The position numbers were made by a program, and so were the translations under genes. 64,000 nucleotides of DNA from Zootoca vivipara (lineage: Eukaryota): positions 78,306,001-78,370,000 of the forward strand of contig NC_083281.1 of NCBI RefSeq assembly GCF_963506605.1, given 5' to 3'. Below the pieces are notes generated by a model. It saw only the letters and a list, made by a program, of their open reading frames with translations. It was not told the origin of the DNA and ran no database searches. How positions within the stretch are numbered: the first letter of the stretch is position 1; every line of letters begins with the position of its first letter. Shown piece by piece: positions 1 through 64,000 of the stretch.

Positions 1-90
1 TAACCCAAGGTACTATTTCTGGGTTAGTGGAGTTTGTAACCTGAAGCGTCTGTATGTAACCTGAAGCATCTGTAACCCAATGTACCACTG
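1..90. mobile_element. End of Tigger/pogo-like (Tc1-mariner) MITE
   Basis: Ends in GTACCACTG followed by TA, the same TIR as elements at 7678, 21095 and 53348. Confidence 0.7.
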
Positions 91-999
91 TAAGGCTGGC
101 TAACCTTGAGTAGATCAATAAATTACACTTTTGTGGGTTAAATTAATGGGTGTATTTAAATAATAAACAACCCTGCAGATTGGGTTCCTTGTTTGGATTT
201 TGAGCAAAAGCAATTCATTTTCCACATTTGGTCTTTACATGTAAAATGGGAAGGGGTGCTTCCCCTGAAGGGCTGCAGTGAAGTTCAACACAATACACAA
301 CACAAGGAAGAGTAACATAAAATGAGGAGGTGTCTGCTCCGACACAAATATGAAGAGTTGTAGCCAATGAAGTCCTATTTAAATTCATGAACTTGAGGTA
401 TTCAACTCTGTTCATTTCAATGGGTCTTCTCTGAATAGGAATATTGCTGGATACAACCCAATGGGTTTTTATTATTGTACGAAAGATCTGGTCAAGCCAC
501 CAATTTCATACAGAGCCATTGAAAGGAACAATGAGGAACCATCCATCCCATTTTGGGAACTATCAATCAACTTTTGGCTGTCTTCTTTCAACCTGAGCAT
601 TCTCCTCCAGCATTCGAACAACAACAACAACATTTTTCCAGAAAAAATACTCAAAGTGCTTCCAAAAAAACCCCATTAAAACAGAAGCACAAAAACAGGA
701 ATAAGACAACCATAAACACACCAGGCCTGTTTATCCAAAAAAGCAAATCCCACTTAACTCAACACCCTACTGAAATTTAAGCAGGAAATTAAGATTATTT
801 TGTTTTAGATTCTAAAGTGCAGAATCCTCGTTCTTTTTCCCAGTGGACTGGAACGTTCCTGGTCATCTTACTAAATTATTCTAAGTGGAATAAGACACTG
901 GCAATGTATGTTTTATTTAATTTATTGCAAACACTGCCCCCACCAAAATACCCAAGGTGGAAGGAGAGTCCTCTGAGGTTATAGAGCTGGAAGCTCCAA

Positions 1000-1455
1000 T
1001 AGGGATGAGGGATAAATTTGGTTTGGTTCATTGTTTGCTGCAAAATTCCTTAATCCACACCTCCTGGTGCAATACATGAACCGAAACAACCACTACCTTC
1101 TGAAATTCACCATTCTCTGAATTTTGCAATGCAGTTTCCAGCTAAAGAAAGCATACAAAGATCTCCATCAAAATGCCTATATGATTGAAAATGACATACA
1201 GAAATGCTTATTATTAGGGTAAATTGCTTACAGATATGCATCCATTCGTCAAAATGGTATACAAAAGTGTGTGTGTGTGTGCGCGCGCGTGTGTGTTTAA
1301 AATACGAAATATACGATATATATATATATTTAAAATACGAAATGTGCACTTAAAATGCCCTGATGAGCTTTCATCAGGGCATTAAAAGAAATAAATGACA
1401 AAGTGGTGCAGAAATGAAGATGTAGGGGTGGGAATAAAACAAAAATCTATCCCAA
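1000..1455. mobile_element. Old non-autonomous DNA transposon (TAGGGATG-type termini, hAT-like)
   Basis: Starts TAGGGATGAGGG. The internal motif GAATTTTGCAATGCAGTT recurs near 15530, 27000 and 59075. Confidence 0.5.
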
Positions 1456-1779
1456 CTCAAGTAAGATTTTAAAGCAGCTCTTAATAAATGTGAATGGGTC
1501 AGGAATAAGATTTTCTGAAACTGATTCCATGTTCTGTAAATAGGATTGGCAGACAAGGCTCATCCTAAAGAGAGGCTGCTGTCTCTGGCACTGCCTTGAT
1601 GGGAGTGGCTGCAGCCACCCTGTCATTTTTCCAGAGCTCCACCCTCTGATCCCCATTGATATCATCTTTTAGATCCAGATTCCAGACCCTCAAGCAGCAG
1701 CAGTTAAGTTTCCTACTTGCTGGCCTGTTTAATCTCCTTTCCCCAATGTATCACAGACTACATTGTGCAGCCTTAAACA

Positions 1780-1950
1780 GAGTCATCTAAGCATCTGACG
1801 CCATCTAAGCTCAGTGTGGCGTACACTGACTGGCAGTGGCTCTCCAGGATTTCAGATGGGAATCCCTCCCAGTTGTACCTGGAGGTGCTGGGGATTGAAC
1901 CTGGTACGTTCTGCATGCAAGGCAGAAGCTCTTGCCTTGAGCCACAGCCC
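1780..1950 (-). mobile_element. tRNA-derived SINE (Squam2-like)
   Basis: TACACTGACTGGCAGTGGCTCTCCAGG…GGGATTGAACCTGG…TTCTGCATGCAA, repeated many times in the window. Confidence 0.7.
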
Positions 1951-2461
1951 TTCCCAGCCATCACCATGGTCACGATCCATTAAAGACCCTCCATGCTGGC
2001 CTAAAGCAAACAGAAGCTGTACCACAGTAACTTCTATTCATCTCCATGGGGGTCGTTCCTATTGGGCTCCTCTTGGACTGCAGACTAAAGCTTCTCAGGA
2101 AGTTATGGAATGCCCCTGTCATTATTTCCTGATCCAAAACGGCAGGTAAGGTTACCCCATCGAGAGTCTCCAGCTCAGTGGAAGGAAGTATTGAAAATCC
2201 CCTCACTATCCCCTTGTTTCACGCTCTATAATGTGATGCTTATACATTCTTTGGTAGCAGATTAAATGGCTAAGAAATAAAAACACCAAGAGAAAGCTGG
2301 GAGGGGAGAGGGGGAGAAGGAATAAGAAAAAGGGAACAAAGCCCCTAAGTGTCTAAGGCGAGCGGTTCAATCTTCAGGAGGGGTTTATGGGCTCCAGCAC
2401 CATGTGCCACACAATACAAGATAAACATCTGTTGTTATTTCAGTAAACCTAAATCAGATGT

Positions 2462-2465
<4 letters not shown>

Positions 2466-2510
<45 letters not shown>
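2466..2510. repeat. (TA)n microsatellite
   Basis: Directly visible. Confidence 0.95.
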
Positions 2511-2514
<4 letters not shown>

Positions 2515-4001
2515 AGGAGAAAAGTGGTACAACAGAGAGGCCTCCTCCTGTCCCCATTTATCAAGAGCAGCTTTATCCAGTGTGAAGGAGTTGCTGGCAA
2601 AGTCCTACTCAGAGTCGACCCCTTGAAATCAATGGACATTACCAACTTATGTTCATCGATTTCAACTGGTGTACTCTGAGTAGGTTTTAGCTTGGATACG
2701 ACCATGATGATGATCATCTGCTAGCCATTCTTAGTTTGGGAAGTATGTTATCCTTGGCCCCATTTTACAAATAGAAAGCCCAAGGCTTTTTGTGATTGAA
2801 GAGAGATCAAGGCCAATATTTCCTTGTTCAGGAGCAGAGGCACATAAATGGAGATGGGATGGAAAAGAGAGAGAGAGAGAGAAGAGGGGGAAAGGGAAGA
2901 AGAAAACCACCGTAGAAGGTCAAAATGGACATGCCAAAATGTTTCAAAACATCATGTTGGTCCTAGTGGGCAAACACCTGATAACTCTACTCTCTAGTGA
3001 CCCCCTCTGTAGACATATTGACAATTCAGGAAGCAAAGTCATTTCTCTTGGAAACTATTATGGTGCAACTCAAATCAAAGGTGGTTGTTCATTTTTAAAA
3101 AAAAAAACTGAGATGGTCCACCAAAATAACCAACAAAACCCGGCTTTGTCCTATAGGTATCTTGACCTGAGAGGTCTGAACAGTTAGGAAATCACTACTG
3201 TACTTGGCATTTTTTTTAAAAAAACACACACACATGCAGAAAAGGGTTAGTTTGCTTAATTGCCAACCCTGACAGCTTGTCTACTTTTCATCATTATACC
3301 CACGGCAGCGGGAAAAGTCGAGCTAAGTTAATATTCCAAGCTGTTTCTGTTTTCGACATATTAAAAGGCATATTATAGCTCAAGCACCAGACGGCATATG
3401 GAGTTCAGAGCTCGAATGCCTGAGGGTAAAGCTGTGAGGGGTTATGGTTGACCACGGGAGATGTTGTAAAAAGGAAATTTTGCAAGGTATGGTTCCAGGA
3501 GCTGTGGATTGCTGGGGCTTCTCAGCCATAGTACTTACCAGAAGCACAAATGAACTATAGACGGACTCCCGGATGAAGTTAACAGCGATCAGCTCTCATG
3601 TCCCGTTCCAGATGTGGCTCTCTGCAGTTTTTTAATTTGGAAATTCTGCAGCGTGCTCCAATTTAACAATGCTCTTCTAATGACCCCAAAATGTAAGAGC
3701 CGTTTTGGTTTCTTTTTCCTTTTTTTATATTTACCTTAGGAACATAGTGGAGGTGGGGGGGGGAGTAATGGACATATTTCAAGTTTCCTTTTATTAGATT
3801 TTTAATTAGTATGCAATTATGGGGGTGCAGGACCGTGTGGATACCTTAAAAAAAACAAAATAAAAAAGCAGAGAAACAGACACGCTGTTCTTTGCAAAAT
3901 CTGCTCTCTCCAGCAGCCCGTTGCAACTGTCTCAAATAATTCTGCTGCATGAGCATTTTCTGAGGCAGAATTGAGTCAGTGTGCAAAATATATACATCTA
4001 A

Positions 4002-4003
<2 letters not shown>

Positions 4004-4050
<47 letters not shown>
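4004..4050. repeat. (CA)n microsatellite
   Basis: Directly visible. Confidence 0.95.
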
Positions 4051-4051
<1 letters not shown>

Positions 4052-5601
4052 AAATGATCCTGGGAACTGTAGTTTCTTAAGGGGGCTGGGAATGTGCTCC
4101 ACATTTTTCCCACATCAGTTTGCGAAATGCTATATTTGTTCATTTGTTTATTTATTCATTACATACAAAAACTTTACATGGCTTGATTGTAAAACAAACA
4201 AACAAACAAAGCAGATTTTAAAAAGAATAGAATAATAGTATCACGGGGGGTGCAGTTCAAAACATCTATTTAAAACATTCAGAAGAATTAAAACGAACAA
4301 CAATCTGAAAACAGATTAAAATACACCAGCATACTAGATATCTGGGTAGGCTTATCTAAACAAAAAGGCTTTTAGCAGGCCCCAAAAAGAGTAAAGGGTA
4401 GGGGCAATTGCCTGATATCAACAGGCAGTGAGTTCCAAAGTGTTCCCTGCCGCACTAAAAAATGATTGATTACAAATGCAAAACGGGTATCAAGCGATTC
4501 GTATTTCTCCTCATATAACACTTTTTCATACGCACTTTTGCCTAACAACCTCCCCCCTCCCCTTTTGCAAGCAGTTTCCCCTAGTATAACGCATCCTTTG
4601 GGAGCAAGGGTGGGATAGATAGTTAATTAATTAATTAATATTTCGCATGCTATTTCTGTTAATATATGCATTTTATGGATTATTTCCCCATACACATCCT
4701 TGTTTTGGTTGCAGAACTGCATCGCGGCATTTGGAAACACACAGCCAGCGAAGGGCAGCTGTGCTTACGTCAAAGCCTTAGGCAGAGTCACATTAAAATG
4801 TGAATCAACACAAACACCCCCACCTTCACTTTCACTGGGACCATTTGTAAGAGAATCAAAAGAGTTATATGAATAAAATTATAAGAAGAAATACATAATG
4901 AAATACAGATTCTCATAACAGCAGCAGCATAAAAAATATGGGAGTATGGGAGGAGAAAATCAGCAGGAGGGAATCTAAAATACAGAAACAGTGCACAAAT
5001 ACAGAATTTTCTCTATTTCCATAGGTGGCTCTTAAACTCAGCCCCCACAGAAAATGACAGACCCCCCCCCACAGCTCTCACACCCTCCTACTGCAACAAG
5101 TTCCCCTCTCTCCCTGTCTCCCAGAACCAGGAGAGGCATGAAAAGAGCAAAGGAGAGATTGGCTGCAGGAAGGAGCAGTCTCTGATTGCTTGGGGAAAGT
5201 CCTGGAGAGGAGGAAACATAGACAGCTGTGGGGAAACATGAACCTTTAGTCTTGGCAACTGATTTCATGGAGGAATGCCCACCAGAATGGAGCTGCTGTG
5301 CCCATTAGTCCTGACCCTCAGCCGAGTCTGATTTCGCTAATAAAGTGTTAACTCCAACTTTGGATTGTGTGATTACTGACCGGCACGCTCTGCGATGTGT
5401 ATGTTTTTAAAACTTCCAATTTAATTTTGAAACATTTTAGGTTAACTTGTTATTAACATTAGATTTTATCGGTAATTCTACTTTATGTAAACCTCTAAAT
5501 TTTGATGATTAAATGGTATATAAATGCTGTTAAATTCTATTAAAATGATAGGGGCAGTGATGTCCATGAAATGTAAGCCCCAAATCCTCTTTGGTGTGCA
5601 G

Positions 5602-5651
<50 letters not shown>

Positions 5652-5903
5652 TTGTTTATACTTCACCCATCTGACTGGGTCTCTCCAGCTACTCTGGGCA
5701 GCTCCCAACAGAATATTAAAACACGATAAAACATCAGACATGAAAAATAAATTTCCCTAAACAGGGCTGCCTTCAGATGTCTTCTAAAAGTCACATAGTT
5801 GTTTATTTCCTTGACAACTGATGGGAAGGTGTTCAACATGGAGGGCGCCACTACCAAGAAGGCCCTCTGCCTGGTTCCCTGTAACCTCACTTCTCGCAGT
5901 GAG
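5602..5903 (-). mobile_element. L2-type LINE 3' fragment with (TAT)n tail
   Basis: Minus-strand ORF LREVRLQGTRQRAFLVVAPSMLNTFP…FRRHLKAALF resembles the L2 ORF2 C-terminus (RAFSVxAPxLWNxLP) and ends in an (AAT)n array at 5602-5651. Confidence 0.75.
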
Positions 5904-6402
5904 ATAGACACACCCCAGCCATTAAAATCTCCACTGACTGGCCCAAGACATTTGAGCTCCTGAGGGGGACCTCAAAATGATGCCCTCCTCCCCACCAGGG
6001 AAGAAGAGGTGAGGGAAGATCTACATGGGGAACAAGGGGGAAAGAAATGTCAACATTGGAATCTGCTGTCCTAGTGGATCATGCTGCTTGAGGCAGTCGC
6101 TTCACCTTGCCTCACGCCCTGCTTCAACGAGTTTATTGTGTTTGCTTAAGTGACAGGGGCAACATTGTGAAGTGGAAGGGGAGAGATGTAAAAATGAATG
6201 CCTTGCGCACACCAAAAATGGCAGAAAGATCCCAGAGGATCTGGCTCGAATGAAATGCAACTTGCAAAAGTCATATTACTCTCCTCCTGGCTGCCGCTCA
6301 CAGAATTATTTGTTTTGATGTCGTCGGCAGCCTTGCCCCTTACTTGCAAATTGCTTAGTCAATACTGTTTTTTAAATATGTTGGAGAGAAGCATTCCAAA
6401 GC

Positions 6403-6406
<4 letters not shown>

Positions 6407-6456
<50 letters not shown>
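6407..6456. repeat. (CA)n microsatellite
   Basis: Directly visible. Confidence 0.95.
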
Positions 6457-6458
<2 letters not shown>

Positions 6459-6897
6459 AAAGTCTGAATTAGCAGTGACAGCCAAGGGGTATTGGCAGGG
6501 GTCAATTAAAAACAAAAAAGAAGAAGTTAACATTCTGGATATTATAAACTTGTTCTTTTATGATGGAAGCCTGGTGCTCTCAGTTCTTGTTAAGGGTCTA
6601 TAAAACATTTCCATTAGAATCACCAGGTAGGCAAAGGGGAGGCTCGTTTAAAATAAATCCTGCTAGAAACTTCACCCTGAGGCATTGGTACAAAGCTGCC
6701 ATCCAAGGTTTTAAACCCTGAAATGCTTTGTAGATGCTCTGCCACGAGAGACCATTAAGTGGCACATACTCTATTGAAAGTCTGAGAGGCTCTCCCTGAT
6801 ACAGACATTCTCAATGACTTCCATTCATTTCAATCATGCTTATGCAAGACATTCTCCTCTGTGGGTCAAGCCTGAAGCCAGCTAGTTTAATAGCTAA

Positions 6898-6933
<36 letters not shown>
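6898..6933. repeat. (ATG)n microsatellite
   Basis: Directly visible. Confidence 0.95.
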
Positions 6934-7069
6934 TTTCATTGCCTTTCACCAACATCTCAAGGCAATGCACAAAATTCAATAGAAACGGCTTTTAAAGGTT
7001 TAAAACAACACAGAAAATAGGAGCCACTAAATAGACATTCATAGCAAATACCCATTTACCCAGCTTGGC

Positions 7070-7236
7070 AACTGTCTTCTGTTGTTTCCAGAAAATGCAG
7101 TGACAGGACGCTGTTCCACAGAACAGGGGCAGCCACACTAAGAAACCTAAGCAAAACTGTCTTCTGTTGTTTCCAGAAAATGCAGTGACAGGACGCTGTT
7201 CCACAGAACTGGGGCAGCCACACTAAGAAACCTAAG
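7070..7236. repeat. 82-bp tandem duplication (period 85) inside a degraded L2-like fragment
   Basis: 7070-7151 and 7155-7236 are identical except for one base. The minus-strand translation includes FLSVAAPVLWNSV. Confidence 0.9.
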
Positions 7237-7301
7237 GAGTGGGCCTCTGAGATCTTTGCGAACATCCCACTTGTATATGTGGTGCTCAGGCAGTAGAAGG
7301 T

Positions 7302-7439
7302 CATAGAATCATAGAGTTGGAAGGCACCCTGAAGAACACCTAATCCAACTTCCTGCCATATGCAGCTATCCCATGCGGGGATTGATCCTGCAACCTTGGC
7401 ATTATCAGCACCAGACTCTAACCAACTGAGCTATCCAGG
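7302..7439 (-). mobile_element. tRNA-Ile-derived SINE with CR1 3' tail
   Basis: Minus strand has GATAGCTCAGTTGGTTAGAG…GGTGCTGATAA…AAGGTTGCAGGATCAATCCCC, then a CR1-type tail (TTCCAACTCTATGATTCTATGA). Confidence 0.7.
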
Positions 7440-7677
7440 ATGATGGAGAAGCTCCCCCACAGATCTCAGTGACCTACTGGGTATATATGGGAGGAGGCCA
7501 CATCTCGCTCTCTTTTAAACCATTGCAGCCTATTCAAAGTCAAGCGCGTGCAAACACACCACAAGTGTGTGCCACAACCTGTTCCATTGGCTACAGCAGA
7601 ATGCTCATTTCAGGCCTAATTTCAGTAGTGGGAGGGGAAACTGTGAGTGCCAGGGAAGGTGTCTACGAGTCCATGAA

Positions 7678-7961
7678 CAGTGGTACCTCGCAAGACGAAT
7701 GCCCTGCAAGATGATTTTTTCGCAAGATGAATGCGTCTTGTGATCTGATGGTGACTCGCAAGACGAATTCATTTTGCGAAAATTCGTCTTGCGAATCACA
7801 TTTTCCCATAGGAATACATTGAAATTTAATTAATGCGTTCCTATGGGCAAAAAAAGAAATTTCAGTGCATTCCTATGGGAAACCGCGATTCGCAAGATGA
7901 GTTTTTCGCAAAACGAATTGACTCACGGAACGAATTAAATTCGTCTTGCGAGGCACCGCTG
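7678..7961. mobile_element. Tigger/pogo-like MITE
   Basis: TIRs CAGTGGTACCTCGCAAGACGAAT / ATTCGTCTTGCGAGGCACCGCTG followed by TA, with internal subterminal repeats. Confidence 0.85.
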
Positions 7962-7994
7962 TATTCCAGTAGGAGCCTCATTGATAGCGTAGTC

Positions 7995-8130
7995 CAGGCA
8001 TCCCCAAACTGCGGCCCTCCAGATGTTTTGGTCTACAACTCCCATGATCCCTAGTTAACAGGACCAGTGGTTGGGGAAGATGGGAATTGTAGTCCAAAAC
8101 ATCTGGAGGGCCGAAGTTTGGGGATGCCTG
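7995..8130. mobile_element. 136-bp hAT (Charlie-like) MITE
   Basis: TIRs CAGGCATCCCCAAACT / AGTTTGGGGATGCCTG, palindromic body, degenerate 8-bp TSD GCGTAGTC/GCTTAGCC. Confidence 0.85.
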
Positions 8131-8484
8131 GCTTAGCCTAAAGCAAGGATATTCTTTCTGCAACCCCCAAACAGAGCAGAGTCAACTTACCACCTTCCAA
8201 AGTAAATACACATGGCCATCTAGAAAGTGTGTGTGTGTGTGCGTGCGCGCGCATGCATAACACCATTAAGCTAGAGACTAAGAACACATCACTAGATTGC
8301 TGCAGAGATTACAGGTGGGCATATAAAACATGGCTTGTTCCAAGGATGGACTGGTGGATCCAACAGCTGGGCAGCTAGCCTTGCCCCCAGGTGTGTCGGA
8401 AGTGGGATAAGGTTCGGAAGATTGAAGGCACCCAGGATGAACATGCAGTACCCCTGTGCTGAGCGCATCTTGTCACATAGTACT

Positions 8485-8975
8485 GGAACATAGGGACATG
8501 CCTTATTCCAAGTCTTTCATTCATCTAGCTCAATATTGTCTACACTGACTGACAGCAGCTCTCCAGGGTTTCCGAGCAGGGTCACTCCCAGCCTTACTTG
8601 GAGATCCTGGGGGGGTCAAACCTGGGACTTCCTGCATACAAAGCAGATGCTCTGCCACTGAGCTATGAATCTGCCCCAATTGATGCTTGCTCTGATTCAG
8701 ACCATTCTTCTGTGTTCATCAGAGGAGAAAATCTATCCATGCCTGAGTGGGCTTCTAGACTGGGCATCATGGACGCCTCAGGAGAGATGACAGAGGACAA
8801 GGGGACAGAAGGACAAGTTGCAGAAGAAAATTACCAGCATTTGTCCATTTAGCTTGTCTACACTGCCACCAGCTCTCCAGGCTCTCAGACCCTTCCCAGC
8901 CCTAGCTGGAGATGCCGCAGATTGAACCTGGAACCTTCTGCATCCAAAGCATATGTTCTGCCCCAGAACTATGGC
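8485..8975 (-). mobile_element. Two Squam2-like SINE copies (about 8485-8670 and 8840-8975)
   Basis: Same motifs as the copy at 1780. Confidence 0.65.
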
Positions 8976-10311
8976 TGTTGTTGACAGTTAATATGGGAAG
9001 CTACCTTCTACTGAGTCAAACCATTGGGTATTTCTACCTCAAGTGAGAAAAGGACCAACCTTTGTGTAATCAAGCCCTGGGAAATTATGGGATAACCAAG
9101 CACTGAAAACATATGGAATGCTTATGTCTATATGGAAGTGACACTTAGATTATACTTTTTTATTAAGCCTTTAAAATAAAATAATAAGTTGTTAGCAGCA
9201 TGCCCGCTGGGAAAGATAAACTTTCTTTTCTAAGAAAACAAAAAAGCCTTCTCAATTCTCTCCTTTCCTACCTTTATACCAGTTCCTGGGAACAGTAGTG
9301 GGGAGAGCCACTGTTGTTCTCAGAACCTGATTGCCAGCTTCCCAGAGACATCTAGTTGGCCTCTTTGAGAATAGGATGCTGGTCCAGACGGGCCTTTGGC
9401 CTGATCCAGCAGGACTGGATAGCAGAGGGTTGGACTAGATGGTCCTTGAGGTCTCATCCACCTCCACAGTTCTATGATTCTACTACTCTTCTTACATACT
9501 TGCAGTTCCCAATTGTGCATTACGTATTCAATCTGGGAGAAGTTCTGGATTCCAGCACAAAAGCCAAGGTGGCCAGTTTTGAAGAAAAACTCTCAAGTGA
9601 AATTTGGGCAGTTTTTCATGCAACTGATCAGGAATAGGAGATCAGGGGTAAGTTCTCCCCATTCCTCTCTCCTTTCTCCTAAGCATGACTCTGCCGAACT
9701 GGATTCTCCTTGCAGCTGTGGCTTGCAGTCAACTCATTAACATTACTTAGGCATCATTTTTTATAGCTGAATTATACTATGTTTATACTGCCGAATTCCA
9801 TTACTTAATTGCTTCACTACTGGAAAGTTCGGGGGGGTCTCTCTCTCTCTCTCTCTCTTTCGCCTAAGTCGCAGGGATAAACAAGTTTCTGTACTCCGCT
9901 GCCCTAATTAACTGCATATTTCATATGAACGGCTGGCGTAGAAAAATTAAGCAGAAGAGCAGTTGTTTAATCAAACTGGAAACTCACCCAGCATGGAAGT
10001 GGGTAAACCTCAGAAGATATGTGCTTCAGGTAAGGGGCTACCCATGGCTCTGGGATGCATTAAAAAAGAAAAATGGCCTACAGAAATGACAGTGACAAAA
10101 TCCGCACACTTCCACACGCCGGCTGTAAAAGCAGACACAGCAACAGGTTTATTTACTTGGGGGAGTTCGGGTATCAGCCCCAGCAGAACCACAGCTTAAG
10201 ACCATGGGACCTATTGCTGGGGCTCATCCTGCCCAATTTCAAGTTCCTCCATAATGCTGTTTGTCCCTATTAAAATGGTGGGGGGGGGGAGTTTGCCACA
10301 ACTTCCTCCCC

Positions 10312-10570
10312 TAAGGTTCCCATTTGTCCAGAATTTCCCAGACATAGCTGGGATTTAGTCATCAAAAAAGTGCCCAGGCAGAAATCGCTTAAATATCCGG
10401 GAAAATCCAGACGTATTAGCACCCATGTCGGAAGTGAATTTTGGGCAAATTTCATTTTAAAATAGCTGAAAACTCAGATGTTGTTGTTTTGAGATTTTGC
10501 AAAATAAAAACTTCAACAACTTTGGCAAGAAAAAACCCAACACACAACTTTTTGAAATATGGCAACCCTA
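10312..10570. mobile_element. Non-autonomous hAT (TAGGGTTGCCA-type TIR)
   Basis: TAAGGTTCCCAT … ATATGGCAACCCTA; TSD TCCTCCCC/TCCTCCCT. Confidence 0.75.
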
Positions 10571-10681
10571 TCCTCCCTTGAAAAAGAGAGGAGAGTTGGT
10601 TCAGTGGGGGGGGGGGCATGGCTTACGACATGGGCTTCCCCCACCCCAATAAAGAAGATGTGAAGCCCAGGCTATTTAATC

Positions 10682-10849
10682 CAGTGCTTTTTTCCTTTAA
10701 AAAAAATGTTTAGAGGTACTCTCATTTTGACTCAAGAAAATCACCATTTTATAGTTCAAATTGGGGAAAAATAAATACAGTAAGTGGACAAAAGTACAAA
10801 GATTCACAAAATGTTTAGGGGTATGCGTACCCCCCAGAAAAAAGCACTG
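10682..10849. mobile_element. Non-autonomous hAT MITE
   Basis: TIRs CAGTGCTTTTTT / AAAAAAGCACTG; TSD ATTTAATC/ATTCAATC. Confidence 0.8.
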
Positions 10850-12732
10850 ATTCAATCCAGCTCCTCCCCACACTCCTCCCTCTTTTTCTTGCAACACCCA
10901 CCCGCCTGCCCCTTGCAGCAAATTTTGATTTGGTGGGGGTCTGAGAAAGAGGAGGGTGTCCTTCTGACCAGTGTCAGAAACTCAGATATATACAGTAAGT
11001 TGGGCATCAATGGGCTCTCTAAACCAGGGTTATCATCACCAAAATGAAATGCCTAGTTGCCATTTGGGGGCCAGGCGGTTTGAAAGTCGTATTTTTCAAT
11101 ATGACTTTTGGGTTCCTGAAATTCATTCTCATGCAGACAAGATATAATGGATAGAATTCTACAGGATGTGTTGTTAGTATGTGAAAACAGTCTAGCTCCA
11201 ACGCTCTCCAGGCATGCACTTCCTGGCACCCGGGCATCTTCACTTGGTCGCAAGGGGCTCATAGTAGCCAGGTGCAAAACGTGCCTGGCGAATTTCAAAA
11301 GCTGCTTCTGACTTTACAGCGGAAAGGACAAAAACACTTCTCAATCTCAGCCCAAGCGGCACATCCGGTCGTGTACATCTATTCCAGTGGTTGGTAGGGT
11401 CAAAAGTAGGCGGAGCAATGAAAACAACTTCTCTTTTTGTTCAGCAGACAAGTTTCTAAACGCACCCCTTTCTGTCCCCAACAAGCAAGAGGCATGGTCA
11501 GGGTTAAGGACATGTTCTATTGGGGTGCAAAGCAGAACCAGCGAGGGGTATGGCCTGCTGAGAGTTCTGAGGGCCAGGTAAGAGAGACCCAAAGCTCTCA
11601 TTCAGACCACAAGCCTGAGGATCCCCACCCTGGTTTCTGAAATGGGACAGCTGTCCATTGCTACCAGATCAGCCCCGAATGGGAAATAATCCAGTGATGG
11701 CGAGTATTTTTCTGTCTCCATGCAGCTCGTAACCCTATGCGGCTCCTCATCTCTGTGGGCACCTCACCCAAATAGCAAAGTACGGCACCAATGCCAACTT
11801 TTATTTACATCTCGGCTCATTAGCTTAAGAGCCGTTTAAGTGGGAGGGACGGGGGGGGGGGAATAGCTTCTTTAGGCAAAAGTAAAATGAGCCAAGAGAC
11901 AGAGAACTAGCTAAAGCATCTCAAAGCAATTCTGTTTTTGGCCGAATAAACACACTGAGGATTCTTTGACAGAGGGGAGAGGGAAAGCAAAGTCAAATTC
12001 CTTTATCCTCATGCCTTCCACCACCACCACCACCCAACACCACCACACACTTTCCCTTCACAATGTAATACACTGTTTGGTGGGCTGGCGAGGGGCACAT
12101 CCCCCGAGACCCCAACAGAATCTAGGCCTTTGGTAATGGATTCCTAATACCCAACGCTCCTGTCAACCTCTTTCCCATTTCCCTTTGAACGAGGGTAGTC
12201 TGTCGGGATCAGAAAGGGAAAAAAGCAATTTAAAACCCCTGGTAAAGGGAGACCGCGAGGTAAAGAGGGAAGAATGATCCCTTATCAAGGCTGCCAATGG
12301 AGATGACCCCACTGGTGCGGACAGGATGCCCTTCAATGCCTAACTTACCCCATTATTAGAAGATGATATTCTATAACCAACAAAGGCCTTTTTTTAAAAG
12401 AAGTATCAGTCTAACCTTTTTTTTAAAGGGGGGGGAAGATTAACACCTAGGAGGGAGGGGAGAAAGGGAACTCTATTTGGCTCGTCTACCCTGGAATTCC
12501 TTGGGATGAAACACGATAGTTCTCAGCTTCAGTTGACTGGACCAAGTCGCTGGAGGCTGGGCCTGCTCAGTGCTCTATAAGAAGGAAAAGGAACACAGCC
12601 TGGCATATAGGCTATGGGGTGGCTCCTAAAAAGCAGCAGAGGGCTGGTCCAGGAGGGCAAATGGGGCACTGCCCCACCAACCTCAGTCTGCCCTGAACAA
12701 CAGTCACCACTGCTAACATTCCCTAAAAGTTC

Positions 12733-23914: not shown

Positions 23915-24714
23915 CAGGAGGCAAGTGTGGTCCTCCAGGACTCCCTATCTAGCTCTTGGGACCAGGAACAGACTTTAGTCTTTCAAATTTCAGCAGCGCC
24001 CTGTACAAGGCCAAAATTCAGTCCACACACCCCAACCTCTTGCATTCCATTCTGCTCAATTCACTATGCCATAGCTGCCACCCCCCCAGACTCAGTGCTC
24101 AGTGCAGCAGAAGCGGTCATGCTGCCCTAATTCCACCTCTGTTGGTATTTTCCTCCCCAGGTCACAACCCCTCCTGAGCCACACACACCCCAGCACTGCG
24201 TCACACCGTCCTCGGGTGCTTTTGCCTGGTTCAGTTGACACCTCTTGCTTGTCTGGAAGGAGTGTTGCAAGCATAGGAAGTGTGCAGCCTGCTGTAGAGA
24301 AGTAAACACACACCTGTGTTTGTTGCTCCGCCCACTGGCATGGGGTCCCTGGAAGGCTTTCCAGGAGAGAATTGTGGCCCTCAGGCTGCAAATGGTCCCC
24401 CACACCTGACCTGGGAAGAAAATTGATTTTAAGCCTCGTCCAAGGTGATGTTAACATACCCAAGAGTCCTGCTGGGGAAAAACGACTCCCAATAATGGGA
24501 GATGTCAGGGAGTTTTTCTGGCATGGGTTCCCCTCAGAAAAGAGACCCCTAAAGACTTCCAAAAACTTGCCAATTTGTATGTGTACAGCTTGATCAGGTG
24601 GTAAGAGGGATTCAGAAGCAAGCACACAGATTTGCCTTGTCCATTAGTCCAGCATCTTCCCAGCTCAGTGCAAAGCTATGGTTTTCCAGGTCCCTACTTA
24701 ACACAACAGCTTTG

Positions 24715-24835
24715 TCATGCTGGCCACATGACCTGGAAGCTGTACGCCGGCTCCCTCGGCCAATAACGCGAGATGAGCACCGCAACCCCAGAGTCAGTCA
24801 CGACTGGACCTAATAGTCAGGGGTCCCTTTACCCT
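24715..24835 (+). mobile_element. Sauria SINE 3' fragment
   Basis: Near-identical to 18436-18553. Confidence 0.85.
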
Positions 24836-27800
24836 ACTTGACACATAGAGTTGACTTCCTCCCTTGCCAAGCTGATGTTCAGGCCTGGGCAGGTGGCTCA
24901 ACTCAGATTCTACGTCCTCAGAGAAGGAGTACAGGATCTGTGTCCCTCCAGGTGTTGTTGGGACTCCAGCTCTCATCAACCCCCAGTCAGCATGGCTAAT
25001 GGTCAGGTAAAATGGGCATTGTAGTCCATCAACATCTGGAGAACTACAGGTTCCCCCACCCACCCCAGATGTAAGAGGACAGAACAGCCCACAACAATTT
25101 ACTTGGGCACTCTGGAGATCGTGGAACTCTCACAAGCAAGGCTACAATCTTAACCCCACTTTCCTGGCAGTAAACTCCACTGAATTAAATAGGAACATGA
25201 GAAGAGCCAGTAGCCCATCTAATCCAGCCTCCGGTTCTCACAGCGGCCAATCAGATGCCTGCTGGAAACCCACAAGTGGGACCCAAGCACAAGACCACTC
25301 TTGCCTCCTGTGGTTTCCAGAAACTTATATTCAGAAGCATTGCTCCCTCCAACTTACTGCTGAGCAAGCATGGTTAGGGTTGCACTGTAAAATCTGTGAC
25401 TTCCCAGCCTCTGCCGTGCATTTCTCACATGAAGAGGTTACTCCTAGGAACTGGTGCACAGTCTCTTATAGTGACTCCTTCACTAAATGGTCTTCAGCCA
25501 GGATTCATCTTGTCAGCATTTTGCAGAACCCTTCAGCCTCTCCCACTCAATTCTGCTGGCTCTCCTAGCGGTCTGTACTGGAGAAGGCAAAGGGCACCCT
25601 CTGGGAAGCAGTTTCACGTCACCCAAATGCAAATGCATGGCTCTGAGCCAGTGCATCGCCTACTTAAATTCCCTGAAATTCAAGCAATTCTGGAGTTCTC
25701 AGGCTCTCCTTAGTGACAATACATGGGTCCAGGAACCTTCAGAAGTCAGGGTGCCCTAAATCTTTTGGCTAAAGGTCACCAAGTATAATAGGGTATGCTC
25801 TGCTTCTAGGTATGCTCATGAGAAGTTAGGGGTAAGTTGTTGGATAATTCTTGTGCAAACAGAAATGGAAGAAGAAAACCAAAATGGGAACCCATGTTTT
25901 CTTACTCCTCATGTGTCCAAAAAAAGGAAATCTGTTTTTGTTTATTTCAGTCTGCAAACGACACATAGTTATGTTTCCATAGTTATGTTTCCATTCACAT
26001 TGTGTTTCCTTTACATTGAAATGAATGGGATGCAATAACACAATGACAACATAAATTACATAAATTATATAATTTCACCACAGCGGACAGTGAGGCCAAG
26101 GACAGAGTTTTCAGTGGACAAACTGCAGCAAAACAGAAACAGCGCTGTATAAGATGCATGCAGGGCTGGATGGGAAATGATGCCTAGTAAGGGGGAGGTT
26201 TTCTGTGCATGCCCAGAGGAACGCTTTGCTTGCTATGGCCTATATGCCATTGCCAATCCATGGCATTGAGTGGGGAGAACAGGCTCCTAGTGGGACGTTT
26301 AGGTGCCCCGGAGAGGTTCATCTGCTAGCTGGCTGTGTCAAGGTTGTTCTGAAGCTGCCAAGAACTTTAGGGTGGATTAGCAGAAGAGGTGAGAGATTAT
26401 TTTCTGGGTGGGGAGCCACCCACAGAGAATAAGAGTTTCCCTTCATCCTTCTCTATTTCCTAGGCCTCCCTGTACATCTCGGAAGGGAGAGAGAGAGAGC
26501 GCTCTGAAAGCCCAGGGGACAAAGAGCTCTTTATGCCAGGAGTAAGGTGACCTCAATGGCATTTGCAGAAAAGAAAAAGAAGGGGGAACATTACAAATGC
26601 ATGTCCAGAAGAGTTTACAACCTGGGGAATGATCCTGATCCTGGCTGGTCTTTGCTTTCTTCTTCAGAGCACTGATACTTCCCAATATATCGTAACAGGG
26701 GGGAAACTACATACAATCCAATCAAATGCCTATCTTAGGTTACATCTACAGTATACGTTTAAAGCCATATCATACCATTTGACAGTCATGGTTTCCCTGG
26801 GAAGATTCTGGAAGCTAGCTGTTCTTAAGGATGCTGAGAATTTTTAGGAGACCCCTTTGCCCCTCACAGATGCCCAGAGTGGGGCAACAATCAGTCCCTC
26901 TTTCCAGGGGCCACATTTGTGCCCAATACACACATATTTCCAAAGTACCCTAAAACAGCTCAATGCATAACACAGCTATTTATTAAAATTTGCACTTCTC
27001 CGAATTTCGTGATGCATTTCTCCAACCAGAGGAAAAACAGGAGGAAGGGGTGCAAAAGATCTCAAATTCAATCTTCTGCATTTCCAGGTGGGGCTGGAAA
27101 ACCCTGCCTGAAATCCTGGAGAGCCACTGCAAGTCAGTGTAGGCAATGCTGAGTTGGATGGACTCAGTAAAAGGCAACTTCCTATGCATGCACATGTATT
27201 GGAGGAAAGTGCAGATGGAAATGTGTATTTTCACTAATGTGCAAATGCATGCTGGGGGAGCTGGATGGCAAAAAACCCGCATATATTAGGCAAAACAAAA
27301 TGTGCACAAAATGTGCATTTCAGGAGAAAAGCCCATGGAATCATACAGGCTTTTGAAGACAATCAAACAGCTGCTGAAATAAAGCAGACTGATCTGAGCA
27401 GGAGGAAAAAGTGATTTGTTCATCCAAAAGCTCTTCTTGCAGCCTGAACAGGCTCTGTCCCAACCTTCTCATGAGCATCAATGTAGGGAGGTGTAGAGAT
27501 GTGGCTGGTGAACCATGTCCCTGCCTTTGCAGGTTCCTATTCATGGAAATGGTCACATGAACAGGGCTTTAGGCCACCAAGTCACCACTTACAACTTGCA
27601 CTTCTAGTGCAAACCCACCCAGGTCACTCACTACATATGTAGCATAATGAATATAGGACCATCCCTGCATCAAATCCCAGAATTGTTTTTCAGCCACCAC
27701 AACTTCCCTCTTTGCCTCCCTTCCCACAAAAACACTCTGGTTTGAAGAAACCGTCTCTAGTGGAGGGAGGGGCGTTCTTCTCACTGCCCCTTAAGCCAAC

Positions 27801-27989
27801 TGCAGCTTTGATCACTTGCATTCTGCTGAACTCAACTTCTGAAAATACACCAAACATTTGAAGCCTATTTCACCTCCCATCCAAGAATCCCAAGAACAAA
27901 AATAAAATTTCCAGCCCACTTACCAAAACCCTTAGCATCCTCTTTGGTGGGAGGATGTGCCTTAAATCTGCATTAGTAGTAGTAATAGT

Positions 27990-28200
27990 AGTAGTAGCCT
28001 ACCTTTCCTCCAAGAGGCTCAAGACATTGTATATGGTGTGCCTCTCCCCCATTTTACCCTCACAACAACCCTGTGAGGTAGGGCTAGACTGAGAGACAGC
28101 GACTGGCCCAAGTCCACCCAGTGAGCTTCATGACTGAGTGGAGCATTGAATCCCAGTCTCACAGGTCCTAGTCCAGCACTCTAACCTCTGCACCAGACTG
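27990..28200 (-). mobile_element. Squam3-like SINE
   Basis: CCTCACAACAACCCTGTGAGGTAGGG…CAGTGAGCTTCATG…CTCTAACC. Confidence 0.7.
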
Positions 28201-28374
28201 ACTTTAAATGTGCCCTAAATGTGTGGTGTGTAGACAGCCCTAACCCTAGCACTGGTGTTTTTTCCAGAGTCAGAATCAAATAATTTGGCACAGGTTGATA
28301 TTACCTCTGATTGTTATTACTATTTTCTTGATAAAAGTAACACTGTTCCATTTCCTCATCAGCAGAGCTAATAT

Positions 28375-28575
28375 CACGTGGTGGTTAAAGGACTGGACTT
28401 TGAACCAGGAAGTCCATGGTGCAAACAAGTGATTTCAGCCTTAAACTCACTATCTCTCAAGCTTCAGGTCTTTTGTGTGCACAATGGAGGCTAGCCATAC
28501 ATGCCTACCTTATGGGATTCTTGTAAGGATCACCAAGATCACACATGTGATGCACTTTGAACAGTGCAAAGTACG
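28375..28575 (+). mobile_element. Ancient MIR/CORE-like SINE
   Basis: tRNA-like head GTGGTTAAAGGACTGGACTTTGAACCAGGAAG, then CORE-like …CCTACCTTATGGGATT…TGTAAGGAT…GCACTTTG. Confidence 0.5.
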
Positions 28576-29889
28576 AAATCCATGCTATCGTTCTTTTCAC
28601 GTTTCTAAATAAACCAGTCCTCCCATTTGCAAGGCAAGTTCAGACATCATTCCCCACTGCCTTTTTTAAAAGAAGCATTGTGTTGTAAACAATGCTAGTC
28701 ATACACAGAGGAGACCCATTGAAGTTAATGGGCATGGCTAAGTTAACTCCATTAATTCCAGGGGGTCTACTTTGAGAAAGACTTAGTTGGATACAGCCTA
28801 TTCTATTTATTCAGTTTCATTAAATATACATTTCAAATCACAATCAACTCAGGCTTGCGACCCTCCAGATATTTGCAGGACTCCAACTCCCATCAGCCCC
28901 AGCCAGCATGATCAATGACCAGGGGTGATGGGAATTGTAGACCTGCAAATATCTGGAGAGAGGCAGATTCTCTAGCCCTGATTTGGGGTATTAAAATGTT
29001 AGGTTTTTCATTTTTAAAAAAATAAAAGTTTATTGGCATGTAATGTAAGTTTGAGAAAACTATCGATGGCATGGGAGAAGCTTCTCCAAACAGAAAGATA
29101 CATCCTAAAAACAAGTTTGGGGGACCTGTGGTACTCCAAAAGCGGATGAAATATGAATCCCATCAGCCCCATCAAACATGGCTGAAGATGATGGGATGAT
29201 AGTTCGACAACATCTGGAGGGCCAAAGATTCCACCCACCAATGGCTTAATCTCTCTTGATGTTAAGGTTTTAAGTCTCCAGAGTGCTGCCACCTTGAACT
29301 ACATCCTCTGTGGTGGCAGGGAAGCAGCAGAGAATCTATTTCAGGACACTGGTCCCCATGGAGGGTGGGCATGGAAGAGAACCCTTCCCTAGAATGGAGG
29401 TAGCCATGCATCTGCAGAGGAAGTAGTGTCTGCGATTCAGGGCTGCTGTGGTTTGTTCCACTCCTTCCTCCTTGTTCTTAGTTCTTGTAGCTTTCCAAGT
29501 TCATCAGGATCCAGTCTGATGGGACCATGAATGATATGAAGAAGATGGTCAGGCCAACAATTGTCTCCACCAGCCCTATAGGATCCTTAGGGGGTCTTAG
29601 AAGTGACACCTCTGGCAGGGCAGGAAGTCAGACTGGGAAGCCTTAGCACATACACTGTCCTTAGTAACTGCAGGTACATGAGGCTGCCAACGGATGCGAC
29701 CTTCCTCCTCTCTTCTGCTTTGAAGTTAGAACAAGATGGCAGCTGACCACCTTCTTAAAGTTGGTTCACAAATACTTGTGCAACTCAGTGTATTTTCTAT
29801 TTCTTTGGGGGAGAACTGGGCATCGTGAAAAGACCGTTGACTATTCAGAGTCCTGGCCTCCCAAGCCAGACACATAGGCTTATGAAGGA

Positions 29890-30080
29890 CGATAGGTCAG
29901 TGGCAGAGCATCAGCCTTGCATGCACAGGTTCGATCCCTGGCATCTCCAGGTAAGGCTAAAAATATCCTGATCTGAAACCTTGGAGATCAGCTGTCAATC
30001 AGAGAAGACAGTACTGAGCTAGATGGACCAGTGGTCTGACTCAGTATAAAGGCAGCTTCCTGAATTTCTGCGTTCTTCCT
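29890..30080 (+). mobile_element. Squam2-like SINE
   Basis: CAGTGGCAGAGCATC…GGTTCGATCCCTGGCATCTCCAGG…TACTGAGCTAGATGGACCA…GGCAGCTTCC. Confidence 0.7.
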
Positions 30081-31739
30081 ATGGCAAGTCATTTCCTCTC
30101 CCCTTTTTGCTATCCAGTCCTTATGACTGGGAGAAGATGGGAGTTTGCTTATATCAGGAGCTCTTCCACTATCTGAGTTAGACATGATACTCACACCTGC
30201 TGGGGAAACTCTGCCTATTTTTTGTGCTTAAACAAAACAACATCATCATATTCCTTGACCAAAATGACTGATGGGTGGCAGGTGCTATGGAACAACCTCA
30301 CAATCTCAAGATCAATTCTACTCAGACATAAGAGCTCTGCTAGATCAAGCCAGATGCCCATCTAGTCTAGTATCCTGTTCTCATAGCAGCCAACCAGATT
30401 CCCCAACAGGTACATGGTTGGCCACTATGAAAACAGGCCACTCCAACAGTGCTGGAACATATCCACTGTGTCTAGCCCTAGAAGGGCTGGTGAATCCCAG
30501 CCTGTTCATTTAACTTATGGAATGTTGATGTGTACATATTATCAAGAACGGGAGGAGGGGGAAATATATATTGAGGGGTGCCGAGTCAAATAACCTTTTC
30601 TCTCTAGGCTTTTGTAAGCTCAGTTGCTCCCTGAATTGACACTGATTGCTTATGAGAGCATCAATGGCAACGGAACACCGTCTACCTGCTCAGGTGGTGC
30701 CTGGAGAGAGATGGGTGGCTAGAAAGCATTCACAGTATGTCACCATACCTTCTCTCAGTAACTGGGGGGAGGGGGAGGGAAGCCTTGCAAAGTGGGTCCA
30801 ATTAGTGTTTTGCCTAAGTACACCGACTGCATTATTAACCTGGGTGAGATTAACCTGATACATCCCCCAATGCAGTTCACATCTTTTCTGAAAGCAAAAG
30901 TGAATGGCGCAATGAACGTAAATTTTGCCTTTCCCCAGCAGCCAAGCTTCTCAACACACAGAGATACACCTCTCCCTCTAGCAAGAGGCTATAATACTAG
31001 ACCTTGAGCACATATTCCAACCAGGCAAAAACTGGGGAGGTGGGGGCAGAGTGCAGGATTGGGCTGCAGAGAGTTTTGAGGGCCATACAAGAGAGGCTGA
31101 GAGAGAGATTTGGCCCCCAGAGCCTGAGCTTCCCCACCCCTGTTATAAATGCATCTCTTTTAGATTATCAGATTTGCCAAAGAAAAAAAGAAAAAGAAAG
31201 ACAGACTCTTACAATGGTCAGAAAGCTGATTTGCACTATAAATCCTCTTTTCCACATTATCGTCTGCATTCACCACCATCACCACAAACATAAATAGACA
31301 CACACCCAAACCAAGAATTTAAGAGGGGAACAAACACACTTGTTGCCTGAAGTACCTTCAGGTCGCCACCCTCCAGCAGCTCTTGCATATACAGAAAGTT
31401 GGTCCTCAGGTCTGTATTGAGCTGCGTAAAACTCAGAACACTTTTTTCATTTGCATTTTGCCCTGCATCAATACCATGGTGCAAACAAGCAATGTGTGTG
31501 AAAAACAAACTTATAAAGATGACAGGGGACAGATTGTGATTCCCAGCACAGATAATGTTCTTGCATGTTACTAATGCAAGAGAAAAAAAACTTTTTAGGC
31601 GTGTGAAAAATACATGCAGCTGGTGAGTGATATATTAACCTTTGGCACATGGTTTTTTAAATGTAGAGTTCTAAGCCTGGGGAACAAAGAAAAAGGAAAA
31701 TTCTTATAGGCATTGAGGCATGGCTCCATTTGGAAGACT

Positions 31740-32015
31740 GCATGCAGTTCTGGACACCCCATCTGGAAAAGGCTACTCTAGAACTGGGGGATCTAAAGAG
31801 CATTGAACGAAGAAGGATATTGACAAGCTGGAATGTGTGCAGAGGAGGGCAGCCAAGAGGATAAAAGGTCTGGAAAACAAGCCTTATGAAGAACGGTTGA
31901 GGGAGCTGGGTATATTTAGCCTGGAGAAGAGAAGACTGAGAGGTTGTATGAGAGCCATCTTCAAATACCTGAAGGGCTGTCACATGGAAGATGGAGCAAG
32001 CTTGTTTTCACCTGC
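31740..32015 (+). mobile_element. CR1 LINE ORF2 3' fragment
   Basis: [35 protein letters not shown]…IFKYLKG is the typical CR1 ORF2 C-terminus. Confidence 0.9.
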
Positions 32016-32576
32016 ACATGTGCAGAGACATTTAGTGCTCAGTAGTGACATGTGAATGAATCTTCAGCAACAATTGCATTTAAAACTTGGGTCCCGACTC
32101 TACAATTCTATTATTTTTCCCAAAGGGGAAAAAAAGGTGGAGAAATCAGCCAAAATGATCAAACAGCTGGAATACTGTGGGGGGATGCTGTTTGGCTTAG
32201 AAAAAAAAAGATGACTGTATGGAAAGGAAACATCATGACTGTAAAGTCATTGCTATGGAAGACAAACTTTTTTCTCTTTCTTTCTCTCTCTACCCACAGC
32301 TTCTCTCCAGACTGATGTTTTATTGTGATTTATTCTGAAACATGTTCAAAGTAAAGCGATTTATTCCACTTTGGTTTATTATTTGATACTTTCCCAATGC
32401 TAGCATATAATAGCTGTCCAGAGGAGCTGTAGCATAACAAAAATGGAACAGCAGCAAAAGCAAAAGCAAAAAAAAACCCATACAAACCCCTGAACACTGG
32501 GGGTATGGAAAGTGACAGAATTTCAGCAGAAAGTGACAGGATAGACACTATTTGGAAATGAATCGGTGCATCCACT

Positions 32577-32714
32577 CATGGGCATAGCTAGGATTTGGAG
32601 GGGGGCAGGCCTTTTGTTAGGGTGGGCAGAACCTGTTTGATGTTTATTTTTATTGAATTTTATTGATTTAAGGGGGGGCAGCTGTCCCTCCCTGCCCTCC
32701 TGGCTATGCCCATG
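32577..32714. mobile_element. Short hAT-like MITE (CATGGGCATAGC TIR)
   Basis: CATGGGCATAGCTAGG / CCTGGCTATGCCCATG; related copy at 59543. Confidence 0.7.
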
Positions 32715-34579
32715 TGTCTATTCCAAAACTTTTGCTGGCACTAACAGTATTGGAAACATAATCACGTGCAACTGCCCTGATAGCATCCTGAGCACAAATT
32801 GTCATGAACGTGCAACAAAAATGATGTTTGGGGAAGCACATGGTGAGAAAGTATGGCATTGGGGTCCAGAAACCTAGGACTGCATGCAACCTTACATGAC
32901 ATGAGAGGGAGGAATCAGGAGCATTTTAGTGCAGAAAGGCAGGGCTATTGGCAGTGAGGGAACTTCTACGCTGCCTTCCACAGTCAGAGACAGTATGCAA
33001 GGGTATGTGTCGTTTTTGAGCCCTACTGGCGGTCCTTCAGGATGGGGGAGTGGGTAGAAAGAATTTGCTGAGAGCAGAATGATGGACTCACTAAATGGGC
33101 TTCCGTTTTATCCATGCAGGCAGGCAGGCAGGCGATCCTGACTTATGGGGAGTCCCAGGTCAGAGGCTGAACAATTCTCAGAGCTATCGCTCCTCCTACA
33201 GATCTGCTCAGCGCAGACAGCATCCCACAACTGCTTTATCACACACACATATACAACATCTCAACTTAGTCTCCCTAGCTCTTCAGAATCTCGCGATCCC
33301 AGCCAGAAGCAGGAAGGGAGGGGTTTTTTGAGGGGTGGGGGTACCGTAGAAGAGAGATGAGTAGCCCGTGGACCGTCCCTTTTCTTCAGCTTGCTAGACT
33401 CTAGCTGGCTGTTTGAAGGAAGGAACCGAGTTGATATTCAGAGGGTATCTACTATACTGATCTTAGTTTAAAGGGGATAACTAGGAGGGGGGGTGTTTGT
33501 ATTCGCAGCCTTGTAGAGGCCTCGATCCAGTGCCGCCCGCCCGCCCCCCGCCCCCACTACCCTTGCTGAAAGAGAAATTTGTTTATATATTTTGGACACA
33601 TCTGAACTATACATGAATACTTTTTTTTCCTCCCCAAGGGGGGATAGAAGCAAAGTGTTCTTGCTTGGACTGCATCTGTGAAAGCGGGATTCCTAATTTA
33701 TGCCTCCTTTAAAAAGCAAGCTCGCGTTTTAAAAGTTCTCCAAACCTGTTGAAATAAGCCGTCTGATGGGGGCAGAGCGTTTTCTCTGCATTTTAATTAA
33801 TCTATTTTTTTTTTGCAAGAAAATGACGTAGCTCCCCGATCCAGGTGGGAGATTGCACCCCCTTTAGTCGCCCGCACCCCCCGCAGCACCAGGCCAAGCC
33901 AGCGAAAGCGGGGATTGCCTCAAAAAACTAACGCAAAAAAGGTTCCCCCCCCTCTTTGCGTTTCAAAGACGGTTTAAGGCTGCGACCCTAACCTCGCCTG
34001 CCCGGGAGCAAGCCCAGACGAATCCAATTGGACTTGCTTCTGAGCAGACGCGGTTCAGACTGCGCTGCAAAGGACCTGGTGCTGAGAAACGGCGAGAGAG
34101 GGAAAAGCAAGATCGGAGAGCTTTTCGCGTCCACCGGGCGGGCCGCTCTGAGGATTATCTCCCCAGCCTTTGCTTCCCGGGACTGGAGAATCTGAAACGG
34201 CGCAGCCTCGGCCCAGCCGGTCCAGGTTCGGTTCCCGGGGAAGCCGCTCTCAATCGTTCCCTTCCTCGCTCCTTAACTTCTCCTTTTCTTCTCCTCTTAC
34301 TTTCTTTTTCACACACAGCCTCAAACGGCTTGCCTCAAGGTTTTATTCCATAATTTGGCTCGACGGTTAAGGAAGTCACTCGGGCTGCAATCCTGTATAT
34401 ACAGTGTACACATACACTTCTTTCTTTTTGGCTGCCGGCCTGGCCGTGCCTCCTCAGAATCAAGCCCTATTTAATCCGATGGGGCTTGCTCCTGGGTAAA
34501 GTGGGTTTATGAGTGCAGCCGGACTCTATGGGCCTTACTTGCACGTAGACACACAGAGACTAGCGCCGCTAGCTAAATC

Positions 34580-34581
34580 TT

Positions 34582-34640
<59 letters not shown>

Positions 34641-34641
34641 T
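34580..34641. repeat. (ATTT)n microsatellite
   Basis: Directly visible. Confidence 0.95.
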
Positions 34642-37600
34642 TTTTCCTGTCTCTTCCAGTGTGTAAAGGCATCTCCCAAACATCACGACGTTTTCTCCTG
34701 CAACGCACGCAGCCCAAACCCTTTGCTGTAAATGGGAATCAACTGCAGGAGCGGTTTTTGTTATTTGTGTGTTTATTTGTGTATTTATTTGTTTATTTAT
34801 TAATTAAAGCTGGACAGAATCCAGGGAAGTGATCGTGGTACAAAAATCAGGTATCACCTCCCCGGCCTCAGCCTCTGCTCCATCTTGGTGCTCATTGCGC
34901 CTGCCTTAAAATATTTTTTTAAATAAACCAAAAACAAAACATCGCTTTATAATTGCATTTGTTCTGGAGTTCTTTAATCCAGAGATGCAGCCCTACTCGG
35001 GAGGAAGAAGCCACAAGTTGCTCTCTCAGCTCAGCGCGCGTGTAGGACGGCAGTTCTGTAAGTGTCGACTGGGTTCTGAGTTCAATGGGGCTAAACGAGA
35101 ATAGGATTGCAGGGCCCAGTTCATGCCAAGGGACTGCTGTCTGGAGAACTTAAAATTTCATGTTCGCTTAGGTGCAGCGGTGAAGGTCTCCATTCAAAAA
35201 ACGAAACCCACACGCATTCACACATCACATTCCTCGTAGCAAAAACTTGTCGTGGAACCGGGCGTCTCCGGAGAGGCCCCTTTCCATCTGCTGGAAATAT
35301 TGCCCACCGAAAACCAAATCCTCCTACAGCACATTCAGCCATACGTTGATTCGCCTTTACCTCCTCGGCTGCATCAGTAGCGAGGATGATTTTCAGTTTT
35401 TATTTTGTCTAAGATACCCTATCAGCATTTCAAAACACAAACAAAACTTGACAGGCGTTTCAGGACAGGAGGAGGAAAGCGAACGCATTAGGCCCATGTT
35501 GGAGAGGAATGCTTATTTGAGGGCGTTTGATCCGGAGATAAATGCGAAAGAAACGATCGCTTGCAAATCAGGACCGAACGTTTTCCGTGCAGAAAGCCCC
35601 AGGGATCTGGAAACCCGGACTACTGTATTTAGAGGGGGGGGGAGAGAAAACCTTAAAAGGATCCTCAGCTTCAAAGGGTTTGCCTCCCCTTCCTTCCACG
35701 CGCTGTAAACTGTTGAGTCTGGGGTTGGTATCAAAACAGCTGAATTTAATCAGGACTTTCATAACAGACACTTCCAGGTTGGATCAAGTGGTAAACGGCG
35801 GGGGCAGAAAGAAATTCTCCTTGCGCGGCTCAAAAAAAAAAGTTTTTGAAAACCATTTACATTTTTTTAATTCCTCTCCCCCGCCCCATGTACACCCAGA
35901 ACCCCAAAACACAGAGAGTAGAACTCCCCTCCTCGGGGGGGGGGGATGAACTAAACTCTCCAGCACACATTTGCAGCGCAAGGTTGGGCAAGTCTACTCA
36001 GAAGCAAGTCGCTTTTTATTTCAGTGAGGCTTATTCCCGAGTAAGTGGGCACAGAACTGCAGCCTTTAAGACTGAAATTATCCAAAGGAAGCATTCAAGC
36101 ACACCTAAGGTCTCATCCATTTCAGCTCATAAGGGGAAAATGACAGCGACGTTTCCACTCCGACCTGATGAAATGGACACATTTTAATTTACGCTTTTAA
36201 AAGATAAAAACACACACAGAGATAATTTACATGTATCACCTGAGGCATTCTGGATGTGGTTGTTTTTAATGCAGCAGAGGCGGATATGTATGGAAGGGAG
36301 CCGATATTTCTGTTTATTGAAAAATTATAGTATTAATTACAAAGAAGTTGGTGAACCAAAGTCGAGCCGTTCCCCAAGTTTGATACAGCGGTAAAAAGAC
36401 ACGAGGCGGAACGAGGTCCTGCTTGGAGATCAATTTTTCTTCCCTTCCTCGATTCTACCCAGTAGTGGAAAAGCGGGGGGGGGGTGCGGGGAGAGAGAGC
36501 TGTGAAAACAGGAATTTGTTCCTGTTAAAATTGCGGGGCCTGTCGAGAAGGACAAGCGTCTGCCTGCGCGCCCTACGCGTTTGTTCCTTTTGCGCCTTGA
36601 AAAATTATCCAACTATTGATTACGTTTAAGCAGCAGGAGGAAGAGCGCTGCCCTTTTTTTTATTCTGAACTCTCGCCCTTCCGAAAAAGTGGAGACTAAA
36701 TCAAGGGAGTTTAAAAGTTGGTGTTGGACAGATCCTGCCTGGAGCGGAGGGGACCGCTCCATTAAAACCGCAGGAAACGTGCTTCTGTCCATTAGGGCTG
36801 CGATCTCACTTACTGGAGTTGCATTAAGTGTGAGACATTCGGCGTTGCAAATCTCTATCTCCACTTGTTTCCTTCGGGGTGATCTGGAGAGGAGCATGCA
36901 GGGGACTGGGAGAAGGAACGGGGGGGCGCCTTGACCTTGAACTGGGTCTGGAAGGGGTGTCCGGAATCGGGGACTTGAATCGTAAAGGCAGGAGAGGGTC
37001 GCGCGTTCTTAACTTGTGCGGTGGCAATCTGCTGGAGTTTTGTAACGATCGGCAGCACAACTAACACGCACACACAAAGACTTAAAAGCAGGAGTTTCAG
37101 ATCCTCGCTCTCTCTCGAGAATCAAAACTTAGGTGAGCTTTCGAAATCTCCTGGCGCAAACTGTTCATGGTGAAAATCCATTAGAACTTTCACTACAAAG
37201 TAAACGTATTTCGGAGTAGAGAGACAGACTCCCCCCCCCTTTTTTTTAAAGCATTTAAACGTATTCAGGACTAAAGCGCCAGCTCCCAACTTCCCTTGGA
37301 TAGCTTTCCGTCACCTTATATTTGCAAATGTATTTACAGGTATTTTATTTTTACAGCTTTACGGCATTCCCACCCCCCCGCCGCCCTCCGCGCCTCCACC
37401 TCAACCAGCCACAATCTCGCGTCCGGTTTCAGCATGGAACTCAACGAGGGCAGGGAGAACAAAACAAAACAGACCGTTTCCAAATAATAATTAAGATTAA
37501 AACAAAAAAATCAAGACAGACAACAGCGATTGTAAAAACACAAAATAGACCCTCCCTCCCGCTTTTCAGACAAAACAATGAAAAATATCTGCCAGAATGA

Positions 37601-38304
37601 AATGCACGCGGTGTTAACTTCGGAGTTTAAAGGAGCACCAACAACGCGGAAACAACTTATATTATTTTTGCTACAAAAATCCTGAAAGTGGGAGATGGGG
37701 CGGGGGGAAGATCTGCCGTCATTTGACAGCTAAAGTATCTTAGATCGCGCAGCAAACAACCTGCCCCCCCTCTTTCTCATCCGCCCACCCTCTTTTCTCA
37801 TTGCCATCTTTTAATATTTCATTGGTAACCGATGACAAGCGTTGGAGAAGGATGAGGGTTCTCTCTCCTCCTCCTCTCCCCCCTCCCCGCCCCTGGCAAC
37901 GAGGGATCGAGAAATTGAAGGGGGGGGGAAAGGAGACACGAATATATTTGCAAACTTTCCACATCCCCCTCCCCTTTCCAAGCGTGCGCGCGAGAATCGG
38001 GGACAAACTGCTCCTGCAACAGGGCGCAGGCAGGAACCCCACCATCGCTCACTTTCAAAACACGACAACCGCCAGAGCTCCAGAAACTTGCCCATTTCAC
38101 CTCGTGTCAGTTTCACTGCGTATATCTAGATAGATACACATACATACACACACACATATCTATAACGCCAAGCTGCATTTTGGGTTCCAGTTTCTCTGCC
38201 TCTTTCCATCCAAATCTCTCTCTCTTCGCCTGGTTGGTTTTATAAATATATATATTTCTCTCTCTCTCTTCCCCTCCTTGCCTCCTTTTTTTCTCCCTCC
38301 CCTT

Positions 38305-38441
38305 NNNNNNNNNNNNNNNNNNNNNNNNNNNNNNNNNNNNNNNNNNNNNNNNNNNNNNNNNNNNNNNNNNNNNNNNNNNNNNNNNNNNNNNNNNNNNNNN
38401 NNNNNNNNNNNNNNNNNNNNNNNNNNNNNNNNNNNNNNNNN
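38305..38441. other. Assembly gap (N run) at the CpG-island edge
   Basis: Run of N. Confidence 1.
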
Positions 38442-39076
38442 GCTTTGCCTTCCCAGCCGCGAATCTCTAGCGCCCACTATATTTCAAAAGCTGGGAACTA
38501 AAAAAAAAAAAGATTTCACAAGAACTTGGAAACGACTCGGCGAAGAGGAGAGAGGAGGAGGGAAAGGGAGAGAAAAAAGTTGCAGGCTTCAACTTTGTAG
38601 CTAACTTTCGCTTCGCTCTCGTTAGCTCTCCCTGTGTTCCCCCTACTTTTCATTAAAAAAAAAACCGATCCCCCTCCTTCCTCCTCCTTGCCATCCTTGA
38701 TCGCCTCGAGATCCTCAGACGGGTGAACCCCACCAATCGCGGGGTGCGGAGCACAACTCTCGGAGCGCAAGGAGAGGCGGGGGGAGCCTTGGCCAGGCTG
38801 CCCGGATCGTCGCGCAGAGACCGGCGGCTGTGGCGGCGCGGAGCTCGCTCCCGGCTCGCCCAGCTGCGCTCATCCGGCCGCGGTGAGGCCAGGGCTGCCG
38901 AGGAGGAGGCGATCGGCTCGTCTTCGTCGTTGTCGTCCCCCCACCCCAGGGCCGACCAGCCAGACACCCATGGCTTCCCCCCCCCCCTGCTCAGCGCCCC
39001 CCCTCTCCCTCTCTCTCTCACCCCCCTCGCCAGATCTCGCCGGGGATCTCCCCCTCGCGGGAGAAAAGGGACCTAC

Positions 39077-39113
39077 TTTTGGGCAGTTTCCTCGCTCGCG
39101 CCTTGGATCTCAT
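39077..39113 (-). CDS. PRDM16: PRDM16 coding exon 1 (37 nt, MRSKARARKLPK + 1 nt, phase-1 intron follows)
   Basis: Minus strand reads ATG AGA TCC AAG GCG CGA GCG AGG AAA CTG CCC AAA A|GTAGGT. This matches the vertebrate PRDM16 N-terminus MRSKARARKLAKS and its 37-nt first coding exon. The paralog MECOM is MRSKGRARKLAT. The upstream leader ACAATGCTTGGGAGATGAAGATAG matches my recollection of the human PRDM16 5'UTR, and the exon lies in a CpG island. Confidence 0.93.
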
Positions 39114-39190
39114 CTTGACGGCGGAGCGGATCCCTCCTTGAACCCGCAACAGCTCTGCCGCGCTATCTTCATCTCCCAAGCATTGTCAGT
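39114..39190 (-). other. PRDM16: PRDM16 5'UTR (approximate; TSS not determined)
   Basis: Sequence directly upstream of the ATG, resembling the recalled mammalian PRDM16 leader; contains upstream ATGs. Confidence 0.7.
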
Positions 39191-40575
39191 TTGGACACCT
39201 TCGCACATGCGCACAGAGCATTCAATCTGACACCCTCTCCGGGGCCAAAAAAACTTTCCAATGTATTCATCACCATCAGGGTTGGGGTTGGTGTGTGTAT
39301 GTGTGTGTGGCTTTTTTTTTAACCTCCCCCCTTCTCTTCCGTGGTCCTATCCTCTTCTTCAGATCACTTATCTCTGCCCCCACCTCCTCGGAGCAGAGCA
39401 CCATCCCAGCCTTTCCTCCTCCTCTCCCCCCCCCCGCCACTTCCCCTGATCTGCCCCTTTAAGAAAAAGCGACCTTTCTCTCTCTCCCTAACCCTTTACA
39501 TGCTGCCCTTCCCCAGTGGACAATATTTAAAGATGGAAGGTAACATCCAGGAAGAGGTGACTTTGCCTTTTTTAAAAAATTCGGACGGTGGTTTCTATGT
39601 TATGCTGGGGTGGGACGGGGAGGGTTGGGGGTGTATGTGGCTGGTTTTTTGGGGGGGGGAAGGGGGAATAACTGGCCCATTGCATGCTGTACTTTACAGG
39701 TCTAATTCTTATTTTCCTAGCAACCGGTCCATTGCAGCTGGTCAATTGCACGCTGCCCTTTTGCAGATCTGTTATTATTTTCTGGTCACTAGTTAGCCGT
39801 CTTTTTCAACCAGCCAACTGCACGCAGCACTTTACAGGTCTAATGATTTTGCTATTATTTGGCTATTATCTGCTATTCTCATCAATGGGGTAGTCGCGAC
39901 GGGCTCTCTCCCCCCCCCCCCCCGCCATATATATATAACCCGCTTTCTTCTCGCATGATCCTCTGCATGCTTACTTGCGAGTAAACGCCCCACCTTCTTC
40001 CACAGGGGCTTACTCTTCTCTCCCTCCCCTCCCCCCTCCACCACCCATTCCGGGCACTTGTGAATAGCTGGATGTCTGATCTCCCCCACCCCTCCCTAAG
40101 GCCAGGTTTACTCCGAAGTTTCTTTTATTGATTACAGTGGGATTTACCTCCAGGTAGGCAGGTTGAGGAAGATCGCGGCCGAGGTTGACTGCAGAAGCTG
40201 TGGCCGTTTCCCTACTCGGCGGGGGCTTATAGAATTACCAGGGTTGCACAGACTTCTTCTACCTTTTACAATGTCTTTCTCCGTTTTGCGCCGTTCCCGA
40301 AAAACGTGCGTCCCCTTCCATTCCAGTGCATTTAAGCCAATCTGGCAGGCAAAATGAAAACTCCCCCTACACACCCAAACGACTTTCGTTTTCCTAACGA
40401 TCGGTGCATTCTTTCCCACCCTGTCCCCAATCCATTTACAATAAAAATTGGGTGGGTTGGGGGCTTTCGGTTCTCTCCCCCGGTTCCCCCCCCCCACCAG
40501 CCGGTTTAAACGATTCTGTCTCCATCGTGGTGCTTGTTTAAAACACGCTAAAACCTGAGCGATCGTGGGTTCTTG

Positions 40576-40577
<2 letters not shown>

Positions 40578-40631
<54 letters not shown>

Positions 40632-40632
40632 G
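40578..40632. repeat. (GT)n microsatellite
   Basis: Directly visible. Confidence 0.95.
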
Positions 40633-41740
40633 TAGGGAGGCATTTGGGCTGCTAGCCGCTCTTGAAGCCTGGGCTTACTCTGAAGTAAGTTTCCGCCAAG
40701 CTGAATGGGTCTTGGCTCTCCAGCGGGCTAGCATTGCAAAGCAGCCTTCAGGGCTGAAGCACTTCAGACCAGCACTTCACAATACGACTTCCCACGAGCT
40801 CAGGAACCTTATCAGCCGCCAGGAAACGTTCCCAATGAATTGCTGTGGCCTTACTCGGGAGTAAGGGGTAAGGGGCTCCTTTAACGCCTAGTTAAACGGA
40901 GTTAGGCTGGCCTATCCCCCGGGCAGCTTGACTCGGAAGCCAATTCATATTTGTTTGTTTTTTTACCCATTGGGCCGCATTCCTATACAAGCTTACTTGG
41001 GAGTAAGGCTCAATGAACTCAAATGTGGCAAGCTGCTAATTCACAAGTAAGTATGCGCAGGATGGGAGACCTCAGCCACACAGGCAGCCTGGGGATCGGT
41101 TCCTTCTCTCTCTGACTTACCTATTTTGTCACAGCGATGAATGTGTCCTGCTCAAAAACAAAAAAACATGGGGTTCTGATCTAAGCAAGTTCACCTGCTC
41201 TACGGCGCTTCCTGTTCACCTATATATATATATTTACACGCTATTCTCTATTCTTACTCCTCCTTTCTTCCAACTAATTTTTATTATAACAGCCTTTCCA
41301 CTTGAACGTTGGACTCTGCTTTTTACAGGTCCGGGGGTGTTGCTTTAGAAGGGAATCAAGGTGGTAAGTATCATTTTCAGGTCCTTTCATTAATATATAT
41401 TATCATTACCTATTTAAAATGCTTGGTTGTCATTTATAGAAACGACCCTAATCTCCTGGGCAATGGATGGAAGTGGAGGAAGCTCGATCTTTGGATTCCT
41501 GAATTTTTCAGGAATCCCCGGAAATGGGAAAGTGGGTGGAGGACACTAACCTCCCCCCCCCGCCAGTAAATAGCCTAGCTGGATCAGTATTAATTAATTA
41601 CTCCCTTTGGGAATTCAAGGGCCCAGGAGAGATGGTGACTGGAAACGATACATTGCGTGGTGTGTGTGGGGTGTTTAATGTAAAGGGAAAGGGAATGTCA
41701 AGAAGCCTTCAAGAAAATAAACCAGATTATTTTTTAATGG

Positions 41741-41742
<2 letters not shown>

Positions 41743-41778
<36 letters not shown>
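41743..41778. repeat. (GA)n microsatellite
   Basis: Directly visible. Confidence 0.95.
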
Positions 41779-41781
<3 letters not shown>

Positions 41782-42526
41782 AACAGGGCAAGGGGCGTCC
41801 ACACACACACACACCAGCAAAATAAAAAACAAAAAAGCAGCTTAGCAGCCGACCGGCAGGTGGAAGATATGAGGAGAGAATAAAGTCTGCGGTTGAAAAC
41901 TGCATACTTTATTACTATAATAAAGTACAATGAAATAAATTATTATTAAGATTATAGAAGATTTCCCTTTTTGTATCTAGATTTATATTAATCCTGTTGT
42001 GGTCAGGGCAAAGGAGGTCTGAAAACATTTGTTATATTTTAGGGGAGGGGGGGGGCGGGAAAGACAGGTAACAAACCAAGTCCCCTTCTCCATTTCTTCA
42101 TTCTGTGCTTGAGGTTCAGTTACTCCAACGCCTCGGGATTTAACTCAATCACGTTCTGGGATTCCGCTCCCCGCCTGTCCCGTTCTGTTTTCACAAACTT
42201 GTAATAAAGCCGGTAATTCTAAAACCCATTCAAATAATAAAACAAAGTCTGTCGAACTTTTTTTTTTAAGGGGTTGGTTGCTTATTTATCAAGTAATTCA
42301 TAAAATGGAATTGATTTTAAGTGTAGGCTCTCAAAGCGCGCCGCGCGGGGGGGGGGAATAGTTATTTGTCCAGAATTATTTATAAATGCGTTTGAATCTG
42401 AATTCTGATGATATTGAGTGTAAGAGTACGTTGGGTTGTTTGTTTGTTTTTTAATAGGATTGGAAGGGAACTTCCGAATCAATGTTTTCAAAGTGGAGAA
42501 ACCAATAGCTGCCTCTTCCCAGCTAA

Positions 42527-42731
42527 AAGCAAAATAAAAAAATTCCTTCAGTAGCACCTTAAAGACCAACTAAGTTTATATTTTGGTATGAGCTTTCGTG
42601 TGCATGCACACTTCTTCAGATACACACGAAAGCTCATACCAAAATATAAACTTAGTTGGTCTTTAAGGTGCTACTGAAGGAATTTTTTTATTTTGCTTCG
42701 ACTCAGACCAACACGGCTACCTACCTGTAAC
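42527..42731. mobile_element. Truncated Penelope-like element in inverted (hairpin) configuration
   Basis: Perfect 76-bp inverted repeat (42527-42602 / 42623-42698). Motifs GTAGCCGTGTTGGTCTG and GCACCTTAAAGACCAAC are typical of squamate Penelope-like ends. 12-bp TSD CCCAGCTAAAAG (42518-42529, 42732-42743). Confidence 0.85.
42586..42623 (-). ncRNA. Minimal type-I hammerhead ribozyme motif (Penelope-associated)
   Basis: Minus-strand RNA: GUAU-CUGAAGA-A-GUGUGC-AU-GCACAC-GAAA-GC-UC-AUAC. It has both core boxes, stem I (GUAU/AUAC), stem II and a palindromic loop-less stem III (AGCU). Confidence 0.7.
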
Positions 42732-45700
42732 CCCAGCTAAAAGGATATTGTCTTTTTTTCTCCAAATGCGAAAACACTATCCTTACGTTGCACCTGTGTG
42801 TGTAAACGAACACGTGTTCTTAATTTGCATTCTTTTTCCGCGTGTTTGTTTGCATATTTATATATATACTGCACGAGAGTGCTATAACATATATACTGCA
42901 CGAGAGTGCTTACTCCTGAGTAAACCAACTAAACGCAGTCTTGCTGCCCTAGATTGATTTGCGGGCCCCCTAATCCCAAGCAGGTCAACTCCAGAGTCAG
43001 TCTCGTCGTAGCCAATGGAATTTACTTCCGTGTAAAAGCAAGCATGGATACGTCGGGCCCCTGAATGAGAATAACTTCCTTCTAGGGGTTGGTTGTTTTT
43101 TTGTTTGGGGGGTGGTGGTGGCGGTTGTTTCTCCACAACATAACATAGAACAGCAGAGAGGTTCTCTGCCCCGCGGAGTTCGCAATCCACTCCAAGCGCA
43201 ATACTGGGTGCGGGACTTGAGGGGTGAAAAATCCAGCTCGGAGGGTTTGGGTTTTTCTGTTTGTTTGTTTAAAAAAAAAAACAAAGGAGGAAATTATTTA
43301 GGAAACTCCCCAAGATGGTTTTAGAAATATTCAGCTTTATCCAACCCAACTGGAATTAAATATTTCAAGGCGGGGGGGGGGGCGTTGCTCGTGGGGGTTG
43401 ACAGCAAGGCTGAAACGCTAAGTGGGACTTACTTCCGCGTAAACAACAACTGTAGGCTGTACCTCTCTTAATCAGGCCCTAAACGATTTATTCCATTGAA
43501 CACCAGCAGATCAAAAAACTGTAATGAACAGGAGGAGAGCGGGGGCGCGATCCATATAGACAGTTTCTCTCTACCCCCTAACCCATTTGCCGGGGAGAGA
43601 GAGTCCTGTTGGATTCGGTGTTATGTCCTACTGTTTAGGATCGCAGTTGGTGTCCCTTGAAAGTTGGAACCTGATCCTGTAGATGTTGCTACACTCTGAA
43701 GGAGATTCCCACCACCACCCCCGCAACAACACCCCCGGGTTTTTTTCCCTGGACCGCACCCTACGGTTTACTAACCGAACTTTTCAGGGCTAAAAAGTGT
43801 GAGGAATTATTGGCACACGATGTGAGAGTTTTACCCTCGTGGCGAATTTGGGCTGAGGGCTGCTGGAGGGTTGGCCTGGAGTGACCCCCAAAGGAGCTGC
43901 CAAAGCGGGTGAGGAATTGAACTTGGGTGTCAAAGCTGCAGAGCTCTGGCCACTAGGCCTTATTGTCCCCTTTAAAGGTCAAGTGACTATTTGCAGAATA
44001 ACCACACCACGCTCCTTGTGTCCTTGACCCCCGCTTGTTTCCAATTTGCAAAGGTCTCTCTCTCTCTCTCCCCCACCCCCTTAATATTTATAGGGCAGGT
44101 TGATCTCAGGTGTGTGGGTCTGTCAAAGCGACCGAGCATGGCCCCGTTGAGGGTTGGGGTGGGAGAGGTCAGCGACCTCTCTGGCAGCTTACAAGAGATG
44201 ACCAGGGCAGAAATGGAGCGATTTGGTTCTTTGGGGCCACCTCAAAATTTCCCTTTTTAATTCCTTTCAATAGAGTATATCAGAAGTGAAGTCAATTGCG
44301 CAGCGCGCCAAGCAAACCTCCCTGCCGCCTTAAGTTTCACCTTTCCTGGAGTTCGCTCAGAAGTCAGAAAGCGACATTTCTAGCCCAGAGCACTGGCTAA
44401 GGAGGATCCTGGATAAAAGGGCCTGCGGTTCGGATCCGCCTTAGTCATCTAAACTCACTAGGGAGACAATCCGGCGGTGACCAGCTTGCGATGATGTACT
44501 TGCGTGACATGACTCCACGGGACTTGCTTCCGAATAAACCAAGCTGTGGCTATTCCTACTGCTCTTTCTTGTGGCAAGAATAGCAACAGGATCATGGGAA
44601 GTCGAGTTCTTTTGAACACGGATGACTCTTATTATGTACTATCATTTATTGATAATAGCACCATCGCCTTAATAAATTCAGGTGGTTTGCTTCGGGGTAA
44701 ACATAAACCGAATTTCCTCTGCTCGGTTCCCCCTTTGATTAGTGCCCTCCCTCCCTCTTTTTGAAAAGGTTCAGAATGGTGGTCCCGGAAGTGTCGTAAG
44801 CGCGGTCCTTACGCGCGCCAAATCAGAAGTAAATCCCTTTGAGTGAACTTCAACGAGTTTTGACTACCGCCAGCGCGCCGATAAGGTTGACAGCCTCAAG
44901 CGGCCCGTTCCGATACAGAGACAGAGGATCGCGCTTGTTAAAGAAACAGGTTTTGAAATTTTCAGGGAGAAACGGGAAGCGGGGGGGGGGTGTTGGATGG
45001 CCACCCTCCAAGGGCTGGTTTGGTTTTAAACAAAACAAAACCCGAAGAGACACCAAATAATTAATTAATTAATTGGGGATTCAGTGAAGAAGAGGGGGCG
45101 CCGCGCCTTCAAAGAATAGGTGACCGTCACTGAAATGAGAGATGCTTTGAAAGATTCGCTGAGAATCCATTTAAAAGAGGTCACAGCAAATTTAAAAACA
45201 GGTGTTTGTGCCTACATGGCAGATTGAGATTAATCGAGTATTTCTTCGGGTGTGTGTGTGTATCCCTCCCTCTGCCTATCATCTCAACTCCATATTTCCT
45301 GCATATTGCCCCCCCCCTACCCAATACATTATTTTTATACAATCAATGATCTACTTTATTAGCAGCCAAGAAACGGGCAGGAGAGGGTAGATGAATTAGA
45401 AAAGCCCTCAATTGCATGATGAATTAATTTCTCTCCCTCAAAATCCAGTCGCTTCCTTTCCCGATAATCTAGAAATCAATTTTAGAATAGGGCGCGAGAT
45501 TTTGGGTTGGGTTTTTTTTGTCAGTTGGGGGGGGGAGTACTTATTTAAGGGGGGGAGGGGGCGTTACTAGAAGAAGGGATTTTACAGGAATAGGCTTTCT
45601 CCAGAACAGATGAAAAGTTGGTGACTGGCAGGGCATTGGATGAAACGCAACGTTTTGAAAAACAGCACCTGTGGTCATTAATCAGATTATAATAAACTCG

Positions 45701-48496
45701 CAGTCCCAACCAGGTTCGGACGAATGTACCCCCACGTGGATACACAGGCCGGCATATTTAGCCTACCGAGGAATAAGATTTTAATGAGTTCAATGGAATT
45801 TATTCTCAAAGCAGCTTTGTAGTCACCTCGATGATGCCAATAAACACAATCGCAGTTTTTCATATTAACTACTACAGTACTACTGTTGTTATTATCCCCC
45901 CCCCTTTCCTGCAAGATAGCTGCATAGTTCTCCGCCTCCCCATTTAATCTTCACAACAACCCTGCGAGGTACCTTAGGCTGCACAACCGGATTCTTAAAC
46001 CGAAGTCAATTCGGTGCCAGAGGCATCCGGCGTCACCCCATCTCCGCGCATTGCCGTGACGTTTAATCTTTGCATTGTTTCGGTCTAAACTTAATTGCGT
46101 TGTAGATCACCGATGAAGGCCAAGCCACACACATACAGGAGCGACGCTTGCCCGCAAGCTTTTGTTTCTTGCACTCCTCAGAAGTCGCGAATTTAAACTT
46201 TAGGTTTTTGTTCTTCGAAACACGCACACTAAAAAGCAAAGCGAAAGCAATAACTCCGCGCGCCTGGTTCGAATTACGAATTGCGAACCGAATTAGGAGC
46301 AGGAGCAGAGCTATCGGCGGATTGGGGAGGAACTGCGCCGCTTCTCAATCCGCCCCCGCCCTATTTACATGTAAAATGCACACAAACACATTTATCACTG
46401 GGGTGTTCCTAGCTGCCTTTTAATATGGAAAACCAGATAGACCAGTCCTGGTAAAACTAGGGGGGAAAGACATACAAAGACCTCCCCCCCCACACCTTTC
46501 GGTCTTCCTTGTTCCATAAATTTAAGAGGGAGTTTAGATCAACCTGGGGGAGCAAAGGGATTCCTTGTATATGGTCGCTGCTCTCTATTTCCAAGGTGTC
46601 TGCATAACTCGAGTCTATGCTTGGTTACTCCAAAGTAATACCCTCACCTCCAATGTTCAATAAGGCCTGTTCCCAGGTAACGATGCCCTTTCCTTCTCCC
46701 CCAAATGATTTGTATCCATTGCCACAGACTTTTGCGCTTGGTAGAATTTTTTTTAACTCCTTTGACCACAAGACGAGACAGAATGTGGGTGATCCAAAGA
46801 GAGGTTTTAAGGACACTGCACTGGATGGACGCCTTTGGTCAGGGTGTCCCTTTCAACCCGTTTTGTTCTCCTCTGTCCTTTCAGGTCGAGAATGCCATCG
46901 AGGTATTAACTAGATCTCGCTATATTCTCCTTAAGAATCCCTCCATATATAAATATCTAGCCCTCAACACACGCACGCACGCACACTGACATATATATTG
47001 AGGACTAGAAACCTTTATCGATTTAGTCTTGAAGACTAGAATGTTATCACCCTTCCGTTTTCTTTAGGTAAGCTTGGATTCTTATGGAAGGCAAGGGAAA
47101 GGGGTTGGCCTCACTCCCCTTGGGGTAATTTATTCTGCCCCACTCTTGTAAATTAATAAAAATAAAGTCAGGGCTAGGGGGTGGAGATCATAACGTGGAT
47201 GAAGAGGTTTTCCATGGAGGGATACAAGTCTACCAGCCCTAGAATGATTCTTCTGAGCTAACGCTTCCCAGACGACCTTCCTCTCTGCCTGCTTTTCCTG
47301 ATCGATATTCTTCCCACTCCCCCAAAAAGGGGGCAATTCATAATTCGCAGAGAGGCGATGCCTCGTAATATCGCCTCTCACAGTGGAGGGCGTCGAGTTT
47401 CACCTTTGACAGCGCGTCGGTTCGGACTCCACCTCTCTCCATAAGAATGCATGTGTGGCTCGAACCATATGCACCTCAATTCTTAAGCACTTGTCTTGGG
47501 TGTGAATGGGCGAAAAGCTCTCCAACGAGATCAAGGGGCTTGATGTACACCTGCATAGGGTCTGCGCCTACATTTAAAGCACACACCCCCTAAAAAAAGA
47601 ACGATGGGAACTGTAGCTCATATGTGCTAGGATTTACGGGTAAACTACGGTTCCCAGGCTTCGATGTACGCCTTAAAGGCATGGTGGCTACGTGGCCTTT
47701 CTCCAGTGAATCATGTGGATATCACTTCCCAGTAAACAAACACCGGATCGGAATGGATTTTTATTTAGATGGAGGAGTCCTGTCCTGGCCTTAAAAACGA
47801 CATACACCTGAGCAGTGTCAAATGGTCTTGCGCGGGACCCATTTCAAGGAAGTAAACTCTTGACCGCCCCCCCCCGGTCTTCCTCGCGAGTCAGAGTTTC
47901 AGAGCGGGTTGTTCCAGCGTCCTCCAAAAACCGGAGTCCAAATCTATACCAGTCACAGTTCCCTTGCTCGCACTTACTCGGAAGTAAAGCCTATTAAATG
48001 CCATCGGTGCTACTGATTGCTGTCTGGGGACGGGGATGCCTAGGAAATGGGGATTTACCCGAGGAGAGAGAAATATATGTGTTGGGTGGACCAAAGGAAT
48101 GAAACCCTTACTGTATACGTTAAGAAGTTATATAACAATAAATAATTGCGGGGGGAGCGGGCGGGGGCGCTGTGTGTCTCCGGCTGCCTCTGGCCTCAGA
48201 GTTCCGTAGAATTAGCACAGCTTAAAATACTTGGGGTTTTATGGACAGATCAGGAGGCCTTGAGTTCATGATTAAAAAATAAATAAATCTCCTCCCCCCC
48301 CCCTCCAGAGGATTTTGATGCCATAAGCGCTTGATTCTTACCATACCCAGTTCTGCAGGGAGGGGGCATTAGGCAAGGGCTTAATTACGTTTTTTAAGGG
48401 GGGAGGGTGTCCATTCAGGTTGCCCCCACCACGTGCTACTCCTGGCTGGGGGGAAAAACGCTCTTGCACTCAGGTCTTGCTTGTTTGTTCGCTGCC

Positions 48497-48587
48497 CATA
48501 GCTGCCAAGTTTTCCCTTTTCTCGCGAGGAAGCCTATTCAGCATTAGGGAAAATCCGTTTAAAAAAGGGGATAACTTGGCAGCTATG
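48497..48587. mobile_element. 91-bp mini hAT MITE (same TIR as the 12777 element)
   Basis: CATAGCTGCCAAGTT / AACTTGGCAGCTATG; TSD TCGCTGCC/GCGCTGCC. Confidence 0.88.
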
Positions 48588-51500
48588 GCGCTGCCCGACA
48601 TGGGCGCCTGGGGGGCACTGTGAGAACTGGACGCTAATAAAAATAAATAAATAATAAATCGACCAAGGAGGAAACGTATGTTATCTTCTTTTTATAAGCG
48701 GGAACGCTTCCTCGCCAAAGGATTTCAATGGTGTGTGTAGATAGGAGGCACGCTTGTCCACACGCACACACACTTCGTTTCCCCGAAGCTCATCTTGCAA
48801 TCGCAAGGGGGCAGCTGGAGACAGGACTGTGGGAAATCGGAGAACCACCCACAGCCACCGGCTGAAGGAGAAAATGGCAAGCTGAATCCCCCATCTCTCT
48901 CCCGAAAAAGATCGCGCAGGCAACTAGCTCCTTTTGCCGCCTGCCCCTAATGGAGGGGTGTATTTGGGCTTCCCGGCTCAGAGACCTATTCCCCCACCCC
49001 ACCCCCGATTGTAAAGACAAATCGCAAACGTAACTATTGTAAATAAAGGTATCTGGTACTCTGTGCAACGCCGCGAATCTCAAGTGTGTTATTAGTGTAG
49101 TAATAGCAGACTTGTAGCCAACTTACCGTAGTGTAGACCCGTGGATATTGTTGGACCCAAGTCAATCAGGTCAATTAACTTCAAGGGGTCTAACTCTGAC
49201 TAGAACAATTATCCTACTGAACTTTACTCAGCACAGGCCCATAGACATAAACGAGTCTAAGTTATTCTGGCCGGTTCATTTTAGTGGGTTTACTTTGAGC
49301 TGTACTCACGCTGATACAAATCAATGGTACTACATCTGATAACAATAAAGCTTTGGAGCAGCAACAACTGATATCGTAAATTTCGTTCTCCCATTCTGAC
49401 CATCCATGTTCCTGTTGCGCGTAAAGAATACTTGCTGACAATATTATATATTAAATATATACACAGGGTAAAATGTTTGCCTTCCCAACCGGCTGAAATA
49501 TCAACTCTTCCTTCCTTCCTTCTATGTTTCTCACCAGCTTTCTGTTCCTGCAGCTACTTATAATAGTGGGAAGGACCAAGCAAAGAGACCAAGGCTGCCT
49601 CTCTGCCCATTTACTTGGAAGTAAGTCCCACTGAATTCAGTTAATTTTACTTCGGAGTAAACTTGCACTTTTGGGAATACAGTACTGCAATCCCCAGGCA
49701 CACTTAATTGGGAGTAAACCCAACCGAAGCCTACGTGGGAATTTGGCGTATACTCGCTTCCGATGGGGCTGGAAGTCTCCGGAGGTTTTGCTTCCGAGTA
49801 AACATGCAACAGGCTCGGTTTACAGAGTTTGAAAATGCCACTGATTTCACGCGCTTTACCTCTCTCCCATTTCAAATCGAAGCGATTGCCAGGAAGCTTA
49901 AAAGTGCGGGATCGTGCCCCTTTTCAGAGGAGTCTTAACTGAGAGGATGGAGACGAGGAATCACCTACAGACGGCTGGATAGAGACAGTCTCCGGCAAGA
50001 AAAGAAACCCTGTTGTTTAGAAGCTGGTTTCCTACTTTTAAAACGATTTCCACTTTCAGCTAATAAGCTATATTATGCGTTGGAAGAGTTTGGAAGACTC
50101 GAGAAGTGCTAACATGCACTTACCCAATTTTTGATTTAATATGCCTTGATGTGCAGGTTTGCACGAAAGCGAGGCATTACCTTGTAGCCGTTTCTTTTAA
50201 TAATAATAACAATCCTCCAACGAAATACTGTGGATGCGTTGAACAAACGCACAGAAAAGCAAGAGGAAGAGAAGCAGGACGTTTGGAAATCGATTACACT
50301 CTTCTTTGTTTTGCTTTAAGGGAAGGGCAGGCAGAAATTTAGTCTCTGAATACATCCTTTTTTTTAACGCAGAAATGCCTCCGTTCAAAACTGTTTTTTA
50401 ATCGGCTTTAGAATAAACGGGGGCGGCGGCGGGGGTTCGTCTAAAAGGGTCCATCCGGTGTTAATTACGGCTTCCAAAAGCCTGGAAACGCCTCCAGATT
50501 CGTTGTATTCTTCCCCACTTTTCAAAAGCAGGAGCAGGCAGCCTGAAGTGGCTGCGGGATCGCGGTTGATTGCTAAACGTTTCTTGCCCGGGCGTTTTGC
50601 AAAAGAAGAAGAAAACCCGTTTATAGGACTATTTTAAGTTTTTCCATGCCAGATCTGAAAACTCACCGCCCTTCTCCCCTCCTCCTCGCACCCCAAGGAC
50701 ATAAATGCACACACACACACAAAAAGGTTGGTCCGGGTTTGTTCAAAGGTAGCTACTGTTCCTTTTTTTCCACCAGCTTTCTAACAGCTGAATTTTTTTT
50801 AGTAACATTGTAGATGTAGGCTAGAAAGACCCCTCCCCAACCCAAGACTGCAAACCCGATCTGCTTGTTTTGCCCCCTCCCACCCTGCCCTCCGAAATAT
50901 TAAAGCCTCCGGGTAACTCTCTCCCACCCACAAGCGAACAAAAATTAACCTAAATCGGTTTTTTCCTTTTCTTTTTCTTTTTTGCTGCATTTCTAAAGCC
51001 ATAGATACGTCGTCTGACAAAGGGTTGATTTTTTTTTAAAGAGAATTTTATTTACAGGTACTAGTTCACAAGTTATTAGGATGCAGCCATGATGCCCTAC
51101 TCAGAGTAGACCCATTGACATCATTGACCAGCCGTGTCTATTCATTTCATAGGTCCTACTTCTGAGTAGGACTGAGGTCGGCTACAGACCCATGATTAAG
51201 TTCCCAATCATGACAATTATGCAGACAATCGCCTAATTTATGGTAATTAACAGTCAGAGAGAGCAAATATTATAACGAGCTTCAAACGACCCCAACACGA
51301 CCGCCTCCTTTTTCCTGCTGTTGATAGAAACGTAATTAGCCAAATGCATCACCCGAAAAAGAGGGTTTTTATGGGGGCGGGGAGAAACAATAATTTCTTA
51401 TGGGATTTGGAAAATCCACCAGGATTTTAATTTTATTTTTAATTAAAGTTTTAAGGGACCAGGAAGGAGCAATGGAAAGATGGGCTCTATCCGAGAGACG

Positions 51501-52864
51501 CTGCTTCCCCCAGCTGGTTTAAAACCGGCATTTATTGCAGCAAACAATAATATCTATTAAATGAATACAGAGCGTTTAAGCCAAAGCGCGTTTTGCCTCT
51601 CCAAAAAAGCTCCCCTGGCTGCCTAGCCGGATTTGAAAAATAAATGCCGCAGCGGTGAGGCTTGCCTCCGAGTAGACCCGCTGCCGGCCAGCTGCCGAAA
51701 ACCTGTAACGACGTTCAGTTATTTCCAGCAAACGGCTGCGGAGAATGGTTTAAAATGAAATAAAATAAGAAGAGATGAAGACATTCTTAAAAGGCGAGGA
51801 GCAGTAAGCATTTGGGTTGGTGATCCAGCAGAAAGTTCCACTTTACTCCAACCTTACACAGAAATCTTCAAAGTCTGCCTCTACTCAGAAGTAAACTGAG
51901 TTATGTAGGGGTTTATGACCCGGAAAGCGGGTACAGGATCTGGATGGCAGCCTTAGAGCTCTGATCTTAGAGGGGCTTACTCATAAGTAAATCTGCATTC
52001 CCTTCAGGCAGGGTGGCGCGCGCCTAGGTATTTCTTTATAAAAAAAGGGTTGCAGCTTTAAAGGGAAAAGAGAAACCAAACGCACAGAGAAAATATATAT
52101 GTTCAAGGAGTCCCAAGAGAGCAATTACTCCCAGAGAGGCAAGTTTTTAAAACAAGGAGGCGACGGCCCTCTTTTTAATTCGGATTAACACCTCCCGCCA
52201 ACGAGCAGCGACGGAATTCGCGCTTGACTCCTTTCCAAAGATCCCGCGCCTCCCTCCTCCCCGAGGCAGTTTGGCGAGCCGTCGACCAACCAGGCAACCT
52301 GGCGCGGAATCGGGGCCCTTTCTCCCCAACTTGCTCCCACCATCCCCACCTCCCTCCCTTTCTCCTGCTGCCTGTTCTCGCTAGCCCCTGCCGCCTTTGC
52401 GCCTGTATAATTATTAGCCATTAATTGGGTTCAGGACCTCGTTCACCGGCGGTGGGGTGGGGTGGGGAGGATGGTGACCCAAGAACTCCCCAGAAGAGAC
52501 GTGGAGGAGGGGGTGGGGGGAGAAGCGAAGGCAGGATCCAACGATTCCTTTGAGGGCAATGCCCAACTATTAAAGGGGTGGGTGGAAAACTTCTTTAGCT
52601 GCAACAAGGGACCAAAGGGGGGGAATTAAATTAAGGCACCGCTCCTGGCCAAGGAAAAAGGGTGCTTTTGGGTCTCCCCCTTCGCTTCCTTTTATTTTCA
52701 ATTCAGGTTGTTCCGTGCCAGGAGCTTACTGGAACAGCCTGGCCGAAGGGGGAGGAGGAAGGGACATGAACTACACAATCAAAAAAAGGGCGTGTGGAGA
52801 AAAAAGTTTCGCTAGGCTGCTCTGCCGCTTTGCCAGGAGGGTGTGTGCGCGCACTGCAGAAGAT

Positions 52865-53040
52865 AGGAACATAGGCCTAAGTCAGATAGGAACTTTGGCC
52901 TAAGTCAGACCACTGGTCCATCCAACTCAGTAGAGTCTACACTGGCTGGCAGCAGCTCTCCAGGGGTTCAGGCAGGGAGACTTCATCTTGAGATGCTAAG
53001 GATCGAACCTGGGACCTTCTGCATGCAAAGCAGGTGCTAT
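52865..53040 (-). mobile_element. Squam2-like SINE with a 23-bp tandem duplication in its tail
   Basis: TAGGAAC…GGCCTAAGTCAGA twice, then GTCTACACTGGCTGGCAGCAGCTCTCCAGG…GGACCTTCTGCATGCAAAGC. Confidence 0.7.
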
Positions 53041-53347
53041 TAATAAAATAATGAATAAATAAATAATAAATTCTTCTCGACAAGACCCTTTGCCCAAACA
53101 CACTTAGAGCCAAACTTACAACCCACAACAAGCACCCCTGTAATGCTATTGTGTGTTCTTCAAAGAGCATCATGCATTTATGTTCTTACACTACAACTCT
53201 GCAAGTTTGTCTATATTAGTACCCCTTTATTTTATACACACCTATCCTATTTATTGGATATGAGTTCTCTGCACCCAAGGCCCCAGGCCTATACCCCCTT
53301 AATTGAGAGCAAGCTCCATTGAAGTCAATGGGAAGAGGAGGCATGTA

Positions 53348-53887
53348 TAGTGGAACTTCGGTTTACGAACACCTCGGTTTATGAATTTTCAGTTTACGAA
53401 TGATTGTTACCCGGAAGTAAGTAAACCAAGGTTTCAGAGGCCTCCAGAGGCCTCCACGGAGGCATCAGAGCAAAGGCCCAGCCTCCGTGAAGGCATCAGA
53501 CGCCTTCACAGAGGCCCGGAGCCATGAATGCATTGTGATTGTGGAAGAGGACCCCGAGCCCCCATCCAAACAATGACTATCATCAGCCCAGGTAAGAAAT
53601 AAATGTTAATTTTTTTTCACCTAAAGTAATTTTTTTCACCTAAAATACTGTCTGATTTATTTTATAGTACAGTACATTGATTATTGCCTTCATTTTATGG
53701 ATCAATGGCCTCATTAGACAGTAAAATTCATGTTAAATTGCCGTTTTAGGGGGTATTTTTCGTCGTCTGGAATGGATTAATCCACTTTCCATTACTTTCA
53801 ATGGGAAAATTCACTTCAGGTTAAGTACGCTTCAGTTTAAGTACAGACTTCATGAACCAATTGTGGTTGTAAACCGAGGTACCACTG
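53348..53887. mobile_element. Tigger/pogo-like non-autonomous element
   Basis: TA|TAGTGGAACTTCGGTTTAC … GTAAACCGAGGTACCACTG. Confidence 0.8.
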
Positions 53888-54394
53888 TCTAAAATAAAAC
53901 TGCTAGGACATGTGCAAAGCTAAGCAGGATCTGGTATGGTTTCACACTGGATGGGAAACTGTGTTGTTGAGATACCCACATTGCAGTGGCTTGGATTAGA
54001 TGACCCTCGGGACCCCTTCTGACTCAGCAATTCTACGATTCTAAGTGTATGGTGAAGGCAGCAGGCACTGTCCACTGAACTCAACAAGTCTTACTTCAGA
54101 GGAGACATTGTGCTGTCAGTGCTGTGCTTGTTTGCTTGGTTACTCCATTCATTTGTGTTCTTGATCACTTAATTTTAGCTGCTCTTATTTCAACTGTAAA
54201 TCACCTCGAAACTCTTACCAGGGGAAAAAGGTGAAGTATAAATAAATATATAACAACAGCAACAATTTGTACCATCATTCAGTAGGTAAAATTACATTTG
54301 TTGTGCTACTTGGGTTCATTTTAGTTTCCCACTACCAAACCAAACCAAACCAAACCAAACCATTACTTGATATGCTGGCAGCAACACTGAGCAT

Positions 54395-54726
54395 AAGCAC
54401 ATAATGAGAGCCTGCTGGATCAGGCCAATGGCCCATCTAGTCCAGTAACATGTTCCTATGCAGTGGCCAACCAGAAGCCTGTGGGAAACCCACAAGGAGG
54501 ATCCCAATCCTCTCCCCTGCTGTGGCTTCCAGAAACTGGCATTCAGAAACATTGCTGCCTCCAACTGCAGAGGCCGAGCAAAGTCATCATGGCTAGTTGT
54601 CATCGACAGCCCTCTCCTCCATGGATATGACTTGCCCTCTTTTAAAGTCATCTAAGTTGGTGTCCAGCCTCACAGCCTCCTATGGGAGTGGGTTCTGTAG
54701 TTCAACTACGTGCTGCGTGAAAAAGT
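54395..54726 (-). mobile_element. CR1 LINE 3' end
   Basis: GAGAGCCTGCTGGATCAGGCCAATGGCCCATCTAGTCCAG…; similar fragments near 9300, 25200, 30330 and 62120-62330. Confidence 0.7.
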
Positions 54727-56788
54727 TGTGGGATGGAACACTGGGGCAGACAAGTCACAACAATTCCTAGAGTGTCCACTAACAGGAACTCACCTGGAGG
54801 GACACCTGACTAAGTTCCTCCAGATATGCAGATGAGATGGATTAGCTGGGACAAAAGCCCCTAGCCCAGGGGTGTCAAACTCAAATTCATCAGGGGCCGC
54901 ATCAGCAGTTTGGTCACCCTCAAAGGGCCGGTTGTGTCTGTAGGACTATGTGTCCACTCTTTATTATCATAAATTATTGTCACTGCATTCAATTATTACT
55001 GTTTTTTGTAATAATGTAAGCTCATTCCCGCCCCCACGCGGATCACATTCCTGCGTCGTGGCGCGTGTGTGGGAGGGGATGTAAACGAGGGAAATTTGAA
55101 CAAAAGGTGGGGATTGACGGCTTGGGGGGGGCCTCAACTAAACCTTTGGCAGGAAGGAGAAAGCCACTGCTGGGATTAAAAACCTGCAGATGGAAAGAGG
55201 GCTTCCCTCTCCCGCCCTGCGCACACCCAAACCCCGCTAGGCAGGATGCCACACGCTGTAACCCACCCCATGCTTTGGAGAGGGGCAGGAACATGCGGTG
55301 CAGCGCCAACTCCCTGCTTTGCTTTTGCATCCTCCCTCCTCAGCGCCAGAGTCCCTTCCCCTCGCGCTGAGGGAGGGCAGCGGATTTCCCGAGGAGGAAG
55401 GCGGCGGCAGCCCCAGCGGACGTGCATCTTCGCCTCAGAGCTGCTCTTTCCCCCACCCGCGCTGTTGTCGTCTTCGCCGCCGCCTCTCCCTACCGGGACT
55501 GCAGGCAGAGGAGGCTTGAAAACCTCCCCCCCCCCAAAAATCCCCTCCCACCTACTCAAACCGCGAGGCGACTCCATCTGGAGCCCTACATCACGAGGGG
55601 CTGAGAGGAGGCGGCGGCAGAGCGGGAAGAGCAGGAACCCGTGCCGTCGCCGCCTCCTCCCTCCCGGCCGCCCCCCGGGGAGCAGCTCCGCCGGAACTGA
55701 GAAGCCAAAGGGCGGCTTGGGGGTGGGGGGCAGAGCAAAAGCCAGGCACCCTCCCGAGTGTCTATGAGGAGAAAACGGGGGAAGAGGGAAGAGAAACCCG
55801 GCTCCATCAAGAGAGCGGCTGTTGCGCTTCACCTACTTCCCCCTCAGGCTCACTCCGCGTCCCTTTCGACCGCTCGTTCGCCCACCTCCCGGATGCAGCC
55901 GAGGAGAGGAAGGGAAGCGGCGGGCGGCGGCTCCCCAGTGCCGCCTCACTCACTCTCGGAGACAACAGCAAAGCCCGCCCAAAAAAAATCCAGCGCTGCT
56001 CCGTCCCGGCACCAACTTTGCCGGCAGCGCCTGTAGGGCTTTCCTACCTCCTCGGCGGGCTTCCTCCTCCTGCTGCATCTCACTTCCCCATCTGGCCGCT
56101 GTGCCACCGCCTCCCTCAGCCTCATTCGAAATTGAAATTCCCTAGCCAAGGCCGTCAGCGCGGCTCCAGCGCCCTGGCCTCCGCCTGCAGCCCCGCCCCC
56201 GGTCTTGACCCTCGGCCAATCGCAGGCTCCAGAACTACTGTCAGCGGTTATTGTCGGCGGCGGCTACGCGGGCCACATGACGAGGTCTGGCGGGCCGGAT
56301 TAGGCCCCCGGGCCTTGTGTTTGACACCCGTGCCCTAGCCAGCAGCCATTCTCTCTCTTAGCCTTCTCTCCTTCGATGGGAACACATCTCCAGAGAATCT
56401 CCAGTTAGGATGGTTCTCCCTCTTGGCCTGCAGCCAAGAGAGAGACCAGATGGAGCCTTACTCTACTAAGAAGACTCCAGATGTACATAGTTGTAACTTT
56501 TCTACATAAGCCTGCCTTTCTGAGATTATGCTGTTAACTCAGGATGAAACTGTAAGTAAACTCTATCTTATTTTATGAAAACTGTGTTGTGTATTTCTTT
56601 TAAGAGGGACAAAAGGGGACTTTGCTAGGAAGTATAATATTGTACAGGTTTTAGCAAACCTGAATGCACATGCTTTGCTGCGCACAAAAGGGGAATGTCA
56701 CTCTGCTGATATTGGAAGCTTGCTAACACAAGCTTGGATAGGATCTATCTAATAATATATCCTAATCCACATCCCTAACATTCCCACA
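54727..56788 (+). mobile_element. Solo LTR (about 590 bp) interrupted by a hAT insertion
   Basis: TG…CA ends with 7-bp terminal inverted repeat TGTGGGA/TCCCACA, 5-bp TSD AAAGT (54722-54726, 56789-56793), TATA-like GGGACAAAAG and AGTAAA poly(A)-like signal near 56555. Confidence 0.75.
54867..56332. mobile_element. 1466-bp non-autonomous hAT (Charlie/MER30-like TIR) with CpG-island-like cargo
   Basis: TIR CAGGGGTGTCAAAC / GTTTGACACCCGTG, perfect 8-bp TSD CCCTAGCC (54859-54866, 56333-56340), no transposase similarity. Confidence 0.92.
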
Positions 56789-57434
56789 AAAGTGCTGAGC
56801 AGAGCAGTTGTTTCTCCATCCCAGATGCCCTGGGAATTTCAGTGCTCCATGAAATTTGGAGGAAAGCACATGGTAGATGCCACACCCACATACAAAGGTC
56901 GCCCATCTGTTGAGACCACCATTTCACCTGCAGATAGCAGAAGGTCTTGGGGCTCCAGAAGAGCCCCACAACGACATGCTGTCCTGGGCCTTACGGTGAA
57001 GGTGACTGTCAAAATCAACACAGTCATAGTTGCCATTGGTGGCATAGGGAAGTGGAGGCTGGTACCCATTATGACTTGCCAACGAGAGGCAAAGATAACT
57101 TCTGGCTTTGTTCCCATCTGCTTCCTCCACGCTGTTGAGTTCTGCAAGACTAAGGAGCAGGAAGCTGGTGGACAGTGCCACCCCCTGGACTGTAGGTAGG
57201 AAGTTGCAATTAGGAAAGCAGGCAGGTGGGAGCTGGGAAGAGGCCAGACTGAAATGGGTGGGGCAGTGCCTCAGTCTCCCTAATGGACCAGCCTCCACTG
57301 GTGCAACACCCCACTTCTGGCAGATATGAATCCTCAGTGGGGATCATAATCGTTCTGGTTCCTTTTTTTGTTTGGGAACAAATGGATTTCCCTCCCCTGT
57401 TCTGAAATGAATTTGCACCTCTGTTTACTTGCTT

Positions 57435-57437
<3 letters not shown>

Positions 57438-57471
<34 letters not shown>
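57438..57471. repeat. (CA)n microsatellite
   Basis: Directly visible. Confidence 0.95.
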
Positions 57472-57475
<4 letters not shown>

Positions 57476-59542
57476 TTATTTATCCCACCTTTCATTGTAA
57501 ACGCCCTCGAGGCAACTTAAAAACCATCACCAAAACAGTAAAAGTACCCTATCCAAATTAAACATCACAAACTTCAAATGAAATGCGCAGTGTAGCCCAC
57601 AAATGAAAAGCGGCAAATGGAACAGTTCTTAGCAGCAGCCAAAAACCAAATACAAGAATGTTAAATACCACTCAAACTAAGAGGGAGGGAGCAGGGATCG
57701 ACTCGGCCCGCTGTCTGAACAGCAGTGGCATTAGGCGGAGGGCAACAGGCTGAAGGGCAAAGGGTGTAGCGTGGCTCAGTGACAGAGCATCTGCTTTGCA
57801 TGCAGATAGCCGCCGGTTCATCCCAGTAAGCATCTCTGGGTAAGGCTGGGAGAGACCCCTGTTTAAATCTGTTTCTAGCTTACTTTTGAATTTAATTATT
57901 TCTTAATGTTCTAAATAGCTGTTTTTAATTGCTTACTGTTTTCTTATTTTTGTAAATCACGCTGAGGTCATTTTTTTCTTACTCTCAAGTGGTATGGGGT
58001 TTTTACGAAACTAAATAAAGACTGGATGATGGTGAAACTGACATTCCTTGCTCTGCCCACTTTGGGCATTTGGCCCCCCCAAAGGTTTTCTGGAAGGCAA
58101 TGTGGCCCTTAGGTTGAAAAAGGAGCTCACCCCATTGAAATCAAACGGGCATCTATAGAAACAAAGACCCAAATGTTTTCAGCTTTCAACATCCTTAATA
58201 GTTAGGACTGTGGCTTTCCAATGTGTTTCTACCTTTTTTTTTAAGACATCCCTTTTGCACCATAAATGCATGCAAAGGATATTCTGTTTTGCACATCTAA
58301 AAAGCAATGCCCCCCCACCTCATTATGTACCAGAAAATAGGGATGATCCAAAATGAATGATAAACACGAAAGTTCCCCCCTCCTCACCCCCTTGCTTTCC
58401 CTTCCCCCCCTGAAAAACAGAAGTGTGGAATTGGGGGTGAGGGAAGGGGGGTTGCAGCTTCTGATTAACTCCCCTTGGTTCCAAGGTGAGCGGAGCACAA
58501 GTCTCTGATGGGCTGGCAACATATTTTATTCATTTAAGACACAATGAAACTCTCAAACGCAAGCTGGTTAGAGGCATAATTCAAGAGAGGTGGAGGAAGA
58601 ACTTATGGGGTGTGAGGTGATTTTGCAGTAAGCTCTGATTCACTGGAGGAGAGTGCTGTAGACAGGGCGGGGGTGGGGGTGGGGGTGGGAAGACTAGAAA
58701 CATGCGAATGGAGAAGTACTTTTGAGATTTCTCAGAAAATGAGAGAGCGGGAAGCCTCACTGGATGGGAAATATTTTGAAAAGCAAAATCATCTTCCCGC
58801 ATGGATATTGTTAATATCAGTAGTACTGTTTCATTTATAATGTGGAAATATCAAAGCATAAATGGGGTGGAGAGAGAAAATAGCTAAGGATGGAGAGGTT
58901 CAAGGGTTGGATTGTCTAAAATGGAAAGGGCCGATTTTGGAAACTTTCCTTTGTGCCAGAGGAAGAATCCGACGTGGGGAGAAGTTTGATTCCGTTCACT
59001 TCTAATTTTGAGTCCGTCACACTGCCACTTTCTGAAACAAGGCGAGAAGAACCAAAACTCACCCTGATCAGAATTTCGTGATGCAGTTTTCCAACTATGT
59101 CCATGGAAATCCACACGCCAGGGTAAAGGGTGCATATAGAAGCATTGATTTGTGAAAATACAAAATGCATTCTGTTAAAAAAAGACCGCTTGCCAAAATG
59201 TGTAGACTGGTAAAAACTCCAAGCAAAAATTTTTTAAAGAGCTTTGCACTAAATTGTGGATGAATTTAAGAGGATTTTTCTCTTTAAGAAAAATCTAATT
59301 GCTGTGGAGATGTGGAGAATTGGATTTAAGATTGGAAGAAGCTCAAATAGAGAGCATGGAAATGGACAGAAACTTCCATTCCCCAAAGCATCTGCTTTGC
59401 ATGCAAAAGGTCTCGGGTCCAGTCTCCCCACAACCTCATCCTAAACCTCCAGGCCAAGCTAGGAGAGACTCATGTTTGAAAGCCTGGAGAGCCACTGCCA
59501 GTCAAAGTAGACAATACTGAACCAGATGATCCAATGGTTAGA

Positions 59543-59733
59543 CATGGGCCTAACCAGAATTTTTGTTGGGGGGGGGAGCCAAGGTTGTTGAGCTTTTTGG
59601 GGGGGATTCATGGGTAAATATCCTCCCAAAGGCTTTGTTGGGAGGGGGCAGGCTTCTCCAGGGGTGGGGCAGAACCTAATTGAGTACTTTCAATGCTTTT
59701 CGATAATTTTTGTGGACCTTGGCTACGCCCATG
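59543..59733. mobile_element. hAT-like MITE inserted in a Squam2-like SINE (SINE about 59385-59765)
   Basis: CATGGGCCTAACCAG / CTTGGCTACGCCCATG; TSD TGGTTAGA/TGGTCAGA; the SINE tail resumes afterwards (TAAGGCAGTTTCTT). Confidence 0.8.
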
Positions 59734-59942
59734 TGGTCAGATAAGGCAGTTTCTTGTGTTCCTATTTAACACACTCTACAGTCTTCTATTGGTTCAGTTT
59801 GACAAAGAAGTTGATATTTTAAGCATAGGATGTCTTTATGAAATATCCCCCCCTTAAAAATGATCCAGTTTATTCTATTGTCAGTTATTTTCTCTCTCCA
59901 CCCCATCATTTTCTTCCACAGTTTTCAAATTATAAATGGTAA

Positions 59943-60282
59943 AGGTTAAGGGACCCCTGACCGTTTGGTCCAGTTGTGGACAACTCTGGGGTTGCGGCGC
60001 TCATCTCGCTTTACTGGCCGAGGGAGCCGGCGTACAGCTTCCGGGTCATGTGGCCAGCATGACTAAGCCGCTTCTGGCGAATCAGAGTAGTGCACGGAAA
60101 CACCGTTTACCTTCCTGCTGGAGTGGTACCTATTTATCTACTTGCACTTTGATGTGTTTTCAAACTGCTAGGTGGGCAGGAGCTGGGACCGAGCAACGGG
60201 AGCTCACCCCGTCACGGGGATTCGAACCCTGATCAGCAAGCCCTAGGCTCTGTGGTTTAACCCACAGCGCCACCCGTATCCC
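59943..60282 (-). mobile_element. Sauria (POM/Squam1) SINE, full length
   Basis: Perfect 13-bp TSD TTATAAATGGTAA (59930-59942, 60283-60295); similar to the 17708 copy. Confidence 0.93.
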
Positions 60283-61836
60283 TTATAAATGGTAACACAC
60301 AGTAAATCCCATGTGCTAAGCTTGACACATGATCCAGACAGTTAACAGCCAGGCTCATTTTGATTACAGTTCATTAAATAATACAAAGCACACAAATATC
60401 ATGTTTGCATTTGTATCTACCAAAGTTGAATGTGGAATAAAATCTATTTTTAAATCAAGACATGCATATCTACTTTTTTCATGGTTATAATGTGTTATAT
60501 CTCGAAAGAAGTCATTGAAATCTTACATATATTTTCTTGGGAATATGACGTATTTAATTCAGTGGAACCTGCTCTCAAACATGCAATTGAGCAAGGCTTT
60601 CTTCCTGCCATCCTATATATAATTTTTCAAGATTAAATCTCATTGGACTCAATGGGACAACCAACACAACTCTGTGTTCACTCCGAAGCAGGTCCCACTA
60701 TGTCCAGTGGTGTTTATTTCCTAGCACAGGATGGAGAACCAATGGCAGCCCCAAAGACACATTCCTTTCTATGCACCCTTTGAGGCCACATGCCAGAGGC
60801 TGGAGGGGCTGGGGCAGAAGTGGGTGGAGCAATGGATGCAAATTTTACCACTGTACAATAGGCTAGTTCCTACACAAACACATGCCCCTCATCTCCATCC
60901 AGGGAAACAAGAGGCATTGACTGTGTGAACACCATACACTAAAAGCGCACACCCCTCCCCAATAATCCTGGGAACTGTGGTTTGGCTAAGTACTGTGAGT
61001 TATAGCTCTGTGCGGACTAAACTACCACTTCAAGGATTCTTTCATGGGACGGCAAGTGCTTTTAAAGTATAGTGTGCTCACAGAGCCTTTGTCAGAGTTC
61101 AAGGACTCATTGGAGCCCAGCCAAACCATTCAAGGACAGTGTGGAGCCGGGCTAGTTGGGGTGTGTGGTTGGGTGGGGAGAGTCCCAGGGGCTAGAAGGA
61201 GGGGCTTGGAGGGTCATATTTGACCCCCATGCCTAAAGTTCCCCACCCCTGCCCTGGAAGATGAGCTTTATTTCTGAGCAAGCACAATAAAGAGATGGCT
61301 TAGTTTCATAATGTAACGAACCCCTTTTTCTTTCGTAATTATCTTAATCATAGCACTGCACAAGCTACACAGTAAGAAACCCGGGTCTGCCACCAATTGC
61401 ACACTTGACAAGAAGTCGCAGCCAGATCCATTTCCTTGATGGCTGGTAACATATCTGCAATTATGTATTAGTCGCTCGCATCTTCTAACGTCAGACGTCA
61501 ATCATCTCAGGAGGGTTTTCTGCAAAAGCCAATGTGTGAAGGTCCCCGGATCGCATTCTCCTATGAACATCTTTTTGAAAACACATCACATTGGATTCAA
61601 CGTGAAGGGGAGAGGCCTTTTTGGCTGGTAAGATCCATAGAACATAGGTTTTACATGGGATTTTGCAGCATGCCTGTCTCCAAAGCTTGGCCAATACTGC
61701 TCTTGCTACAACTATCTTATTTAAGAAAACAAATCCACTTATTTCTTAGGTGTATTGTCTTTGATATAAATCTGTATGAATTCCCCTAGGAGGAAAGGGC
61801 AAAACATTTGGGGCTTTGAGTTCAGAAAAGAGATGA

Positions 61837-61839
<3 letters not shown>

Positions 61840-61873
<34 letters not shown>
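61840..61873. repeat. (GT)n microsatellite
   Basis: Directly visible. Confidence 0.95.
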
Positions 61874-61875
<2 letters not shown>

Positions 61876-61894
61876 ACATGTATAAAATATCCAA

Positions 61895-62335
61895 GATGTG
61901 GTGGATATGGAAAAATAGTTCTTTCCCCTCCTCCTCTCATATTATTAGAACCCAGGGTCATCCAATTAAGCTAAATGCGGGGAGATTCAGGACAGATAAA
62001 ATAAAGGACTTCTTCATACAGCACATAGTTTAAATATGGAATTCAGCCCCACAAGATGTTGTGATAGCTTTGCCCTCCATGAATTGTTCCAATCCTTTTT
62101 CAGAGCCACCCAATTAGGTGGTTATTGGTGGCTATTAGCCATGCTAGGCTCCATTTCCACTATTACAGGCAGTATGCTTCTGAGCATTAGCTCCTGGCAA
62201 CTGAAAGTGGAGAGAGCCCTGTTGTGTTCAGGTCCTGCTTTCAGCTTTCCCATAATGGAAATCTGGTGAGAACAGGATGCTGGTCTAGATGGGCCTTTGG
62301 GCTGATCTAGCAAGACACTTCCTATGTGCTCTAAG
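61895..62335 (+). mobile_element. Degraded CR1 3' fragments
   Basis: AGAACCCAGGGTCATCCAATTAAGCT…AGATTCAGGACAGATAAA…TTCTTCATACAGC and GAACAGGATGCTGG…TAGATGGGCCTTTGG. Confidence 0.7.
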
Positions 62336-64000
62336 CTTGTGCAACAGGCTGGATCCCAGCCACGCAAAAAGCAAGCATCACATCCGTTGCTCCACCCACT
62401 TTTGCCTCCAGCCCCTCCCGCCACTGGCACGTGGCCCACGAAAGAATGAGGCCCCCAAGCTGCAGAAGCTTTCCCCTCCACTGGCCTAAACTGACTGGCC
62501 GTAGGTCTTCAAACAGGAGCCTGTCTTGGCTGCACCAGGGGAGACAGAACCTAGGGCATTTTTCGTGCAAAACATTGGCCTCCCACTGGCCCTGTGACCC
62601 TCTCCTTCAGCACTTTTGTGAATGAGCAGCCATGACTCTAATCCACTTTGTCAACCCTTACACCTGTCTACATGAAGAACCACCAAGGCATCTCATGCCG
62701 AGGATAGGGGGCAAAGGAAGCCTGTGCTCAACAGACCTGGAAGCAAAGGGTGAAAGAATAAAATGTGGGTTCACAGATACCAAAGGCTGTAGGCTTGCTC
62801 ACCAGAAGGTGCGCAATTCCATCAATCGACCAGTCAAGCCATACACCTCTCTCCTCACCCGTACAGGTTGCCTACCTACTTACAAAGCCTTCAGTTTTTT
62901 TTTTCTTTTCCCACCAACCCCCTCTCCTGTTTAATCAGCCCAGGTCAATGCTCCTCTTTCTTTGACAACAAATCACTTTTCCAATAGGAAGAGAAGCAAT
63001 CTACGTCTGGAGGCTCAGGCTAGCTGGCCAGCCAGCCAGGAAAGGGCAGAAACCAGGAACACCCTGAGGCCAAAGACTCTTAGACGTGACCTTAAAGAAG
63101 ATGCAATCAATCATGTTGGGCTATCAGGAGACCTCAGGGAGGGCTGCCCTGCTCCAGAAAGCCCAGGCGGAGGAGGGGATCCTTTTAATACCTCCCTGCC
63201 CCCACCCCCAGCCATGTCTGATTCCCATCAAGCTGTATCTTCCTCAATGACTCTAGCTACCCAGTTGATTGAAGGAGGCTGTGGATACCTGCAGGGCATT
63301 TCAGATAGCACTCTCAAAGGCTGAAAGCTCTTGACATGTATCCGTAATCCTTGCCCCTAACTCTGCAAGATAGGTCAGAGTTATTACCCCCATAATGTAG
63401 ACTGTGCAGCTGAGGCTTAGAGAGAGAGCTCATTAATGCTACTGTGAACTCAATGGAATCTGCCTCATTATTCCAGGTGAGTCTACTTGTCCATTATCAC
63501 CTAGTATTGTCAACTCTGACTGGTAGCAGTACCCCAGGGTCTCAGGCAGAGGTCTTTCCCACCTCTTGCTACTTTGAGAATTATCCCCAACCACCAGCAT
63601 CCTTTATTTTGTCTCTTTATCATTGGGTTGCACTTAATGTTAGACCTACCCAGAACAGGCCCACTGAAGTTAACTCAGGGGGGAGAAGTCTACTTCAGGT
63701 ATAACTTAGTTGGCTAGAACCCATTTTATTTATATTGTAGCTTTCTTTCAGGATAAAAACCAAAAGAGCTTACATGAGACGCGAGATGATGGTCTTCTAA
63801 ACAGACACTGTCCACACCCAGAACTGTTGAGCTTCAGTACAGTAGACATGTATGCTTGGCAGGACTCCCAGTTTGGCCCATGAAATTGCTTTGGCAATGC
63901 CATGCCCACCTGCCATCAGGCACTGGGCAGGTAAAGCCATGGTATCAAATTCAAAAGGAAGAATTCAGTACTCTGAGCAGGCTCCAGAATCTTCATTTTC

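Follow-up and report, generated by a model that had tools for sequence, protein, structure and literature searches.

A candidate start-site block identical at MECOM and an overlapping upstream reading frame in the leader of lizard PRDM16

The leader of a gene on the minus strand of Zootoca vivipara contig NC_083281.1 raises the question whether ribosomes can be passed from one short upstream open reading frame (uORF) to the next, and finally onto the main start codon, by successive ATGA overlaps of stop and start codons. The stretch analysed, hereafter the window, comprises 64,000 nucleotides (positions 78,306,001 to 78,370,000 of assembly GCF_963506605.1), and plain numbers in the following are window positions. 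The original prediction had described four uORFs in this leader, two of them chained to the PRDM16 start by such overlaps, and had proposed a translational relay that sets the dose of full-length PRDM16. In the following, uATG1 denotes the ATG at 39183, which opens uORF1, uATG2 the ATG at 39172, which opens uORF2, and Met1 the ATG at 39113. The features are compiled in Table 1.

Table 1. Features of the PRDM16 start region (window positions).
Feature	Positions	Strand	Remarks
PRDM16 exon 1, coding part	39077..39113	minus	37 nt, MRSKARARKLPK plus first base of Ser13
uORF2, 20 aa	39110..39172	minus	G at -3; out of frame, 59 nt to Met1
uORF2 long form, 32 aa	39110..39208	minus	weak context (C at -3, T at +4); above projected human starts
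Projected human primary CAGE peak p1@PRDM16	~39157..39171	minus	would begin inside the uATG2 codon; presumed offset
Second MECOM-shared stretch	39162..39170	minus	9/9 identical; just past the A of uATG2; ATG itself unshared
uORF1, MLGR and stop	39169..39183	minus	A at -3; stop overlaps uATG2 as ATGA
TURBS-motif-1-like pentamer	39174..39178	minus	61-65 nt before main ATG; likely chance
Projected human secondary CAGE peak p2@PRDM16	~39179..39205	minus	would end where the 35-nt block ends; presumed offset
35-nt block, candidate transcription-start/core-promoter element	39179..39213	minus	35/35 identical at MECOM (MDS1) exon-1 region
Main-frame uORF, 11 aa	39186..39221	minus	weak context (T at -3); outside the 35-nt block; above projected starts

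As judged by sequence matches, the gene is PRDM16. The window lies on G000:C6 of the genome, and a PR-domain exon found on the same strand, 374 kb downstream, has a PRDM16 structure as its best match (E 1e-15, versus 2e-9 for MECOM); its 98% identity with a Podarcis database entry marks the gene as that of a lacertid-type lizard. The coding part of exon 1 is directly followed by a GT donor (39076-39075), and joining it to exon 2 at G000:C6:78174103, at a distance of 171 kb, yields an in-frame splice with the product MRSKARARKLPKSDNEIVNNM..., which matches entries from Anolis and gecko. On these matches, the ATG at 39113 is the genuine PRDM16 start. The MRSK N-terminus is absent from several database models of PRDM16 (P0001, P0002, P0004, P0012, P0027 and P0031, both lacertid entries included), which suggests that annotation frequently overlooks the small coding exon 1.

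The four uORFs and both ATGA overlaps are indeed present on the minus strand where they had been placed, including the long form of uORF2 from the in-frame ATG at 39208 and the main-frame uORF of 11 aa; beyond what had been described, the frame of uORF1 can also be entered at the ATGs 39276 and 39270 (35 and 33 aa). The uAUG of uORF2 is out of frame with the coding sequence and its stop lies at or beyond the main AUG, which makes it an overlapping uORF (uoORF). This stop occupies c.2-4 of the PRDM16 coding sequence, and it had rightly been pointed out that the junction at Met1 hangs on the AGA codon of Arg2; the overlap at Met1 is likely a coincidence of this codon.

How unusual is such a chain? 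In 20,000 dinucleotide shuffles of a 112-nt or a 187-nt leader, with the real start of the coding sequence retained, a two-link ATGA chain arose in 2.8% and 4.6% of the cases, respectively, and a uORF with its stop on the main start in 29% and 28%. The PRDM16 leader has no more uATGs than the shuffles (P 0.41 for 112 nt and 0.59 for 187 nt), and 6 of the 2089 ATGs of the window show such a two-link chain within 112 nt. The chain is therefore uncommon, which speaks for a relay, yet it is within chance for a pattern that was chosen after the fact, and it is not compelling.

A relay in the strict sense would mean that terminating ribosomes start anew on the spot at each ATGA, from uORF1 to uORF2 to PRDM16, and thereby set the dose in the manner of viral termination-reinitiation. 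A pentamer at 39178-39174 resembles motif 1 of a TURBS, and its complement is found in the 18S sequence of the genome. Copies of the rDNA were noticed at G000:C17:42.20-42.29 Mb (spaced ~15-17 kb) and at C18:6.19-6.85 Mb. In-place restart has been described for viral TURBS and needs motif 1 together with a stem that presents it (PMC6393290). The pentamer lies inside the TURBS span of 45-80 nt before the restart codon (PMC6393290), both overlaps exist, stop and restart codons share bases and thus lie within the ~20 nt given for TURBS (PMC10275272), and the ATGA at uATG2 recurs in human, where uORF2 has a counterpart that also begins with Met-Lys (see below). However, the overlap at Met1 is kept neither in human, where the frame reads through, nor in the paralog MECOM, and a like pentamer stands 25-90 nt upstream of 247 of the 2092 ATGs of the window. 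In the folds, moreover, the pentamer is predicted to be mostly paired, with unpaired probabilities of 0.03-0.33 at four of its five positions in the two longer folds, no motif 2*/2 stem that would present it is predicted, and the folding z-scores of the leader range from 0 to +1.0, with one of -0.3, which amounts to no folding signal. With the 18S loop of this genome, the best duplex is at another place, and reinitiation after short uORFs takes place only downstream of the stop, according to a review (PMC10275272). We therefore regard an in-place relay as very unlikely, and the double ATGA does not look like new biology. Of the original proposal, the idea that some translational control is exerted through the leader remains plausible, as human retains uATG2 together with its frame and a Ribo-seq catalogue lists the human ORF, but termination-reinitiation into Met1 is not supported, given the human read-through, the absence of the links in MECOM and the unconvincing TURBS.

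Unlike the ATGA chain, the identity of all 35 bases of the block with the MECOM paralog is, on the alignment, far beyond chance. The PRDM16 leader has two matches in the genome, the window included, and the sole other one is at G000:C5:15957702-15957736 (L002 1501-1535). This locus is the first exon of MECOM: the exon reads MRSKGRARKLAA, and the PR exon matches MECOM with an E-value of 9e-24. The coding exons 1 of the two genes are identical at 28 of 36 positions only, against the complete identity in the block, and among 307 blast hits between the window and the 80 kb around MECOM exon 1, 15 of which are single-copy in both, the block is the best collinear one. It is thus non-repetitive sequence that was kept in place between the paralogs, and it probably marks a very old regulatory element at the first exons of both genes. 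The block contains the ATGs 39208 and 39183, which in MECOM open frames of 20 and 19 aa that end ~185 and ~165 nt before the MECOM start. The counterpart of uATG2 is missing in MECOM and the start reads ATG CGA, so that neither ATGA overlap is present there. Identity at all bases and codon positions, with different reading frames behind, points to a nucleotide rather than a peptide constraint, which probably acts at the base level as part of a promoter, and the block is likely the transcription-start platform of PRDM16. Searches for TATA, CCAAT, YY1 and PBX consensus sequences gave nothing in the start regions of PRDM16 or MECOM, no GC box was found beside the PRDM16 block, and an Rfam scan of the MECOM locus L002 had no match. 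E-box-like, NRF1-half, TGACA and GATA-like words are common to both start regions, but prove nothing.

A second collinear match between the two regions, of 33 nt and 94% identity, links window 52406-52438 (minus strand) to G000:C5:15950299-15950331, which is 13.3 kb (PRDM16) and 7.7 kb (MECOM) upstream of the first exons. It contains many TAAT/ATTA words of the homeodomain type and is, by its sequence, a candidate for a duplicated enhancer; a genome-wide search with a 111-base query returned the self match alone at E 0.01. Interspersed repeat copies with 80-96% identity are also common to the window and the MECOM region (window 17700-18560, 23500-23920, 24700-24830, 42520-42730, 59930-60280 and 5600-5900).

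Is uORF2 more than a sequence feature of the lizard? The Ribo-seq ORF table of PMC10032668 lists a human PRDM16 uoORF, c1norep25 (chr1:3069195-3069290), of 31 aa, beginning with MKI. Its tail CDPRR... aligns with the lizard frame past the uORF2 stop (stop-DPRR...), and because of this match the human Met1 can be placed 65 nt after the start of c1norep25, compared with 59 nt in the lizard, in equal frame. Human has Cys where the lizard uORF2 has its stop, and c1norep25 reads on for 31 nt into the coding sequence, stopping on c.29-31. The part “norep” of the name presumably stands for a call in one study only. The expectation that uATG2 also occurs in the human leader is thus borne out, with start and frame retained, as a conservation that comes from two species, lizard and human, in which a frame match alone would be expected in one of three cases by chance. 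The catalogue entry gives 0 MS studies and a negative PhyloCSF and classes c1norep25 as primate-young and de novo (PMC10032668); the comparison with the lizard suggests that its start codon and frame are much older than this label. A conserved uORF2 peptide was considered as well and rejected, since lizard and human have in common only three initial residues, some scattered ones and the frame dictated by the coding sequence, and PhyloCSF is negative.

Which transcripts contain uATG2 is a matter of where transcription starts. For the human peaks we assumed an offset of 83,436 between hg19 and hg38 at PRDM16. FANTOM5 gives, in hg19, p1@PRDM16 at chr1:2985760-2985774 and p2@PRDM16 at 2985726-2985752 (PMC5094855), so that, with this offset and counted from the A of uATG2, p1 starts at +1 or +2 and reaches +15, and p2 covers -33 to -7. 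If these projections apply, the main transcripts are without any uATG, and the minor ones contain uATG2 and in part uATG1, which would fit the human Ribo-seq call; the ATGs 39221 and 39208 fall in neither projected human transcript, and the 11-aa uORF is probably outside the mRNA altogether. It is therefore likely, on human CAGE data and the assumed offset, that the main PRDM16 mRNA is uORF-free and that a minor isoform carries a repressive overlapping uORF. The original prediction had counted a transcription start below about 39170 as evidence against itself, and the major human start is probably of this kind, again by human data and the assumed offset. This projection is the weakest link of the argument. 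Among public sequencing runs, 22 of the 24 rows listed contain some of the stretch, with a share of just 0.08 for the 6 RNA rows; in four runs (3 DNA, 1 RNA; all contigs) inspected on 38900-39162, the part 39035-39162 was uncovered and the RNA run gave zero, which proves nothing. Mouse Mecom has start clusters at chr3:30509653-780 (692 tags) and 30509787-847 (192 tags), with positions that are unanchored to sequence.

We consider it somewhat more probable than the contrary that the locus combines a paralog-identical start block, a uORF-free main transcript, a minor transcript in which uORF2 represses Met1, and an incidental overlap at Met1. How much of the mRNA is free of uORFs would then depend on the choice of the start site: with its 5' end inside uATG2, the main transcript would lack any uORF, and the minor one, slightly longer, would include both uATG1 and uATG2. 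A ribosome initiating at uATG2 of this longer mRNA would finish at or past Met1 and, being unable to scan back, would be lost for the full-length protein. Loss of ribosomes through an overlapping uORF is established uORF behaviour, which we here apply to PRDM16; as uORF2 ends at or after Met1, it should repress Met1 on the longer transcripts. A ribosome that initiates at uATG1 would stop one base past the A of uATG2 and may reinitiate at Met1, 55 nt later; since uORF1 ends at this position, forward reinitiation would skip uORF2. Ribosomes that leak past both uATGs would reach Met1 as well. The first ATGA overlap would thus be a bypass rather than a relay, and the second one incidental. The projected leader before uATG2 on the minor transcript is short, with 7-33 nt, and this may limit the use of uATG2. 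PRDM16 is dosage- and isoform-sensitive, and a uoORF on one of two adjacent start-site isoforms would be a handle on the level of the full-length protein.

Several elements of this reading are already known. Overlapping uORFs are common, with an oORF in 15.0% of human MANE leaders (PMC11057154), uORFs in leaders that diverge by transcription start lower translation (PMC4965872), an overlapping uORF and the main ORF exclude each other (PMC10275272), and the human ORF has been catalogued. What is worth following is therefore the paralog-identical start block together with uORF2, not the double ATGA. In the open literature consulted, nothing on uORFs of the PRDM16 leader was found; the supplements of PMC11057154 have no PRDM16 row, and the text of 10.1101/2020.06.29.165878 names neither PRDM16 nor MECOM.

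Could the uATGs be passengers of a conserved DNA element, with no translational role of consequence, and the Ribo-seq call low-level translation of a minor transcript? The number of uATGs at chance level agrees with this, as do the two uATGs that belong to a block without a single base change and open unrelated uORFs in MECOM, the weak contexts at 39221 and 39208, and a major projected start that excludes all uATGs. However, uATG2 lies outside the 35-nt block and is absent from MECOM, yet lizard and human share it together with its frame, and the human ORF is called translated; we find it unlikely that the uATGs are passengers throughout.

The repression of Met1 by uORF2 could also have a second consequence, in that ribosomes that have translated uORF2 pass Met1 and reinitiate at the in-frame Met21, similar to C/EBP, so that the choice of the start site would set an isoform ratio and not just a dose. 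The Met21 product would keep the PR domain and lose residues 1-12, which bind RBBP4/NuRD. In the spliced lizard frame, the next AUG downstream of Met1 is that of Met21 (c.61, A at -3), which is present in all 17 matches that begin with MRSK (8 named genera, with mouse isoforms making up 9 of the 17), counted among the 29 long hits listed, of 35 found. The uORF2 stop lies between the two start codons, 56 nt before Met21 in the lizard and ~29 nt in human, so that the locus has the C/EBP-type arrangement in which a short uORF terminates past the main AUG but before a conserved in-frame AUG further downstream. After 20-31 codons and with a gap of 29-56 nt, however, reinitiation is expected to be modest, and it would be confined to the minor transcript. 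Two database entries (P0019, P0034) do begin at Met21, but may be truncated models, and the exon-2 start of MECOM has no Met in its first 20 residues. On the other hand, C/EBP-beta LIP is driven by an equal layout (PMC4552494), and residues 1-12 of PRDM16 are required for RBBP4 binding (PMC6379669). Altogether, a switch to Met21 appears rather improbable. It would matter because the first 12 residues, all from exon 1, are the NuRD contact (PMC6379669), and the leader would possibly govern a short N-terminal truncation. Carried further, the start region might be a cassette, frozen since the PRDM16/MECOM duplication, in which a shift of the transcription start by ~20-30 bases picks the protein: the downstream start would give the full-length, NuRD-binding form, the upstream start would add an amniote-wide uoORF that leads to Met21 and to a hitherto unrecognised, PR-containing and NuRD-blind isoform, and uORF1, by stopping on uATG2, would rescue Met1. 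This is a speculation that we hold to be decidedly improbable.

Some further features of the window were noticed. Positions 55001-56500, ~16 kb upstream of PRDM16 exon 1, resemble a CpG island (GC 0.61-0.67, CpG o/e 0.66-0.81); the open frames of this stretch are of low complexity only, and it is possibly a promoter or an enhancer. Two smaller CpG-rich patches (12751-13250 and 33751-34250) lie within intron 1 of PRDM16. By eye, window 39900-39660, which precedes exon 1 by 500-750 nt, shows a direct repeat of ~20 nt at ~39845-39825 and ~39705-39685 and a cluster of TGACC/ATTGA-type words, and this combination of repeat and words is possibly a conserved upstream element.

How does the favoured combination of start-site choice and a repressive uORF2 compare with known systems? 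One counterpart is c1norep25 itself, which agrees with uORF2 in its start relative to exon 1, the beginning MKI, the frame versus Met1 and a stop at or after Met1; the lizard form differs in its 20 aa and its stop at c.2-4, compared with 31 aa and c.29-31 in human. As in repressive uoORFs in general, the uAUG is out of frame and the stop lies at or beyond the main AUG, and as in leaders with TSS-dependent uORF inclusion, the projected starts, separated by some tens of bases, would decide whether the uAUG is included (PMC10275272, PMC4965872, PMC11057154 for both). Unlike in these systems, the start region of PRDM16 is identical base for base with that of a paralog, and the stop of a 4-codon uORF falls on the start codon of the overlapping ORF. 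With the TURBS of caliciviruses and influenza B, the locus shares the AUGA overlap and a motif-1-like pentamer at a fitting distance, but it differs from these viral elements in that the upstream ORF is short and lies in a capped leader, no motif 2*/2 stem is predicted, and the overlap is not conserved (PMC6393290, PMC10275272). In case of the C/EBP-beta uORF and LIP, a short uORF likewise carries ribosomes past the main AUG and a functional N-terminal part is removed, as would happen here, whereas the putative Met21 product of PRDM16 would lose only 20 residues, and on the minor transcript only (PMC4552494). At the DNA level, hyperconserved “leaders” are frequently promoters (PMC9456764), and like these the 35-nt block is conserved leader DNA, here over projected start sites; in the supplement, the sole Mecom row is NM_007963, with a printed leader unlike the exon found here. 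Finally, two paralogous conserved noncoding pairs of PRDM16 and MECOM have been described (chr1:3057640 and 3086383; PMC3595034), which likewise are noncoding sequence retained between the two genes; these pairs are intronic, and the start-site block is not among them.
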